64,000 bases of DNA, taken from IMG/VR virus record IMGVR_UViG_3300028048_000113, positions 24,561 through 88,560 of that record, one strand, 5' to 3'. A program made the position numbers and the translations under genes. The stretch comes from a virus. Taxonomy: Duplodnaviria > Caudoviricetes. Position 1 is the stretch's first letter. Every line of letters begins with the position of its first letter. Of this stretch, positions 1 to 64,000 are shown piece after piece. The notes under the pieces were generated by a model. The model did no database searches. It had not been told where the DNA came from and saw only the letters and a program-made list of their open reading frames with translations.

Positions 1-1
1 G

Positions 2-391
2 GCCTATAATATTAACAATAATGCATATCAATATTGTGAAGCACCTCTTCAGTTAGTTAACTTAGTTGACTTCTTAAGAAAAAGAGGTGTAAAAGTCTAT
101 GGATTGACTGAATGCACTAATTCATTTGAGTATAATTCAAAATATAATAGACTTAAGGAATGTTATCCAGGAAGTTTTGAACATCATGGTGATTTAATTT
201 CAGTTCATACTAGACATAACAAGATAGCTGTAATGAAAATCTTGGCTCAGAGAGATGGTTATGATCTTGATGAAATTTTATTCATTGATGATAGTTATCC
301 TGAAGTAATGGAAGCTTATGAAGCAGGAATGCTTTCTATGCATACAATGGAAGCAATGATTAGATTTGAAAATATGGAAGATTATTTATAA
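2..391 (+). CDS. HAD-superfamily hydrolase-like protein, 5' truncated by window edge
   Basis: Frame is open from base 2 (AYNINNNAYQYCEAPLQLVNLVDFLRKRGVKVYGLT...). C-terminal LFIDD resembles HAD motif IV; motif I lies outside the window. Confidence 0.5.
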   Translation, partial: AYNINNNAYQYCEAPLQLVNLVDFLRKRGVKVYGLTECTNSFEYNSKYNRLKECYPGSFEHHGDLISVHTRHNKIAVMKILAQRDGYDLDEILFIDDSYPEVMEAYEAGMLSMHTMEAMIRFENMEDYL

Positions 392-403
392 AGAGGAATA
401 AAT

Positions 404-613
404 ATGGCTTATTGGATTAGAAGAACCAAAATAGAAAAGAATCAAAGATTTGAAACTCACTATTGTTCAGAATGTGGTTTTGAAGGATCTTATGATTATG
501 AAACAGGAATTGGAGTAGAGGATTTTTCTTTTTGTCCTAACTGTGGTGAAGCCATTGAAGGTCATAAAGCAAATAGTCTTCCTACTATCTATACAGAAAT
601 GGAGCTTAGATAA
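404..613 (+). CDS. Small zinc-ribbon protein
   Basis: CSECG...CPNCG pairs; RBS GAGGA upstream. Confidence 0.6.
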   Translation: MAYWIRRTKIEKNQRFETHYCSECGFEGSYDYETGIGVEDFSFCPNCGEAIEGHKANSLPTIYTEMELR

Positions 614-1218
614 TGGATTATGATATTATTAAAGGCATTGAAGATTTAGCAAAAGCCGAACAGGCTGTTAAAGATTATCAGAAAGCTGTCAATGAGTATT
701 TTAAACTTACATTAAAAGAACTTATTTCATTTTTAGAAGCAAAAAAGCATCAAGATAATTTTGCTTTTGTTTATTATAATAAAATCTTCAGACTTAAAAA
801 GTCTGTATGGTCTAGAAATCCTATAGGAGATGACTTAAAGTATAAATACTTAGATACTATGGAAATTTCAGACATAAAATTTTATAAGAAATCTGTTAGC
901 TTAGAAATAAAATATGAGGCTAAAGTTAATGATAAGGAAATAACACAAACAGGTTATATCTTTCTTCCTTATGATCATATTGATGATTTTTCTCTTATAA
1001 GATTTTGTAATGTATATGAAGCTGAAAAAGCATATCAGGTTGGTCTTAAAAGAAAAATTAATAAAGAAAATGAAGAAAAAGAAAAACAGGCTATTATAGA
1101 CAAATATAAGAAAACTGTAAAAGAATATGAAGCAATGAAGAGAAATCTTGATTATTTAGAAAAGTTAGCTAAAGAAATGGGTTATAATCCTGAAGAGGAA
1201 AAGGAGGCTGAAAAATGA
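613..1218 (+). CDS. Hypothetical protein (coiled-coil ends)
   Basis: 201-aa ORF translationally coupled to both neighbours. Confidence 0.6.
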   Translation: MDYDIIKGIEDLAKAEQAVKDYQKAVNEYFKLTLKELISFLEAKKHQDNFAFVYYNKIFRLKKSVWSRNPIGDDLKYKYLDTMEISDIKFYKKSVSLEIKYEAKVNDKEITQTGYIFLPYDHIDDFSLIRFCNVYEAEKAYQVGLKRKINKENEEKEKQAIIDKYKKTVKEYEAMKRNLDYLEKLAKEMGYNPEEEKEAEK

Positions 1219-1754
1219 AGATTCTTGTATGTGTAACAGGTGGTATTGCTGCATATAAGGTTCCTGATCTTGTAAATGAATATTATAAGAGAGGAGACAC
1301 TGTTAAAGTAATGATGACAGATAATGCTTGTAAGTTTGTCACACCTCTTACTTTTCAGACTATGTCAAAGCAGTCAGTTATTACTGATACTTTTAATGAA
1401 GAAGATTCTGAAAAGATCAATCATATTTATTATGCACAGGAATATGATGCTATTATTGTAGCTCCTGCAACAGCAAATACAGTTGCAAAGATTGCACATG
1501 GAATTGCTGATAATGTAGTTACCTCAACCATTATTGCAGCAAATATTCCTGTTTTTGTTGTACCTTCTATGAATTCAGTAATGTATAATGATGAAGCATT
1601 TCAGGCAAATCTTGATATTCTTAAGAATAGATCTAAGTTTAAGATTATCTATCCTGATGAAGGACTTCTTGCTTGTGGTGTTACTGGTCCTGGTAAGTTT
1701 CCTCAGATTGATAGAATTATGGAAGAAGTAGATGCTTCTATGGAGGGATTGTAA
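1215..1754 (+). CDS. coaC: Phosphopantothenoylcysteine decarboxylase (HFCD flavoprotein, CoaC)
   Basis: VTGGIAAYK, APATANTVAKIAHGIADN, PSMNSVMY and GLLACG motifs typical of the CoaC/Dfp N-terminal domain. Confidence 0.9.
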   Translation: MKILVCVTGGIAAYKVPDLVNEYYKRGDTVKVMMTDNACKFVTPLTFQTMSKQSVITDTFNEEDSEKINHIYYAQEYDAIIVAPATANTVAKIAHGIADNVVTSTIIAANIPVFVVPSMNSVMYNDEAFQANLDILKNRSKFKIIYPDEGLLACGVTGPGKFPQIDRIMEEVDASMEGL

Positions 1755-1755
1755 T

Positions 1756-2145
1756 ATGGATGATGGTTGCTCTGTTCCTGTAATGATTATAGTAATTATT
1801 GCTGCCCTTATATTTTTAGTTATGTGTTCAAGCAATACTAATGCAAAAGCTGATTATGTAAGTGACTATAATAATGGTATTTGTCAGGACTGTGGAGGTA
1901 CTTTAATTTATCAGCAAGCAATTGGACATAAAGACTCTACAGCTTATATATTTCAGTGTGATAAATGTAATATAATAGAAATTGATTCATCTGATGTAAA
2001 GGATAAGGTTATCTATTTTACTAATGGAGAAACTAGACCTGCTACTACATATGCAACTGAAGAAGAATTTTCTGATGAATATAAGCAAAAGCATCAAGAT
2101 AATAATTATGATGTTTGCAATGGTTCATTTGATTATGAGGGTTAA
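1756..2145 (+). CDS. Membrane-anchored zinc-ribbon protein (paralog of 27243..27539)
   Basis: N-terminal hydrophobic helix, then CQDCG...CDKC. Start moved to ATG 1756 behind RBS GGAGGG. Confidence 0.55.
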   Translation: MDDGCSVPVMIIVIIAALIFLVMCSSNTNAKADYVSDYNNGICQDCGGTLIYQQAIGHKDSTAYIFQCDKCNIIEIDSSDVKDKVIYFTNGETRPATTYATEEEFSDEYKQKHQDNNYDVCNGSFDYEG

Positions 2146-2148
2146 AAT

Positions 2149-3222
2149 ATGAATATTTTATTTGTAGCTGGAACATGGAATAAGGAAGGTGGAAAACCTT
2201 CAGGACTTATTGAAAAAATGTATAATAGTCTTTTGTCTAAAATGAAGACAGAGGACCATATTGATTATTTTAATGGTGGTAATTATGATAATTTAGAGTC
2301 AATTATCAATACTGCTACTAATTATGATGTAATTTTTTGGATGGCCAATGTTCCTAATGATCTTCCTAAAGTTAGAGATGTAAAGAAAGCCAATCCTTAT
2401 GCTATTCTTATTGGCTCAAAAAGAAACATTGATAATGAATATTCTTTTGTTGATGTACTCAACAGAACACTTTTGCAGAGACATAATCTTAGTATCATGT
2501 TTTCTAAATCAAATTCTGAAAAGGAATATACAATGACTCTGTTTGATCCTCTTGGAACTGCTTGGTATGAGGGTAAGAGTACAGATGAATTAATGACTGC
2601 TCTTGTCAAAAGAGTAAGATTCTTGCTCACTACAACAAGAAAAAGAACATATCAGGTACCTGGAGATGTACTTATTCCTAACAATGAAGAGTTTATTAAA
2701 TATGTTAGAGAAGTTGCTGAAATCTTTCATGAAACAATTCAACACTCAGATGGTGTTACAAGATTTTTAGGTAATTCTTCATTTAGAGGTGAAGGTAATA
2801 TTATTTATGTATCTGAAAGAGATGTAGATAAGTCAACAATTGACATTGACCATTTTGTTGCTGCATTTACTGAGGATAATACAACATATTATTATGGAGA
2901 TAAGAAGCCTTCAAAGGACACAATTGTTCAGACATATCTTTATAAAGCATTTCCTAATATCAACTATATTGTACATTCTCATTGTTATACAGAAGGTGGA
3001 GCTTGGACAATGACACCTGTTCCTTGTGGCTCACTTGATGAGTTGACTGAGATTACTTATGCAATGAAAGACTATAATGATGATTATAGTGGTACATATT
3101 ATAAGTTTAATCTTAAGGGTCATGGATGCTTGATTCTTGGTTCTACTCTTGAGGAAATGAAGCAAACTAAATATATTACTAGAGAATTGCCTGAAAGAAT
3201 TTATTTACAAGAAAATATCTAA
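2149..3222 (+). CDS. Fusion: CoaB-like N-terminal domain plus class II aldolase/adducin domain
   Basis: C-half has GNSSFR, KPSKD, IVHSH and KGHG (Zn-binding His set of class II aldolases). N-half aligns by eye with the CoaB at 5184. Confidence 0.7.
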   Translation: MNILFVAGTWNKEGGKPSGLIEKMYNSLLSKMKTEDHIDYFNGGNYDNLESIINTATNYDVIFWMANVPNDLPKVRDVKKANPYAILIGSKRNIDNEYSFVDVLNRTLLQRHNLSIMFSKSNSEKEYTMTLFDPLGTAWYEGKSTDELMTALVKRVRFLLTTTRKRTYQVPGDVLIPNNEEFIKYVREVAEIFHETIQHSDGVTRFLGNSSFRGEGNIIYVSERDVDKSTIDIDHFVAAFTEDNTTYYYGDKKPSKDTIVQTYLYKAFPNINYIVHSHCYTEGGAWTMTPVPCGSLDELTEITYAMKDYNDDYSGTYYKFNLKGHGCLILGSTLEEMKQTKYITRELPERIYLQENI

Positions 3223-3256
3223 TAGTGTATAATAGTAATATAGAGGTATAGCAAAC

Positions 3257-3712
3257 ATGATTGATGGAGAAATTAAAAGAGCTTTTGATTATCTGATGGA
3301 TTCAGCTTGTGCTACATGCAAGTATATTCCTAAGAGTGAAGAATGCAAGAAAGTAAAAAGTAGTTGTGGTAATTATAATGCCTTGGCTGCAATTGCAAAA
3401 GCTGTATCTGAAAGAGATGGCTATAAGGAAAAAGCAGAAATACTTGAAAAAGATCTTGATACCCTTATGGCCTCAGAAAATTTCTTTAACCATCTTGAAA
3501 ATGTTGACACTGAACTCTATTGGAGAAAATACAAATCAGAGTGGCCTAAGAAGAATGGTGAAAAAGTATTTGTAGTTTCTAAAAATGGCACAATAGGTGA
3601 TGGTATTTATTGTGACAAAACAGTTACTAGATATATTAAGACTATGATTTGTGATGAAGATGACATTGAGGCATGGATGCCAATGCCTAAATATAAACAG
3701 GAGAATAACTAA
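3257..3712 (+). CDS. Hypothetical phage protein with DUF551-like C-terminus
   Basis: Ends ...AWMPMPKY, resembling the phage DUF551 WMPLP motif. Confidence 0.45.
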   Translation: MIDGEIKRAFDYLMDSACATCKYIPKSEECKKVKSSCGNYNALAAIAKAVSERDGYKEKAEILEKDLDTLMASENFFNHLENVDTELYWRKYKSEWPKKNGEKVFVVSKNGTIGDGIYCDKTVTRYIKTMICDEDDIEAWMPMPKYKQENN

Positions 3713-3714
3713 AC

Positions 3715-4149
3715 ATGAAGTATGAATTTGAAGTTGATGGTAAGAAGTTTAATGTAATTTTTGACATTGATGAACTTCTTAAGGATTTTAGTAAGAGTGA
3801 CTTTATCACTTTTTATGAGCCTGAGTCATTTGTTAAGTATGGAAATATTCCTGAATATGGTGATCCATATATGACAGAAACAGAATATCTGATTGCAATC
3901 AATGATTATGTTGAGAGTATTAAGGCTCTTGATAATAAAGATAAGCTCAAGTCAATGGTTGAAAAGTGGCCTAAGAAGAAGAATGGTTATCTTAATGGTA
4001 GAAATGTTGACTATCTCTGTGAATCAGATGTATGTGAATATATTTGTGAATGGCACAATACCTGGATTTATGATACAGTAAAGGCTGTTGCAAGGGATGA
4101 AAAGACCATTGAGATTATTAGCTATAAGAAGACAGACACACCTGGTTAA
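3715..4149 (+). CDS. Hypothetical protein
   Basis: 144-aa ORF with RBS GGAGA. Confidence 0.6.
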   Translation: MKYEFEVDGKKFNVIFDIDELLKDFSKSDFITFYEPESFVKYGNIPEYGDPYMTETEYLIAINDYVESIKALDNKDKLKSMVEKWPKKKNGYLNGRNVDYLCESDVCEYICEWHNTWIYDTVKAVARDEKTIEIISYKKTDTPG

Positions 4150-4160
4150 GGAGAAATGGT

Positions 4161-4580
4161 ATGGGAGTATCAGTATATGCTAATCATTCAACTTTAAGTT
4201 TTGATATGGGTGGTGGAGGCTTTTTCAATATTAGAAAAAATATTGCTTATGCCCTCAATGAAGACTTAGGTGAAGTTTATGAATCTCTTCTTAGATGTCA
4301 TTATAAGGCAGATTTTGAAGAGCATGATAGAAAAGCAAATAAGATTATAGCTGATAATAATCTTGAGGAGTATGCAGATGTCTTAGATTTTCTTTATGCA
4401 TCTGATATTGAAGGTAAGATTTCTCATAAGACTTGTAAAAGAATTTATGATCTTATTAAAGATATAGATTTTGGAGATAAGTGTTTTAGATATGCTGCTC
4501 AAGCTCATAATGACTATGAGGAATTTAAGCAGTTCTTACTAGAATGTTATTCACATCATAGAAAAATGAGGTGGTCATAA
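4161..4580 (+). CDS. Hypothetical protein
   Basis: 139-aa ORF with RBS AAGGAG. Confidence 0.6.
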   Translation: MGVSVYANHSTLSFDMGGGGFFNIRKNIAYALNEDLGEVYESLLRCHYKADFEEHDRKANKIIADNNLEEYADVLDFLYASDIEGKISHKTCKRIYDLIKDIDFGDKCFRYAAQAHNDYEEFKQFLLECYSHHRKMRWS

Positions 4581-4948
4581 TGGATATGTATAATCAGTTA
4601 AAAAAGACTGAAAAGGTACTTAGAGATTATGATAATCTACGTTTTAAAGTAGATTTGATTATTCATAAGTATTTTGATAAGGACTTTAAAATAGATAGAA
4701 TTTATTATGATGAAGGTTTTGGAACAATAGAGGTTCTTGGCTTTAATGATTATAAGCCAACTTATACTTTTCCTGCTGAGTGTTTATTTTTACCAAATGA
4801 TGAGGTAGAAGAGGTAATACTAAAACATAAGAAAAAGGTAGAAGAATTTGATAAGCTTTTAAATGAAGCAGCTGATCTTATAGCAAAAACAGAAAAGCTA
4901 TTAAAAGAAATGGATAATGAAGATGGAGAAGATGAGGTAATAAAATGA
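4580..4948 (+). CDS. Hypothetical protein
   Basis: TAATG overlap with the previous stop suggests a start at 4580. Confidence 0.55.
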   Translation: MDMYNQLKKTEKVLRDYDNLRFKVDLIIHKYFDKDFKIDRIYYDEGFGTIEVLGFNDYKPTYTFPAECLFLPNDEVEEVILKHKKKVEEFDKLLNEAADLIAKTEKLLKEMDNEDGEDEVIK

Positions 4949-5172
4949 CAGTTCAGGAATTAATTGATGAATTAGAAAAGATACCTAATAAACAACTCAA
5001 AGTAAAACTTGAGAATGGTATGTTGACTAAGATTGAACTTAAAGATATTAAGACTATGGATTCTTATGAAAAGATGGTAGTTTTATCTGATAGTAAAAAT
5101 CCTAATGACTGGGCTGAACATATTAAGAATGGTACATTTACTAAAGATTTCTTTGGTGGATTAAATTTATAA
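4945..5172 (+). CDS. Hypothetical phage protein
   Basis: MTVQELIDELEKIP N-terminus is common in small phage proteins; ATGA overlap. Confidence 0.55.
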   Translation: MTVQELIDELEKIPNKQLKVKLENGMLTKIELKDIKTMDSYEKMVVLSDSKNPNDWAEHIKNGTFTKDFFGGLNL

Positions 5173-5183
5173 GGGGAAATAAA

Positions 5184-5930
5184 ATGAATATTGTAATTAC
5201 AGCTGGTGGAACAACAGAACATATTGATGCAGTTAGAGGTATTACTAATACAGGTACAGGAACCCTTGCTTCAATTATTGCTTCTGGTCTTCAGGAACAG
5301 GCTGAAGTAGAAAATATTTTTTACATTCATACTGCAAAGGCAAAGAAACCTGCTTCAGATGAAAAGATTATCTATATTGAGGCAGATGATACTAATTCAG
5401 TTGCAACTGCAGTTGAAAAGGTACTTAAGGAAAATAAGATTGATTGGTTCATTCATGCAATGGCCATTTCTGATTACTATGTAGATTATGTAACTACAGC
5501 TCAAAAGATTACTGATTCTATTTCTCAGTTTGAGAATACTGGAATTACTAATATTATTCTTGAAGGAAAGAATAGATTGGATAATTCTAGAAAGCTTTCT
5601 TCTGATGAGGATAATCTTGTTGTAGTACTTAAGAAGACACCTAAGATTATTGGCATGATTAAGAGACTTTCTCCTAATACAAAACTTATTGGTTTTAAGC
5701 TTCTCAATAATGTAACTGATGAAGAGCTTAGAAATGTAGCATATAAGCTTCTTCTTAAGAATAACTGTGATTATGTTGTAGCCAATGACTCTTCTAAGAT
5801 TACAGCTGACAAGCATGAGGCTATTTTTGTTAATAAGTCTGGTGATATTATTGGTAAGGTTTATGATAATAATCAGATTGCTGGAAGTATTGCCAATATT
5901 GTTATCTGGAATGAAAGAAAGACATATTAA
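5184..5930 (+). CDS. coaB: Phosphopantothenate--cysteine ligase (monofunctional CoaB)
   Basis: ITAGGTTEHIDAVRGITNTGTG, HAMAISDY, KTPKII, LIGFKLL and YVVAND motifs. Confidence 0.9.
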   Translation: MNIVITAGGTTEHIDAVRGITNTGTGTLASIIASGLQEQAEVENIFYIHTAKAKKPASDEKIIYIEADDTNSVATAVEKVLKENKIDWFIHAMAISDYYVDYVTTAQKITDSISQFENTGITNIILEGKNRLDNSRKLSSDEDNLVVVLKKTPKIIGMIKRLSPNTKLIGFKLLNNVTDEELRNVAYKLLLKNNCDYVVANDSSKITADKHEAIFVNKSGDIIGKVYDNNQIAGSIANIVIWNERKTY

Positions 5931-5971
5931 CATTAAATAACAAAAGTTTTTCTTAATTAACTAAAAATCAG

Positions 5972-6001
5972 TTTACACACATATATTTAATATGATAAAA
6001 T
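5972..6001 (+). promoter_or_regulatory. Class A promoter TTTACA-N18-TAAAAT with extended -10 TG
   Basis: Direct motif match in an intergenic gap. Confidence 0.6.
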
Positions 6002-6035
6002 AACTTTAATCAAATAATAAAGGAGTCTACACCTG

Positions 6036-6095
6036 ATGTATAATAATAGAATTCCACTTGATTGTCCAGCAGATGAAGATCCATTTGATTATTAA
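6036..6095 (+). CDS. Candidate 19-aa small protein MYNNRIPLDCPADEDPFDY
   Basis: First ATG after the 5972 promoter, AAGGAG 10 nt upstream; below the ORF-track cutoff. Confidence 0.4.
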   Translation: MYNNRIPLDCPADEDPFDY

Positions 6096-6120
6096 GAAAG
6101 AAAGACTGAGGAAATTTTAA

Positions 6121-6366
6121 ATGTTGTATGGTGTTGAAAAGCTTAATTTGATCTATGATGACAATGAGGAGTATACAGTAGCTGGTGAAGTAGTTTGTAT
6201 AGCAGATCTTGAACCTGATAATAGTTATGATATATTCAGAATTATTAGTAGACTTACTAATGAACCACTTATTATCTTTAGCCCCTTGCTTGCAAAGACT
6301 GTCACAAAGGTCAAGAATAATCAAAAATATGTTACTCAATATAGGTTGACACCAATGACATGTTAA
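6121..6366 (+). CDS. Hypothetical protein
   Basis: 81-aa ORF with RBS GAGG. Confidence 0.55.
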   Translation: MLYGVEKLNLIYDDNEEYTVAGEVVCIADLEPDNSYDIFRIISRLTNEPLIIFSPLLAKTVTKVKNNQKYVTQYRLTPMTC

Positions 6367-6421
6367 TGAAATAACCTAAAAATTGTAGTTATACATATAT
6401 AACTTTTAATTATACTATTAT

Positions 6422-6453
6422 AAAGGAGAGATGAAAAAAGTCTCTCCTTTTTT
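6422..6453 (+). terminator. Intrinsic terminator
   Basis: AAAGGAGAG/CTCTCCTTT stem followed by a T-run. Confidence 0.65.
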
Positions 6454-6519
6454 ATTATTTAGTTTACTTAAAAAGTATAATAAATATAATAAATATAAGA
6501 AAAATGAAAGGAGCAGATC

Positions 6520-6699
6520 ATGATAAAATCATTTAAGTGTGATAGATGCGGAAAAGAATACAGCCCTTATGATAAAAGTGCTGCTAGTTCATCATTTGAT
6601 CTATTAGAACTTAGTTGTATTTTTGAAACAGGAAAAGCCACTCAGGATCTCTGTTATGATTGTTACAGAGAATTACAGGAGTGGTTTAATAATGATTGA
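6520..6699 (+). CDS. 59-aa zinc-finger-like protein (not in ORF track)
   Basis: MIKSFKCDRCGK...DLCYDCYRELQEWFNND; RBS AAAGGAG; downstream of promoter 6463-6490. Confidence 0.65.
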   Translation: MIKSFKCDRCGKEYSPYDKSAASSSFDLLELSCIFETGKATQDLCYDCYRELQEWFNND

Positions 6700-6713
6700 G
6701 ATAAGGAGTTATA

Positions 6714-7217
6714 ATGATTAGTATAGACGATTCATTAAAAGACGTAAATGATATTTACAAGCAGTTAATGCCTTTAGTAGATGATGTAGTGTCAAAGAAT
6801 ACTAAAGAAGTCGACGCTATTTTCAAAAATATCAAAAAAGATCTTACTAATCTTACTAATAAGGAGTTGCAAGATTACATGTTGCAACTAACGGTCGAAG
6901 CATATTATCTGACCAGTATTAAAGATTCAAGTACACTTAAGCAAGAGTGTGCTTTAACTTTGTTAAAAACAGGTCAAGCGAATATATTTAATGGAACAGC
7001 CGGAACGCAGAACGCTAGAAACAATCAGGCAATAGTAGACACGTTAGATAAGCAAGTTGTTAATGTATTATACAATGCAATAACAAATAGATTTAAGTCA
7101 AAACTGGATGAAATTCATAGAATGATAAATGTACTCAGTAATGTCCTCATTAGTAAGAATGCGGAAGCAAAATTACGAGGGGGAATTAAAGATGATACAC
7201 ACAGTGACGACATTTGA
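6714..7217 (+). CDS. Helical hypothetical protein, possibly a UvsY-like recombination mediator
   Basis: All-helical 167-aa protein two genes upstream of recA. The UvsY idea rests on context and size only. Confidence 0.3.
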   Translation: MISIDDSLKDVNDIYKQLMPLVDDVVSKNTKEVDAIFKNIKKDLTNLTNKELQDYMLQLTVEAYYLTSIKDSSTLKQECALTLLKTGQANIFNGTAGTQNARNNQAIVDTLDKQVVNVLYNAITNRFKSKLDEIHRMINVLSNVLISKNAEAKLRGGIKDDTHSDDI

Positions 7218-7515
7218 GAAGATTACAAAGATCGAACGAGATAGTAAAGGCATTTATATTCTACCTTTTCCAGAATTTGGAAAAATACATTGTGCGGGAT
7301 ATTATACATCGGTAGAAGACGCAATCAATTTTATGAATGCCAATTCAGAAATATTACATGATACAACCAATGATTATTGTATTATAGAAGAATATGATGA
7401 AGGCCTCTTTTCAACCACAAAGAACCGTTATCTTTATAAATGGAATAATGATCGGTTTGAACAGATTGATGAACCCATTTCATTAAATAAAGTTACAAAT
7501 TTTGCAATGGGTTAA
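7192..7515 (+). CDS. Hypothetical protein
   Basis: Start moved to ATG 7192 behind RBS GAGGGG. Confidence 0.55.
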   Translation: MIHTVTTFEKITKIERDSKGIYILPFPEFGKIHCAGYYTSVEDAINFMNANSEILHDTTNDYCIIEEYDEGLFSTTKNRYLYKWNNDRFEQIDEPISLNKVTNFAMG

Positions 7516-7597
7516 GTGAAAGGCTATTTAATTATATATGTAATGTTTAGTGTTTTTTATTATGTTTATTAAATTAGAAAGGAATATATTTTAAATT

Positions 7598-8818
7598 ATG
7601 AGTAGTGTACTAGACATTGCCAAGTCAATCAATAAGGCTTGGAAATCAGATGTTTTAACATCTGCAGACCTCATTCCTGAGTGTCAAAGATTTTCAATGG
7701 GAACCCTTTCAGCAGATTATGCTTTGTACGGTGGTCTCCCTGAAGGTAAGTTAATTGTTTATGCTGGTGAATCCGGATCCTGTAAGTCACTTTTGGCTAC
7801 ATTGGCTATGGCACAGTATCAGAAGGAACATCCAGACAGAACTTGTATCTACGTTGATGCAGAGGAAACACTTAGAGGTCAGCTTGATTGGTTTGTAAAG
7901 ATGACCGGTCTCAATACCTCACCTGAGCAATTTGTAAGATATGACTGTGCTGGTAAGTCAGCGGAGGAAATCTTCAAGGATCTTATTGCAATTCAGGAAG
8001 CAGACAATATTGGTATGATTATTATTGACTCAGCACCAATGCTTCTTTCTCAGGCGGATATTGATAATGATATTGACAAGGATAATGGTCAGAGAGCTTC
8101 AATTGCTAAGTCAATGGGTAAGTTCCTTAAGTTCATGATCCCTGCAATTGCAAAGAAGGGAAATCCTCTTCTTGTTATTAACCATACCAGAGTTGCTGGT
8201 AAGACATTTACAGGTGCTACAATTTATACTGAGCCTTGTGGATATGCTCTTAACTACTACCCTACAATCAAGGTAAGATTTGGTAGTAGAAAGTTCACCA
8301 AGGGTGATAAGATTGATGTATCTGCTTCTCAGACAGATGCTGATACAGATGGACTTTGTGCAACATTCTCAGTTACAAAGAACAGACTTGGACCTCTTAA
8401 TAGAAATGGTGCAAAGATTATTTTTAGATATGATACAGGTCTTGATACTTTAACTGACCTTATTGAAATTATCACAAAGTATGAGATTGCAAAGAGACTT
8501 TCTACAGTTTCTTGGCAGTTAGTAATTCCTGGAACTGATACACCTTATACAGATGAGACAGGTGCTCCTCTTACTTTTGCTGGTAAGGCTAAGATGATTG
8601 ACTATATTAAGGAAAATCCAGAGTTTAGAGCAGAGTATGAAAAGGCAGTTTCAGACTTTATTAACAAGGCTGGAAAAGACATTTCTCTTATTGATGAAGA
8701 TGACCTTGCTGAAATCATGGCAGCTGAAAAGGGTGTCGAGGAAACTATCAAGAAGGGTATTGAAGAGGAGCAGGAATCTGCTTCAAAGGAAAAGTCAGAT
8801 AAGGCTGATGAAGAGTAA
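7598..8818 (+). CDS. recA: RecA/UvsX-like recombinase
   Basis: DYALYGGLPEGK, Walker A-like GESGSCKS, YVDAE, IIIDS, LVINH, VTKNR; acidic tail. Confidence 0.88.
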   Translation: MSSVLDIAKSINKAWKSDVLTSADLIPECQRFSMGTLSADYALYGGLPEGKLIVYAGESGSCKSLLATLAMAQYQKEHPDRTCIYVDAEETLRGQLDWFVKMTGLNTSPEQFVRYDCAGKSAEEIFKDLIAIQEADNIGMIIIDSAPMLLSQADIDNDIDKDNGQRASIAKSMGKFLKFMIPAIAKKGNPLLVINHTRVAGKTFTGATIYTEPCGYALNYYPTIKVRFGSRKFTKGDKIDVSASQTDADTDGLCATFSVTKNRLGPLNRNGAKIIFRYDTGLDTLTDLIEIITKYEIAKRLSTVSWQLVIPGTDTPYTDETGAPLTFAGKAKMIDYIKENPEFRAEYEKAVSDFINKAGKDISLIDEDDLAEIMAAEKGVEETIKKGIEEEQESASKEKSDKADEE

Positions 8819-8825
8819 TTAAATG

Positions 8826-8857
8826 TGGGCTAGGTGTAATAGCCTAGCCCATTTATT
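8826..8857 (+). terminator. Terminator-like hairpin after recA
   Basis: TGGGCTAGG/CCTAGCCCA stem followed by TTTATT. Confidence 0.6.
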
Positions 8858-8864
8858 AAAACTT

Positions 8865-9284
8865 ATGAGACTAAAAAGAGACAGTTTAAACACAGAAAAT
8901 TCAATGAGAATGCATCGAGATGATGGCACAAAGAAACCAACTCGATACTATTCTGACAAACAAGAAAAGTCAATTGCAAAAGCAATTGGTGCCAAGCAAA
9001 CCAAAAATTCTGGAGCAACTGCATATCAAAAAGGTGATGTTCTAGATGATAATTGGTTGATAGAGGCAAAGACTTGTACTAAAGATCAAAAATCTTTTAG
9101 TATGCAAGAAGAGTGGTTCGATAAAAATAGGTCTGAATCTATTTTTATGAAGAAAGACTACACTGCAGTAGTATTTAACTTTGGACCGGGAAAAAGGAAT
9201 TATTATTGTGTAGATGAAAGCACTTTCTTAGAAATGAAAGAGGCTTTGGAGGAAAAGAGACGAAATGACATGCAAGATATGTAA
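8865..9284 (+). CDS. Holliday junction resolvase-like PD-(D/E)XK nuclease (start uncertain)
   Basis: NSGAT...KGDV...WLIEAKT catalytic pattern; follows recA. Confidence 0.6.
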   Translation: MRLKRDSLNTENSMRMHRDDGTKKPTRYYSDKQEKSIAKAIGAKQTKNSGATAYQKGDVLDDNWLIEAKTCTKDQKSFSMQEEWFDKNRSESIFMKKDYTAVVFNFGPGKRNYYCVDESTFLEMKEALEEKRRNDMQDM

Positions 9285-9537
9285 TGAAAACTTTACCACA
9301 ATGCAAGGTATAAGTGCTCATATAAAAAGAGTGCATAAAATTGAATCTCAAACTTATTATGATAAGTATTTTAAAGCTCCTGCTGAAGGAGTTTGTTCTA
9401 TTTGTGGGAAACCTACAAGGTATATTGGTTTGTCTCAGGGTTACATGAGATGTTGTAATGATTGTAAGACTATAAAAGGATTACAGACGAGACAAAGGGT
9501 ATGCACAAAATATACTACAGGGGAGAACAAAAAATGA
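9265..9537 (+). CDS. C2H2/CxxC zinc-finger protein, possibly a truncated endonuclease N-terminus
   Basis: CKIC...HIKRVH and CSICG...CCNDC; no nuclease domain follows. Confidence 0.45.
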   Translation: MTCKICNENFTTMQGISAHIKRVHKIESQTYYDKYFKAPAEGVCSICGKPTRYIGLSQGYMRCCNDCKTIKGLQTRQRVCTKYTTGENKK

Positions 9538-9582
9538 TTAAAAAGGATATTTATACAGCTTATGTTTTAGAATACAGAGAGT

Positions 9583-10143
9583 ATGAAAACTAAGGAACTT
9601 GTTGAAGGAATTTTATATATGAACCCAACTCTAGAATTATTATTCAGAGCGGCACATATAACAAATAATGAAGATAGAAACTGGAAGCCTGTTGAACACA
9701 ATGAGATCGGGTTTATTCATAAGTTTACTGATCCTAAGTTTGTAGTAATAGTGGAGACACAAATACATGTATTTATATTTGGAGATCCTTATACAGATGA
9801 ATTTGGTAATGAAAGAGGCTTTCACGTTTACATTATAGAAGGACCTAATTGTAAACATACAGCTGTAGACAAAAAGAAACTAATAGATGAAGTAAAATTA
9901 TTAACAAGTCAAGAAAGATTTTTACCTGAAGGTTATATGAATCGTATAATATATATGGATGCTCATGGTTTATTATACATATTCAATAAGTCAGATGGTA
10001 AAAGTAACTTCTTTAGTAAGTCAACTTGGACGTATGGAACTGATATTTATAAAGTAGAACCTAATAATCAAGAACCAATGAGTGCTGAAAAGATTTTAAA
10101 GGAATGTTATACACAAGTTGAGGATTATTACAGAACAGAATGA
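9583..10143 (+). CDS. Hypothetical protein
   Basis: 186-aa ORF. Confidence 0.55.
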   Translation: MKTKELVEGILYMNPTLELLFRAAHITNNEDRNWKPVEHNEIGFIHKFTDPKFVVIVETQIHVFIFGDPYTDEFGNERGFHVYIIEGPNCKHTAVDKKKLIDEVKLLTSQERFLPEGYMNRIIYMDAHGLLYIFNKSDGKSNFFSKSTWTYGTDIYKVEPNNQEPMSAEKILKECYTQVEDYYRTE

Positions 10144-10179
10144 AAACATACATACATATAGAGAATAAGGAGACTAAAG

Positions 10180-10524
10180 ATGAGTAAAAGAGGTACTAAT
10201 GACCAGCAACATATAATGGATGCTTTAGATAGAGGCGATTATGAGTACGTTTGGGAAAAAGTAAAGTATGTTGGCTACAAAAAAGTAGTGAGCATCAATG
10301 AAAGATACTTAATCTTCTATGACATTGTAGCTGATTTTGAAACAGAAAAGAATAATAACTTCATTAAATATTATTTGAATCATATTGGTTATGCATCAAA
10401 TAATAGCAGAAATTCAAAGATTACACAGTCAAGAGGAGTACTTGACAGATGCAAAAGAGAATACATTTCTCCTACTGAATGCAATGGTTATCCAATTGCA
10501 AAAGATATGAGAAAGTGGCATTAA
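10180..10524 (+). CDS. Hypothetical protein with weak sigma region-2-like segment
   Basis: 114 aa, RBS AAGGAG; see findings. Confidence 0.4.
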   Translation: MSKRGTNDQQHIMDALDRGDYEYVWEKVKYVGYKKVVSINERYLIFYDIVADFETEKNNNFIKYYLNHIGYASNNSRNSKITQSRGVLDRCKREYISPTECNGYPIAKDMRKWH

Positions 10525-10549
10525 TCTTTTTGTGAAGGGAAATTAAACA

Positions 10550-11092
10550 ATGAAAAATATAGTAAGATTAGCTGGTAAAAAAATTGATCTCTGTGTTTTT
10601 AGAACAGATCCAGAGGCAATTGAATTATATACCAAATGGATAAATGACAAATCTATCAATATGTGGGTTGGTCATAATGTTGTGTGTCAAAGTTTTAGTG
10701 AAACTGAAGATTGGGCAAAAAGTGATAAGAGTAAGATAAGATTTAATATAGTCAACAAGGAAGGTAAACTTGTTGGTAATTGTGATTGTGGAAGAAGACA
10801 TTATGCTTCATTTAATACTGTTGGTTTAGGTATTTATATTGGTGAAGCTGATGGTAGAAATAAGGGTTATGGAACTGAAGCTATCAAAATGTTAGTCAAG
10901 TTTGCTTTTACTGAATTAAATGCTCATAGAGTTACACTTAATGTAGTTGCTGATAATGTTAGAGCAATTAAGTGTTATACTAAAGCTGGTTTTACTCAAA
11001 ATGGTGTAGCACATGATGAAGTCTACTATAATGGAAAATTTCATGATTTAATTTCAATGGAAATTTTAAGAGATAACTGGGAGGAAGAGTAA
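10550..11092 (+). CDS. GNAT N-acetyltransferase, RimJ/RimL family
   Basis: LGIYIGEADGRNKGYGTEA, AHRVTLNV, NVRAIKCYTKAGF. Confidence 0.88.
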   Translation: MKNIVRLAGKKIDLCVFRTDPEAIELYTKWINDKSINMWVGHNVVCQSFSETEDWAKSDKSKIRFNIVNKEGKLVGNCDCGRRHYASFNTVGLGIYIGEADGRNKGYGTEAIKMLVKFAFTELNAHRVTLNVVADNVRAIKCYTKAGFTQNGVAHDEVYYNGKFHDLISMEILRDNWEEE

Positions 11093-11093
11093 C

Positions 11094-11819
11094 ATGTTAT
11101 TAAAGACTCAAGGCATAAGAAAAATGTTCACAATGCCAGTGGATGTTTTGAATGATAATAGACTCTCAATTGGAGCAAAAGGTCTTTACACTCAGATATT
11201 ATATAGTAATGATGATATTTGCAGTCTTGAAGATTTAACTAAACTCTCAACAACTCCTATTGAAGAATTAAAGTCATATTTTGAAGAACTCACAACTGTT
11301 GGTTATATTGAAATGAATAACAAGCAGGCTAAACTTAAAAATACTGCTCCTAAGACAGTTGAAAATGTAGAGGAAAAAGTAAAGGAAGCTAAAGAGTATG
11401 CAGAAACAACTCAAGCTCCTAAACTTAGTATATACGATAAGATTAAGATGATAATTGAAAGTTATACAGATCTTAGTACTAGTGTACAAAATCTTTTACT
11501 TGTTTATTTCACAAAGAGATTGAACAAGGAAGGTAGATTTGCAACCTCAGATGATCTTCATGCCAATCAGGTTAGAGCAATGATTGGAGAATTGGTTAGC
11601 TTCCATCTTAGTGAGGAAGATGAACTTAAATGCATCCAGCAAAGTATTGATAAGCAATGGTTTAAGTTTGTACCTAATATTCCAGTTGCTACTGATAATA
11701 AAGCACCTAGATTTGATAAGTCTAAGTTGGTTAGTGGATCTTATACTTTAGATGATATTGCAGAAATTAAAAAGAAAGCAGAGGCTTTAGAGGCTTCTGG
11801 AGAGCAAGGAGTATTCTAA
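11094..11819 (+). CDS. Phage replication initiator / replisome organiser (wHTH)
   Basis: DNRLSIGAKGLY...ELTTVGYI N-terminal wHTH pattern; directly upstream of DnaC-DnaB-DnaG. Confidence 0.6.
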   Translation: MLLKTQGIRKMFTMPVDVLNDNRLSIGAKGLYTQILYSNDDICSLEDLTKLSTTPIEELKSYFEELTTVGYIEMNNKQAKLKNTAPKTVENVEEKVKEAKEYAETTQAPKLSIYDKIKMIIESYTDLSTSVQNLLLVYFTKRLNKEGRFATSDDLHANQVRAMIGELVSFHLSEEDELKCIQQSIDKQWFKFVPNIPVATDNKAPRFDKSKLVSGSYTLDDIAEIKKKAEALEASGEQGVF

Positions 11820-11820
11820 T

Positions 11821-12483
11821 ATGAAAGTAAAAGATTGTATTTATAGAGACAAGTGTACACACAAACCTTGTTCTGAATCTTGCATAAGATATATTCAAAT
11901 GCAGAGATTACTTGAACTTAGTAATCTTCCTGTAAAATATCAAAAGCCTATCAAGATCATAAGTGTTGATGAAGATAGAGCAGAATATATCAAGTTGGCA
12001 AATATCAAAGATGATATTGTTAACTGGGTAGGAAAAGGTAAGAACTTATATATTTGTTCTTCAACTTGTGGTAATGCAAAGACAAGTTGGGGAGTAAAGT
12101 TAATGTTAAATTATTTTGATAAAACATGGCATAATAGTTATGATATAACTAGAGGCCTTTATATACATGTTCCTACACTTCTTTTGGATATTAAGAATTT
12201 TGGAAGCATTCCTGAATATGTTAATAGAATTAAAGAAGCTGATTTGGTTATTTGGGACGACATTGCATTTTCAAAGTTAACTGAATATGAACATGAACAA
12301 TTATTACAGTTTATTGATAATAGAATGGCAAATGGTTTAAGTAATATCTACACAAGTAATATTACAAACTCAGAAGAACTTGCTGGTTATATTGGAAATA
12401 GATTGTCAAGTAGAATTTATAGTAATTCAGAAGTTATAGAATTCAAAGCAGGTGACTGGAGAGTTGGAGGTAAATTAGAATGA
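11821..12483 (+). CDS. dnaC: DnaC/IstB-like helicase loader ATPase
   Basis: LYICSSTCGNAKT, LVIWDDI, IDNR, IYTSN, RLSSRI. Confidence 0.82.
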   Translation: MKVKDCIYRDKCTHKPCSESCIRYIQMQRLLELSNLPVKYQKPIKIISVDEDRAEYIKLANIKDDIVNWVGKGKNLYICSSTCGNAKTSWGVKLMLNYFDKTWHNSYDITRGLYIHVPTLLLDIKNFGSIPEYVNRIKEADLVIWDDIAFSKLTEYEHEQLLQFIDNRMANGLSNIYTSNITNSEELAGYIGNRLSSRIYSNSEVIEFKAGDWRVGGKLE

Positions 12484-13766
12484 TACAATTACAAGCTTTA
12501 AACTATATTTTGAAAAATCACGACTCTGACTTATTAATGACTTATGGTCCTGAGTATTTCTTTAATTATACAAAAGAATATGATGCCATAAAGCAACATT
12601 ATCTTAAGTACAAGACAGTACCTGATGCAGTTTCAGTTCTCGAAAAAGTTCCTGATTTTCAGATTATTGATACGAACGAATCTAAAAAGTATATCGAAGA
12701 GAAGCTTTTTGAAGAGTTTGTTTATAAAAGAACAAGAGAAATCATGAGCGACAAGAAAGACTTATTCAAGTCTGATGCAGTTAGAGCAAAAAATGAAATG
12801 ATTGCTGAGTTACAGAACATGCATCCACCTAGAAGCAGTTATGGTACAAACATTGTCGCTAATGCTCAGGAAAGATATGAGAAACTCATTAGTACCTTAG
12901 CATCTCCTAATGCAGACAAGTTTAGTACAGGACTTCCTGAATTGGATATGAAACTTGGTGGAGGAATGCATAGAGGTGAAGAAGTAATTGTTGTATTTGC
13001 TAGAACCAACAATGCTAAAACCTGGATTGCAGAAAAGTTTGCAGTATCAGTTTGGGCAGAAGGAAACAATGTTGGATTCTTCTCACCTGAGATGACAGCT
13101 ACCTCAATTGGTTATAGATTTGATACCTTGTTTAAGAATTTCAATAATAAAGGAATTCAGGGTAGTGATATAACATACAATACAGATAAGTATAAGACAT
13201 ATATTGGTCAGTTATCTAAGAACAAAACAGTCTTTAGTGTAACATCACCTCTTGACTTTGATAGAGAAGTTACTGTAACTAAGTTGAAAAAGTGGGTTAC
13301 AGATTTGGACCTTAAAATGTTAGTTATTGATGGTTTAACATATCTCCATGATGAAAAGGGCAATGGCCATCAGAATGAAACACAGAGACTTACAGATATA
13401 TCAGAAGACCTTATGACATTGTCAAATGAACTTAGCATCCCTGTTGTTGTAGTTGTACAGGCAAACAGAGAAGGTGCTAGAGATGCAAATGGTGAAGTCA
13501 ATAATGATACACCTGAAATTGATACAATTCGTGGTTCTGATGGTATTTCTCACAATGCATCAAGAGTTATCTCAGTAAGATGCAAAGATAATATCTTAAC
13601 ACTTTACCTTAATAAGAACCGTTATGGTGAAGTAAATGTCAAGTTAATCTATAAGTATGACATCAATGAAGGTAAGTTTACCTACATAGCAAATCCTAAA
13701 GATGGCTTAAATATTGATGCTGATGCAATAAGAGATGAATTTAAAGATAATACAGAGAATTTCTAA
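12480..13766 (+). CDS. dnaB: Replicative DNA helicase, DnaB family
   Basis: TGLPELD, ARTNNAKT, FFSPEM, LVIDGL, QANR, SDGISHNA, KNRYG. Confidence 0.88.
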   Translation: MIQLQALNYILKNHDSDLLMTYGPEYFFNYTKEYDAIKQHYLKYKTVPDAVSVLEKVPDFQIIDTNESKKYIEEKLFEEFVYKRTREIMSDKKDLFKSDAVRAKNEMIAELQNMHPPRSSYGTNIVANAQERYEKLISTLASPNADKFSTGLPELDMKLGGGMHRGEEVIVVFARTNNAKTWIAEKFAVSVWAEGNNVGFFSPEMTATSIGYRFDTLFKNFNNKGIQGSDITYNTDKYKTYIGQLSKNKTVFSVTSPLDFDREVTVTKLKKWVTDLDLKMLVIDGLTYLHDEKGNGHQNETQRLTDISEDLMTLSNELSIPVVVVVQANREGARDANGEVNNDTPEIDTIRGSDGISHNASRVISVRCKDNILTLYLNKNRYGEVNVKLIYKYDINEGKFTYIANPKDGLNIDADAIRDEFKDNTENF

Positions 13767-14719
13767 TGGATATTCAAAATATAGAATTACAGACTGATAT
13801 TTATAAGATTTTAGACAGATTATTTTCTGAACTGAATAGAAGAGGTTCCTCTTTATTTAGTCAGGGTTATAAAGAATCTGGTGACTATCTTATGGTTCAG
13901 TGTCCATATCATAAATTTGGACAGGAAAAACACCCATCTGCTGAGTTTAGAAAAGCAGATGGCTTTTTCTACTGTTTTAATTGTAAAGCATCTCATCCTC
14001 TTCCTTCTGTTATCTCAGATTTATTAGATACAAATGGTAGAGCTTGGTTACTTGAAAATTTTGATGGTGTTGATACCTCAAATAGAGAAGTAGACAAGTT
14101 AGACTTACCTGAAAGAAAAGTAAAAGAGAAAGTTTATATAGATCCTAAGGAACTAGATAAATATAGAGTAAGACATCCTTATATGTATCAGAGAAAGATG
14201 ACAGATGAGATAATAGATAAATTTGACATTGGATATGATGAAGAAACTCAATGCATTACTTTTCCTATTAAAGATGAATTTGGAAATATTCTTTTTATAG
14301 CACGAAGAAGTGTTAATACAAAATACTTTCACTATCCTAATAATGTTGACAAACCTCTTTATGGTCTCTATGAAATTTATAGAGAAATGAAAGCAGGTAA
14401 GAATATTGATACTATTTATGTATGTGAAAGTATGATTAATGCTCTTACTCTTTGGAGTTGGGGAAAGTATGCAATAGCATTGAATGGAACAGGTTCTTAT
14501 AAGCAACATGAAATGCTAAAGAAAACACCTTTTAAAGAATTGATATTAGCCCTCGATCCAGATCCTGCAGGAAGAAAAGGAACTGAAAAGATAAAAGCTG
14601 CTCTAGAAAGCACTAAAATAATTAGTGAACTGAATATTCCTGAAGGTAAGGATGTTAATGATCTTACTTATGACGAATTCACTAGATTGACTGTAAAAGA
14701 TGATTTTTGGTTTTTATAA
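13766..14719 (+). CDS. dnaG: DNA primase (CHC2 Zn finger + Toprim)
   Basis: CPYH...CFNC, YVCESMINA, LALDPDPAG, KDVND. Confidence 0.88.
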   Translation: MDIQNIELQTDIYKILDRLFSELNRRGSSLFSQGYKESGDYLMVQCPYHKFGQEKHPSAEFRKADGFFYCFNCKASHPLPSVISDLLDTNGRAWLLENFDGVDTSNREVDKLDLPERKVKEKVYIDPKELDKYRVRHPYMYQRKMTDEIIDKFDIGYDEETQCITFPIKDEFGNILFIARRSVNTKYFHYPNNVDKPLYGLYEIYREMKAGKNIDTIYVCESMINALTLWSWGKYAIALNGTGSYKQHEMLKKTPFKELILALDPDPAGRKGTEKIKAALESTKIISELNIPEGKDVNDLTYDEFTRLTVKDDFWFL

Positions 14720-14728
14720 AAAAAATAG

Positions 14729-14758
14729 TTTACAAATATCATTTTTTAGTGTTATAAT
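14729..14758 (+). promoter_or_regulatory. Class A promoter TTTACA-N18-TATAAT (TG extended -10)
   Basis: Direct motif match. Confidence 0.65.
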
Positions 14759-14798
14759 AAATTTATCAAAAAACCTAATCTAAAAAGGAGAATAATAT

Positions 14799-15107
14799 AT
14801 GAGTCAGTTTAAGTGGTGTTATGAAAAGTCTTGCAAGGGCAAGTGTGAAGACTATGATAATAATCATTGTGATGGATGCTATTTCTTTGAAGCATACATT
14901 CTTGGTATGATGGAAATGGCAGAGAGTGCAAAGTGGGTAGATATTACTAAGGTAAATAGTTGTACAGCTGAGAAGTTATATTCAGGAAAGTGCAGCAAGT
15001 GTAACAACACAGTGAGAGTTTGCCTCACTAATGAAGACACAAAGGAATTTGCTAAGGCACTTCCATTCTGCCCCAAGTGTGCAGCATCCATGTTGGAGAA
15101 AAAGTAA
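14799..15107 (+). CDS. Cys-rich zinc-ribbon protein
   Basis: CSKC and CPKC pairs plus N-terminal Cys cluster. Confidence 0.55.
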   Translation: MSQFKWCYEKSCKGKCEDYDNNHCDGCYFFEAYILGMMEMAESAKWVDITKVNSCTAEKLYSGKCSKCNNTVRVCLTNEDTKEFAKALPFCPKCAASMLEKK

Positions 15108-15296
15108 ATGGATAAAGAAGTAAAAAAGATAGCTGAATATATGGGTCAAACAAACCCTATAGCTATTGAAGTTCTTGAAAGTACCTGGTGTACTTTCTCA
15201 AAGGAAATCTTAAATAAAGACTGGGCTCCAGTTGAAGACATTACTCTTAAAGCCTATGCAGAATGGCTTAAAAGAGAAAGTGAAATCTGGAGATAA
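15108..15296 (+). CDS. Hypothetical protein
   Basis: 62 aa, abuts previous stop. Confidence 0.5.
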   Translation: MDKEVKKIAEYMGQTNPIAIEVLESTWCTFSKEILNKDWAPVEDITLKAYAEWLKRESEIWR

Positions 15297-15319
15297 AATC
15301 ACTTAAAGACTTTTAAAAT

Positions 15320-15349
15320 AAAGAGCTGATCTAAATGGTCAGCTCTTTT
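15320..15349 (+). terminator. Intrinsic terminator
   Basis: AAAGAGCTGA/TCAGCTCTTT stem. Confidence 0.65.
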
Positions 15350-15419
15350 AATTTACTATTTACAAAAATATTATTTTTAGTATATAATAAATTTAACAAA
15401 ATCTTAAAGGAATAGAACT

Positions 15420-15812
15420 ATGTATCTAGAAATTACAGAAGAAGAGCTTAATAATAGAATAAGACACATGGATTACTTGTTCTATTTCAAGAGTCAAGGT
15501 GGACATTTTGGATCAACTGAAGAGGTCTTAATGATCTTTGCTGTCCAGAATAAATTTGCTATCTACAATGGAAAGATGGATTATCTTTCTTTGATGTCAT
15601 CTTGGCAATATGAAAAGTTTGTTAAGAAAATTACAAGATATACAAAGAACTGGAAAGTTCATGACAATAAAAACTGGGCTGGAGATAACTATAACATAGT
15701 TATTAACTTTGATGGTGCTCCAAGGTCTTACTGTGGAAATATTTTATGTAAGAATTGGAAAAAGTTTTATAGATTAGTAGATTGTATTAGAAAAGGAATG
15801 ACAATTGTATGA
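15420..15812 (+). CDS. Hypothetical protein
   Basis: 130 aa, downstream of promoter 15359-15388. Confidence 0.55.
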   Translation: MYLEITEEELNNRIRHMDYLFYFKSQGGHFGSTEEVLMIFAVQNKFAIYNGKMDYLSLMSSWQYEKFVKKITRYTKNWKVHDNKNWAGDNYNIVINFDGAPRSYCGNILCKNWKKFYRLVDCIRKGMTIV

Positions 15813-16606
15813 GTGCATTAGATAAGAGAATGAAGGAATTTTATGAGTTTATCCCAAAAACAAAACTCATGAGAAGATGTCCAGTTGCTATTAGAATTGA
15901 TGGTAAGGCATTCCACACATTTACTAGAGGTTTTAAGAAGCCTTTTGATAAAATTATGATTGAAACTATGCAGGAAACAACCAAGTATCTTTGTGAGAAT
16001 ATTCAGGGTTGTGTTCTTGGTTATACACAGTCAGATGAGATTACCTTGATCCTTATTGATTATAAGAATCTTGAGAGTTCAGCTTGGTTTGACTATGAAG
16101 TTCAGAAGATTTGTAGTGTTGCTGCATCTATGGCAACCATGCAATTTAATAGATTGTTTGCTAAAAAGGTTGCTATGTATAAGGATAAGTTAGATGATCT
16201 CAGAGCAATGAGAATTATTACTGATACAGATATTGCATTAGGTCTTGCTTATGAGAAGTCACTTGAGAATGGTGCAATGTTTGATGCTAGATGTTTTAAT
16301 ATTCCTAAGGATGAGGTTTGTAATCTTATCTATTGGAGACAGCAGGATGCTTCAAGAAATAGTATTCAGATGCTGGCTAGAACATATTATTCATCTAAGC
16401 AGCTTCAGGGTAAGAAAAATACTATGATTCAGGATATGCTCTTTAAAGACTTTGGTATCAATTGGAATGATTGTCCAGTAGTTGAGAAGAGAGGTACAGC
16501 TTGCATTAAGGATGAAGATGGCAAGTGGTTTATTGATGAGAATATGCCTATTCTTAGAGCCAAAGACAGACAGTATGTTGAGAAACTCATCTATCTAGAC
16601 AAATGA
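15809..16606 (+). CDS. thg1: tRNA(His) guanylyltransferase / Thg1-like protein
   Basis: IRIDGKAFHTFT, GYTQSDEIT, FDAR, WRQQDASRNSI. Confidence 0.9.
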   Translation: MSALDKRMKEFYEFIPKTKLMRRCPVAIRIDGKAFHTFTRGFKKPFDKIMIETMQETTKYLCENIQGCVLGYTQSDEITLILIDYKNLESSAWFDYEVQKICSVAASMATMQFNRLFAKKVAMYKDKLDDLRAMRIITDTDIALGLAYEKSLENGAMFDARCFNIPKDEVCNLIYWRQQDASRNSIQMLARTYYSSKQLQGKKNTMIQDMLFKDFGINWNDCPVVEKRGTACIKDEDGKWFIDENMPILRAKDRQYVEKLIYLDK

Positions 16607-16998
16607 ATAAAGAACAACTAAAAGAAGCAATAAAATATATTGAATTTGAAAATAAACTGTATGAGGCTGCTCAGGCAGTTAAAAAAGAATGTAAAATAAA
16701 TTGTTATTGTGAAAAAATTATATTAAATAGTAAAGATCATATTATCTACACTATTGTTTTTATTGAACCAATTCAATATAATGCTGTTGCAAAAGCTAGT
16801 GTTAAGTTTGAATTTGATAAGCTTACCTATGGATTATCTTCAGGTGGACCTTATATTAATAATACTGATAATGTATTAGTAGATGATACAAAATATAATG
16901 AAGCCTTATTTAGAATTGGTATGGCTATAGGATATTTTTCAAGAGAATTTCAAAATGAATTAGTACAAATGCAACATGATATTTGTGAGGGCACATAA
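16603..16998 (+). CDS. Hypothetical protein
   Basis: 131 aa, ATGA overlap. Confidence 0.55.
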   Translation: MNKEQLKEAIKYIEFENKLYEAAQAVKKECKINCYCEKIILNSKDHIIYTIVFIEPIQYNAVAKASVKFEFDKLTYGLSSGGPYINNTDNVLVDDTKYNEALFRIGMAIGYFSREFQNELVQMQHDICEGT

Positions 16999-17433
16999 AT
17001 GGCTTCATATAAAAATGCTCTAGACAGATTAATGAAAGAAGCTTATTTAGAAGAAGAGCTTAGAAAACTTGTAGATGATGCTAATATAGATTTGGCATCA
17101 GATAAGAGTATTGCCTGTTCTCTTAGGAAAATTTATAAAAATGGCATATCTTATTATCATATTATTTTTACTGGTTATGGAATTGATATAGGTTTAGGAC
17201 CTAAAATAGAAACTCCTATATCATTTAGAGTTGAATCAAATAAAATTGTTTTAGGTAGTACAACTGGAAATATAATAGTAAAAATTCCATCAGTATTAAA
17301 TAATATTAAAGAATCAGCAATTAATAATGAAAAACATAGATTAGAAATAATCAAACATGAATTTTTTACTAAATATGGTGATAGAATTGATAAAATAATA
17401 GAAGAATATAATAAAACTTTAAAGGAGAGTTAA
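16999..17433 (+). CDS. Hypothetical protein
   Basis: 144 aa. Confidence 0.55.
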   Translation: MASYKNALDRLMKEAYLEEELRKLVDDANIDLASDKSIACSLRKIYKNGISYYHIIFTGYGIDIGLGPKIETPISFRVESNKIVLGSTTGNIIVKIPSVLNNIKESAINNEKHRLEIIKHEFFTKYGDRIDKIIEEYNKTLKES

Positions 17434-17434
17434 A

Positions 17435-17611
17435 ATGCTAAAAAATATAGAAAAGTACATACCAGTAGATTACAAGTTAACTTGGATAGATAAGTGTATT
17501 ACTCCTATGGATGCTCCAGCATTTCAAGATAGTGATCCTGAAGTAAAGAAATTAAGTGATGCTCTTTGGCATATTGCATTGAGAGAATTATTTCTTCCTA
17601 CTGAAGACTAA
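17435..17611 (+). CDS. 58-aa hypothetical protein (not in ORF track)
   Basis: MLKNIEKYIP...ELFLPTED; RBS AAAGGAG. Confidence 0.55.
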   Translation: MLKNIEKYIPVDYKLTWIDKCITPMDAPAFQDSDPEVKKLSDALWHIALRELFLPTED

Positions 17612-17645
17612 TTTAATTATATATAGTATGTTAGGAGGATAATAT

Positions 17646-18458
17646 ATGAGACTTAATCAAGATGGCTGTAATGATTTATGTCCAAAAGACAAAAATCTAG
17701 CCATAAACGTTGTAAATTATCTAAAAGCAGGAAATAGAGTTATTGGAGATCCTGGAGAAGGATTAAAACAAACTCTAGCGAAACTTGAAGAACAAAAAGC
17801 AAATAGAGATTTTGGTATTCTCGACTGGAAAACTGTAGATGCCGATCTTGAAGAACAAATTTCCAAAACAAAAGCAGGAATAAAAGGTGAGGAGCAGTTA
17901 TGTGAATACTTAGCTACTCTTATTAAATATGATGATAAGTTAGATGGTTTAATTGCATTTGCCTCACTTGCTTATGATTTTGGTGAAGAGAATGATAAGG
18001 ATTATATTCCTGATACTGATACTTTATTGGTATACGGTAATCATATTTTAGTAGTTGATGCTAAAAATCTTAAAACAAAACCAGGCAATCCTCTTATTCT
18101 AGTTGATGATATGGTTATGGATGCTGAAAAAATGAGAGAATTGATTACTGTACATCCATCTACTCATATTTGGGAAAAAGTAATGGCTGATGCAGGAATT
18201 CCTTTAGAGTCAATTGATGGTTATGTATGTATCGTTAATGACCAAGAAGTTGAAATCATAAGAGATGAACATTGGGAAGAATGTAATACTAAACTTATTC
18301 ATATTGCAGAACTTAGAGATGTTCTTGAACAGTGGGTTGAAGGCAAAGATAATACAGCATCACTTAGAATGTTAACTGAGATTGCTAAAGCACAGATTAG
18401 AAAAGAAAAAGATTTGTCTTTTGATATAGACACTATCAAACGTAAGTTTGGTATATAA
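17646..18458 (+). CDS. NERD-like PD-(D/E)XK nuclease domain protein
   Basis: GIKGEEQL...DTDTLLVYGNHILVVDAKN. Confidence 0.6.
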   Translation: MRLNQDGCNDLCPKDKNLAINVVNYLKAGNRVIGDPGEGLKQTLAKLEEQKANRDFGILDWKTVDADLEEQISKTKAGIKGEEQLCEYLATLIKYDDKLDGLIAFASLAYDFGEENDKDYIPDTDTLLVYGNHILVVDAKNLKTKPGNPLILVDDMVMDAEKMRELITVHPSTHIWEKVMADAGIPLESIDGYVCIVNDQEVEIIRDEHWEECNTKLIHIAELRDVLEQWVEGKDNTASLRMLTEIAKAQIRKEKDLSFDIDTIKRKFGI

Positions 18459-18554
18459 AAAAATATTTACTTCATTTCAGTCATAAATATAATATGAATT
18501 GTAACTAATTTCAGTAATGAAATTGCGGCTTTTTATAAATGAAAGGAAAAAGAA

Positions 18555-19532
18555 ATGACTGATCAAGATTTGGTCAAGAAAATCTCCAAGATAGTTATTG
18601 GAGCATTAGCAGGTATAGTAGCAATCATACTTGTATGTAATTGCTTCTATAAAGTAGATGAGCAACATAATGCTGTACTTACTCAGTTTGGTACAGTACT
18701 TAAGGTTGACACAGCTGGTTTTTACTTTAAAGCACCTTGGCAGGTTGCAAGAAAAGTAGATATGACCACTCATGGTACACCTATTGGTTATTCAATTGAG
18801 AATGGTCAAAATATTCCAAATACAGATGATGGTATAATGATTACAGAAGATTACAACTTCTTAAACATTGACTTCTATATGGAATATGCAGTAGTTGATC
18901 CAGTAGCTTATTTGTATAATACAGAAAATCCTGAACTTGTTTTGAGAAACATTGCACAAGCAAATATCAGAACAGTTGTTTCAAATTATACAGTTGATGA
19001 AGCTATGACAACTGCAAAGGGACAGATTCAGGCAGATATTAAGCAAGCCATTATGGATGAGCTTGATAAGAATAATATTGGTCTTAAGATTATCAATATT
19101 ACAATTCAGGACTCAGAACCACCTACAGATACAATTAAGGCTGCATTCCAGTCAGTAGAAAATGCTAAGCAGGGTGCAGACACAGCAATGAATAAGGCTA
19201 AGGAATATCAGAATAGCCAGCTTCCTGCAGCACAGGCTGAAGCAGATAATATTATTCAGCAGGCTGAGGCTGATAAACAGGCAAGAATTGCAGAGGCTCA
19301 AGGTCAGGTAGAAAGATTTAATAAAATCTATGAGGAATATAAGTTATTCCCTACTGTAACAAAAGCAAGATTATTCTATGAAAGAATGGAAAATGTACTT
19401 CCTGGTTGTAAGATTATTATTACAGATGGTACTACATCCACAGTATATCCTGTAGATTCTTTTACAAAGAATACTCCACCTTATAAGCCAGTTGAAACAA
19501 CAACTACCACAACTGATGGAGGTAATGGCTAA
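18555..19532 (+). CDS. hflK: FtsH protease modulator HflK (SPFH/band 7)
   Basis: TM helix, AVLTQFG, ITEDYN, IQDSEPP, AFQSV, ARLFYERMENVL. Confidence 0.85.
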   Translation: MTDQDLVKKISKIVIGALAGIVAIILVCNCFYKVDEQHNAVLTQFGTVLKVDTAGFYFKAPWQVARKVDMTTHGTPIGYSIENGQNIPNTDDGIMITEDYNFLNIDFYMEYAVVDPVAYLYNTENPELVLRNIAQANIRTVVSNYTVDEAMTTAKGQIQADIKQAIMDELDKNNIGLKIINITIQDSEPPTDTIKAAFQSVENAKQGADTAMNKAKEYQNSQLPAAQAEADNIIQQAEADKQARIAEAQGQVERFNKIYEEYKLFPTVTKARLFYERMENVLPGCKIIITDGTTSTVYPVDSFTKNTPPYKPVETTTTTTDGGNG

Positions 19533-19533
19533 T

Positions 19534-20415
19534 ATGAGAAAGAATAAAATTTTAATTGGTGTATTTGCAGGTGTGGCAGTACTTATTGGATTGATTGTAT
19601 TCTTTGCATCAGTCTATACAGTACATACAAAGGAATCTGCAATTGTAGTTAGACTTGGTAAGGCACAAGCAACAGTTACAGAAACTGGAATGCATGCACA
19701 TGCTCCATTCATTGAATCTACAGTAAAGGTTTATATGGGTGAGAACTTGTATGATATGCCTAAGTCAGATGTAATTACTTCAGACAAGAAATCAATGATT
19801 GCTGATAATTATGTTATTTGGGAAGTAACAGATGCTCTCAAATATTACCAAACACTTGGTGGTGTTAAGAATAGAGCTGAGGAAAGAGTTGAGGCTGCAG
19901 TATACAATGCAACCAAGAATACAATTTCTTCAATGACTCAGGAAGAAATTATTGCTGCAAGAGGTATGACTCTTACAAATGCAATTACATCAGCATCTAA
20001 CTCAGATATTGCACAGTATGGTATTAATATTAAGATTGCTGAAATTAAGGCACTTGACCTTCCTGATAACAACAAGGAAGCTGTCTATAACAGAATGATC
20101 TCTGAGAGACAGAATATTGCAGCTGGTTACACAGCTCAGGGTAATAAGGATGCTCAGATTGTCATTAATGATACTGACAAGCAAGCTTCTATTATTAGGG
20201 CTGATGCTGAGGCAAAAGCAGCAATTATTAGAGCTGAAGGTGAAGCAGAGTACATGAAGATCCTTTCAGCAGCATATAATGATCCTGACAAGGCAGCATT
20301 CTATAACTATCTTAGAGGATTAGATGCACTTGAAGCTCTTGCAAAAGCAGACTCCACAATTATCCTTGATAAGGACTCTGATTATGCAAAGATCCTTTAT
20401 GGTTATTACACATAA
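19534..20415 (+). CDS. hflC: FtsH protease modulator HflC (SPFH/band 7)
   Basis: TM helix, IVVRLGK, ITSDKKSM, VYNRMISER, AEAKA, FYNYLRGLDA. Confidence 0.85.
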   Translation: MRKNKILIGVFAGVAVLIGLIVFFASVYTVHTKESAIVVRLGKAQATVTETGMHAHAPFIESTVKVYMGENLYDMPKSDVITSDKKSMIADNYVIWEVTDALKYYQTLGGVKNRAEERVEAAVYNATKNTISSMTQEEIIAARGMTLTNAITSASNSDIAQYGINIKIAEIKALDLPDNNKEAVYNRMISERQNIAAGYTAQGNKDAQIVINDTDKQASIIRADAEAKAAIIRAEGEAEYMKILSAAYNDPDKAAFYNYLRGLDALEALAKADSTIILDKDSDYAKILYGYYT

Positions 20416-20425
20416 TTAAATAAAG

Positions 20426-20462
20426 AGGAGTAGATCTTTTAGGAGGTCTACTCCTTTATTTT
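20426..20462 (+). terminator. Intrinsic terminator
   Basis: AGGAGTAGA/TCTACTCCT stem followed by T-rich tail. Confidence 0.65.
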
Positions 20463-20567
20463 GTGTGTGAAAGGCTATTTAATTATTATATCGTTTATAG
20501 TAATTGGTTTACTTTTTAACAATGTTAAATATAATAAATTTATATATATTTTAAAGGAGGTACTGCT

Positions 20568-21146
20568 ATGAAGCGTACTGAAAATGATTTCGAGAAGATT
20601 AAGATTACGAAAGCCTCCACTAATAAAGTTGCTTGCAACCTTTATTACGACTCATTTGGAATTGAAAAGATCAAAATTCAAAACTTTGACTATGCATCAA
20701 AGCAAAGCATAGACAGTTATATTGATTTTGAAGACGTTATTAGAATTGCAGCTGACTGTATGTCAGGCAAGATTATTAAGGACATTGAAAAGGCTCAGGC
20801 AGAAAACAAGCAGTACAGCCTTGGATATAAGGGTTCAAAGTCCTCCTCTATTTATGATGGAAAGCCTGAATCAAGACAGATTACATTTGGTTTGTCTGGT
20901 GGTAAGGTTTACATCAATATGACAAGATGTGAAGGTGTAGTTGACCCTGAAAATGGAACCATTAAGCCTAATGCTACTAGAGATAAGTCAAAGGATCTCA
21001 AGCTCTCAGTTGGTGTAGATGTGGATAAGTTTAGAGCAATGTTCTTGTATGCAGATGCTTGGATTAAGGCATATCTTTCTAGAGAAGTACCTCTCCTTTA
21101 TGATGAGGTAGACCAGAAGAGAAAGGAAAATTCTAAGACAAACTAA
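20568..21146 (+). CDS. Hypothetical protein, first gene of the RNAP operon
   Basis: 192 aa, RBS AAGGAGG, behind tandem class B and class A promoter motifs. Confidence 0.6.
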   Translation: MKRTENDFEKIKITKASTNKVACNLYYDSFGIEKIKIQNFDYASKQSIDSYIDFEDVIRIAADCMSGKIIKDIEKAQAENKQYSLGYKGSKSSSIYDGKPESRQITFGLSGGKVYINMTRCEGVVDPENGTIKPNATRDKSKDLKLSVGVDVDKFRAMFLYADAWIKAYLSREVPLLYDEVDQKRKENSKTN

Positions 21147-21167
21147 TCCAAATTTGGAGGTACCAAA

Positions 21168-23429
21168 ATGACAATTCCTGAATTATTTGAGAAAGAATTG
21201 AAGTTTTGGATTGAAGCAAATGAAAAGTTCCTGGGTGTCACTCCTATCGATGACACCTGGGACTATGCTGATATTCAAGCTTCAATTGACGAATCATGTA
21301 AGAAGTTCTGGAACGTTGAAAAACCTTGTAAGTTAGCAACTAACTTAAACAAAGGACTTCTTAATAAAGACGCTAGTCTCCAGGTAAAAAATTCATATAT
21401 GCTTAAGTTAAACTTCTATAACATGTGTATAGATGTTTTTGGCGATTATGGACCTGAATATGGACTCAAAAAGATCTGCGCAATACCTACTCCTTGCAAT
21501 GATCTTTGCTGGATTATCAATAGAACACATTACGTCACAAGAGTAGCTGCAACTAAAGATATTTATGGTTGCGTAAGTAAGGAAAGTTACAACCTCATTA
21601 AGGGAGAGGGTTGGAATTATACTATTGATACTGATACTTTTGATTGTGTTGTTACAAAAGATGAATATAAGTTCAATCCTACATTGGATGAAATCTTCGA
21701 TAATCACCTTTCAAGACGTTCAAAGTATTTGTTAGAAGCAGTTCTTGGTGAACCTGTTACAAAGGAAAACTTCAAGGCAGGTTTAAGAAAGCTTCCTACT
21801 TTCGACAAATCTTCTATTTTTAATTATAAATTTACGCGTATGGAATATTTTGAGGATGTTGTACTCAATTCTAAGAAGTATGCACAGCCTACAAAAGATA
21901 TTCTTCTTGGCGTTAATACAATCATTTCTTCAAAGACAAGACAGTGGACAAGTACTAAGGAGCATATTGATGGTTGTTTAGTACGTTCAGAGTCTAAGAT
22001 CTTTGCACTTGAAAACTTTAGAACATGTGCAAACTTCTTCAATATTGAAAGAAAAGATAACCCTAATATTAATGCTGCAGCTGCAAGCAGTGTACACTCT
22101 AAGTTTACCTATAATGATGCTAATGGTTTCTTTGATTCATTCAAGACCGTCACATCAAAATCAGCTGGTAGACAGAGATTATTGCTTGATAATGTAGTTA
22201 CAAAACATGGTCTTCTTTGGATTGTTGATGAAGATGGCACTATGCATAATATGTTTGAATATTTGGATATGCCTCAGGATGAGAGACTTTCTTGTTTGTC
22301 AAAGGCTCCTTTCTGCAATAACGATAAGCCTAAGAGAATCATGATGAATGCTAAGATGACTTCACAGGCAGTTCCTCTTGCTGAAGAAATTGATGAACTT
22401 ACTCATAGAATTACTGCAAGGGTTGGATTTACTGATATTGAAGGTTATACAGCAGCTGACTCAATCATTATTTCAGAGTCATTTGCAAAGAGACTTAGAA
22501 CATACGATCAGGAAATTCTCTACTTAGATAAGAATTCAAACCTTTATAAGGCTCTTACAGAAACTGAACCTGTAGTATTTGATCTCACATTACTTAAGGC
22601 GGTTTTCCCTAGAAAGAATGATGCAATTCTTCTTTCATTTGAGAATGTCAAGATTGATCACATTGATCACGTTGATGACTATAGAGCAAGAGTATTTATT
22701 ACTTGGGAAATTCCTTTCAGACTTGGCGATAAGATTACAAATCTTCATGGTGCTAAGGGTACAGTTGGTTTAATCTTACCTGATGATAAGATGCCTAGAC
22801 TTACCAAGAAAGTTGGTAATATGAAGGCTGGTCCTTTGGAAATAATTATTTCAGGTTATTCAGCTATGAGACGTGGATCTCTTGGTCAGATCTTTGAGGC
22901 ATGGTCTCTTGCTACTGGAAATACCGATGTTGACTTTGCTGCAGATGCTATTGCAAAACATGGCAAAGCAATGGAAACATATAGTAAGAATTCAATAGTT
23001 GAATATAATGGTGAAACACAAGTCATTCCTGTAGGTATTAACTACATTATGAGATTGTATCACCATGCATCAACCAAAGTTTCTTGTTCCTCTGCTGATT
23101 TTGCATATAAGAGAACATTAAGATTTGGTGAGATGGAAAAACTTAATCTTGTAGCTAATGATTGTCCTAATATCCTTAAGGAACTTGGTATTAGATCAGT
23201 TACTAAGTATATTGGTTCTCATAAGCTTATTAACCAGATTGAAGAGACAAGAGAGCTTCCTAAGAATGCTCATATGTCACTCCAGTTTGTAGAAATTCTT
23301 AAATCAATGGGATATAAGTTAACTGTAAGTAAGCTTTCAGATAATTATAGTGGAACAGATGAGAAAGATGATGATAACTTGAATGCTATCATCAAGAAGG
23401 AGGTCAAGTCAAATGAAGATGACAATTGA
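21168..23429 (+). CDS. rpoB: Multisubunit RNA polymerase beta-like subunit (minimal)
   Basis: KRIMMNAKMTSQAVP, GYTAADSIIISE, GDKITNLHGAKGTV, MP, RRGSLGQIFE, GINYIMRLYH, RFGEME correspond in order to the conserved RpoB blocks. Confidence 0.88.
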   Translation: MTIPELFEKELKFWIEANEKFLGVTPIDDTWDYADIQASIDESCKKFWNVEKPCKLATNLNKGLLNKDASLQVKNSYMLKLNFYNMCIDVFGDYGPEYGLKKICAIPTPCNDLCWIINRTHYVTRVAATKDIYGCVSKESYNLIKGEGWNYTIDTDTFDCVVTKDEYKFNPTLDEIFDNHLSRRSKYLLEAVLGEPVTKENFKAGLRKLPTFDKSSIFNYKFTRMEYFEDVVLNSKKYAQPTKDILLGVNTIISSKTRQWTSTKEHIDGCLVRSESKIFALENFRTCANFFNIERKDNPNINAAAASSVHSKFTYNDANGFFDSFKTVTSKSAGRQRLLLDNVVTKHGLLWIVDEDGTMHNMFEYLDMPQDERLSCLSKAPFCNNDKPKRIMMNAKMTSQAVPLAEEIDELTHRITARVGFTDIEGYTAADSIIISESFAKRLRTYDQEILYLDKNSNLYKALTETEPVVFDLTLLKAVFPRKNDAILLSFENVKIDHIDHVDDYRARVFITWEIPFRLGDKITNLHGAKGTVGLILPDDKMPRLTKKVGNMKAGPLEIIISGYSAMRRGSLGQIFEAWSLATGNTDVDFAADAIAKHGKAMETYSKNSIVEYNGETQVIPVGINYIMRLYHHASTKVSCSSADFAYKRTLRFGEMEKLNLVANDCPNILKELGIRSVTKYIGSHKLINQIEETRELPKNAHMSLQFVEILKSMGYKLTVSKLSDNYSGTDEKDDDNLNAIIKKEVKSNEDDN

Positions 23430-24639
23430 GCCTATTAACATTATTGATGATCCTGCAAATCAGGTTACGTCAGATAAGATCTTTCCTCCTAGAAAGATCA
23501 AGGATAAAGATGGTAACTATCTTTTCAATGATGAAGGTATCTTCTCAGAAAAAATTTTCGGTAAGTTTGGTCACTGTAGATGTGGTAAGTTAAGAAAGCC
23601 TGGCTACTGTGAAGAATGTGGATGCAGAGTTCTCAATAAGAGAAAGATGCCTGACTTCTTTATTAAGTTTAGTTTTGACCTTCCTAATAGAGTTATTAAC
23701 TACGGAAAGTTCTCAAACAAGAAGCTTTTAGAGGATCTTCTCTACTATAGAGGATTCATGTATGAAGGAAAGTACATTGAATTTGATCTTAAGAATGATA
23801 TGTCAGTGTATGAACAGGATAAGATCCTTTTTGGTAAGGAAGCAATCCTTTCAATAGGAGTACCTGAGGAATGGTATAATGGTGCAGTTCATAGACTTAT
23901 TTCTATTCCTCATACCTCATTCAGAAAGATTACTTTCCAGAATGATAACTATTTCATTGGTGACCTCAATAACCTTTATATTGATATGATCCGTCTTAAT
24001 AATAAGTATGATAAGCTTAAGAAGAATTCAAAGCTTAACATTCTTAATGAACTCAATATCAGATTTACAATCTGCAATGATCTCACTGTTCTTTATGAAC
24101 AGCTCTTCCAGATCCTTGCTAGAAATCATAGAAATGTTATTGATAATGAGCTTAAGGGTCAGCCTGAAACAGGTATGATTAGAGCAGTTATGACAAATAA
24201 CTTCAGTCTTGATGAGGACACAATTCTTATTGGTAAGTATTTTATTGAGACACTCTATCCTAAATTCTTTAGAGAATATATGATAGACGGTGAACTTGAT
24301 ATTAAGGCAATTAACAAGAAACTTAAAGATGAAAAGTATTTAGTACTCTTTAATAGACAGCCTACCATTGGTGCTAAGTCAATTATTGCAATGCACCCTG
24401 TATTCTCTGAATTAGATACAGAACAGTTTGTTATTCAGGCAAATCCTATTGTATATGATGGACTTGCTGCAGACGTTGATGGTGACTCATTGAATGTAAT
24501 TGCTCTCTATTCTAAGGAAGCTTGTGAAGAAGCTGAAAAGCTCTTACCTAGCAAGAATTATATTGAGGGTTCAAATGGTTCTATCAGAAATGGTATACTT
24601 GATGAGTTTAAGTATGTAGAAACATTATTAGGAGAATAA
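23413..24639 (+). CDS. rpoC: RNA polymerase beta-prime N-terminal half (catalytic)
   Basis: GIFSEKIFG + CRCG..CEECG zinc finger, LFNRQPT, AADVDGD (NADFDGD equivalent). Confidence 0.88.
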   Translation: MKMTIEPINIIDDPANQVTSDKIFPPRKIKDKDGNYLFNDEGIFSEKIFGKFGHCRCGKLRKPGYCEECGCRVLNKRKMPDFFIKFSFDLPNRVINYGKFSNKKLLEDLLYYRGFMYEGKYIEFDLKNDMSVYEQDKILFGKEAILSIGVPEEWYNGAVHRLISIPHTSFRKITFQNDNYFIGDLNNLYIDMIRLNNKYDKLKKNSKLNILNELNIRFTICNDLTVLYEQLFQILARNHRNVIDNELKGQPETGMIRAVMTNNFSLDEDTILIGKYFIETLYPKFFREYMIDGELDIKAINKKLKDEKYLVLFNRQPTIGAKSIIAMHPVFSELDTEQFVIQANPIVYDGLAADVDGDSLNVIALYSKEACEEAEKLLPSKNYIEGSNGSIRNGILDEFKYVETLLGE

Positions 24640-24643
24640 TACT

Positions 24644-25099
24644 ATGTCAGAGGTAACAAAAAAGAAGCCAGCAACAAAATCTACTGGCAAGAAAAAAGTA
24701 GATGACAAAAAGTTGTCTTATATCTTTTTTGGTATTCTTGTTGTAGCAATTATTGGTTTCTCAATATTGTTGTTATTACCTAAGTCTCCTAAGTATGTAA
24801 AGAACTTTGGTGATGATATTGTAACAACAATTGAAATCAAGGAAAAAGATGAAACAATTAGAATGCTTGTAAAGATTAAAGATAATGATGTTATTGAACA
24901 AAAAGGAACTTTAACTTTTATAGCAGATGGAACATCTCAAGATGCTGAAGGAAAAGAAGTAGCATATAAAATTTATGAAGCTTCTTTTGAACCTTTAGAT
25001 TCAGAAGAAGAGCCTGAAGTAGTTCAAATTAAGGTATATGAGAAATCATTAATCTTAGCATATGACTCAGGTGAAATTATTGAATATGAGAGGAAATAA
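24644..25099 (+). CDS. Single-pass membrane protein
   Basis: Basic N-terminus and one TM helix (IFFGILVVAIIGFSILLLL); lies between the two beta-prime halves. Confidence 0.6.
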   Translation: MSEVTKKKPATKSTGKKKVDDKKLSYIFFGILVVAIIGFSILLLLPKSPKYVKNFGDDIVTTIEIKEKDETIRMLVKIKDNDVIEQKGTLTFIADGTSQDAEGKEVAYKIYEASFEPLDSEEEPEVVQIKVYEKSLILAYDSGEIIEYERK

Positions 25100-25104
25100 G
25101 ATAT

Positions 25105-26079
25105 ATGGCAACACTTAAGAACAGAAAGAAATATGTAGAACACTATCATGATCTTGGTGAAGCAATGTTCACAAACTGTACAATTCCTACAGTTGGTGAC
25201 TTTGCAAAAGCCTATAGCAAAAAAGATGCTGATTCAATAAAGAAGATTGAAACTATTACTGAGTTTACTGGTAATAAGAAGGATATTGATGAATCAATTG
25301 AAAGAAGAAACTCAATTTATTCAGATGCTGAATCTAAGAAGTTCATGAATTCAGTTATTGCGGCAAATATCACAGATATTACAGAATCTGGTTGGTTCTA
25401 TAAGAAACTTATCAGTTCTTGTGATGATATGACAATTGTTGCAGATGACTGTGGTTCAGTTGGTGAAGAGTATGCTTGTCCTATCAGTGAAAAAGTATTC
25501 AATTATAAGATCAAGAATAGATATGTAGTTGAATGCAGAGACTATATTGAGGATATTAAAAAGCTTCCTAGAAATGGTAAAATCCATGTAAGAACATTCC
25601 TCACTTGTAAAAAAGGACCTAGACATTTCTGTGCTAAATGTGCAGGATTGTTTAGAAGATCCTATGATACAACATTCATTCCTAAGAATATTGGTATCTA
25701 TTCAACCCTTATGATTACAGAGCACGCTACACAGGCTTCATTAGACTCAATGAATAAAGGTGTTACAGAAAAGTTGAATGTACTTTTGGAAAAGAGAATT
25801 CCTAAGCCTGCTGATCTTAATGAGGCAAAGGAAAAAATTAGAGAAATCATTGATGAAATCGGTGATGTTGGTGTTGACTCAAGATTCTATGAAGTAGCTC
25901 TTCTTTCTAGATATAGAAATGGTGAGTTTGTATCACTTCAAAATTCATTTATCAAACAGGAAGATGTTTTTGGTGCATTTGTATATTCAAATACCAAGAA
26001 ACTTTTTGATAAGATGATTGAAACTGGTGAGTTCAATGCTAACTCAATGAAGACTAAGATAGCCTTTGATGCATACTAA
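25105..26079 (+). CDS. rpoC: RNA polymerase beta-prime C-terminal half (bridge helix, trigger loop)
   Basis: ESGWFYKKL (SGYLTRRL), DDCG, VRTFLTC..FCAKCAG zinc site, IGIYSTLMITEHATQ (VGIIAAQSIGEPGTQ). Confidence 0.82.
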   Translation: MATLKNRKKYVEHYHDLGEAMFTNCTIPTVGDFAKAYSKKDADSIKKIETITEFTGNKKDIDESIERRNSIYSDAESKKFMNSVIAANITDITESGWFYKKLISSCDDMTIVADDCGSVGEEYACPISEKVFNYKIKNRYVVECRDYIEDIKKLPRNGKIHVRTFLTCKKGPRHFCAKCAGLFRRSYDTTFIPKNIGIYSTLMITEHATQASLDSMNKGVTEKLNVLLEKRIPKPADLNEAKEKIREIIDEIGDVGVDSRFYEVALLSRYRNGEFVSLQNSFIKQEDVFGAFVYSNTKKLFDKMIETGEFNANSMKTKIAFDAY

Positions 26080-26103
26080 TTTAATGTACCAATAATAGTA
26101 CTG

Positions 26104-26129
26104 AGGCCTCCCCAACCCGGAGGCCTTTT
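26104..26129 (+). terminator. GC-rich terminator after RNAP operon
   Basis: AGGCCTCC/GGAGGCCT stem followed by TTT. Confidence 0.7.
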
Positions 26130-26197
26130 AAAAAAGTATTTACTTTAAAGCGCTATTGTGATATAATATTTTTAGAAAAGATTTAAGGAGATTTTTG

Positions 26198-27232
26198 ATG
26201 GAAATTATAACAGAAAATGGTAAAGATTATTTAGTCTCCTATATTGCTAAGATTGATAACTCAACCATTGATGCTAATGCATTTTTTGCTGATGCAAAGG
26301 AAACAGTGAACAATATACTTAAGAAGTATAATTCAATTCACAAGACAAAGAATACCTATATTGCAAAGGGTTATGGTGCTCCTCTCCAGTCAATGCTTTC
26401 AAGATTTAGTGGTGATTATTTCTCACCCTCATTTATGAAATCATATGTTGAGGATCCTGCTCTTAACCTTATGGCTAATTTCTTTACAGAGCAGGCAAAT
26501 GATGCTACAGCTATTGGTACAACCTTCCACTCCTGTATGGAAAATTATTATAATCTTCCTGGTGAGGAAAGAGTTAGATCTAAGTTATGGGAAATTGAAA
26601 AGAGTATATTACCTCCTGACCAGGATAAGGAAAAGGTGGATGAATATATTGCTGGTTATATAGATGTAAAAGATTATTTACATCCTAGATCAGCTCTTGA
26701 TGACACAAAACTTAACTGTGTTACAGAGCATAGAGGTAGAGCCAATAACCTTTATGTAAAGTCAATTGGATATACCATTCCTTGTGCAGTATCCTATGTT
26801 GCAGATAGAGTTGACTATAGAGACTCTGATGTAATTATTTTGGACTATAAGACAGGCCACCCTAAGCCTGAGGCAGCAACATTTAATGGTTATCTTGGTT
26901 CAATGCTCCTTTATAAGTGGGCTATGGAACAGGAACTTAATACTACTATCAATAAGGGATTCCTCATTTGTCCTGGTAATGCTCCTTCTCAGAAGTATAT
27001 GGAGTTGGACTATTCCAAGGAAAATGAAGAGAAAATGGCTGAAAATATTGATAGATTCTATAAGAACTTTATGAGAGACAATAGGTCTAGAGAATATGTC
27101 TTCACAGGTGAGGGTTACTTCACCACAGATGATGCAAAACAATATAAAGCTATCATGATGGATAATACTATTTGGATGAGTAAGATCCCTGTTAAGATTT
27201 ATATTGGTGAACATGATGAGTCAGTTCTTTAA
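26198..27232 (+). CDS. PD-(D/E)XK exonuclease, RecB/Cas4-like superfamily
   Basis: GTTFHSCME, ADRVD, ILDYKTG; behind promoter 26139-26167. Confidence 0.72.
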   Translation: MEIITENGKDYLVSYIAKIDNSTIDANAFFADAKETVNNILKKYNSIHKTKNTYIAKGYGAPLQSMLSRFSGDYFSPSFMKSYVEDPALNLMANFFTEQANDATAIGTTFHSCMENYYNLPGEERVRSKLWEIEKSILPPDQDKEKVDEYIAGYIDVKDYLHPRSALDDTKLNCVTEHRGRANNLYVKSIGYTIPCAVSYVADRVDYRDSDVIILDYKTGHPKPEAATFNGYLGSMLLYKWAMEQELNTTINKGFLICPGNAPSQKYMELDYSKENEEKMAENIDRFYKNFMRDNRSREYVFTGEGYFTTDDAKQYKAIMMDNTIWMSKIPVKIYIGEHDESVL

Positions 27233-27242
27233 GGAGTGTTAA

Positions 27243-27539
27243 ATGAGAAAGCTTACTAAAAAAGGTAGCATTGATGTTCAGACTTTTATGTTATTATGTT
27301 TCATGTTAATTATTATTTCATGTCTAATAATGATATTTGTAGTTTCTGGATCAAAAAATCATTGGAATGATGGACGCTGTCCTAAATGTAATACAGAATG
27401 GAGATATGTTCAGGCAGTTGGTCATCAATATACTACAGGATATATTTATGTTTGTGATACTTGTGGTGATAAGATAGAAACAAATCATGAACCTGATTGG
27501 AAAACAGTAAAGACAGGTGAATTAAATGAGAGCAATTAA
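27243..27539 (+). CDS. Membrane-anchored zinc-ribbon protein (paralog of 1756..2145)
   Basis: TM helix then CPKC...QAVGH...YVCDTCG. Confidence 0.55.
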   Translation: MRKLTKKGSIDVQTFMLLCFMLIIISCLIMIFVVSGSKNHWNDGRCPKCNTEWRYVQAVGHQYTTGYIYVCDTCGDKIETNHEPDWKTVKTGELNESN

Positions 27540-28764
27540 AGACATAACTGGACAGAAATTTGGTAAGCTTACAGCACTTTATCCACTAGAAAAAAGAAAT
27601 TCTAGTGGTAATGCTATTTGGCACTGCAAATGTGAATGTGGTGGAACTAGAGATGCTATAGCTAGCTATTTAATAAATGGTTCTACCACAGGATGTAAAG
27701 ATTGTCAAACAGCAAGAGGAAAATTTAAAGATATAACTGGTCAACAGTTTAATTATCTAACTGTACTTTACAAAACAAACAAAAAAGACAATAGAAACAG
27801 TAGAATTTGGCACTGTAGATGTGTCTGTGGTAAAGAAGTTGATATTCCTGGAGATAGACTCAGAAGTGGTCAAGCTAAATCTTGTGGATGTAAAAATCTT
27901 AGAAAAAGCTGTAGTATGGGAAGTACTCATGCTATTAAGAATTCTACTGATTTGACAGGTCAGAAATTTGGTAAGTTAACAGTAATGAGTAGATCAGCTA
28001 ATAAACATAGAAAGGGTAGATACTGGACTTGTAAGTGTGAGTGTGGTAAAATAAAAGTATATGATACCAATACTCTTATACATAAGACTTCTTGTGGTTG
28101 TGATAGAAAGAGAAAGTCTTATAAGATGAGAACTTTTGATTCAGTTTCAGTTGGTGATAGATTTGGAAAACTCACAACTGTCTATTATTTACCTAGTAAA
28201 CCGGGTCATTGGATCTGTAAATGTGACTGTGGTAATTTAGCTATAATTAGAACTAATGATCTTAAAAAGGGTGTTACTCAGAGCTGTGGTTGTAGAAAAA
28301 TAAAAAATCCTGATAAATTACCTTATTATAAAAAATTGCTTGATGCCAAAACAGATTTAACTGGAATGAGATTTGGTAAACTCACAGTTGTTAAAGATAC
28401 TGGTAAATCAAATGGAAAGGGTAAACTATGGCTTTGCAAGTGTGATTGTGGTAACACTAAAGAAGTAACAGATTCAGCTCTTAGATTTAATATGACTAAA
28501 ACCTGTGGTTGTACAAAATATAATGGAAAAGACTTAACAGGTCAAAGATTTGGCAGACTCACAGTACTTGAGAAAACAAACAAGAGATGTCATGGTTATA
28601 TTGTTTGGAAGTGTAAGTGTGATTGTGGAAACATAGTAGAAATACCTATGCATAATCTTTCATACAATAATTCAACTAGATCTTGTGGATGTCTATTAAA
28701 AGAAACTAAAGCCACATGGGGACAAAGAGTAAAAGATAATTATAAAGAGTGGAAAAAGTTATGA
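27526..28764 (+). CDS. Cys-rich repeat protein (6 copies of DLTGQxFGxLT..WxCxCxCG..SCGC)
   Basis: Repeats counted in the translation; this unit usually accompanies phage HNH/AP2 proteins. Confidence 0.75.
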   Translation: MRAIKDITGQKFGKLTALYPLEKRNSSGNAIWHCKCECGGTRDAIASYLINGSTTGCKDCQTARGKFKDITGQQFNYLTVLYKTNKKDNRNSRIWHCRCVCGKEVDIPGDRLRSGQAKSCGCKNLRKSCSMGSTHAIKNSTDLTGQKFGKLTVMSRSANKHRKGRYWTCKCECGKIKVYDTNTLIHKTSCGCDRKRKSYKMRTFDSVSVGDRFGKLTTVYYLPSKPGHWICKCDCGNLAIIRTNDLKKGVTQSCGCRKIKNPDKLPYYKKLLDAKTDLTGMRFGKLTVVKDTGKSNGKGKLWLCKCDCGNTKEVTDSALRFNMTKTCGCTKYNGKDLTGQRFGRLTVLEKTNKRCHGYIVWKCKCDCGNIVEIPMHNLSYNNSTRSCGCLLKETKATWGQRVKDNYKEWKKL

Positions 28765-29735
28765 GATTTATAGATTTAACTGGTAAACAGTTTGGAAGAC
28801 TCACTGCTTTATATACTAATAGAAGAAATGGAAAAGGCAATATTATTTGGCATTGTAAATGCCAATGCGGAAATGAAACTGATGTTTTAGGAATTAACCT
28901 CAGAAATGGAGCTACAAGATCTTGTGGTTGTTTATTTAAAGAAACTCATAAGGTTATTAAAAAACCAAATGATTTAACAAATCAAAAATTTGGTAAATTA
29001 ACTGCACTTGAAATGGTGGGTAAGAATTCTATTGGTGCTATTAAGTGGCGCTGTAGATGTGATTGTGGAAATTATAGAGACGTAGTAAATAGTTTATTGC
29101 TTAATGGTAAAGTTACAGCTTGCCTTGAATGTTCTAAATTAGGTCGTCAAAAAGACATAACTGGGCAGCAATTTGGTAATCTAACTGCATTATATTCTCT
29201 TAATAAAACTGATGAGCATCATTCTATAATATGGCATTGTAAATGTATTTGTGGTAAAGAATTAGATATATCTTTAATGAAATTAAAAAATGGTTCTGTA
29301 TTTTCTTGTGGATGCTCAAAGAAACCTAAAAATCCTACACCATTGACAGATAAACGTGTTCATAATTTAATTGGTCAGAGATTTGGTAAGTTAACTGTAA
29401 TTGCTGATACAGGTAAGTCAAATCGTTGGGGTAAAATTTGGCTATGTCAATGTGACTGTGGTAATACTAAAGAAGTAGATAGTAATAAACTTCATATGAA
29501 AAGTGTTACATCTTGTGGTTGTGTAAGAAAAGATCTAACTGAATATAAAAGTAGACATTTAGAGGGCCAACAGTTTGGTCAATTAACTGTTCTTGAATAT
29601 GCTGGAAAAAACAAATATAGTCAATCCATTTGGAAATGTAAATGTAGTTGTGGCAATATTAGATATGCAGTTGGTAGTTATCTTGTAAGAGGAATGGTAA
29701 AATCTTGCGGTTGTTTAAGAAATAAAAACAAATAA
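28761..29735 (+). CDS. Cys-rich repeat protein (5 copies)
   Basis: Same repeat unit; no catalytic domain. Confidence 0.75.
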   Translation: MRFIDLTGKQFGRLTALYTNRRNGKGNIIWHCKCQCGNETDVLGINLRNGATRSCGCLFKETHKVIKKPNDLTNQKFGKLTALEMVGKNSIGAIKWRCRCDCGNYRDVVNSLLLNGKVTACLECSKLGRQKDITGQQFGNLTALYSLNKTDEHHSIIWHCKCICGKELDISLMKLKNGSVFSCGCSKKPKNPTPLTDKRVHNLIGQRFGKLTVIADTGKSNRWGKIWLCQCDCGNTKEVDSNKLHMKSVTSCGCVRKDLTEYKSRHLEGQQFGQLTVLEYAGKNKYSQSIWKCKCSCGNIRYAVGSYLVRGMVKSCGCLRNKNK

Positions 29736-29736
29736 C

Positions 29737-30636
29737 ATGAATAAAGAAAAATATTTTATAGATTTACAAGATATGAAATTTGGGCGGTTAACTGCCCTTT
29801 TTCCAGTAGAAGAGAAAGCTAAGAATGGTGAAACTCAATGGATGTGCCAATGTGAATGTGGCGGCACAAAAGTTGTAAAAGGCAGTCATCTTAGAGGTGG
29901 AAATACTCAATCTTGTGGATGTATTAGAAATAAGAAAATAGAAGGTCAGAAGTTTAACAAATTAACTGCTATCAAGTCAAGACGAAGAGATGATGGTAGA
30001 GTAGTTTGGTTATGTAAGTGTGACTGCGGAAATGAAATCGAAGTTCTTACTGCTGATCTTCTAAATGGTTTATATGTTTCTTGTGGTTGTACAGGAAGTA
30101 GAAGAACTAAATTTAGAACAGTTGAGTCATTTAATACAAAAGCAATCTCTAATTTTGTGGGTAAGAGATTTAATGAATTTGTTATTCTTGCTCCTACTCA
30201 TAAGAGATATTTTGAGGATGTGCTTTGGAAATGTAGATGTGACTGTGGTAAGATTTTCTTTGCACCCACAGCATTTATTTTGAATGGTAAAATAAAATCA
30301 TGTGGTCATTTACATGAAGCTTTCAATAAGAATTTTGGTAAAGACATAAGACGAAAATCGAATAGATATGTATTCAATAAGATAGGAATAGGTTTTACTA
30401 TCAAAGGTGAAAAGTTCTATTTTGATAAAGAGGACTATGACAAAATAAAAAACTATTGTTGGCGTTTTAATGAATATGGAACTCTTATTGCTCATGATCC
30501 TGAGTCATGGCCAGAAAAGAAATCAGTCATACCGGCATGGAGAGTTATATTTAATGAGAAAGATAAGTCAAAGAAAATAGTATATAAAAATAAGAATAAA
30601 TGGGATCTTAGAAAGAGGAATTTGGAGGTGATCTAA
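29737..30636 (+). CDS. Cys-rich repeat protein (3 copies) with degenerate HNH-like C-terminus
   Basis: C-terminus FYFDKEDYDKIKNYCW...IVYKNKNKWDLRKRNL resembles phage HNH DHINxNxLDNRxxNL but lacks the His. Confidence 0.65.
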   Translation: MNKEKYFIDLQDMKFGRLTALFPVEEKAKNGETQWMCQCECGGTKVVKGSHLRGGNTQSCGCIRNKKIEGQKFNKLTAIKSRRRDDGRVVWLCKCDCGNEIEVLTADLLNGLYVSCGCTGSRRTKFRTVESFNTKAISNFVGKRFNEFVILAPTHKRYFEDVLWKCRCDCGKIFFAPTAFILNGKIKSCGHLHEAFNKNFGKDIRRKSNRYVFNKIGIGFTIKGEKFYFDKEDYDKIKNYCWRFNEYGTLIAHDPESWPEKKSVIPAWRVIFNEKDKSKKIVYKNKNKWDLRKRNLEVI

Positions 30637-30992
30637 TGATACTCTATGGAGTAATACTCGTTACTTGCCTGATTATTGCCTTTTTTGATTATAAATATCA
30701 ATCAGTTCCATTAGCTACTTTGATTATTAATTATATTGCTATATGTTATCTCATTGGTAATCCCGGATTATATTTAGGAGTATTTATTATATTTTATGCT
30801 CTAGCAAAAGAACTTCCAATAGACCTTTTGTACGTCTCTTTAATAGTCTATTTAATAATAATAGGAAGCGTCTCTACAATACATATAGCAGTGACTTTAA
30901 TATTTAGTCTATTCTATATAGTATTTTCTAAAAAGAAGAAAATTAGCTTTTTGCTTCCATTAGAGGTTATATTAATGTCAGCTTTAATTTAA
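30636..30992 (+). CDS. Polytopic membrane protein, possibly A24 prepilin-peptidase-like
   Basis: IAFFDYKYQSVP, PIDLL and KKISFLLPL resemble A24 blocks. Confidence 0.4.
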   Translation: MILYGVILVTCLIIAFFDYKYQSVPLATLIINYIAICYLIGNPGLYLGVFIIFYALAKELPIDLLYVSLIVYLIIIGSVSTIHIAVTLIFSLFYIVFSKKKKISFLLPLEVILMSALI

Positions 30993-31003
30993 AGGAGGAT
31001 GTA

Positions 31004-31480
31004 ATGGAAAAATCTTTATTGATTAAACGTTTAGTTGAATGTAAGGATGTGAATAATAAATTAACTGAGGCATATAATCTTTCAATGCAAAAGGATCTTG
31101 AAGCATCTGAACTCTTCACTAAATGCACAGCATTAATCAAAGAGCTTTCAGATCTTTCTTTAGACTTTGAATATTTGAGAGAAAATGCACCTAAGTATGA
31201 TCTTAAGAGAAATGAATTTAGTAGTCTTCTCGATGCAATATGTGAATACTTAGGAGATGCCGTTGAATATAGTGTATATCAAGGACCAGTCTTTGCAAAA
31301 GCATCTCATCTAGAAGGATGTCCTATCTCAACTGATGATTTAGTGATGTATACAGCAAAACCTTTTGATGTAATAGTTCGTCCTGTAGTTGAATTTGATA
31401 AAGAAAAGTATAAGACTTGTAAGTGCTATCGTGAAAGTACTGGTTACTATGATGTATATTTGACAACACTTGAGAAGTGA
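31004..31480 (+). CDS. Hypothetical protein
   Basis: 158 aa, RBS AAGGAGG. Confidence 0.55.
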   Translation: MEKSLLIKRLVECKDVNNKLTEAYNLSMQKDLEASELFTKCTALIKELSDLSLDFEYLRENAPKYDLKRNEFSSLLDAICEYLGDAVEYSVYQGPVFAKASHLEGCPISTDDLVMYTAKPFDVIVRPVVEFDKEKYKTCKCYRESTGYYDVYLTTLEK

Positions 31481-31490
31481 GGAATTTAAT

Positions 31491-31745
31491 ATGTTAAGTA
31501 CAATTTTACAGAATTTATGGGCTTTTGCAATTTCAATGCCTACTAACTTAATAATTATTTTCATCATTTGTATTATCATGAAAGTAGTTTTTAAGAAGAA
31601 GACAAAGGATTGCATTTATTTCGTCCTTGGTTATTTAGCAATTGGTCTCCTTTTAGGAATCTTTGGTATCACAATGCCAAGCTTCTTACAAATTGGTAGA
31701 TGGATTGCAAATGGAGTTAAGACCGTTTGGAACGGTATTTGGTAA
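31491..31745 (+). CDS. Small two-TM membrane protein
   Basis: Two hydrophobic helices flanking KKKTK. Confidence 0.55.
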   Translation: MLSTILQNLWAFAISMPTNLIIIFIICIIMKVVFKKKTKDCIYFVLGYLAIGLLLGIFGITMPSFLQIGRWIANGVKTVWNGIW

Positions 31746-31783
31746 GTTTTCTTTTTTCTCCGGAGGTCAACTCCACTTATATT

Positions 31784-31827
31784 GAATAGGTCTAGGCAAA
31801 AAGTCTAGGCCTATTCCTTGCCTTTTT
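31784..31827 (+). terminator. Probable terminator
   Basis: GAATAGG...CCTATTC imperfect stem with a downstream T-run. Confidence 0.5.
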
Positions 31828-31887
31828 GTTTACAAGACATTATTTATAGATTATAATGAATTATATTAAGTAAAAAGGAGCAAATGC

Positions 31888-32163
31888 ATGAGAGTAAAAT
31901 ATTTATATGCAGAAGTTGATAGAAGAGGAGAACTTACTATAGATAAGTATCCTTATGTTGAAGAACTTGAAAATCTTACAATGACAGAAGATGGAAGATT
32001 TGAAATCTGTTTAATGGATGAGTGTGATTTTTTATCATATAAGACTTTTTCTTATGAAACATATAAATCACTTTGGGATGAGTTACTTAGAAGTGGTTAT
32101 ATTGATCTTACAAAATTTGGATATTTTATTCCATGTCAAGATTTAAGAAATATTAAGGAGTAA
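31888..32163 (+). CDS. Hypothetical protein
   Basis: 91 aa, behind promoter 31829-31857. Confidence 0.55.
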   Translation: MRVKYLYAEVDRRGELTIDKYPYVEELENLTMTEDGRFEICLMDECDFLSYKTFSYETYKSLWDELLRSGYIDLTKFGYFIPCQDLRNIKE

Positions 32164-32165
32164 TT

Positions 32166-32345
32166 ATGAGCTTTATTAAAATTGGTGAGAATTTGGTAAA
32201 TGTAAAGAATATTGCATATATTTCAGAGGATGAGCTTAATGAAAATCAATCAGTAATTTATTTTATTGGTGGTAGTAAGTTGAGACTTCCTAAGACATTG
32301 GTAGCTAGTGTTTCTTATGAACTTGAAAAGGGGTTAGTACAGTGA
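32166..32345 (+). CDS. 59-aa hypothetical protein (not in ORF track)
   Basis: MSFIKIGENLVNVKNIAYI...; RBS AAGGAG; stop overlaps the coaD GTG. Confidence 0.55.
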   Translation: MSFIKIGENLVNVKNIAYISEDELNENQSVIYFIGGSKLRLPKTLVASVSYELEKGLVQ

Positions 32346-32815
32346 AAGTAGGATTTTATGCAGGATCATTTGATCCTTTTACAAATGGACATCTTCAGGT
32401 AGTAAAGAAAGCATGTGAGCTTTTTGATGTAGTAATAATTGGAATTGGTACAAATTCTGCAAAAGCTAGAAGATTTGATAAGCTTAAGATGGTCACTGCT
32501 ATTAAGGAAGTAATGGAAAAAGAAGGCCTTGATGAAAAGGTAATGGTTATTACTTATGAAGGAATGACAACAAGTATTGCTAAAAAGTATAATGCAAATT
32601 ATCTCATTAGAGGCATTAGAAATGGCATTGACTATCAGTATGAAGAGAACATTGCCTCTATGAATCAAGAAGTTGATGGACTTGATACTATTTACTTTAG
32701 AGCTGGAGAGCTTGGTAATGTAAGTTCAAGTATGGTTATGGAACTTCTTAAAAATGATAGAGATGTCTCTAAGTATCTTCCTGAGCCAATCTACAATCTT
32801 GTTAAAACTAACTAA
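32342..32815 (+). CDS. coaD: Pantetheine-phosphate adenylyltransferase
   Basis: YAGSFDPFTNGH, LIRGIR, DYQYE, VSSSMV, DVSKYLP. Confidence 0.92.
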   Translation: MKVGFYAGSFDPFTNGHLQVVKKACELFDVVIIGIGTNSAKARRFDKLKMVTAIKEVMEKEGLDEKVMVITYEGMTTSIAKKYNANYLIRGIRNGIDYQYEENIASMNQEVDGLDTIYFRAGELGNVSSSMVMELLKNDRDVSKYLPEPIYNLVKTN

Positions 32816-32909
32816 ATATTTTAGCAAAAAGTATCAAAAAATTTACAAAAAATTGTTTAATTTTTCAAAAAATAATATATAATATCAATACACAAAAGGT
32901 ATAGATTAT

Positions 32910-33059
32910 ATGTATTCAAAAACAAAAATAGTAAATTTTTTATCCAAACAATTAAATATTAGTAAGCAAGATCTACAAAAATGTTGTATTACAGAACTTT
33001 TTGATATTCTTGATAAATGTGGACTTACTCAGCAGTTTGAACAACTTTTAGCGCATTAA
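32910..33059 (+). CDS. 49-aa hypothetical protein (not in ORF track)
   Basis: MYSKTKIVNF...EQLLAH; RBS AAAGGT; followed by a terminator. Confidence 0.45.
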   Translation: MYSKTKIVNFLSKQLNISKQDLQKCCITELFDILDKCGLTQQFEQLLAH

Positions 33060-33085
33060 AGGTAGCATATTAGTGCTATCTTTTT
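33059..33085 (+). terminator. Intrinsic terminator
   Basis: AGGTAGCA/TGCTATCT stem followed by TTTT. Confidence 0.6.
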
Positions 33086-33199
33086 GTGTGCATAAAAGTA
33101 CCTTTAATAGTACTATTAAAAAATCAGCTAAAATATAAGTTTACATACATAAACCAATATGATAGAATAGCACTATAAAATAATAAAGGAAGTTACAGA

Positions 33200-34030
33200 A
33201 TGAAGTTAGTTGTTATTGGAAGCTCATCTTTTTCAGACAAGGAATTATTTGATTCAACAATCAAGGACTATTCAGCTGATGAATATATTGTAAAGGCAAA
33301 GAGTGACTTTGCAACATGGATCCCTGGAGCCACAACATTCACAAAATACAATGACTTGGTAATTGAAGATGACATGCAGATCCTGGCATTCTGGGATGGT
33401 GAGTCTCTCAATGTAAAGAGGATTGTAGAAGCATATCCTGAAAAGTCAACCATTGTTACCTTTGAAAATAAGGCAGTCAAGTCTTTCTATGACATGGTAG
33501 AACAGATCAAGAATGAAAAGTGGAAGGAAGGATGCAGAACCCTTATTAAGAAGCTTCCTAATTACTTCTGGGTGGTTGCAGCATCATCCTCTGGGAAGTA
33601 CCACCCTAAATGTGACTTGGGCTCTGGAGGGCTTGTAAGACACTCTGTGATGGTAGCTGTTACAGCTGTTGATTTGGTAAGAGCTGAGATTTTTGTAGAG
33701 GACAATGACCTCAATGCTGATATGGCCCTTATTGCTGGCCTTTTCCATGATTGCCTCAAACAGGGCAAGGATTGTACAGGTCACACAGTATTTGAGCATC
33801 CTGAATTGGCAGCTGAATTCCTTAATGAGGAACTTAAAGATTATATTGAGGAACCCTACCTCTCAATTATTTGTGGTGGTATAAAGACACACATGGGAAA
33901 GTGGACCACATCAGATTATGCACCTGATGTAGTATTGGAGAAGCCCTCCACAGCTTTCCAGAAGTTAGTCCATACAGCTGACTATGTAGCAGCTAGAAAA
34001 TATATTTCAGGTCTTGAGGAATGGCAGTAA
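33200..34030 (+). CDS. SLOG/YspA-like N-domain fused to HD phosphohydrolase
   Basis: MKLVVIGSSSF...AFWDGES (SLOG-like); GKYHP, GGLVRH, GLFHD, HP, THMG, HTAD (HD family). Confidence 0.7.
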   Translation: MKLVVIGSSSFSDKELFDSTIKDYSADEYIVKAKSDFATWIPGATTFTKYNDLVIEDDMQILAFWDGESLNVKRIVEAYPEKSTIVTFENKAVKSFYDMVEQIKNEKWKEGCRTLIKKLPNYFWVVAASSSGKYHPKCDLGSGGLVRHSVMVAVTAVDLVRAEIFVEDNDLNADMALIAGLFHDCLKQGKDCTGHTVFEHPELAAEFLNEELKDYIEEPYLSIICGGIKTHMGKWTTSDYAPDVVLEKPSTAFQKLVHTADYVAARKYISGLEEWQ

Positions 34031-34044
34031 AGGAGAAGAACTAA

Positions 34045-34233
34045 ATGGAAATTACAAAGAATTCATTTTATGACACAATGGAAGAGGTTCTCTATGGGGA
34101 TTGTGTTGCTGACTATATTACAAAGTCAGAAATGAAGGATTATCTTAAGGACATTAAGAAGTTTATAAAGCATGCCAAGGATGGAGATGAATATTGGTAT
34201 GCAGGTAGTAAGTATATTATCACCAATTGTTAA
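34045..34233 (+). CDS. Hypothetical protein
   Basis: 62 aa, RBS AAGGAG. Confidence 0.55.
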   Translation: MEITKNSFYDTMEEVLYGDCVADYITKSEMKDYLKDIKKFIKHAKDGDEYWYAGSKYIITNC

Positions 34234-34357
34234 AATAAACAAAAACCACTTTAAATTTATATAAATTTTTTGACAAAAGTTCTTTAAGTTTTTAGTTTAC
34301 AAACTATAAAAAATGACCCATAACTATATATGGGAACGTTAATAAAGGAGGTAATCA

Positions 34358-34372
34358 ATGAAGCTTAAATAA
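34358..34372 (+). other. Minigene MKLK with perfect Shine-Dalgarno
   Basis: AAAGGAGGT-AATCA-ATG AAG CTT AAA TAA. Confidence 0.4.
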
Positions 34373-34381
34373 CTCAAGCGG

Positions 34382-34410
34382 TTTACAGGAGTAAGGATTT
34401 GTGGTATAAT
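34382..34410 (+). promoter_or_regulatory. Class A promoter of the sigma gene, TTTACA-N17-TATAAT (TG extended)
   Basis: Direct motif match. Confidence 0.7.
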
Positions 34411-34445
34411 AATACTACACAAGAATAATGAGGTGAACAAGTATA

Positions 34446-35468
34446 ATGAAAATTACTAATGCTGTAGAAAAAATTATCAATAAGGAAACCAAGGATAAGG
34501 AAATAGATCTGGATAAGTATTCAGAGATTATGGCTGATCTCACAGGTGATGAATATGTTGAACTTATCAACAAGCTTAGTGAGTTGGGTTATACAGTAAG
34601 TAGTAAGGAAGAGGAAGAGGATGAAGAGGCTGATGCCCTTATCAATAGTAATGACATTAAGTCAATTATCTCAAGATTCCCTCTTCTCACAAAGGAACAG
34701 GAACTTGACTTAGCTAATAAGAAGCTTGAGGGTGATTTGGATGCTAAAGAGCTTCTTATCAATTCAAATCTGAGATTGGTTGTCTCAATTGTAAAGAAGT
34801 ACCTCAATAGAGGTGTTGAATTCCCTGACCTGTTTAGTGCTGGCTGCACTGGACTTACAATGGCAGTTGATAAGTTTGACCCTTCCAAGGGCTACAAGCT
34901 CTCAACATTTGCCACATGGTGGATTAGACAGCAGATTACAAGTGAAATCTCAACTATGGGTAGAATGATTAGAATACCTGTAAATACTGCTCAGAAGGTA
35001 AATGAGGTTAAGAAGGCTAAGAGAGCCCTTGAAATTGATCTTAATAGAGAGCCTTCCCTTGAGGAAGTTGCAGAAAGACTTGGTATTACTGAGGAAAAGG
35101 TAATTGAACTCCTTAGTTATGATATTCAGCCTATCTCCTATGATCAGGCCATATCCAGTGACTCAGATGATACCCTTCTGGACTTCATAAGCACAGAATT
35201 GGTTGATGAGGATGAAACCTCAGACATTATTAAGGCCCTTGATGAGATTGAACTCAAGAAGGAAGTCAGAACCCTTATGAGAACTCTGACCCCTAGAGAG
35301 AAGCAGGTTATCCTTCTCAGAAAGGGATTTATCAATAATAAAGTTTATAAGCTCCAGGAAATTGGTGAAATCTTGGGTGTAACTAAGCAGATGGTTAAGT
35401 CCATTGAAGAAAAGGCCACCCATAAGATGAAGATTGAATCAGTTGTCATCCAGATGAGTGAAAACTAA
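34446..35468 (+). CDS. RpoD/SigA-like sigma-70 factor (phage-encoded)
   Basis: PLLTKEQE, NSNLRLVVSIVKKYLNRG, KFDPSKGYKLSTFATWWIRQ, RMIRIPV, REPSLEEVA, LTPREKQVI, region 4.2 HTH. Confidence 0.92.
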   Translation: MKITNAVEKIINKETKDKEIDLDKYSEIMADLTGDEYVELINKLSELGYTVSSKEEEEDEEADALINSNDIKSIISRFPLLTKEQELDLANKKLEGDLDAKELLINSNLRLVVSIVKKYLNRGVEFPDLFSAGCTGLTMAVDKFDPSKGYKLSTFATWWIRQQITSEISTMGRMIRIPVNTAQKVNEVKKAKRALEIDLNREPSLEEVAERLGITEEKVIELLSYDIQPISYDQAISSDSDDTLLDFISTELVDEDETSDIIKALDEIELKKEVRTLMRTLTPREKQVILLRKGFINNKVYKLQEIGEILGVTKQMVKSIEEKATHKMKIESVVIQMSEN

Positions 35469-35520
35469 TTGATACAAAAAATTGGTTTACTATTTAAGAT
35501 AGGGGACATATAATATCATT

Positions 35521-35605
35521 ATCAAACATAAAAATAATGTTTGTACTACAGACGTAGTTGTTCTCCTTTTTCAAAAAGCTATCATCGAAAGGTGGTAGCT
35601 TTTTT
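35521..35605 (+). ncRNA. Candidate ~85-nt small RNA with anti-Shine-Dalgarno tract
   Basis: Promoter 35486-35514, no ORF, two short hairpins, TTCTCCTTT, terminator 35573-35605 with GAAA loop. Confidence 0.45.
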
Positions 35606-35706
35606 AATGCATGTGAAGGGCTATTTAATTATATAAGTTAAATTATAGTTTACTTATAAGGAAAAAGACATATAATACAATTATCATTTATGAAAGGAAA
35701 TTAAAC

Positions 35707-37803
35707 ATGGCAGCAAAGAAAAATCTGTATGACGAGTATAGTATCGTAACAGAAACGCCAAGAGAGTTTACACGAAGAGTTCCAAGTACATATCTTGGAA
35801 GTTCGCGTACAAATACAAACTTGGTAAAAGAAGTGTTTGCTAATGCAGTTGATGAACATGCTATTGGACACGGTGATACTATTAACGTTACTATTGACAC
35901 TGCTAAGAACATTTACTCCATTGAGGATAATGGACAAGGCTTCTTAGTTAATGCCGGTATTGATGAAGAAGGAGAAACAATTCTCCAAAGATCCTTTGAC
36001 AAACTTAATACCTCAGGTAAGACCTCAGCAGACGGTGTTTATGAAGGTACTGCACTTGGTCTTAACGGTATTGGTGCTAAACTTACCAACTGGTTGTCAC
36101 TAAAATTGAATGTTATTACTTATAGAGATGGTAAGTTTGAGGAACTTGATTTTAAGGATGGAATTTTCCAGAAAAGAAAAGTCGGTGAAACAAAGAGAGC
36201 TTCAGGTACAAAGGTTACTTGGTCACCTGATCCTAAATTCTTCGCTCAAAACATTCCTGATATTGCAATGTTAAAGAGCCACTTTGAGGTAATTGCAGCT
36301 CTTTGTCCTAATCTCACTATAAACCTTGTTTATAATGGTGAAGAGTCAAGTTATTCAGAACCTGGTGGTCTTAATTCCTATGTAGATAGGAAAGTAAAGA
36401 GTAAAGAATTATTCTCAAATAGATTCGCCACAGAAAGAACAGTTGATGTAACTTACTTCAAGCCTAAGAAGTACCCGGGACTCACACTTAAAGACACAGA
36501 CTTTAAGGATGGAGTCTATAATTATGATAGAACTAATGAAATTGGTTGGGATCATATACCTCACAAGGCTGAAGACATGGTGGTTACTATCAAGAAATCA
36601 GAATGTGAACAGTTCACAAGACAAGAAAAACTTAATATTTGTATGACATATACTTCAGATTATTCTGAGAATATTGATGCATATGTTAATCTTGGTCACA
36701 CTGATGCTGGTGCACATATTCAAGCATTCCATACCGCATTTGTTAGAGCAATCAATAAATATGCCACAGATGCCGGATGGTTAAAGAAGAATGACAAGAA
36801 TTTCAATAGTAATGAAATTTCAGAAGGTCTTTATGTAGCATTTAATATGACTACCACAACAGCAAAATATGATGCTCAGAATAAATCAAGAATTGATGAT
36901 ATTGATGCAAAAGTAATCAATGTTGTAGTTGGTGGTGACTTTGCTACTTGGTTAATGAATAATCCTGGTGACGCTAAGATTATTGTTGACAGAGCTTTAA
37001 CTGCTAGAAAGGCAAGAGAAGCTGCACAGAAAGCAAAGGAAAAGATTAGAGATGCTTCAAATGGTAAAGGCGCAAAGTCTATCTTTACAGACCTTCCTAC
37101 AAAGCTTTCAGATGCTTATCCTAAGAACAAGAAAGATAGAAGTAAGTGTGAATTATACATCTGTGAGGGTGACTCAGCTGCTTCATCTATCAAGGGTTGT
37201 AAGAATGCTGAATTCCAAGCAACATTCCCTATTAGAGGTAAGATCTTGAATTGTCAAAAAGCTACAGCTGCTCAGGTTTATGGCAATGCAGAGATTGCAG
37301 CTATTACAAAAGCACTTGGTCTTGATATTGACAAAACAACAGGTAAGCTTATTTATGATACAAAGAAGCTTAGATACGATAAGATCATAATTGCTTCAGA
37401 TGAAGACGTTGATGGTCTTGATATTGCTTCATTGTTATTGACAGTATTTAACTGGGTATGTCCTGAACTTATTGAGAATGGTCATATCTATCATGTACAT
37501 GGTGCATTATTTAAGGCAACATTCAAAGATGATACTTATAAGTTATTCCAGACTGAAGCTGAACTTGAGGCTTGGAAAAAGACTAATAAGAAGCCTTATA
37601 TACTTTCAAGAGCAAAAGGTCTTGGTGAGTTGACAAAGGATGAGACTAAGGAACAGTTAGTAAATCCTGCAACTAGAAATCTTCATAGACTTGTAGTTGA
37701 TAATATGGAAGAATTTAACAAGTACCTTGACATGGCTAAGGGACCTGATCCTGAGGCTCGTAAGGTTTATCTTGAAGAGCACTTCAATGATTATGAAGAA
37801 TAA
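35707..37803 (+). CDS. Type IIA topoisomerase subunit B (GyrB/ParE-like)
   Basis: EVFANAVDE, DNGQG, GLNGIGAK, CEGDSA, PIRGKILN, DEDVDG, RAKGLGE. Confidence 0.92.
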   Translation: MAAKKNLYDEYSIVTETPREFTRRVPSTYLGSSRTNTNLVKEVFANAVDEHAIGHGDTINVTIDTAKNIYSIEDNGQGFLVNAGIDEEGETILQRSFDKLNTSGKTSADGVYEGTALGLNGIGAKLTNWLSLKLNVITYRDGKFEELDFKDGIFQKRKVGETKRASGTKVTWSPDPKFFAQNIPDIAMLKSHFEVIAALCPNLTINLVYNGEESSYSEPGGLNSYVDRKVKSKELFSNRFATERTVDVTYFKPKKYPGLTLKDTDFKDGVYNYDRTNEIGWDHIPHKAEDMVVTIKKSECEQFTRQEKLNICMTYTSDYSENIDAYVNLGHTDAGAHIQAFHTAFVRAINKYATDAGWLKKNDKNFNSNEISEGLYVAFNMTTTTAKYDAQNKSRIDDIDAKVINVVVGGDFATWLMNNPGDAKIIVDRALTARKAREAAQKAKEKIRDASNGKGAKSIFTDLPTKLSDAYPKNKKDRSKCELYICEGDSAASSIKGCKNAEFQATFPIRGKILNCQKATAAQVYGNAEIAAITKALGLDIDKTTGKLIYDTKKLRYDKIIIASDEDVDGLDIASLLLTVFNWVCPELIENGHIYHVHGALFKATFKDDTYKLFQTEAELEAWKKTNKKPYILSRAKGLGELTKDETKEQLVNPATRNLHRLVVDNMEEFNKYLDMAKGPDPEARKVYLEEHFNDYEE

Positions 37804-37817
37804 GGAAGGAAATTAGT

Positions 37818-39899
37818 ATGACAAAAAGAACTCCAAAAAGTACAGGTGTTGAAATAGTGGAGCGTGAACCTGTCTCAATGCCTATTGTTGAGGAAATTAC
37901 AAAGAACTTTGTTCTTTATGCTAAGGAAATCAACAAAAACAGAGCATTCCCTCATTTGCTTCCTGGTATTAAACCTATTCATGGTCATGCCTTATGGGCA
38001 ATGTGGGCAAATGGTAGAAAACATAACAAACCTTTTACCAAGTCAGCTAAAATTGCTGGTGAAGTAATGAGTTATTCACCTCACGCTGAGTGTTATGGCT
38101 CATTAGTATTGTTATGTCAGGACTTTACATATCATATTCCTTATATCACAGGTCGTGGTTCATTTGGATCTTTAACAGGTGGTCCTACTCCTGCTGCCTC
38201 AAGATATACAGAAATGAAGCTTAGTGAATTTATTGAAGATGTACTCTTCTATAACACAAAGCTTCTAGATATGGGTATGAACTATTTGGAAGAAGAACCT
38301 GAGCCTATTCTTAACACTTGGGTTGCACTTTTACCTTTGTTATTTATGACAAATACCTCAGGTATGGGATATACAGTTTCAAACTCTTGGTCCTCTGGTA
38401 ACCTTTTAGAGTTTAGAGAACAGTTACTTAATTATCTTAAGACAGGTAAAGTTGATTGTTCAAAGATTTATCCTGACTTCCCTAATGGTGGTATTATCAT
38501 CAATAAGTCAGAGATGAAAGAACTCTATGAAACAGGTAAAGGTACCATAAAGCTTAGAGGTAAGACTGAAATTGAAGGTGATACAATTAAGATTTATTCA
38601 CTTCCTTATCAGAAATATCCTGAGCAATTTATGGAAGATGTAAAGAAGCTTGTTACTACTTCACAAACAACTATCACTGACGTTGCAGATAGATGTGATG
38701 ATGAAGGTTTCTTAATTGAAATTGAATGTGAAGCAGGTACAGCTGAATATGTAAGAGAAGTTCTTTTTAGAAAAACTTGTCTTCAGGTAAATATTTCAGA
38801 TGAGCATAAAGCAGTTACAGCTGCTGGTAAGCCTGAACTTATCACATTCCCTGATTATATGAAGACTTTTGTTGATGCAAATATTGCTCTTGTTATTAAA
38901 GAAGCAGTTCTCAATCTTGAGGAAATCAATGAAAGAAAAGAATTAGTTGATGGTTTACTTAATGCTTTGGAAATTATTGATGAAATTATTAAGACAATTA
39001 AGAAGTCAAAGTCAATGGATGATGCAAAGACTGCTATCATGAAGATGCCTAAGTATAAGTTTACTGAAAAGCAAGCTGACTACATTGTACATACACCTCT
39101 TGGTAGATTAGCAAATCTTGAGCAGGTTAAACTTCAGGATGAGAAGAAGGATCTTGACAAGAGAAAAGCTGAGATGGAAGATCTTAGAGATAATCCTAAG
39201 TCTCAGAAAAAGTACTTCCTCAACAGATTTAACAAGTTAGTTGATAAGTATGGTTGGGAAAGAAAAACTGAAGTTATTGATGTTGAGATGCCAGATCTTA
39301 GAGTTGCAGTTGATAAGCCTGCTAAATTGGCTAGACCTAAGAAAGAATTTATGGTAGTTCTTACTGATACTGGTGCTCTTAAGAGAATTGAAGTCACTAA
39401 GTTCAGAGCAACTGGTGAAGACAATAAGAACATCAAGGTTCAGGGTAACCAGAAAGTCACATTGGTTACAAATAAAGGTAATATGTACAAAGTAATGTCA
39501 AATCAGATCAATTTGTGCATGCCTGCTGCAGCTGGTACTCCAATCAAGGATATTAGACCTGAAATCAGTGATGATGAAAAGGTTTTAGCTATCTATGATG
39601 AAGCAGTTACAATGCCTTATATTTACTTTGTTACTAAGAATGGTCTTGGTAAGTGTGGTAAAGTTAAGGATGTTGTTGGCTTGAGTAAGAAAGTTGGTGC
39701 AGTTGTTTGTGGTCTTAAGAGTGATGATGATGAAATCATTGCAATTAAGCTACTTGATGATAAGAACAAGGTAGAAATTATCACAGACAAGAGAAAAGAA
39801 GTAATTGTTCCTGGTAAGGCACAAGGTAGAAGCTCATCTGGTAAGAAGGTTATTAACCTTAAGAAGGGTGAGGAAATTATAGAGGTTCACTCAGTTTAA
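37818..39899 (+). CDS. Type IIA topoisomerase subunit A (GyrA/ParC-like, no GyrA box seen)
   Basis: GIKPIH, KSAKIAGEV, YSPHA, AASRYTE (catalytic Tyr), PDFPNGG, beta-pinwheel-like C-terminus. Confidence 0.92.
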   Translation: MTKRTPKSTGVEIVEREPVSMPIVEEITKNFVLYAKEINKNRAFPHLLPGIKPIHGHALWAMWANGRKHNKPFTKSAKIAGEVMSYSPHAECYGSLVLLCQDFTYHIPYITGRGSFGSLTGGPTPAASRYTEMKLSEFIEDVLFYNTKLLDMGMNYLEEEPEPILNTWVALLPLLFMTNTSGMGYTVSNSWSSGNLLEFREQLLNYLKTGKVDCSKIYPDFPNGGIIINKSEMKELYETGKGTIKLRGKTEIEGDTIKIYSLPYQKYPEQFMEDVKKLVTTSQTTITDVADRCDDEGFLIEIECEAGTAEYVREVLFRKTCLQVNISDEHKAVTAAGKPELITFPDYMKTFVDANIALVIKEAVLNLEEINERKELVDGLLNALEIIDEIIKTIKKSKSMDDAKTAIMKMPKYKFTEKQADYIVHTPLGRLANLEQVKLQDEKKDLDKRKAEMEDLRDNPKSQKKYFLNRFNKLVDKYGWERKTEVIDVEMPDLRVAVDKPAKLARPKKEFMVVLTDTGALKRIEVTKFRATGEDNKNIKVQGNQKVTLVTNKGNMYKVMSNQINLCMPAAAGTPIKDIRPEISDDEKVLAIYDEAVTMPYIYFVTKNGLGKCGKVKDVVGLSKKVGAVVCGLKSDDDEIIAIKLLDDKNKVEIITDKRKEVIVPGKAQGRSSSGKKVINLKKGEEIIEVHSV

Positions 39900-40174
39900 T
39901 AGTAGTGGCTCTAGTCAGTAAAATGGCTAGAGCCCATAAATTTAATAAAAATCTCAAAAAACAGAGATTTGTCACAGTTATTCGATAATAAATAATATTA
40001 AAGTATAATATCATGTTAACGCAGAAGAAACTCGCAGAGACAGATATAGAGAATTATAGACGTGTCAGTTGAAAGTCAGAGAGAGCATTCTGAAGCCTTC
40101 TGAGGATAACTAGAACATATTTACTATTAAGGGTAGTGAGCATATAATATTAGTATAAGGAGTTATATTAAAAA

Positions 40175-42112
40175 ATGGATTTGATGCAGAAAAATAGGGA
40201 CATGCTATTGGCAGGTCGCTATAACATTCAAGACACACGACAATTGTCAAAAATTGCCAGTCTTAAAAATCCAAATGATTATGACTTATATCTAATTGCT
40301 TGTGCTTTATGTAATTATGATATACCTGAAAAAGCTGAAGCTAGAGATCTACGAATGCAGCTTTTTATAAAAACTAATAATTCAGGAATTGATTACAGTC
40401 ATGATGATTCGGATTATGGAAAAATAGAAACCAAACTTAAATGTACCAATACAGGTAAGACGAATAAGTATGGTTTGTATGAATATGAAGTCAACGTAAA
40501 TGACAGAGATTTGGTAGCAGACCTTTGGGAATACAAAACGAAGGATTGCTTAAAGTATGTTGACAATAGATCATTTTCAGATAAGATTATTATTTCAATC
40601 GGAAAAACTCAATTGGAAAATTTCAAGGCTATGTTAAAGAAACTTGGCATTGCTTATGAAAATAAGGACATAAATGAAGGCATTATTTATACAAATAAAT
40701 CAACTCATAAGTTGATTGATATAAATACTCTAAACCTTCCTTTCACTCCTTATGACTTCCAAATTGAGGACGCTGAAAAGATACTTAAAACAAAGAGAGC
40801 ACTTCTTGGACATGAAATGGGTTGTGGTAAAACTCTTATCTCAATCCTTGTCGGTGAAAGCATAAAGATGCCTAAACTAGTTATTTGTCCTGAGTCTCTT
40901 AGATTAAATTGGGAAAAAGAAATCAGACAAGCAAGAGCAGATGCAGATGTTCAGATTCTTTATAGTAATGAGTCACCTCATTTTGGTAAAGATTGGACTA
41001 TCGTAGGTTATTTGACAGCAAGTAAGTTTTTACCTAACTTGAAATCATTCAAATGTATATTTGTTGATGAATGTCAGAACTGTAAAGCAGTAAATAACTG
41101 GGGAAAGCCAACAAGTAAAAGAGCAAATTCTGTAATTGATTTGGCTCAATCTGCTGAGTATTGTTATCTTTTATCCGGTACTCCACTTCCTTCTCATAAC
41201 AGAGACTTATTTAATATTCTCAAAATGTTAAAGTGTGAAAAGTTTGATTTTAATAATCAATGGGCATTCAAGCATTTTGCTGATAAGTTCTGTGATCCTA
41301 AGGAAACTCATTGGGGTAAAGATTATTCAGGTAATAGTAATTCTGAGGAACTTCATAAGGTACTCAGTGCTCTTATGACAAGAAGACTTAAGAAAGATGT
41401 ATTACCTAACCTAACAAAGCAACGTCAGTTTATTCCTATTGCACCTAAGTTTAAGAAAGACTACAAGGATATTGAAAAGAGATTATTTACACCTCAAGAT
41501 GGTGATACATATATGGCTCTTGCAATGACAGGTAGACAATTACTTAGTCAATATAAGTTAGATACTGCAATTGAATTAGCAGAGACTCTTTTGAATGCTG
41601 ATGAGAGTGTAGTTATTGTTACTAACTTTGTTGAAACAGCTGATAAGCTTATGGAACACTTTGGAGATCAGGCATGTGCTATTAGAGGTGGCATGACTGA
41701 TAAACAAAAAGAAAAGGCAAAAGAAGAATTCCAAAATAAAGAGAAAACAGTATGTGTATTAAATATGCAGGCTGGTGGTGTAGGTCATACCTTAACTGCC
41801 GCTCATGCAATGATTATAATTGATTATGCATGGATCCCATCTGAAATGATCCAGGTAGAGGACAGAATCTGTAGAACAGGTCAAGATGAACATTGTATGA
41901 TCTATTATGTATATTGTGTTAATGCTATATTTGATAATCTTTTTATTGATATGATTAGTAATAAGTCTGCAAATATTGATTTGGTCGTAGATAATGCTCA
42001 AAATACATTTGACTTAAGTTATGAAAAAGATAACTCTAAGACATTTATTGAAAATCTCAAGGAGTATATCAAGAATAACTCAACTGTCAAAAAGAAGCAA
42101 AAGACCATTTAA
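40175..42112 (+). CDS. SWI2/SNF2-family helicase/translocase
   Basis: HEMGCGKT, VICP, FVDECQ, LSGTP, RRLKKDV, GGVGHTL, QVEDRICRTGQ. Confidence 0.88.
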   Translation: MDLMQKNRDMLLAGRYNIQDTRQLSKIASLKNPNDYDLYLIACALCNYDIPEKAEARDLRMQLFIKTNNSGIDYSHDDSDYGKIETKLKCTNTGKTNKYGLYEYEVNVNDRDLVADLWEYKTKDCLKYVDNRSFSDKIIISIGKTQLENFKAMLKKLGIAYENKDINEGIIYTNKSTHKLIDINTLNLPFTPYDFQIEDAEKILKTKRALLGHEMGCGKTLISILVGESIKMPKLVICPESLRLNWEKEIRQARADADVQILYSNESPHFGKDWTIVGYLTASKFLPNLKSFKCIFVDECQNCKAVNNWGKPTSKRANSVIDLAQSAEYCYLLSGTPLPSHNRDLFNILKMLKCEKFDFNNQWAFKHFADKFCDPKETHWGKDYSGNSNSEELHKVLSALMTRRLKKDVLPNLTKQRQFIPIAPKFKKDYKDIEKRLFTPQDGDTYMALAMTGRQLLSQYKLDTAIELAETLLNADESVVIVTNFVETADKLMEHFGDQACAIRGGMTDKQKEKAKEEFQNKEKTVCVLNMQAGGVGHTLTAAHAMIIIDYAWIPSEMIQVEDRICRTGQDEHCMIYYVYCVNAIFDNLFIDMISNKSANIDLVVDNAQNTFDLSYEKDNSKTFIENLKEYIKNNSTVKKKQKTI

Positions 42113-42133
42113 CTATAAAAGGAGAATGGACTT

Positions 42134-43189
42134 ATGGATGATAAAGAAAAATTAGAAAATGAAGCTATAGACACTGAGTTTGTAGAATCAGATTCTAATG
42201 TAGATAATGAAAAAATAGGTAAAGATAGTGAAGGTCTCGATACTCCAAAGGTCGAGACCAAACCTGTTAAGAAAAAAGTAATGACAGCTAAATCATTTGC
42301 AGCTATTATCATTGCTATTATTATTGCTGGTGGTGCTATTGGATATTCTATATATGAATACAATAGAGCAAAAGCCGGAGTAGATGCTGTTATGAGTCAT
42401 AATTATGAATCAAATGGAACTACCGGGACCTCAACATCTGAAGTTACTTCATCTTCATTGAGTGATGAAGATCTTTGGGAAAGTTATGTTACAGATAGAG
42501 AAGCTGATAATGGCATAACTGGAACTACTAGAATAGTTCATGGTGAATATGGTGATTATGCAGTTGATGAAGCTGGTCGTGAATGGGAATTAGAAGAAGG
42601 AATAAATGATCCAGAAAATAATGCAATGGCAACAATGGATACTGAGGAAACTTTAGCTCCTATCTCATTTAATCCTCAAAAAGATGTTAATGCAGATAGT
42701 AGTCTTATTGGAATTTCAACAATTTCAGTTGATGGTATTATTTTAGACTTTCCTGTAGACTACAATACAGTTAGTTCTAAATTTACATTGATTAGAGATG
42801 AAAATGAATCAGTTGATGCCATTGATCCTGATGAAATTATAAATGATGAAATCTCTTTAATGTATAAATCAAAAACAGGAACTGGAAATGTTTGGTTTAC
42901 ATTTAGTTCTGAAGGTGCATCTAAGAAATTAAGTGAATGTAAGTTAGTTAAAATGGAAATAACTAGTATCATTCATGGTACACCTACTAATCATAATATG
43001 TCAATTGCATTAGGTGGTGGAGTAAATTTTGGTGATGATTATGACACAATAAAATCAAAATTTCCTGATGTACCTGTAGATCACTTAAATAAATATCCAG
43101 CTTTTATGTTAATCTATGAAAAAGATGGATATAAATATTATTTCTTTGGAGATAATAACGGCTTAACACAAGTCACAATAGAATTCTAA
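42134..43189 (+). CDS. Membrane-anchored surface protein with Ser/Thr-rich linker
   Basis: One TM helix (FAAIIIAIIIAGGAIG), GTTGTSTSEVTSSS linker, globular C-domain. Confidence 0.6.
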   Translation: MDDKEKLENEAIDTEFVESDSNVDNEKIGKDSEGLDTPKVETKPVKKKVMTAKSFAAIIIAIIIAGGAIGYSIYEYNRAKAGVDAVMSHNYESNGTTGTSTSEVTSSSLSDEDLWESYVTDREADNGITGTTRIVHGEYGDYAVDEAGREWELEEGINDPENNAMATMDTEETLAPISFNPQKDVNADSSLIGISTISVDGIILDFPVDYNTVSSKFTLIRDENESVDAIDPDEIINDEISLMYKSKTGTGNVWFTFSSEGASKKLSECKLVKMEITSIIHGTPTNHNMSIALGGGVNFGDDYDTIKSKFPDVPVDHLNKYPAFMLIYEKDGYKYYFFGDNNGLTQVTIEF

Positions 43190-43202
43190 AAAGGAGGGAG
43201 AC

Positions 43203-44510
43203 ATGAAAAGACTATTAAGAATTTTAGCTGTAATTGCTGTTGTCTTAGGTGTGTTATACATGTGTGGCTATAACCTCACATCTATAAAACATTCATGGGA
43301 AATTCAGGCTCCTGAGAAAGTTTTTAGTCCTTTAAAAGAAGCAATCCCTTCTGCAGTACAGAATCTTGGAACTCCAAATGATAATAACACTGATCCAACT
43401 ATTGTCACAGGAACAGATGATGTTAATTGGACTATTCCAACAAACAATGATCCTTTATTTAATCCCAGTAAAAATACTGATGAAACAATTAGTATTGCAA
43501 CTAGTGAACAAAATGGTGGATCTGGTAATGGTGGATCCGGTAGTATTGGTGCAAGTAATGAAATCAATATTACTAATAAGAATGGTGGAACTGGTGAAAC
43601 TGAGAAACTTGATGTTACATTGTCTAGAGACATCACAGTTAATATCAATGGTAAAGAAGTAAATCTTAAGACACAAACCTCTATTTCATTTGTTAAATGG
43701 TTAGCAAATAATTATAAAGATGGTAGTGATGTTAGTTACTATGATAAGGATGGAAATCCTATTGGAGAAACAACAACCACTGAGACAATAGAGGCAACCA
43801 CAGAAACATCAGAAACTACAGAAACCTCAGTAACTGAAACTACAAAGGAAACTCCTTCAGTCAATCCTAAATTGATTGATGATGTACAAGTTAGTTATGA
43901 TGATCAGCTTTCTGATTATGCACATCTTGTAGTATTAATTGCAGATATTGAAGTAGTTGATGAATTACCAGATTATAACACTTTACCTAAATATAATAGA
44001 GATACTTTTGAAAAGCCAGTAAAGAGTTATATTTTAGGCGGACTTAAGATAAATAGAAATAATTATTCTTGGCGTACAAGTCCTTTCTTTAATCAGAAAG
44101 ATTTTACTTTTACTTGTCCTTATACTGGAAAAGTAATTACTGACACAGATGATAAGAAACAAGACAATGACTTTGGTACTCTTGATTATGACCATATTGT
44201 ACCTCTCAAATCAGCATATATTAGAGGTGCTAGTGAATGGTCAAAGGATAAGCAAAATGAATATGCTTATGACCAGTGGGTTGGTGTAGATGTTCTCAAC
44301 TCAGCAAATAGAAGTAAAGCTGATAAAGGACCTCTTGAATACTTACCTGAAAAGAATATTGAAGACTATTGCTATTCTTGGTTACTTATTTGTAGTAAGT
44401 ATGATTTAAAGATGACACAAGCAGAGATTGATCTTTGTAAGAAATATATCGAGAATGCTCTTAATAGTGGTGAACCTGTAACTCACTTAGGTGGACACTA
44501 TGATGGCTAA
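43203..44510 (+). CDS. Exported/anchored protein with C-terminal DUF1524-type HNH nuclease
   Basis: Signal/TM helix, Thr/Glu-rich linker, CPYTG, YDHIVPL, GASEW, NSANRSKAD, YCYSW. Confidence 0.72.
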   Translation: MKRLLRILAVIAVVLGVLYMCGYNLTSIKHSWEIQAPEKVFSPLKEAIPSAVQNLGTPNDNNTDPTIVTGTDDVNWTIPTNNDPLFNPSKNTDETISIATSEQNGGSGNGGSGSIGASNEINITNKNGGTGETEKLDVTLSRDITVNINGKEVNLKTQTSISFVKWLANNYKDGSDVSYYDKDGNPIGETTTTETIEATTETSETTETSVTETTKETPSVNPKLIDDVQVSYDDQLSDYAHLVVLIADIEVVDELPDYNTLPKYNRDTFEKPVKSYILGGLKINRNNYSWRTSPFFNQKDFTFTCPYTGKVITDTDDKKQDNDFGTLDYDHIVPLKSAYIRGASEWSKDKQNEYAYDQWVGVDVLNSANRSKADKGPLEYLPEKNIEDYCYSWLLICSKYDLKMTQAEIDLCKKYIENALNSGEPVTHLGGHYDG

Positions 44511-44590
44511 AATTGTATCATTATTTTTATTTACTTATTGAAATAATGACTATATAATATTATTATAAACTTTTTAAAGGAGATTTTTAA

Positions 44591-44743
44591 ATGCAAGGAA
44601 GAAAGCCAACGAGATATGAATGGCCTATACTTGAAGCAAACAACCTTAACACAAAAGAATGGCTAGTGCAGAAGAATGCTAATGATTATATGCAATTAGT
44701 CAACAAGAAAACTAAAAAAGAAATAATAATAAATAAGGAATAG
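44591..44743 (+). CDS. 50-aa small phage protein (not in ORF track)
   Basis: MQGRKPTRYE...EWLVQK; RBS AAAGGAG; behind promoter 44530-44558. Confidence 0.55.
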   Translation: MQGRKPTRYEWPILEANNLNTKEWLVQKNANDYMQLVNKKTKKEIIINKE

Positions 44744-44789
44744 TCTTTATGACTATTCTTTATTTTAATAAAAGGAAAGGAACTGATAT

Positions 44790-46112
44790 ATGAACATTAT
44801 TTTAAGTGGTCCAGATGCATGCGGAAAGACAACTCTCGGTGAAAAACTTAAGGCAAAGTATAACATGCCTATTATTCATTCCACAGCAACTACAAGAAAT
44901 ACGTTAGAGTATCATTTGGATTTGATTGACTATCATGATAATACTATCTTTGATAGATTTTCAGTCGGTGAAATGATTTTTCCTAAGATTTATGGAAGAC
45001 CTGCAATGCTTACTGAGGAAGAGTTTTTTAAGACTCTTAGAAGAGTAGAAGACAATAATGACATGTATATTATCTTTACATGTTCAGATGTTGAAATTCT
45101 TAAGCAGAGATTGATTGAACGTGGTGAGGAAGATTACCTTGCTGAAATCGTACAGCAATGTGAGTTATACAATGAAGTAGCTATGAAGATGGCTAACTTC
45201 TTTGGTAATTATAAGAATTTTTATGCTATTGACATTGCAGAACCTCATGCATATGACAGACTTGATAAATGGATTGATGAACATTATGGAAAGATTACAC
45301 CTAATGTAGCATACAAGAAATTAGCAAATGACCTTTTGGATTATGGACATCCTATTCCTTCTAGTAACCCTCGTGGTACTACAAAGGAACTTACTGATTA
45401 TTCATTCACTATTGATGATTTGGATGTCAATGAATGCATTACACTTAAGTCAGGCGGTACAAATCTCACTTATGTAGCAGCAGAGATTCTTTGGTACTGG
45501 TCATCTAGAAATGATCTTGCTTTTATTAACAAGTTCTCATCTTTCTGGAATAAGGTAACTGATGATGGTGTAACTGCCAACTCAGCTTATGGTTATATTC
45601 TTCAGCAAAAGCATGGTTTTAACCAGATTGAGAAGATCATTGAATTGTTACAGAAGGATCCTTTTTCAAGAAGAGCAGTTCTTAACATCAATGTACCTAA
45701 TGAAAAGGTTATTGAGACTCATGATGAAATGTGTACAATTTGTTTAAACTATCAGATTAGAGATGGTGTTCTTGATTGTAACTGTGTAATGAGATCTAAT
45801 GACTTTAACTTTGGTCTTAGAAATGACATTGCATACTTCATCTATCTCCAGAAGTACATTGCAGATAGACTTGGAGTTGGTTATGGTAAGTACACACATT
45901 ATGCATTCTCAATGCATATGTATGACAGAGACTTTAAGTTCTGTAAGAAGGTTGCTTATGGTGACATGGAAACATCAGATGAAAGACTTGATGTAAGAAA
46001 GCTTATTGACAATAAGGATACTCTTATTGACTGGATTGATAATAAATTTACATCAAAGGAAGACTTTACTCAGATGCTTAAGGATATGAATATCATTTAT
46101 CCAGCAAAGTAA
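44790..46112 (+). CDS. Fusion: dNMP kinase + dCMP hydroxymethylase (thymidylate synthase fold)
   Basis: N-part GPDACGKTT and FDRF (NMP kinase). C-part DEMCT..QIRDG..MRSNDFNFGLRND has Asp at the pyrimidine-specificity position, as in T4 gp42. Confidence 0.8.
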   Translation: MNIILSGPDACGKTTLGEKLKAKYNMPIIHSTATTRNTLEYHLDLIDYHDNTIFDRFSVGEMIFPKIYGRPAMLTEEEFFKTLRRVEDNNDMYIIFTCSDVEILKQRLIERGEEDYLAEIVQQCELYNEVAMKMANFFGNYKNFYAIDIAEPHAYDRLDKWIDEHYGKITPNVAYKKLANDLLDYGHPIPSSNPRGTTKELTDYSFTIDDLDVNECITLKSGGTNLTYVAAEILWYWSSRNDLAFINKFSSFWNKVTDDGVTANSAYGYILQQKHGFNQIEKIIELLQKDPFSRRAVLNINVPNEKVIETHDEMCTICLNYQIRDGVLDCNCVMRSNDFNFGLRNDIAYFIYLQKYIADRLGVGYGKYTHYAFSMHMYDRDFKFCKKVAYGDMETSDERLDVRKLIDNKDTLIDWIDNKFTSKEDFTQMLKDMNIIYPAK

Positions 46113-46139
46113 AGATAAATAAAAAATAATTAACAATTG

Positions 46140-46169
46140 AATACTCAGCCTAGAATGGCTGAGTATTTT
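46140..46169 (+). terminator. Intrinsic terminator
   Basis: AATACTCAGCC/GGCTGAGTATT stem followed by TTT. Confidence 0.7.
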
Positions 46170-46190
46170 TAATAAATGGGGAAATAGAAT

Positions 46191-46562
46191 ATGAAAAAGT
46201 TAATTACGATTTTGTTATGTGTAGGAATGATAGGTATATGCTCCTGTAATCTTATTCAGAAGACAGAAACTATGCCTGAGCAGCCAACCTTTACTTCTAG
46301 AGTTAGAATGACTACAACAAAAGCCACAACTAAAATGACTACAATTATGACAACTACCGAAGAAACAACTTCTTCTGAGGAGACAACTGAGGAGACTACA
46401 GAAACAACAAAAGCAACTCCTAAGAATGTATATGTAGCCAAAGGTGGTAAGTATCATTATAATAAGAAGTGTAAGGATCTTAAGAAGAAAAAGTACAGTA
46501 CAATGACCTATGAGAAGGCCATAAAAGCTGGATATAAGCCTTGTACAAAATGCGTTAAATAA
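46191..46562 (+). CDS. Lipoprotein-like protein with Thr-rich linker and small metal-binding C-domain
   Basis: Signal with Cys (GICSC), Thr/Glu tract, YVAKGGKYH..C..AIKAGYKPCTKC. Confidence 0.65.
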   Translation: MKKLITILLCVGMIGICSCNLIQKTETMPEQPTFTSRVRMTTTKATTKMTTIMTTTEETTSSEETTEETTETTKATPKNVYVAKGGKYHYNKKCKDLKKKKYSTMTYEKAIKAGYKPCTKCVK

Positions 46563-46648
46563 TAGACTATTTAATAATAATAGTGGAATGTGAACAATAC
46601 CTGATCTTTTTGGTCAGGTATTTTTATTATAAGATTAAGGAGACAATT

Positions 46649-47131
46649 ATGATTACTATTAGTAGTATTGAACCTATGCCTTTAGATAAATTTGATGTAT
46701 ATAAAAAATATACCGAAGCAAAAAATGTTGATTGTTATTGGGTATATACTGAAGATGAAAATGATTTATGGACTTCAGGCGCTACTAAACAAGATAGAAT
46801 AAATGATCCACAAATGTTATTATCATATAGAGATGGTGAATTATGTGAAGGTAGTGTAGCAAATAATGGAGATGTTATTCCTATTCTTCATCTTAATGTT
46901 ATAAATGATCCTGTAGCGGATATATTTCTTAGTAATATAGGTAATACGGTGGAATTTGCAGACATAACTTGGACAGTGTGTGCTAGAAATACTTTAATTG
47001 CAAATGAATCTATTGGCACCTCTATTTATAATACTGTAGAAAAATATATTAAATATGAAGGTAGTGTCCTAGAAAAATTTTTAAATTCTTGGCTAGATCA
47101 GCATAGAAATAATAAAATTATATTTACATAA
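46649..47131 (+). CDS. Hypothetical protein
   Basis: Start moved to ATG 46649 behind AAGGAG; the longer track start overlaps terminator 46596-46626. Confidence 0.55.
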   Translation: MITISSIEPMPLDKFDVYKKYTEAKNVDCYWVYTEDENDLWTSGATKQDRINDPQMLLSYRDGELCEGSVANNGDVIPILHLNVINDPVADIFLSNIGNTVEFADITWTVCARNTLIANESIGTSIYNTVEKYIKYEGSVLEKFLNSWLDQHRNNKIIFT

Positions 47132-47143
47132 AGGAGAAAAACT

Positions 47144-47569
47144 ATGAGAAAAATAATAACAGGTTTCTTAATAATTATTTTAATTCTATGTTCATGCGGA
47201 TGTGCTGATAAATCAAAATTAGAAAATTATGTTACTAATTATGATGAAGTAGTAACTTTATTAAGAGATAGTTTTAATGATAATAAAATAATTATTACGG
47301 ATTGGAAATTAGATAAAACTCAAAAAGAAGCAGGAATGCAAAAAGTAATAGATCAAAATGAACAATCATTAAAACAATTTGGTAATGGCACTTGGTATTT
47401 ATCTGTAAATGGTATTCAAGTAACTGTATTTGTTAGAAATCATATTGCAGAGATGATTACTTATTATGATGGTTCCTATTATAATACTAAATATACTAAA
47501 ACTTATGAAGATAATAGACCAAAAATTGACATAGTTGCTACAGAAGCATCTGATGTTTTTAAAGGATAA
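47144..47569 (+). CDS. Putative lipoprotein
   Basis: MRK + hydrophobic stretch + CSCGC lipobox-like. Confidence 0.55.
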   Translation: MRKIITGFLIIILILCSCGCADKSKLENYVTNYDEVVTLLRDSFNDNKIIITDWKLDKTQKEAGMQKVIDQNEQSLKQFGNGTWYLSVNGIQVTVFVRNHIAEMITYYDGSYYNTKYTKTYEDNRPKIDIVATEASDVFKG

Positions 47570-47579
47570 GGAGAAAGTT

Positions 47580-47828
47580 ATGACACCAGATTTTGTAGAC
47601 GATAGATTAAATAAAGATATGCAAGAAATTAGAAAAATTATGAAAAGTGATGGCACAAATCCAATATTCAAGGTAGAATTTAGAAGAAATTCAAATAATG
47701 ATATAGTAATGGTGGTAACAGCTGAAACTAATACTATGCCACCACAGAAATATTTTTGTACAACCGTAAATCAATTTGGAGAGTCTTTTGTTAATTATAT
47801 TAAAGACACTGCTAATTGGGTATTATAA
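47580..47828 (+). CDS. Hypothetical protein
   Basis: RBS AAGGAG before ATG 47580. Confidence 0.55.
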   Translation: MTPDFVDDRLNKDMQEIRKIMKSDGTNPIFKVEFRRNSNNDIVMVVTAETNTMPPQKYFCTTVNQFGESFVNYIKDTANWVL

Positions 47829-47839
47829 GGAGAAACATT

Positions 47840-48196
47840 ATGTGGTACAACTGCTTAGTAAAAATGGATGTTTATGACATGTTTAAACAAGGTGGAAATG
47901 ATCTAGAAGCTGAGGTAAAAAAGGCTCTTTGTAGTGTTATTAATGCCACTAGTTTTAGTTCTTTTGTTGATTATTGTAATACAGATGAATTAGATGATGA
48001 TACTTATGATAAAATAAGTAAATTAGAACTTGATGAACTTGAACCTAATAGTATGTTCTTTAGTACAGTTACTGTTGAGGAAAGTGAACTTTGTGTAAAT
48101 TGGGGAGAATCTGATGATGATTCTACTTTAGTATATGAAGTACCAGTTAGCATAAATGTTGAGAAAGTATTAAAAATTTATAGTGATGAAACATAA
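47840..48196 (+). CDS. Acidic hypothetical protein
   Basis: RBS AAGGAG before ATG 47840. Confidence 0.55.
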   Translation: MWYNCLVKMDVYDMFKQGGNDLEAEVKKALCSVINATSFSSFVDYCNTDELDDDTYDKISKLELDELEPNSMFFSTVTVEESELCVNWGESDDDSTLVYEVPVSINVEKVLKIYSDET

Positions 48197-48207
48197 GGAG
48201 AGCATAT

Positions 48208-48552
48208 ATGACACTAAGTGAATGTTTTGATGCAATAAAAGCTGGTAATCAAGCTATAAAAGATATTGATGCTACTTTATATTATTATTCTAGAGTAGCT
48301 ATACAAAATCAAGGTTGTTATTATTTTCAAGAAAAGAATTGTCAAAATATGGATGATTTTTATAAACTTATAGATGAAGTTGCAGATGCTGTTCGTGATG
48401 AAAAAGATTTTTATATTGATCTTTTGTCTAAAGACTGTGAATGGAATTTTGATGATGGAAAAGCCACAATCCATTTGGCAGATCCAAATATAGGTAAAAT
48501 AATAACTGTTCATATGATGTTACAATTGCAGATTAAGTATGAACATATATAA
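48208..48552 (+). CDS. Hypothetical protein
   Basis: 114 aa, RBS AAGGAG. Confidence 0.55.
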   Translation: MTLSECFDAIKAGNQAIKDIDATLYYYSRVAIQNQGCYYFQEKNCQNMDDFYKLIDEVADAVRDEKDFYIDLLSKDCEWNFDDGKATIHLADPNIGKIITVHMMLQLQIKYEHI

Positions 48553-48563
48553 AGGAGAAAGCT

Positions 48564-48746
48564 ATGTCTTATAAACCAGAGAAAATTCCAAAGGAACTTT
48601 ATAAAGATTGTGAGCGATGTGCCAAGACTTATGGCACTTTAGGTTGTTGTGATACCGTTAGTAATGAATGGGTGTATGACTGTATAGAAGGACATAAGGA
48701 ATTTATAGATATTGCAATTCATAGACTTGAAAAAGAAGAAAATTAA
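48564..48746 (+). CDS. Small Cys-rich hypothetical protein
   Basis: CERC, GCC, C; RBS AAGGAG. Confidence 0.5.
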   Translation: MSYKPEKIPKELYKDCERCAKTYGTLGCCDTVSNEWVYDCIEGHKEFIDIAIHRLEKEEN

Positions 48747-48760
48747 GGGAGTGAATATTT

Positions 48761-49333
48761 ATGACAATAGATGAAGTATATGAGTTAATTATCTCAAATA
48801 AAAATTATAAAAAGTATACAATTAAAAGAAATGAAAATGGCTTTACTGTAACATTAGGTGCTTTTAGATTGACTATAAATAGAGAGGTTGCAGACAATAT
48901 TGAAACTGAAATACCTTATACATATTCAGATACCAAAAGAGTTGATAGAAAAGTAAAGGTACATGATCTTGCAAAAGATATTAATGTTTTATTAAGCAGA
49001 GACTGGGAACCTCAAACATATACTAGAGGCTTTCATGTATTTATTGGTGAACCTGAAGAAAATGGTGATTATCAAGCAGAAGATAGAGTATTTTTTAGAT
49101 ATGATGATTATGACTTGATTGAAGAAGTAGAAGTAGATGGAAATTATGAAGTAACTTCTGGTTATGCTGATAAGGATAAGCTTTATGTAAGAACAATTAG
49201 TTCATTACCAAAAGTAACATTAGATCAAATAAACAATATTGAAGCTGCAGATGCAATTAGTTCTTGGGCTGAAACCTATAGTGATAAGTATACTGACTGG
49301 TATGGTAAAGGATTCTCAAAGGGTACATTCTAA
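48761..49333 (+). CDS. Hypothetical protein
   Basis: 190 aa. Confidence 0.55.
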   Translation: MTIDEVYELIISNKNYKKYTIKRNENGFTVTLGAFRLTINREVADNIETEIPYTYSDTKRVDRKVKVHDLAKDINVLLSRDWEPQTYTRGFHVFIGEPEENGDYQAEDRVFFRYDDYDLIEEVEVDGNYEVTSGYADKDKLYVRTISSLPKVTLDQINNIEAADAISSWAETYSDKYTDWYGKGFSKGTF

Positions 49334-49344
49334 GGAGATACAAC

Positions 49345-50691
49345 ATGAAACTTGATTTTTATTCAGGTGAAGCAAAGAAAATAAAGAAATTTTTAGATAT
49401 TGATTTACCTTATACCAAAGCAGAAATAAGAGTATGCAATGGACAATCTAATATAAAATTTAAAAAGAATCTTAAAGGTTTTAGAGATACTTGTTTTGAA
49501 GTATTAGAAGGATATAATGATTCTTATGTATCAGTTAAACCAATCAATAATATTTATGTACAACAGGCTATTTTTGATGTTTATGATGCTGTAAGACTTA
49601 CTATTCATATAAAAGTAAAAGATCTTAGTAAAGAAGAAATGGTAAATTTATATTCTTTTGGTTTTACTTCTACTCAAGCAGAGAATTTCAGATTAAAGAA
49701 AAAATGTCTACCTGAAACAACAGAAGATGACATGATAGAGATAATCAAGAAAGTATATGAAGGTGATGATCTTTACATTGAGGCCTGCACTAATCATACT
49801 GAAATTAAGTATACTGGTCCTTATGCTGAATTTTTAAAAGATATGGAAATTATCGGTGCTAAAGAATTTGACTTACCTTTAGATATAAAAATATATGATC
49901 GTGATGTTTTTTGGTCTTCTTCTGAAGTTGAGTTTTTAGAATGTTCTTCAGCTCGCGGAAAAACACCAATAATAACTATTCCAGCCACTTTACATTGCAT
50001 TTGTGGTAGACCTAAATATACTAGTTATGGTGATGGTTTTAATTATGGAGATGTTTTAGCTAGTAGAAGTGGAAATGTACTCAAAGAAAAATTAAAAGAA
50101 TGTGTTAATGCCTATTGTAATGATAATATACCTGATCTTAAAAAGAGTGTAGAACATTGTCTCTTTTTTACCACAGAATTACAAGATTTATTTAGATATA
50201 GTGTAAGATATTATAAAAAGAACCCCAAAATTATATATGATAATCATCTTAATTTTGCTTTTGATTTAGATGAATTGGAAAAAACTCTTAGTTCTATTAG
50301 TAAATCTCCTGTTAGTTTTGCTAATTATGCAGCAAAAATCAATAAACCTAATATAGGTCTCACTGACAAATTATATGACTTTTTTGTTCATTTAGATGAG
50401 TTTTCTGATCTTGTAGTCACTAATGTTGATGATGTCTATGCAGATAAAGCTGGTGTAACTAAAATAATAGCTAAAAATTCAGATCGTGATATAGTACTCG
50501 CTATACTAGAATTTGAAAATGGTTCATATAAAGTAATAGAACAAAATGAAAGTTCCGCTAATTATATCATAAATAATAAAAAGACTTTAACAACTTTTAT
50601 TGAAGGACTTAGTGAGAATGAATATCTTAGTATTAAATTACAAGATCAAATAAGAGATGTAAAGAATTTAATTTTAATTAACTTATTATAG
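49345..50691 (+). CDS. Hypothetical protein
   Basis: 448 aa, no motif recognised. Confidence 0.6.
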   Translation: MKLDFYSGEAKKIKKFLDIDLPYTKAEIRVCNGQSNIKFKKNLKGFRDTCFEVLEGYNDSYVSVKPINNIYVQQAIFDVYDAVRLTIHIKVKDLSKEEMVNLYSFGFTSTQAENFRLKKKCLPETTEDDMIEIIKKVYEGDDLYIEACTNHTEIKYTGPYAEFLKDMEIIGAKEFDLPLDIKIYDRDVFWSSSEVEFLECSSARGKTPIITIPATLHCICGRPKYTSYGDGFNYGDVLASRSGNVLKEKLKECVNAYCNDNIPDLKKSVEHCLFFTTELQDLFRYSVRYYKKNPKIIYDNHLNFAFDLDELEKTLSSISKSPVSFANYAAKINKPNIGLTDKLYDFFVHLDEFSDLVVTNVDDVYADKAGVTKIIAKNSDRDIVLAILEFENGSYKVIEQNESSANYIINNKKTLTTFIEGLSENEYLSIKLQDQIRDVKNLILINLL

Positions 50692-50701
50692 GAGAAATAA
50701 T

Positions 50702-51211
50702 ATGTTTGAAATGAAGTTAATGGATCTAAAAGTTTTCATAGCTACCGGAAAGGCTAAAATTCTTACACAAGCTGAAGAGGAAATTAAGAGCTTACCTGAT
50801 TCTTTCTTTGAGGCTTATGCATATTCTCATAGAAAAGATGATGATACAATTTGTCTTACTTTTGGTGGTATTGCATTTGCTGGCGAAGAATTAACTAAAA
50901 TTATGGAAAATTATCATCCATATTTAATATTTGAACGTTATCAGCTTTTTGAGAATCAATATTATTTTCCAGAAAAATTTGATTTTACAGATATGTTAGC
51001 TTATGAAGTATTAACTGCTCTTCCGGCTGAGGCATACTATGATGAGGCATACAAGACATATAGACATATATTCTCTGATGATGAAATTAGTCTATTGGGT
51101 TATCTATTAATAGATAGATTCGAGAAAGTACTATCTTGTGAACTAATGTTTCGTTTAGACTGGAATAGTGATAAAGAAGTCTATAACATTATAATTTATC
51201 CAAATAACTGA
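50702..51211 (+). CDS. Hypothetical protein
   Basis: 169 aa, RBS AGGAG. Confidence 0.55.
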   Translation: MFEMKLMDLKVFIATGKAKILTQAEEEIKSLPDSFFEAYAYSHRKDDDTICLTFGGIAFAGEELTKIMENYHPYLIFERYQLFENQYYFPEKFDFTDMLAYEVLTALPAEAYYDEAYKTYRHIFSDDEISLLGYLLIDRFEKVLSCELMFRLDWNSDKEVYNIIIYPNN

Positions 51212-51332
51212 TTTACTTTATCAGAATAACAAATATAATAAAAATATCTGGTCCTTTATTGGATCAGATATTTGTGTGATTTACGAGAGTCTATTTAATT
51301 ATATAAGTGCCCTATAGAAAGGAGATATATAC

Positions 51333-52094
51333 ATGTCAAAAGGTTATGTCTATATTATGACGACAGCCGTTGAAGGCATAATTAAGATTGGACGATCTGA
51401 TAATTGGACTAGACGATGTCAAGATCAATTAGAAGCAAATGGTTATAAAAATATGAATGGTCTAAAAACTTATTTTGTTGTACAAGTAAGTGACCAAGAA
51501 GAAATTGAATCTATAATGCATGACATTTTTAGAGAATCTAGAGTATCTAATTTTGAAATGTTTGCAGTAGATAAAGATAGAGCAAAAAGAGTTCTTTCTA
51601 AAATGGGAACTCAAGTATTTCCAGAAATAGAAATTAAACAACCTAAAAAGGTTGAAAAGACTGATGAGTCAAAAATGACTTTGCAGGATTATTATAAATT
51701 ATTTTGGAAAGATTTTAATGCTGTATTAGTATTCAATAATGCTCCATATAAACCAAGAAGTGAAGATCAAAATTTTAGACTTTACTTTAATTTTGGATCT
51801 AATTACAGTATCAATTTAATACCTAAAGAAAATGTTATAAAATTTAAGTTCTTTACTGATGAAATTTCATATAATAAAATGATGTCCAATAAAGAAACTA
51901 TAGAAAAAGAATTAGGTAGACCTATATACTTTAAGGCTGAAATTGGTGCTGTTTCTAAAAAGATGCAATATGAATGTGATACACTTATTGAAAATTTTGA
52001 TATAACTAATTATGATAAACAAGTTGTAACTGAGACTTTAGATGTTGCATTAAAATTTAAAGATATATTAAATAATTATTTGAAAGGAATTTAA
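51333..52094 (+). CDS. T5orf172/GIY-YIG-like domain plus DUF4268-like C-domain
   Basis: GYVYIM..IKIGRS..R..E..MH..F..E.F; C-part FWKDF...KETIEKELG. Confidence 0.6.
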   Translation: MSKGYVYIMTTAVEGIIKIGRSDNWTRRCQDQLEANGYKNMNGLKTYFVVQVSDQEEIESIMHDIFRESRVSNFEMFAVDKDRAKRVLSKMGTQVFPEIEIKQPKKVEKTDESKMTLQDYYKLFWKDFNAVLVFNNAPYKPRSEDQNFRLYFNFGSNYSINLIPKENVIKFKFFTDEISYNKMMSNKETIEKELGRPIYFKAEIGAVSKKMQYECDTLIENFDITNYDKQVVTETLDVALKFKDILNNYLKGI

Positions 52095-52099
52095 TTAAA

Positions 52100-53131
52100 A
52101 TGATTGATTCAAAGTATTATGATATTAAAGAAAAAATAGAAGAGTCAGATTTTTGGACAAATAAACTTTATAATATGGCTTATGAAAGAGTAAAGGATAG
52201 ACAATATCCTCTTGTTATTCCTTCATATAATAGACCAGATAATAAAATGACGAAATATATCTATGAACATACTATTGATGAGGAACCTTGGGATATTTAT
52301 GTAGTTGTTAGAGCTTCTCAGAAAGAAATATATGAGCAGGCAGAATATTTTAAGAAATGTAATGGTAAGATTAAACTTCTTCCTTTTCCTGATGAAACCA
52401 TTAATGATTTAGGTAAAGTTAGAGTAGAAACAATTAAATATTTTTCAGGTAAGAAAGATTGTATCTTCATGATTGATGATGATACACTTGATATAACATA
52501 TACAGTACCTTATACAAGAAAATCTGGTGCTCAGATTTCAATGTCAGTTACTGATAAATTTATTGGTCATAATACTAATTTTGCTAGAATTTTAGCAATG
52601 TGGCAGGTTGCTATGGAGGAAACTCTTAAAAAGCATGATAATGTTATTATTTCCTGTCCTATGATTGCTGGGTTTAGTTGGGCTCCTAATTTCTGTGATC
52701 CTGAAAATAGTTTAAAGATAATGAGTGGTGCTCAGGCTTGTTGTATGTGTATTAATATAAAAGCATGTAATAAGTATGACATTACTTTTAGAACTAATAA
52801 GGGTAATGGTCATGAAGATAAAGACTTTGTAATTAGAGCAATTCAAAAAGGCTGTATGACAGCTGAGTATAGATGGCTTGCTTATTATTCAGATGGTCTT
52901 GGTACTGATTTCTTAAATAGTGGGATAGCTGAAAGAATGGCTAAGCAACATGATGAAATGTATGCTAATTTTAAAGATGTTGATTATGTTAAGTTTATTA
53001 TTGATAGAAAAGGTCTTAAAAATGTAAGAGTCAATTGGAGTAGAGCAACTAAGTTTTATAATAACTTAACTGGTGAAAACATTAATAAGACAAATAATAA
53101 ATTTAACTTAGCGGAGATATTAGGACTATGA
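52100..53131 (+). CDS. GT-A glycosyltransferase, T-even glucosyl-hmC glucosyltransferase-like
   Basis: VIPSYNR, VVVR, IFMIDDDT (DxD), HEDKDF. Confidence 0.72.
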   Translation: MIDSKYYDIKEKIEESDFWTNKLYNMAYERVKDRQYPLVIPSYNRPDNKMTKYIYEHTIDEEPWDIYVVVRASQKEIYEQAEYFKKCNGKIKLLPFPDETINDLGKVRVETIKYFSGKKDCIFMIDDDTLDITYTVPYTRKSGAQISMSVTDKFIGHNTNFARILAMWQVAMEETLKKHDNVIISCPMIAGFSWAPNFCDPENSLKIMSGAQACCMCINIKACNKYDITFRTNKGNGHEDKDFVIRAIQKGCMTAEYRWLAYYSDGLGTDFLNSGIAERMAKQHDEMYANFKDVDYVKFIIDRKGLKNVRVNWSRATKFYNNLTGENINKTNNKFNLAEILGL

Positions 53132-54237
53132 AAGCAATAGGAATGCATATATTCTGTGGAAGTCAGACAATCGGACATTTACTTGAAGGTTGGAAGATAG
53201 ACACAGTACTTGAAATTTCAGAGGATATGCCTAATCAAAATGCATATCATTTCATTAAGAATTATCCTAAGATTCAGGTAAAAAAACCTTCTGAGTATGA
53301 GGATAATGAAGCATATCTTGACAAACTTAAATCAGAGAATTATGATCTTTTATATTCAAATCCTCCCTGTTCTGGTTTGTCTCAGATAAATAGAAACGCT
53401 AGTGCTGATTGTGCAATAAATGGTAATATCTATAAAGTAATCAACATGGTAAAGAGAATAGAGCCTAAGACATTCTTGATAGAAAATGCTCCTACTCTTA
53501 CTACAACTGGTTTGCCTATTCTTAAGGATCTAGTAAAACAGTTACCTAATTATTATGTAACAATAATCAATGACTATGCTAGAAATCATAATGTTCCTAT
53601 GAATAGACGTAGAACAATGGTTGTAGGATTCTGTAAAAATAATTTTACAAAGATGCCTCAGATACACCAACATGCAGTTGAGACTGATCTTAAGACAGTT
53701 CTTGCTGGAGTTGATTATACATACAATAAAGAATATATTAAGGAAACTGATAAAGATTTGTTTAAGTATTACAAGTATGTAAAGCAAGGCAATGATCTTT
53801 ATGATGCACTTGTTGACAATGATGTAATCATAAACAAAGCAGTTGAGAAGATTAAGTATAATAGAGAGCATAATCTCAGAAGCTGGAATAAGTCACCTTG
53901 GAGACCTGATAAATTAGCACCTTCAATGACCTCTCTTACTAGAATTATTCACCCCACAGAGGATAGAGATTTTTATATTAGAGAGTATGCAGCTCTTATG
54001 GGTTATCCAAATGACTTTGTTTTCTATACAGATGGTCAAACACCTATTGTGCAGTGTATAGCTCAAGGTGTTCCTGTTAATTTTATTAGATATATTTCTA
54101 GTGAAATTAAGAATTCTTTTAAGACAAAGGATTTTGTTGATTGTGAGGTTCTGTATATTAATCAGTGTAATCCTGATAGTATAAAGACTAAAGAATATAC
54201 AAGAGAGTCATTTGATGGAACTGAAAAGATTATATAA
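53128..54237 (+). CDS. Divergent C5 cytosine DNA methyltransferase-like protein
   Basis: Motif IV NPPCSG, motif VI IENAP, motif VIII PMNRRR, C-terminal REYAALMGYP..F and AQGVP; motif I degenerate (FCGSQ). Confidence 0.78.
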   Translation: MKAIGMHIFCGSQTIGHLLEGWKIDTVLEISEDMPNQNAYHFIKNYPKIQVKKPSEYEDNEAYLDKLKSENYDLLYSNPPCSGLSQINRNASADCAINGNIYKVINMVKRIEPKTFLIENAPTLTTTGLPILKDLVKQLPNYYVTIINDYARNHNVPMNRRRTMVVGFCKNNFTKMPQIHQHAVETDLKTVLAGVDYTYNKEYIKETDKDLFKYYKYVKQGNDLYDALVDNDVIINKAVEKIKYNREHNLRSWNKSPWRPDKLAPSMTSLTRIIHPTEDRDFYIREYAALMGYPNDFVFYTDGQTPIVQCIAQGVPVNFIRYISSEIKNSFKTKDFVDCEVLYINQCNPDSIKTKEYTRESFDGTEKII

Positions 54238-54270
54238 AAGGCTATTTATTCTTAATAGAATGGATGATAC

Positions 54271-54300
54271 AAATGCTTAGTAGAAATACTAGGCATTTTT
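54271..54300 (+). terminator. Probable terminator
   Basis: AAATGCTTAGTA/TACTAGGCATTT stem followed by TT. Confidence 0.55.
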
Positions 54301-54324
54301 CATGACTTTTAAAGGAGAAAATTT

Positions 54325-54882
54325 ATGGCATTTGACAAAAGTAAACTTGCGAAAATGGAACAAAAAACAGAAGAAACAATTGCAAAGGCTAATAATGTAG
54401 CTAAAGAATTAACTCCAATGGAATTCTTTGATGAAGAACTTAAAACTCAATGTGATTTAGCACAATCTTCTATTGAATCAGAAGATTTTGAAAACTGGCT
54501 ACAAAAAGAATGTGAAGAAATGTTAGGTGCTGGTGAAAGAGCCTATGTTGGAGTTAAATTGAAGGTAGAAGAAGATAAAGCCAATGATTCTATTACACTT
54601 CGTTTTAGTGTCTGTACTCCAAAAGAAGTTAAATTCAAAGAATTTGAAATAAAACTTGCTTTAGATGATCTTGAGGATTTTGATGAAGGAGAATTGGCTC
54701 AAATTATTATTAAAGCTTTCTTAGTTATTCCTGGAACCATTATAAAGGCATTCAATGATAAATTTGATGCTTTAGGAATCAAACATGAAGATGCAATAGA
54801 CATGTCTGATGCTGATGGTAAAGAAAAAGGTGAAGCTAAGATGATGATCAGATTAAGATTTGATGATGATGAGGAAGAGTAA
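54325..54882 (+). CDS. Acidic hypothetical protein
   Basis: 185 aa, RBS AAGGAG. Confidence 0.6.
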   Translation: MAFDKSKLAKMEQKTEETIAKANNVAKELTPMEFFDEELKTQCDLAQSSIESEDFENWLQKECEEMLGAGERAYVGVKLKVEEDKANDSITLRFSVCTPKEVKFKEFEIKLALDDLEDFDEGELAQIIIKAFLVIPGTIIKAFNDKFDALGIKHEDAIDMSDADGKEKGEAKMMIRLRFDDDEEE

Positions 54883-54883
54883 T

Positions 54884-55168
54884 ATGACTAGAGAAGAAGT
54901 ATTAGCTTTAGCTACTGATGATTATCAGAATAGAAGAGGAGATGCTCCAGAATCAGATGTTCCTGACTCTATTAGTGTTTATGAGAGATCAGATGGTAAC
55001 TTTTCGATCTCAGCTAGTTTTAAGAATACTTCAGAAGATAGAGCTGAAAAGTGGTTAGAAAAGTTTGTTGATAAAAAGGATCTCAAGACAGTAAGAGCAG
55101 TCTCTGCTTGGCAATCTGGAGAATATCATGATGACTGGGTAGATGCGGAAATTGTTGTCTCAATTTAA
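54884..55168 (+). CDS. Hypothetical protein
   Basis: Start moved to ATG 54884. Confidence 0.55.
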   Translation: MTREEVLALATDDYQNRRGDAPESDVPDSISVYERSDGNFSISASFKNTSEDRAEKWLEKFVDKKDLKTVRAVSAWQSGEYHDDWVDAEIVVSI

Positions 55169-55233
55169 TTTTTTTATTTACTTTCTGAAAATTTATACAT
55201 ATAATAAAACTATATGTAAAAGGAAGTATAGAC

Positions 55234-55845
55234 ATGAATATAGAAAAGTTTAACAAAACTAAATCAGAGTCTTTAAGTAAGTGGGATAAAGACTGTGCAT
55301 TTTTTGATCTTATTACTAAAGAGTGGATTGATTATCTTAAGGTTGTGATAGAAAATATTTCTGATGAGAAATTAGATAATCTTATAGATAAAAAGATATT
55401 TGATTATCCTAATAGTAAATATATTTATATAAATCAAAAGATTTGTTATCCTTTAATTGAAAAGTATAGCTCTAGTGCTACATTATCACATGAAGTCACT
55501 CTTTATTATAGAGAGTATGAAGATTTATTTAAAAATGAAGATTATGAATTTTTCTATACATCTGATCAATTAGATATACTTGAAAGTAATCCTGATGTTA
55601 ATGATGATTATGATTATTCAGAAACTCAAGCTGCATATATAATGGAATATGCAAGTGCTAGATATTACATAAATAAAGAAATAATACCAGCATTGCAAAA
55701 AAGACTTGAAAAATATGGGTTATTAGTAGTTTCAGGACAATTTTCTTCTTCAGAAATAAACATAAAAGTAAAGAATCCAGTTAATATGAGTAAGTTAGAT
55801 CAGTTTAAACTTAATATAAGAAATAAAAAGGCTCAAAGGAAGTAA
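55234..55845 (+). CDS. Hypothetical protein (paralog of 55848..56396)
   Basis: Shared N- and C-terminal motifs; behind promoter 55177-55205. Confidence 0.6.
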   Translation: MNIEKFNKTKSESLSKWDKDCAFFDLITKEWIDYLKVVIENISDEKLDNLIDKKIFDYPNSKYIYINQKICYPLIEKYSSSATLSHEVTLYYREYEDLFKNEDYEFFYTSDQLDILESNPDVNDDYDYSETQAAYIMEYASARYYINKEIIPALQKRLEKYGLLVVSGQFSSSEINIKVKNPVNMSKLDQFKLNIRNKKAQRK

Positions 55846-55847
55846 GC

Positions 55848-56396
55848 ATGGATATAAACAGATTTAATAAAATATATTCAGATGAAAAGCAAAAGCAAGA
55901 TTTTCAGTCTCAATATGCTAAGAAATTCTTAGCAGACGTTGATGTTTACTGGGTAGATTATGTAAAGAAACTTGTTAGTAGTATTTCAGATAAAAATCTT
56001 GATAATAGTATTGCTAGACTTATGCAAAAGTCTCCCCTGGCTGATACTTTTGAGTTACGTCAGTATGTGTATGGACCTAGAATTTATAAAACATACATAA
56101 ACTATAATACATCTTCTGTATTATTTACTGAGTCAGATATGTGGTCAAATTCACTTTCTAGAGCTAAATGTGATAATATTGATTTTAATGCTCTTATAAA
56201 TTATTGTCATCTTAATAAATATTATTATGATAGAAGTGAAGGTTGTGTCTTTTGTCTTAATGAAAAAACTGATGCATTACTAAAACAGATTGTACCATTA
56301 TTAGAATCTAGACTTAAAATGTATGGATTAAAAATTAAGAATACTTATATAAATAGTGGTACTATACATGTAGTATTTTATAATCCTTGTAAATGA
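55848..56396 (+). CDS. Hypothetical protein (paralog of 55234..55845)
   Basis: WVDYVK..ISDKNLDN and IVPLLESRLKMYGL match the upstream gene. Confidence 0.6.
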   Translation: MDINRFNKIYSDEKQKQDFQSQYAKKFLADVDVYWVDYVKKLVSSISDKNLDNSIARLMQKSPLADTFELRQYVYGPRIYKTYINYNTSSVLFTESDMWSNSLSRAKCDNIDFNALINYCHLNKYYYDRSEGCVFCLNEKTDALLKQIVPLLESRLKMYGLKIKNTYINSGTIHVVFYNPCK

Positions 56397-56489
56397 GTAC
56401 CTTTATTAGTACATTAAAAAATGAATAAACTATGTACATTCAATAACTTTTATGATATAATATAATCATAAAAATTAAGGAAGAAAATT

Positions 56490-57017
56490 ATGACAGAAAA
56501 GATTTTGATTTGTGGTAGAAGTGGTTCAGGAAAAGATACATTTGCCAAGCTATTAAAGAGCTTTGGACTAAAGGATGTTTGTTCCTATACCACAAGACCT
56601 AGAAGAGATGGTGAAGGTGATACACATACTTTCATTACTGAAAAAGAAGTTAAGAACTATCCTAACAAAATAGCAGTAACTGAAATCAATGGTTATACAT
56701 ACTTTGCCACAAAAGAACAACTTGAAGAGGCAGACTATTACATTATAGACCCTAATGGAATTGAATACTTGCACTCTCATTTTCCTGAAATCAAGTATAG
56801 AATAGTTTATATCTATGCTGATAGAAAAATAAGAAAGCAGAGAGCAATTTCTAGAGGTGGAGCAAAGGAAAGAAGCATTTTCATATCAAGAGACAAATCA
56901 GAAAATGAACAGTTTAGTAAGTTTGAAAAGAACCTCTACAAGACTAATGTAACTGTATTTGTCAATAATGAAGATGATATTGAAAATCTTAAGAAATTTG
57001 CTAAGATGTATTTGTAA
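56490..57017 (+). CDS. gmk: Guanylate kinase-like nucleoside monophosphate kinase
   Basis: GRSGSGKD, SYTTRPRRDGE, NGYTY, IIDPNG. Confidence 0.8.
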   Translation: MTEKILICGRSGSGKDTFAKLLKSFGLKDVCSYTTRPRRDGEGDTHTFITEKEVKNYPNKIAVTEINGYTYFATKEQLEEADYYIIDPNGIEYLHSHFPEIKYRIVYIYADRKIRKQRAISRGGAKERSIFISRDKSENEQFSKFEKNLYKTNVTVFVNNEDDIENLKKFAKMYL

Positions 57018-57037
57018 TATAAAGTTAACATAGACTA

Positions 57038-57069
57038 AAGTAGTCTCCTCTGGTTAGGAGACTATTTTT
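57038..57069 (+). terminator. Intrinsic terminator
   Basis: AAGTAGTCTCCT/AGGAGACTATTT stem followed by TT. Confidence 0.65.
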
Positions 57070-57085
57070 ATTTTGGAGAAGAAAT

Positions 57086-57766
57086 ATGTATGAAGTTTAT
57101 GTTTATATAAGTAATAAATATAGAAAAGCTTATTCTAATCCTGACACATTTCTAGATAGTTTATCAACTGAAGATATAAAAGATTTAATGAAAGATCTCC
57201 CATCTGATCTTATGAATAAGCTTTTATTTTGTAACCATTTTCTAAAGATTTGTCATCAGATGGCTATTCATTATCCTCAATTTACAATGAGATGCAAACT
57301 TTCTAATTATGCGCATATTAAGATAGTCTTTGATGATGTTAGTTGTATTGTAGAAGTAGATGATGAAAAACTCAATATGAATTTTAAAGAATATCTAAAT
57401 CATTTTGTGTATTATATATTAGACAGATATTATAAAAGTTTTGGCATAGATCTTATTACTGAAGGAACATGGGATGATTTTGAGAAATCTATTTCATTAA
57501 ATTCATATATCTATTATGACTTTGAGTCTAAATTTCTTAAATATTTTTCAGAAAATATATCAGAACTTGTTAATATAGAAGATATTAAGTTTGATTCAGA
57601 TATGATAAAGACTATAACTTTTAATATTGATGTTGAATATTTAAATTTACTTCTTAATGAAGTATTAAATGACATTAATATAGAAAATAGAACAAAGATT
57701 TACGGTTATATGGCTAAATATTTTAATAAAATAACAAAAGAATTAACGGAGGGTTATTGTTTATGA
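57086..57766 (+). CDS. Hypothetical protein
   Basis: 226 aa. Confidence 0.55.
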   Translation: MYEVYVYISNKYRKAYSNPDTFLDSLSTEDIKDLMKDLPSDLMNKLLFCNHFLKICHQMAIHYPQFTMRCKLSNYAHIKIVFDDVSCIVEVDDEKLNMNFKEYLNHFVYYILDRYYKSFGIDLITEGTWDDFEKSISLNSYIYYDFESKFLKYFSENISELVNIEDIKFDSDMIKTITFNIDVEYLNLLLNEVLNDINIENRTKIYGYMAKYFNKITKELTEGYCL

Positions 57767-58092
57767 AAATAGATGAAATACCTTATATCACAGAGGAGGT
57801 TTTAGGTTCAGAAAAGGAAGCTCTTATTTATGCTACTAGATTTTATGCTAAGATGCTTGGTGTAACAGAAGAGGAAGCTAAAGAGTATACAGATATTATT
57901 TATAGCATAAAGGAATCTAAAGTGCCAACTGCTATTAGATATGAATTTGTCGATGGCTTTGATTATTTTACAAAATGTTGGTTTACTTATACTAAGAGAG
58001 GTGAAAAGAAGCTAGCTATTTGTGGTTATGTCTGCTGGGCTGTTAAAGATGATGCTAAGACTGAAAAAGAATATGAAAAATTGAGAGGTTAA
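57763..58092 (+). CDS. Hypothetical protein
   Basis: ATGA overlap suggests a start at 57763. Confidence 0.55.
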   Translation: MKIDEIPYITEEVLGSEKEALIYATRFYAKMLGVTEEEAKEYTDIIYSIKESKVPTAIRYEFVDGFDYFTKCWFTYTKRGEKKLAICGYVCWAVKDDAKTEKEYEKLRG

Positions 58093-58095
58093 TGT

Positions 58096-58377
58096 ATGGC
58101 TAGATATGATGCAACTAATTTTAAGAGATTTAAGTCAAATGCTTTTATATTTGAAAGCTTCACAGATCATGACTTTGTAGTTGTTTATCCAACAAAAGCA
58201 TATCCTCATTTTGGTTTTTATTATGTAGAGCATGGATGTCCTGAATATGACTTAAATAAATATGAGTTAGAACTTCCTAAAGATGAAAAGTATGAAATTA
58301 TGGGAATAATTAAGAGCATGAATTTAGATAACTATTGGGAAGATCCAACTGATTATGCTAATATGATTTATAGGTGA
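58096..58377 (+). CDS. Hypothetical protein
   Basis: 93 aa, RBS GAGG. Confidence 0.55.
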   Translation: MARYDATNFKRFKSNAFIFESFTDHDFVVVYPTKAYPHFGFYYVEHGCPEYDLNKYELELPKDEKYEIMGIIKSMNLDNYWEDPTDYANMIYR

Positions 58378-58380
58378 ATT

Positions 58381-58662
58381 ATGATAAAGTTTATTAAATA
58401 TACAGGTGAGGCACCTAATTATTGCAGAGGTGTTCTTACTCTTGAAATAGATGGAAAAATAACTAAATTTGGTTATGATTCTGACTGTGACTATGAACCT
58501 TTCTGGGAAATGGGAGGTGCATGGAATAATGCAGGTTATGGAGAAAGAGAAAAATGGATAGCAGATCCTTTTGCTACATTACCTAAAGAATTAGATATAG
58601 ACAAATTACTTGAAGTAATGAATGAGAATGTAGATCCCGGATGTTGTGGAGGATGCAGTTAA
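58381..58662 (+). CDS. Hypothetical protein ending CCGGC
   Basis: YTGEAPNYCRG...IDG...GCCGGCS. Confidence 0.6.
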   Translation: MIKFIKYTGEAPNYCRGVLTLEIDGKITKFGYDSDCDYEPFWEMGGAWNNAGYGEREKWIADPFATLPKELDIDKLLEVMNENVDPGCCGGCS

Positions 58663-58997
58663 TGATAAAAGTAGAGTGGACAGGAGTATCTCCAACTCTT
58701 TGCATGGGAAACTGGCATATCTTTATAGATGGTGTTGACTATTCAGATAAGATACCAGAAAAACTAAGAAGAGAGCCAATGAAAACTTATGGTAAGTATA
58801 GTAAATGGCATTTTGATAGTAACACACCCTATGAAGTTTGGGAAACCTATAAAGACGGTCTTGATGAGGAAGACTGGATTGAGGAAAATAATTATTGGCT
58901 CTCTACTATTACAAATAACTATAACATAAAGTGTGGAATTTATAGAGCTATTCAAGAACAAGACTGGAGATTTAACTCCTGTGGAGGTTGTATATGA
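58662..58997 (+). CDS. Hypothetical protein ending SCGGC (paralog of previous)
   Basis: WTGVSPTLCMG...IDG...NSCGGCI; TAATG coupling. Confidence 0.6.
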   Translation: MIKVEWTGVSPTLCMGNWHIFIDGVDYSDKIPEKLRREPMKTYGKYSKWHFDSNTPYEVWETYKDGLDEEDWIEENNYWLSTITNNYNIKCGIYRAIQEQDWRFNSCGGCI

Positions 58998-59407
58998 TGG
59001 AAGAATATTATACACCAGAGTTTAAGGCTTTGGTAAATGCAATGAAGACTCAAATATTGCCTCTTAGTGATGTATCAAATATGTTTAACATAAAGGCAGA
59101 AAGAGATTTAATAACCGTACATAAAAAGTGGGATGGAACACCTACTATTTGTATGATAGAGATAAGATATGATGACTCTTCTATGAAATTTAATTTTCAT
59201 GGAAAAGCAGAATTTAAAATGTTTGGTTATGGCTTTATTATAACAGATGATATAAATAACATAGAGGAATGGAATAGATTTTTAAATAAAACAAAGAAAT
59301 TTATTGAAGTAACTACAAATGATTATCCTGAATATACACAAAGCTTTTTACAATTGATAGAAGAGGTATATAATGTAATTAATACATTAAAATTAAAAGG
59401 AGAATGA
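58994..59407 (+). CDS. Hypothetical protein
   Basis: ATGA overlap. Confidence 0.55.
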   Translation: MMEEYYTPEFKALVNAMKTQILPLSDVSNMFNIKAERDLITVHKKWDGTPTICMIEIRYDDSSMKFNFHGKAEFKMFGYGFIITDDINNIEEWNRFLNKTKKFIEVTTNDYPEYTQSFLQLIEEVYNVINTLKLKGE

Positions 59408-59408
59408 T

Positions 59409-59963
59409 ATGTCTAATAATGCTAATATAAAATTTTTAGTACTTAAGTTAGACACTGCTTATAAAAATAGAATTGAAGATTTTAAGGTTATAGCTATGGA
59501 TATGTTTGGCTTTGAAAGCTTTAATAAACTATTATTTATAGAAGGTTATAATGATTGTTGTGATAATTTTCTAGTTGACCAAAGTGCTTATAATACAGTT
59601 GATCTAACAAAATGTTTTAAAGAAAATGAAGATAAAATTGAGGTAATTGAAGATGAATTACATACAATGGCTACTCATTGTATTGAAGGTTTAATTCTTC
59701 AGCAAATATATGCTATTATAGTTAATGATGATGCCTTTAATTATCCAAATATTGACTGGTTAGAATATGCTAGATATTTGAGTAAGAATATCTCAGAATT
59801 AGCATTGTGGTCAAAGCCTAATACTAGAGATGGAAATGTTAATCTTCTTTTTGATATTGATATGGCATACTTGACACATATAACAAATGAATTTAATCCT
59901 GATATTTTAGATAAAAGTGATTTTAATGTAGGATTATTGTTAGGCAAGAATGGAATAAATTAA
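59409..59963 (+). CDS. Hypothetical protein
   Basis: 184 aa. Confidence 0.55.
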   Translation: MSNNANIKFLVLKLDTAYKNRIEDFKVIAMDMFGFESFNKLLFIEGYNDCCDNFLVDQSAYNTVDLTKCFKENEDKIEVIEDELHTMATHCIEGLILQQIYAIIVNDDAFNYPNIDWLEYARYLSKNISELALWSKPNTRDGNVNLLFDIDMAYLTHITNEFNPDILDKSDFNVGLLLGKNGIN

Positions 59964-59974
59964 GGAGAAACAAA

Positions 59975-60520
59975 ATGGATCTAGAAATGATAGAAAATAT
60001 TAGTGGCTTTGATAAAATGGTTGATCATTTCCCTATTGAAAAAAGAGGTAATGATTATTTTTCCACTGAAGATAATAAAAAAGTAGAATTTGCTGGATGT
60101 TTTTGTCTTCCTTTTGATGTATTTGCCAAATTAGTAGAAGAAAATAGAGATAGATTTTCAGATATAGATTATTTTGTAGATGCAATGCAAAAACCACCTT
60201 TAAAAGGTATTGTAAAACTATTTTGTAAAGAAATGCAACCATATTATCCAAATAGAAAATATAAAGTAACTAGAGAAGACTCAGTATATGATAAGTTATA
60301 TAGTGTATTTATATTTTTTAATAATCCAGTATTTATAAAAGAAGGATTTTTGCTTGATAATAAACCATTTTTAATTCAAATAGCAGAAAATCTTTTTACT
60401 ACTGAGCAGATATTACATGTTATTTCAATTTCAGAATTTAGATTAGTACCTGAACTTTGTGAATGGGATATAGACGAAGACAATACTCTTTTATTACAAT
60501 TTAGGCATAAAGATATTTAA
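59975..60520 (+). CDS. Hypothetical protein
   Basis: 181 aa, RBS AAGGAG. Confidence 0.55.
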   Translation: MDLEMIENISGFDKMVDHFPIEKRGNDYFSTEDNKKVEFAGCFCLPFDVFAKLVEENRDRFSDIDYFVDAMQKPPLKGIVKLFCKEMQPYYPNRKYKVTREDSVYDKLYSVFIFFNNPVFIKEGFLLDNKPFLIQIAENLFTTEQILHVISISEFRLVPELCEWDIDEDNTLLLQFRHKDI

Positions 60521-60532
60521 GGAGAATAACAC

Positions 60533-61024
60533 ATGTCAGAATATGAAAAGTTAGAAGAATATTTAGAAGGTTTATGTATTTGTGATGACATTAGTAGAAA
60601 TGAAATGTATGCTATACTAAACAATTATGAAAAATGGGATAAAAATGATATTGATGAAAAGTACTATTATTATGATGGTATAAAATACATGCATTCACCT
60701 GAGCATAGTTTAGATAATTTTGCTCTTGTTTGTGGTGAAGTTTCTAAAGTAATTGATCCAGATATAAAAGTCAAGATAGAAAGTGACACCAGAATAAAAA
60801 TTAGTGTCAAAGTTAATAAAGGAATTAATGCAACTTGTGTTTTAGATGTTACTGGGAAGAAATCTAAAGTAAAATATAAATTACATGATGCAGACCAAAT
60901 AGATACTTATGATAATTTCATTGATGCTACAAATGGTTTTTGGCAATGTTTAAAAGATCTTGAAGATAAAAAGCATTTAACAGAACTGGAAGCATTTTTT
61001 GATTCAGCTTATAATTTGTATTGA
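60533..61024 (+). CDS. Hypothetical protein
   Basis: 163 aa, RBS AAGGAG. Confidence 0.55.
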   Translation: MSEYEKLEEYLEGLCICDDISRNEMYAILNNYEKWDKNDIDEKYYYYDGIKYMHSPEHSLDNFALVCGEVSKVIDPDIKVKIESDTRIKISVKVNKGINATCVLDVTGKKSKVKYKLHDADQIDTYDNFIDATNGFWQCLKDLEDKKHLTELEAFFDSAYNLY

Positions 61025-61030
61025 GGTTAT

Positions 61031-61813
61031 ATGATTAAATTTTTATTACAAAAGAATGACATAGAAAGTGAAGATGAATATATTATTGTTAAAAACATTT
61101 TAGACAATAATAATCTTTACTATGAAGAAATAACTCAAGATGAGTTATCATCTTATTGTGATAAGAAATATATTCCAATTGGTAATATTGAATTTGTTAG
61201 AGAAGCAATTCAAATAATGTATCAACCAGATTTTATTGAACAACCAATTGAGATACCTACATATCTTCAAACTCCAGAATTTCTAAAGAGAACCTATAAG
61301 ATATGTAAGTGGAATGAAATTCCTAGAAAAGGTAAATGGTTCATTAAAGATGCATCTAAAATGAAATATTTTAGAGTATATGCTGATACTGAATTCATTA
61401 TAGATGATGAAATATTTGATTATCAGCCTAAATTTAGTTATGATAACTCAATAAGTTTACCAAAATCTGATGATTATATTGTTAGCTCTCCATATAGAAT
61501 TGACTCAGAATATAGAATTTATGTCATTGATAGTAAAATAGTAAACTCAGAATTCTATTTAGGCACTAGTGATGTAAAACCAGATATGGCTTTAATAGAG
61601 AAAGCAGTTGAGTTAATAAACACTAATGAAAAATGGTTAAAATCATATTCATTAGATGTTATGGTTGGAGAATTAGGAACAGCTATTATTGAAATACATA
61701 ACTTTTCTGCTATTGGATTGTATAATAGGAAATTTGATAAAGAAATATTAACTACATATACTCAAGGAATTGAGTATTACTTAAATGATAATAGAATAAA
61801 ATATAAGGAGTAA
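61031..61813 (+). CDS. ATP-grasp domain protein (DUF4343/R2K-like)
   Basis: PIGNIEFV, WFIKD..K, SEYRIYVIDSKIV, YSLDV, IIEIHNF.AIGLY. Confidence 0.68.
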   Translation: MIKFLLQKNDIESEDEYIIVKNILDNNNLYYEEITQDELSSYCDKKYIPIGNIEFVREAIQIMYQPDFIEQPIEIPTYLQTPEFLKRTYKICKWNEIPRKGKWFIKDASKMKYFRVYADTEFIIDDEIFDYQPKFSYDNSISLPKSDDYIVSSPYRIDSEYRIYVIDSKIVNSEFYLGTSDVKPDMALIEKAVELINTNEKWLKSYSLDVMVGELGTAIIEIHNFSAIGLYNRKFDKEILTTYTQGIEYYLNDNRIKYKE

Positions 61814-61818
61814 TAATA

Positions 61819-63243
61819 ATGATAAGACCACTTTTAGGAGGAGGCTGTAGTGAATGTAAGGCTACAGATGATAGAGTAGGCAAAGGACGATGCAAGCATA
61901 TTTTGTGTCAGAGTTCTAGTAATGCTTTAAATACTCTTAATATCATTCAAGAAAGTGGTGGAGAAGCTTATCTTGTTGGTGGTTGTGTTAGAGATATGGT
62001 TCTTAATCAAAAACCTCATGATGAAGATATTACCACTTCTTTAACTCCAGATCAAGTTATTAGTTTATTTGAAAGTAAAGGATATGAAGTAATTCCTACA
62101 GGATTACAACATGGAACAGTAACTGTCATGATGGACGGTGAAGGATATGAAATTACTACATTCAGAAAAGATGGTGATTATTCTGATGGCAGACATCCTG
62201 ATTCTGTTGAGTTTAGTACAAATGTAGAAGATGACTGTAGTAGAAGAGACTTTACTTTTAATGCTATGTATTATGATGGTAAACAAATCGTAGATACTTA
62301 TAATGGTCAGAAAGACATTGAGGATAAGGTAATTAGAACTGTTGGAGATCCTGATGAAAGATTTAATGAGGATGCTCTTAGAATGATGAGAGCAGTTAGA
62401 TTTAGTTCTAAATTAGGATTTACAATAGCTCCAGAAGTTACTGCTTCTATTAGTAAAAATAAGGATCTAATTCATAATGTTTCTGCTGAAAGAATTCAAG
62501 CTGAGATGACAAAAATGCTTCAAGGTCCTAATAAGAGATATGCATTACAAACAATGCAACAAACAGGCTTAATGAAAGAAGTAATGCCTGAGCTTGATGC
62601 TCTTAAATCAGTAAAACAGAAGAGTAAATATCATTATGAAGATGCATTTGAACATACAATGTCTGTTATGGACAATTGTCCTGATGATGTTCAAGTTCAG
62701 TATGCAGCAATGTTTCATGATTTAGGAAAAGGAACTACCAAACAAGTAGATCCTGATGGAACTGAACATTTTAAAGGTCATTCTACAGATTCAGCAAAAC
62801 AAGCTGATGAAATTTGTAGAAGATTAAAAATGTCTACTGCAGATAGAGAAACTATTGTTAAATTAGTTAAGTATCATGACAGACCAGATGATGCTGAGAT
62901 GAAGAATGTCAGAAAATCAGCTGCTAAGTTTGTATATGAACATCAAGACTTAACTGACGATGAATATAAGAAATTAGAGCAATTATGGATAGCTGATAGA
63001 AAGGCTCATAAGGATCCTAATACTGAATCTTTGAATAATTATATTAAGGAACTTGATGGAGTATTAGCTGGACCACATAGAATAAGTGATTTATCTGTTA
63101 AAGGTAATGATTTATTAGCATTAGGTTATAAAGGACCTCAAATTGGTAAGGCACAGAAATACTTATTAAAGCAATCTCTTACTAATAATACAAATGATAA
63201 GGATAAGTTAATTAAATTATTAAATGGTTTTAAAGGAGAATAA
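61819..63243 (+). CDS. cca: CCA-adding tRNA nucleotidyltransferase with HD domain
   Basis: YLVGGCVRD, DEDITT, GTVTV, RRDFTFNAM, EDALRMMRAVRF, ERIQAE, FHDLGK. Confidence 0.9.
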   Translation: MIRPLLGGGCSECKATDDRVGKGRCKHILCQSSSNALNTLNIIQESGGEAYLVGGCVRDMVLNQKPHDEDITTSLTPDQVISLFESKGYEVIPTGLQHGTVTVMMDGEGYEITTFRKDGDYSDGRHPDSVEFSTNVEDDCSRRDFTFNAMYYDGKQIVDTYNGQKDIEDKVIRTVGDPDERFNEDALRMMRAVRFSSKLGFTIAPEVTASISKNKDLIHNVSAERIQAEMTKMLQGPNKRYALQTMQQTGLMKEVMPELDALKSVKQKSKYHYEDAFEHTMSVMDNCPDDVQVQYAAMFHDLGKGTTKQVDPDGTEHFKGHSTDSAKQADEICRRLKMSTADRETIVKLVKYHDRPDDAEMKNVRKSAAKFVYEHQDLTDDEYKKLEQLWIADRKAHKDPNTESLNNYIKELDGVLAGPHRISDLSVKGNDLLALGYKGPQIGKAQKYLLKQSLTNNTNDKDKLIKLLNGFKGE

Positions 63244-63246
63244 TAT

Positions 63247-63669
63247 ATGTTTTATTTAATGAATAATCTAAAACAACCTTTAGTAAAAATTTTAGCAATT
63301 GCTTTATCAGTAATAACATTTTGGGGAGTATTTGCAGCTACATTAACATTATTATCGAGATTAGAATTTACTAATGAGGCTACTGCTACTGTAGTAGACA
63401 AATATATATCAGATGATGGTTGGTATATAACAGTAACTTATACTTATGATGGTGTAGATTATAGAGAAAACTATCAGTCTTCTAATTATCAAGTTGGAGA
63501 TAAGTTTTCAATATTCTTAAAATATAATAATCCACGTTATTTTTATGATGCTAGTAGTAATGTATCAACAGAGAGTATTTTTTGTTATGTAGTAGCAGCT
63601 GTTTGGTTTGGTATATGTATTATACTAGACATAAGCTATTTTGTATTTCATAAAAAATTGATTACTTAA
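63247..63669 (+). CDS. Two-TM membrane protein (DUF3592-like layout)
   Basis: TM - beta-rich loop (VTYTYDG, YQVGD) - TM. Confidence 0.5.
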   Translation: MFYLMNNLKQPLVKILAIALSVITFWGVFAATLTLLSRLEFTNEATATVVDKYISDDGWYITVTYTYDGVDYRENYQSSNYQVGDKFSIFLKYNNPRYFYDASSNVSTESIFCYVVAAVWFGICIILDISYFVFHKKLIT

Positions 63670-63701
63670 ATAAAGTTCTAAAAAGTATAAGGAGATTAAC
63701 T

Positions 63702-64000
63702 ATGACAATTGATGAAATGAAACAAACAGTTAAGGTTGAATTACAGAAAGCATTTAAAGGTTCTTATGAAGTATTTGAATCTGATAATAGTGATTTATTT
63801 AATGATGATGAGCAGTATGCATTTGAGGCTGTTTTAGAGAAAAATATAACCGCTGCAGTTGCATATCTAGACAAAGATAACAAATGGAGATTTTGCTTAG
63901 CAATTGGTGATTTAGATAGTAATTGGGATGTGCCTACTAAATATGAATCAAAATCAGAAAATTTAGCATCTGCAATTGAAAAAGCCATTGCAGAATTTAA
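63702..64000 (+). CDS. Hypothetical protein, 3' truncated by window edge
   Basis: ATG 63702 behind AAGGAG; frame open to the end. Confidence 0.55.
   Translation, partial: MTIDEMKQTVKVELQKAFKGSYEVFESDNSDLFNDDEQYAFEAVLEKNITAAVAYLDKDNKWRFCLAIGDLDSNWDVPTKYESKSENLASAIEKAIAEF

Follow-up and report, generated by a model that had tools for sequence, protein, structure and literature searches.

A phage clade of cytosine-C5-methyltransferase-fold enzymes with a rewritten cofactor pocket, encoded beside genes for hydroxymethylcytosine synthesis and glycosylation

The window analysed here, a stretch of 64,000 nucleotides of phage DNA, encodes on its plus strand (53128..54237) a C5-cytosine-methyltransferase-fold enzyme that belongs to a discrete phage clade and has a rewritten cofactor pocket. 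Its gene lies in a locus that is well supported as a T4-like, pre-replicative glycosyl-hydroxymethylcytosine pathway, and we infer that this methyltransferase-like (MT-like) gene forms a fourth, conserved part of pathways of this kind. Phages with hydroxymethylcytosine (hmC) are the standard example of a base being replaced completely, and where hmC has fully taken the place of cytosine there should be no work for a cytosine-C5 methyltransferase. The identities of the genes, their motif states, the structure of the clade and its genomic linkage were observed directly. The reading that we tentatively favour, with a probability of about 40%, is that the MT-like enzyme is still an AdoMet-dependent cytosine-C5 transferase, which would cap the cytosines that escaped hydroxymethylation.

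The first component of the pathway is a dNMP kinase::dCMP hydroxymethylase fusion of the 5hm-dCMP synthase type, encoded on the plus strand at 44790..46112. The product has an 81-bit match to Pfam Thymidylat_synt together with weak P-loop kinase matches, and its best PDB relatives are the CMP hydroxymethylase MilA (2e-26) and the T4 dCMP hydroxymethylase (2.6e-12). The motifs DEMCT and MRSND..GLRND place an Asp at the position of ThyA L143, keep Asp169 and place an Asp at N177, so the thymidylate synthase (TS) fold with catalytic Cys, acidic L143, Asp at N177 and Asp169 is complete. According to the signature criteria that separate hydroxymethylases from 5-hydroxy-dCMP enzymes, it is D169N that marks the latter (PMC13326640). 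An Asp rather than an Asn at the ThyA D169 position (MRSND) rules out a 5-hydroxycytosine pathway of the RB69 gp48 type, and the Asp residues at the N177 and L143 positions rule out a plain thymidylate synthase or a dCMP methylase. Asp169 (MRSND) is also found in the homologs of L004, L010, L013, L058 and phage G. The first-pass annotation, made from the sequence before the present analysis, had spoken of a dCMP hydroxymethylase, and this holds: the gene at 44790 encodes a cytosine-specific hydroxymethylase-type TS homolog with the full 5hm-dCMP signature, fused to a kinase.

The glycosyltransferase (GT) gene at 52100..53131 (plus strand) encodes a 343-aa TAGT-family (GT-A-like) DNA glycosyltransferase. 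The Pfam TAGT family PF20691 matches it with 40 bits in the protein search (cut-off 27.5) and with 41.4 bits in the genome search, and PHROG 842 (phrog_842), 'beta-glucosyl-HMC-alpha-glucosyltransferase', matches it with an E-value of 2e-10. The strings VIPSYNR, YVVVRAS and FMIDDDT, on which an earlier assignment to the T2/T6/TAGT type had relied, are all present, and FMIDDDT supplies the DxD-type acidic motif; the assignment is confirmed. A PDB sequence search with this protein gave no match, nor did tblastn against 50,697 phage records at 1e-5. It is the sole TAGT, AGT or BGT match across the 88.5 kb record, and it probably acts directly on hmC. The complete relative G004 also has a TAGT, and AGT and BGT were not found there; in L017 a TAGT is fused to the hydroxymethylase. 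T6-type TAGTs likewise occur without TET (PMC13390438). The stop codon of the GT gene and the start codon of the MT-like gene share ATGA at 53128..53131 on the plus strand (...GGACTATGAAAGC...), as had been noticed before, and GT/MT-like junctions with zero gap or overlap are found also in L007, L010, L011 and L016.

It is most likely that the window phage replaces its DNA cytosine with glycosylated hydroxymethylcytosine. In the proposed pathway the kinase::hydroxymethylase fusion would make 5hm-dCMP and then 5hm-dCDP, the polymerase would build hmC into DNA, and there the TAGT enzyme would then glycosylate it. The locus resembles the T-even hmC system (T4 gp42, gp1 dNMP kinase, gp56 dCTPase and alpha/beta-glucosyltransferases, with a TAGT member in T2/T6) in having a hydroxymethylase-signature TS homolog and a dNMP kinase. 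Moreover, its GT belongs to a family also used by T6, relatives have enzymes resembling T4 AGT or BGT at the corresponding place, and in G004 and G005, which are complete, the hydroxymethylase gene has a dUTPase-family gene next to it. The differences are that the kinase and the hydroxymethylase are fused in the window, that TAGT seems to serve this phage as its primary and sole GT and not as a second-sugar enzyme, and that the operon has a conserved C5-MTase-like gene which has no T-even counterpart.

The MT-like open reading frame codes for 369 aa. PF00145 matches the protein with 98.8 bits (cut-off 22 bits), and NCBIfam TIGR00675 dcm with 60.9 bits, which is under its cut-off of 100.65. The AF2 model (pLDDT 94.2) has the two-domain C5-MTase fold, small domain included. 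In VIA-align comparisons the model reaches Z 27.7 both to HaeIII 1dct (rmsd 3.1, 278 aligned) and to 3g7u (rmsd 2.5, 283 aligned) and Z 26.5 to HhaI, with Z 26-28 across HaeIII, HhaI and DNMT1; CmoX (8yf3) gives Z 25.7 and Dnmt2 is lower at Z 21-22. The translation contains NPPCSGLS, IENAPT and NRRRT, in agreement with the first-pass description of a Dcm-like gene that keeps the catalytic PC, ENxP and RxR, and the residues N78, P80, C81, E119, N120, R160 and R162 are invariant in 119/119 family sequences. The small-domain residues W253, D254, K255, S256, S266, S269 and H275 show little or no variation within the family. With M.HhaI, M.HaeIII and Dcm (PF00145) the protein thus shares the fold, the small domain, Pro-Cys, the motif VI Glu-Asn and the motif VIII Arg-x-Arg, as well as motif IX and the motif II ribose-binding Glu. 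The clade keeps the full set of residues required for cytosine flipping and attack on C6 (Cys81, Glu119, Arg160/162), and the invariance of the catalytic Cys, Glu and Arg argues for catalysis by the protein. No domain fusions of it were seen among longer proteins, which is weak evidence.

The cofactor pocket is different from that of canonical enzymes. It had been proposed that FCGSQ stands for the FxGxG of motif I; this register is off by two, and it is H7-I-F9-C-G11-S12 that lies opposite F-x-G-x-G-G. In the AF2 model the N-terminus has a strand at residues 2-6 and a helix from residue 12, and structural alignments begin at HaeIII residue 1, HhaI residue 12 and CmoX residue 19. Secondary structure, structural alignments and hhalign against canonical phage C5-MTases agree on the register, so the first Gly of the motif is a Phe and the third a Ser. 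The motif I equivalent is therefore H/Y7-I-F9-x-G11-S12, not the canonical F-x-G-x-G-G; F9, G11 and S12 are present in 117/117 aligned sequences, and among clade representatives F9 occurs in 20/24 and G-S in 23/24. That motif I is non-canonical was thus rightly seen, and the deviation extends beyond motif I. In HhaI numbering F18/G20/G23 have become Y(H)/F/S, Q82->S, V121->A, N304->Q and S305->G are fixed in 119/119 sequences, and W41->M/I and D60->S are the prevailing states. The equivalent of HhaI F18 varies in the clade and the motif III Asp is gone. S82 and A312-Q313-G314-V315 are invariant in the family, and canonical outgroups have PCQGFS and GNAVP at these sites.

The word 'broken', which had been used for this SAM motif, does not fit: the rewrite is clade-wide and strongly conserved, and the ribose-binding Glu, E29, is invariant. 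By hhalign E29 equals HhaI E40 and CmoX E47, and a Glu of the CmoX E47 type is a ligand of the ribose diol (PMC12783734). Invariance of E29 speaks for a functional site that takes a cofactor or ligand. A pseudogene or broken methylase can be ruled out, the reading frame being intact, the pLDDT 94 and the residues invariant across the family. The pocket changes could be three paired swaps that possibly preserve contacts, namely W41->M/I with G20->F, S305->G with G23->S, and Q82->S with N304->Q. In HhaI, Q82 and N304 are close together beside the transferable group, and Q82A slows methyl transfer (PMC3526304).

The clade is discrete: full-length members score at least 264 bits and the next full-length proteins about 120 bits. 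It is not present in cellular genomes except for MAG contigs of phage-genome size or smaller. The gene order kinase-hydroxymethylase, GT, MT-like recurs with TAGT, AGT-like and BGT-like enzymes, which are three unrelated families, and the GT families swap between sister phages while the MT-like clade stays. Among searchable MT-like records at least 54% complete, with the whole contigs behind L047, L051, L054 and L055 left out of the survey, a hydroxymethylase is present in all, including two complete genomes and phage G. The sister clade also adjoins a hydroxymethylase, and MT-like protein and hydroxymethylase co-diverge (Mantel test, 1/2000 permutations). The co-occurrence of a C5-MTase-like gene with the hmC pathway, to which the first-pass annotation had drawn attention, is real and evolutionarily conserved across phages. 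In contrast to M.HhaI and Dcm, then, the MT-like enzyme has a Y/H-x-F-x-G-S motif I and the changes Q82->S, V121->A, D60->S, W41->M/I, N304->Q and S305->G; it scores under the NCBIfam dcm cut-off, has no restriction partner and forms a phage-only clade beside hmC synthesis genes. In the literature that could be searched we found no description of a C5-MTase tied to hydroxymethylase pathways.

The role of the enzyme could also be non-catalytic or outside DNA, either as a subunit that flips bases for the GT or targets it, or as an RNA (tRNA) m5C methyltransferase. Translational coupling to GTs would fit the former, and the window phage also encodes a CCA-adding enzyme downstream. We hold a role of this kind to be very unlikely, since the catalytic Cys, Glu and Arg are invariant and the top structural matches are DNA enzymes, with Dnmt2 lower (Z 21-22). 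Furthermore, three structurally unrelated and swapping GT families are paired with the same MT-like clade, which argues against a specific protein complex.

We infer AdoMet use, substrate and biological role of the enzyme from the pocket and the genomic setting. According to the favoured reading it would act after replication, alongside the GT, and methylate non-hmC cytosines, which may stem from residual incorporation of dCTP or from early-round or repair synthesis. The outcome would be packaged DNA in which every cytosine has a C5 substituent. Several observations speak against capping. A T4-like purge of the nucleotide pool would leave little unmodified C; the dUTPase-family gene of G004 and G005 is relevant here. 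T-even phages, as far as we know, manage without any C5-MTase. Both residues that gate the transferable group (Q82 and N304) are changed; Q82A slows methyl transfer in HhaI, and in CmoX N304R defines a donor other than methyl. Motif III is without its Asp, and the residue matching F18 varies. If hmC itself matters to the enzyme, the strict hydroxymethylase linkage of this clade and of its sister is more readily understood; ordinary orphan C5-MTases are, to our knowledge, not tied to hmC pathways. We also consider, as a less probable but substantial possibility, a new DNA-level cytosine-C5 enzyme that needs the hmC pathway. Such an enzyme could convert hmC to an undescribed modification, exchange hmC for 5mC with Cys81 as the covalent catalyst, or use a one-carbon donor other than the AdoMet methyl group on residual cytosines after replication.

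One alternative, already raised in the first-pass annotation, is that the enzyme acts on hmC in DNA. Cys81 would attack C6, and the remodelled pocket would hold the 5-substituent or a non-methyl co-substrate. The hydroxyl could then be exchanged for another nucleophile, the base could be dehydroxymethylated and re-alkylated (hmC to C to 5mC or other), or hypermodification could take place where the GT leaves bare sites. This is plausible in our judgement, though less likely than capping. The clade and its sister clade are strictly linked to cytosine-specific hydroxymethylase genes, and the MT-like gene is translationally coupled to whichever hmC-GT is present. Q82->S, V121->A, S305->G and N304->Q (119/119) put smaller or changed residues round the target base and the transferable group, and F and S have replaced glycines that line the pocket. 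With 5hmC DNA, ordinary C5-MTases are known to become covalently bound and to carry out dehydroxymethylation (PMC11347137), and CmoX, a phage DNA cytosine C5-carboxymethyltransferase whose function was changed via a substitution at the N304 position (PMC12783734), is a precedent for an N304 change that switches the transferred group. On the other hand, the invariance of the ribose-ligand Glu and the swaps that look compensatory fit plain AdoMet binding. A partner gene for an alternative donor was not found, neither CmoA nor any other conserved operon enzyme, and the GT encoded next to it would be a competitor for that hydroxyl. We know of no natural enzyme with such hmC-directed chemistry.

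CmoX invites a direct comparison. It is likewise a C5-MTase fold in a phage hypermodification cluster, it is structurally close (PDB 8yf3, Z 25.7), and it deviates from methylases at the same N304 position. The MT-like enzyme might on these grounds be a Cx-SAM-dependent carboxymethyltransferase or a user of a host-made AdoMet analogue. However, CmoX has the defining SPPC and Arg350 and is found with CmoA and CmoY (PMC12783734), whereas the MT-like clade has NPPC and Gln (Gln313) and is found with hydroxymethylase and GTs. CmoA (TIGR00740) had no match in the record, in G002, G004 and G005 or in phage G, while control genomes did match, and no CmoY-type ligase was seen in the examined loci. Identity with CmoX is thereby ruled out, and we give the broader reading hardly any weight.

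Equally little weight is given to the idea that the gene is the methylase, active or relic, of a post-replicative C5-MT, TET, TAGT system (Burke et al. 2021) with its TET in the unsequenced 63% of the genome. Such systems also have a C5-MT-family gene adjoining a TAGT-type GT and a glycosyl-hmC end product; TAGT was defined by its association with TET, and these clusters typically have C5-MT and GT side by side (PMC8256090). Completeness of the record is only about 37%. The difference is that hmC in the window comes from a nucleotide-level hydroxymethylase and TET was not found, so a methylase is not needed to make the GT substrate. Tet_JBP (PF12851) had no match in the record, two 100%-complete relatives and phage G, which is weak evidence alone since control genomes gave none either. 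All searchable records contain a hydroxymethylase that has the full 5hm-dCMP signature, the TAGT::hydroxymethylase fusion ties TAGT to the pre-replicative route, and ThyS and 5mYOX occur together on just six contigs in a survey of 25,000 (bioRxiv 10.1101/2023.12.21.572611). In addition, active TET-partner MTs are described as conventional methylases (PMC8256090).

Regarding the neighbouring genes, a T5orf172/MUG113 (GIY-YIG-related) gene at 51333..52094 (plus strand; PF10544 and PF13455, ~31 bits each) ends 5 nt upstream of the GT gene and probably shares its transcription unit. A terminator-like hairpin (51242..51273, plus strand; a 13-bp stem followed by a T-rich tail), a consensus match only, precedes the T5orf172-GT-MT-like unit. 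Terminator-like sites in the region number 3 against 0.6 expected, and a promoter scan of the region gave a site count no higher than in shuffled sequence. Upstream of the hydroxymethylase a 435-aa protein is encoded at 43203..44510 (plus strand), for which the 532 kb scaffold L004 has a 30% identical ortholog at the same position. It is possibly a HNH/GmrSD_C-like nuclease, a weak assignment since the GmrSD_C match (E 0.019) is under the cut-off and the Atlas scores of 0.82-0.89 are a lead only. Atlas and permissive Pfam searches with a 448-aa unannotated neighbour gave no match. A 50-aa DUF6906 ORF lies at 44591..44743 (plus strand; PF21847 annotation in L002 and L004), and its L004 ortholog (49% identical) is found there directly after the MT-like gene. 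A SNF2-family helicase (40175..42112, plus strand; SNF2-rel_dom 72.7 bits, Helicase_C 56 bits) with a 68% identical ortholog in L004 forms the upstream edge of the syntenic block common to that scaffold.

These neighbours bear on a further reading, in which the MT-like enzyme targets the unmodified C of the host while the glycosyl-hmC DNA of the phage is immune. The enzyme would methylate host cytosine, trap itself on host DNA or, if AdoMet binding is weak, deaminate C to U, as AdoMet-starved C5-MTases do, and the effect would be host shut-off or marking of host DNA for phage nucleases. This would account for the gene occurring only with a self-protecting hmC/GT pathway. The near-invariant small-domain residues fit one broad target rather than diverse restriction-site specificities, and the T5orf172/GIY-YIG gene upstream and the weak GmrSD_C/HNH match of the 435-aa ORF are nuclease-like. 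But direct evidence is absent, and the nuclease leads are under threshold and missing from most related loci. A cofactor-less deaminase would not need an invariant ribose-binding Glu, and an early host shut-off gene would not be expected to be co-transcribed with a late-acting GT. A host-directed role is in our opinion plausible but not probable.

CpG is extremely depleted in the window DNA (observed/expected 0.14), and a possible CpG specificity of the enzyme had been linked to this depletion. As stated the link fails: among phages all carrying the MT-like gene the ratio ranges from 0.11 to 1.14, and an excess of TpG/CpA is present in some carriers and absent from others. The depletion is real but does not follow the gene, and a CpG specificity inferred from it was rejected.

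Bacillus phage G provides a comparison with a cultured phage. Its gp301, annotated as 'DNA cytosine methyltransferase', is 43.5% identical to the window protein, and belongs to the same clade; the gene for a hydroxymethylase-type TS homolog lies about 13 kb away. Genes in its vicinity code for a pair of AGT-like GTs, a glucose-1-phosphate thymidylyltransferase and a kinase::UDG-like fusion. Compared with the window the cluster is looser, the GTs are of AGT type and the fusion partner of the kinase is a UDG-superfamily domain, not the hydroxymethylase. We found no description of phage G DNA modification in the literature that could be searched; our prediction is that phage G DNA contains glucosyl-hmC.

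What looked like a one-off oddity is a defined family, a discrete phage-only clade inherited together with hydroxymethylase genes, for which phage G gp301 is a cultured model. If the MT-like enzyme methylates leftover C, as we favour, pre-replicative replacement of cytosine would be leakier than assumed and phages would have a post-replicative backup. If it is hmC-directed or uses another donor, it would represent new DNA chemistry and a possible tool for 5hmC labelling or conversion. An hmC-dependent enzyme would mean that a hidden second cytosine modification exists beside glycosyl-hmC in phages that range from Bacillus phage G up to gut megaphages of 500 kb.

The methyltransferase-like ORF (MT-like; 53128-54237, + strand) starts within the stop codon of the glycosyltransferase gene (ATGA). 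It scores below the NCBIfam dcm cut-off despite a PF00145 match of 98.8 bits. In its AF2 model (pLDDT 94.2, from 42 homologs) residues 1-335 align with HaeIII, 3g7u, HhaI, DNMT1 and CmoX at Z 25.7-27.7. The motif register rests on three concordant lines of evidence. The AF2 model has a strand at residues 2-6 and a helix beginning at residue 12, the structural alignments begin at HaeIII 1, HhaI 12 and CmoX 19, and canonical phage C5-MTases aligned with hhalign (probability 99.9) give the same register. The first-pass annotation had taken FCGSQ as the counterpart of FxGxG, and by all three this is off by two positions. Specifically, HhaI F18 corresponds to H7 (mostly Y in the family, variable), G20 to F9 (invariant in the near family), W41 to I30 (M or I) and D60 to S55 (mostly S). 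The remaining pairs are invariant on the MT-like side: G22 to G11, G23 to S12, E40 to E29, Q82 to S82, V121 to A121, N304 to Q313 and S305 to G314. Across 119 family sequences F9, G11, S12, E29, N78, P80, C81, S82, E119, N120, A121, R160, R162, Q313, G314, V315 and P316 do not vary. Among representatives clustered at 50% identity, F9 is kept in 20/24, G-S in 23/24, PCS in 24/24 and Q313 in 23/24. The conservation reflects a rewritten cofactor pocket under purifying selection rather than decay. Thus motif I does deviate, as had been noticed, but the supposedly broken SAM motif is part of a change that reaches far beyond it.

When 1.84 billion representatives were searched with the family profile, full-length members scored at least 264 bits and the next full-length proteins about 120 bits; MT-like proteins form a discrete clade. 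The nearest outgroups are canonical methylases (LFxGxGG, PPCQGFS, ENV, GNAVP), a sister group with IGAGS/NPPCGGLS/AQGIP and a further non-canonical group without the motif II Glu. In the genomes of 185,579 species only four loci were found, all on MAG contigs, three of them of 132-136 kb (phage-genome size) and one of 17 kb. Among annotated proteins, Bacillus phage G gp301 is the nearest (43.5% identity; next phage match 24.6%). No description of the clade was found in the literature searched. A GT-survey preprint mentions methyltransferases near GT/ThyS clusters in passing (bioRxiv 10.1101/2023.12.21.572611), and the partly inactive C5-MT clades of the TET paper are different, having motifs VIII-X disrupted (PMC8256090), which in MT-like they are not. 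Note that P0169, P0173, P0179, P0180, P0188 and P0264 form a non-canonical C5-MTase-like group in which PLIGGxxxG replaces motif I and the motif II Glu is absent, followed by PC(S/A)GLS, ENAPG and QNVP. Its context locus, L061, is a phage replication region with a dCMP deaminase nearby. In one MT-like subgroup the MT-like gene is immediately followed by a gene for an HU-family DNA-binding protein (PF00216, 100 bits; L012:11211-11489), with equivalents in L008, L014 and L017; in L061 an HU gene instead immediately precedes the MT-like gene, which belongs to a different group from that subgroup.

The MT-like genes accompany an hmC pathway. The ORF at 44790-46112 (+ strand) fuses a P-loop dNMP kinase to a TS-fold domain whose best solved relatives are MilA CMP hydroxymethylase (2e-26) and T4 dCMP hydroxymethylase (2.6e-12). 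In this enzyme family Asp at ThyA N177 is diagnostic of cytosine, an acidic residue at L143 of hydroxymethyl over methyl, and D169N marks 5-hydroxy-dCMP synthases (PMC13326640). Read against these, the motifs DEMCT and MRSND..GLRND indicate the 5hm-dCMP synthase type. Upstream, a 435-aa ORF (43203-44510), conserved there in the 532 kb scaffold L004, resembles GmrSD_C/HNH nucleases below threshold (Pfam E 0.019; atlas scores 0.82-0.89) and may be a phage nuclease telling modified from unmodified DNA. The segment 61031-63243 encodes, as annotated on the identical contig L002, first an R2K-domain (ATP-grasp-like) protein and then a CCA-adding tRNA nucleotidyltransferase with HD domain.

The glycosyltransferase (52100-53131, + strand, 343 aa) belongs to the TAGT family (PF20691, 40 bits against a cut-off of 27.5; PHROG 842, 'beta-glucosyl-HMC-alpha-glucosyltransferase'), and the motifs first quoted for it are present in the translation. 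TAGTs of the T6 type attach a second glucose to alpha-glucosyl-hmC (PMC13390438). A profile search of the 88.5 kb record gave no other TAGT, AGT or BGT match, the 100% complete relative G004 has a TAGT and no match to alpha-GT or beta-GT models (both positive on controls), and in L017 TAGT and hydroxymethylase are one 616-aa polypeptide. We therefore infer that this TAGT would glycosylate hmC directly. G004 (L012) and G005 (L014) are syntenic sister phages, complete with terminal repeats; between separate kinase and hydroxymethylase genes the former carries a TAGT and the latter a T4 beta-GT-like enzyme.

Among 37 distinct MT-like genes collected, the order kinase-hydroxymethylase, GT, MT-like occurs with a TAGT (window, L004, L030), a T4 AGT-like GT (L007/L031, L016) or a T4 BGT-like GT (L010/L011, L034-L038); in L004, L028 and L032 the adjacent upstream gene encodes a sugar nucleotidyltransferase. 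Where at least 5 kb is available on both sides (n=18), a hydroxymethylase is found at 11/18 loci and an hmC-type GT at 13/18. Whole-record searches add a hydroxymethylase in G002 and phage G; complete G004 and G005 both have one, with a dUTPase-family gene flanking. The sister-clade gene P0196 has a kinase::UDG-like fusion on one side and a dCMP deaminase and hydroxymethylase-type TS homolog on the other. Sequence identities among MT-like proteins are correlated with those among the hydroxymethylases (Spearman 0.50; Mantel test, 1/2000 permutations); the GT family, by contrast, is exchanged even between sister genomes.

The apparatus for cytosine flipping, C6 attack and N3 protonation is intact in MT-like, so its substrate would be a cytosine-type base and catalysis retained; a non-catalytic role has a small share. 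The single most likely mechanism, with a probability of about 0.4, is AdoMet-dependent capping of non-hmC cytosines. In favour of ordinary AdoMet chemistry, the Glu that serves as ribose ligand never varies, and the pocket changes could amount to three exchanges that offset one another, in which the aromatic residue W41 would be moved to position 9 and Ser305 to position 12, with S/Q replacing Q82/N304. However, Q82 and N304, both changed, flank the transferable group in HhaI, and this argues against it. Q82A reduces methyl transfer in HhaI (PMC3526304) and N304R is the donor switch of CmoX (PMC12783734). A CmoX-type reaction is nevertheless given little weight, as is a TET-type system. CmoA was not found in this record, G002, G004, G005 or phage G (controls positive), nor was a TET match in this record, two 100%-complete relatives or phage G (searched without a positive control). 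Two further points speak against ordinary AdoMet chemistry: the strict tie to hydroxymethylases is unlike what is seen in orphan methylases, and normal C5-MTases already attack 5hmC covalently and strip off its hydroxymethyl group (PMC11347137). Chemistry directed at hmC itself ranks second, a tentative alternative. Action on host DNA comes third and seems rather improbable.

The record is about 37% complete by CheckV, and the window, its final 64 kb, has GC of about 0.31 and nearly every gene on the + strand; its genes recur on an ENA contig of 125.9 kb. In the whole record (window 1-64000 and 24.5 kb upstream) CpG observed/expected is 0.14, CpA/TpG 1.19 and GpC 1.08. Such depletion is extreme, at the level of vertebrate genomes. 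It had been proposed as a possible methylation footprint, but carriers of the MT-like gene span 0.11 to 1.14 and some depleted ones have no TpG/CpA excess. Thus it probably reflects the host or lineage more than the action of this enzyme. In L010 (IMGVR_UViG_3300021255_003535; 10001-11185) and L011 (3300039431_000778) the MT-like gene has four in-frame stops, all at family Trp positions; TGA therefore codes for Trp in these phages (genetic code 4), pointing to hosts of the Mollicutes type.

The components of the hmC locus are also found in phage G, though more loosely arranged; its two AGT-like GTs lie 4-10 kb from gp301. A dNMP kinase::UDG-superfamily fusion (gp315, L001:629-1624, - strand, PF03167, 48 bits; also L058:7015-8001, its stop overlapping the MT-like start) occupies the place of the kinase::hydroxymethylase fusion of other phages. 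The TS homolog of phage G (L062:1420-2466, JN638751 ~233.4-234.5 kb) carries the full 5hm-dCMP synthase signature (DVPCT, MRSND..GTPYD) and adjoins a dCMP deaminase, two AGT-like GTs and a glucose-1-phosphate thymidylyltransferase. We found no report of glucosyl-hmC in phage G in the literature searched; this synthase-type homolog and its neighbours predict that phage G DNA contains it.
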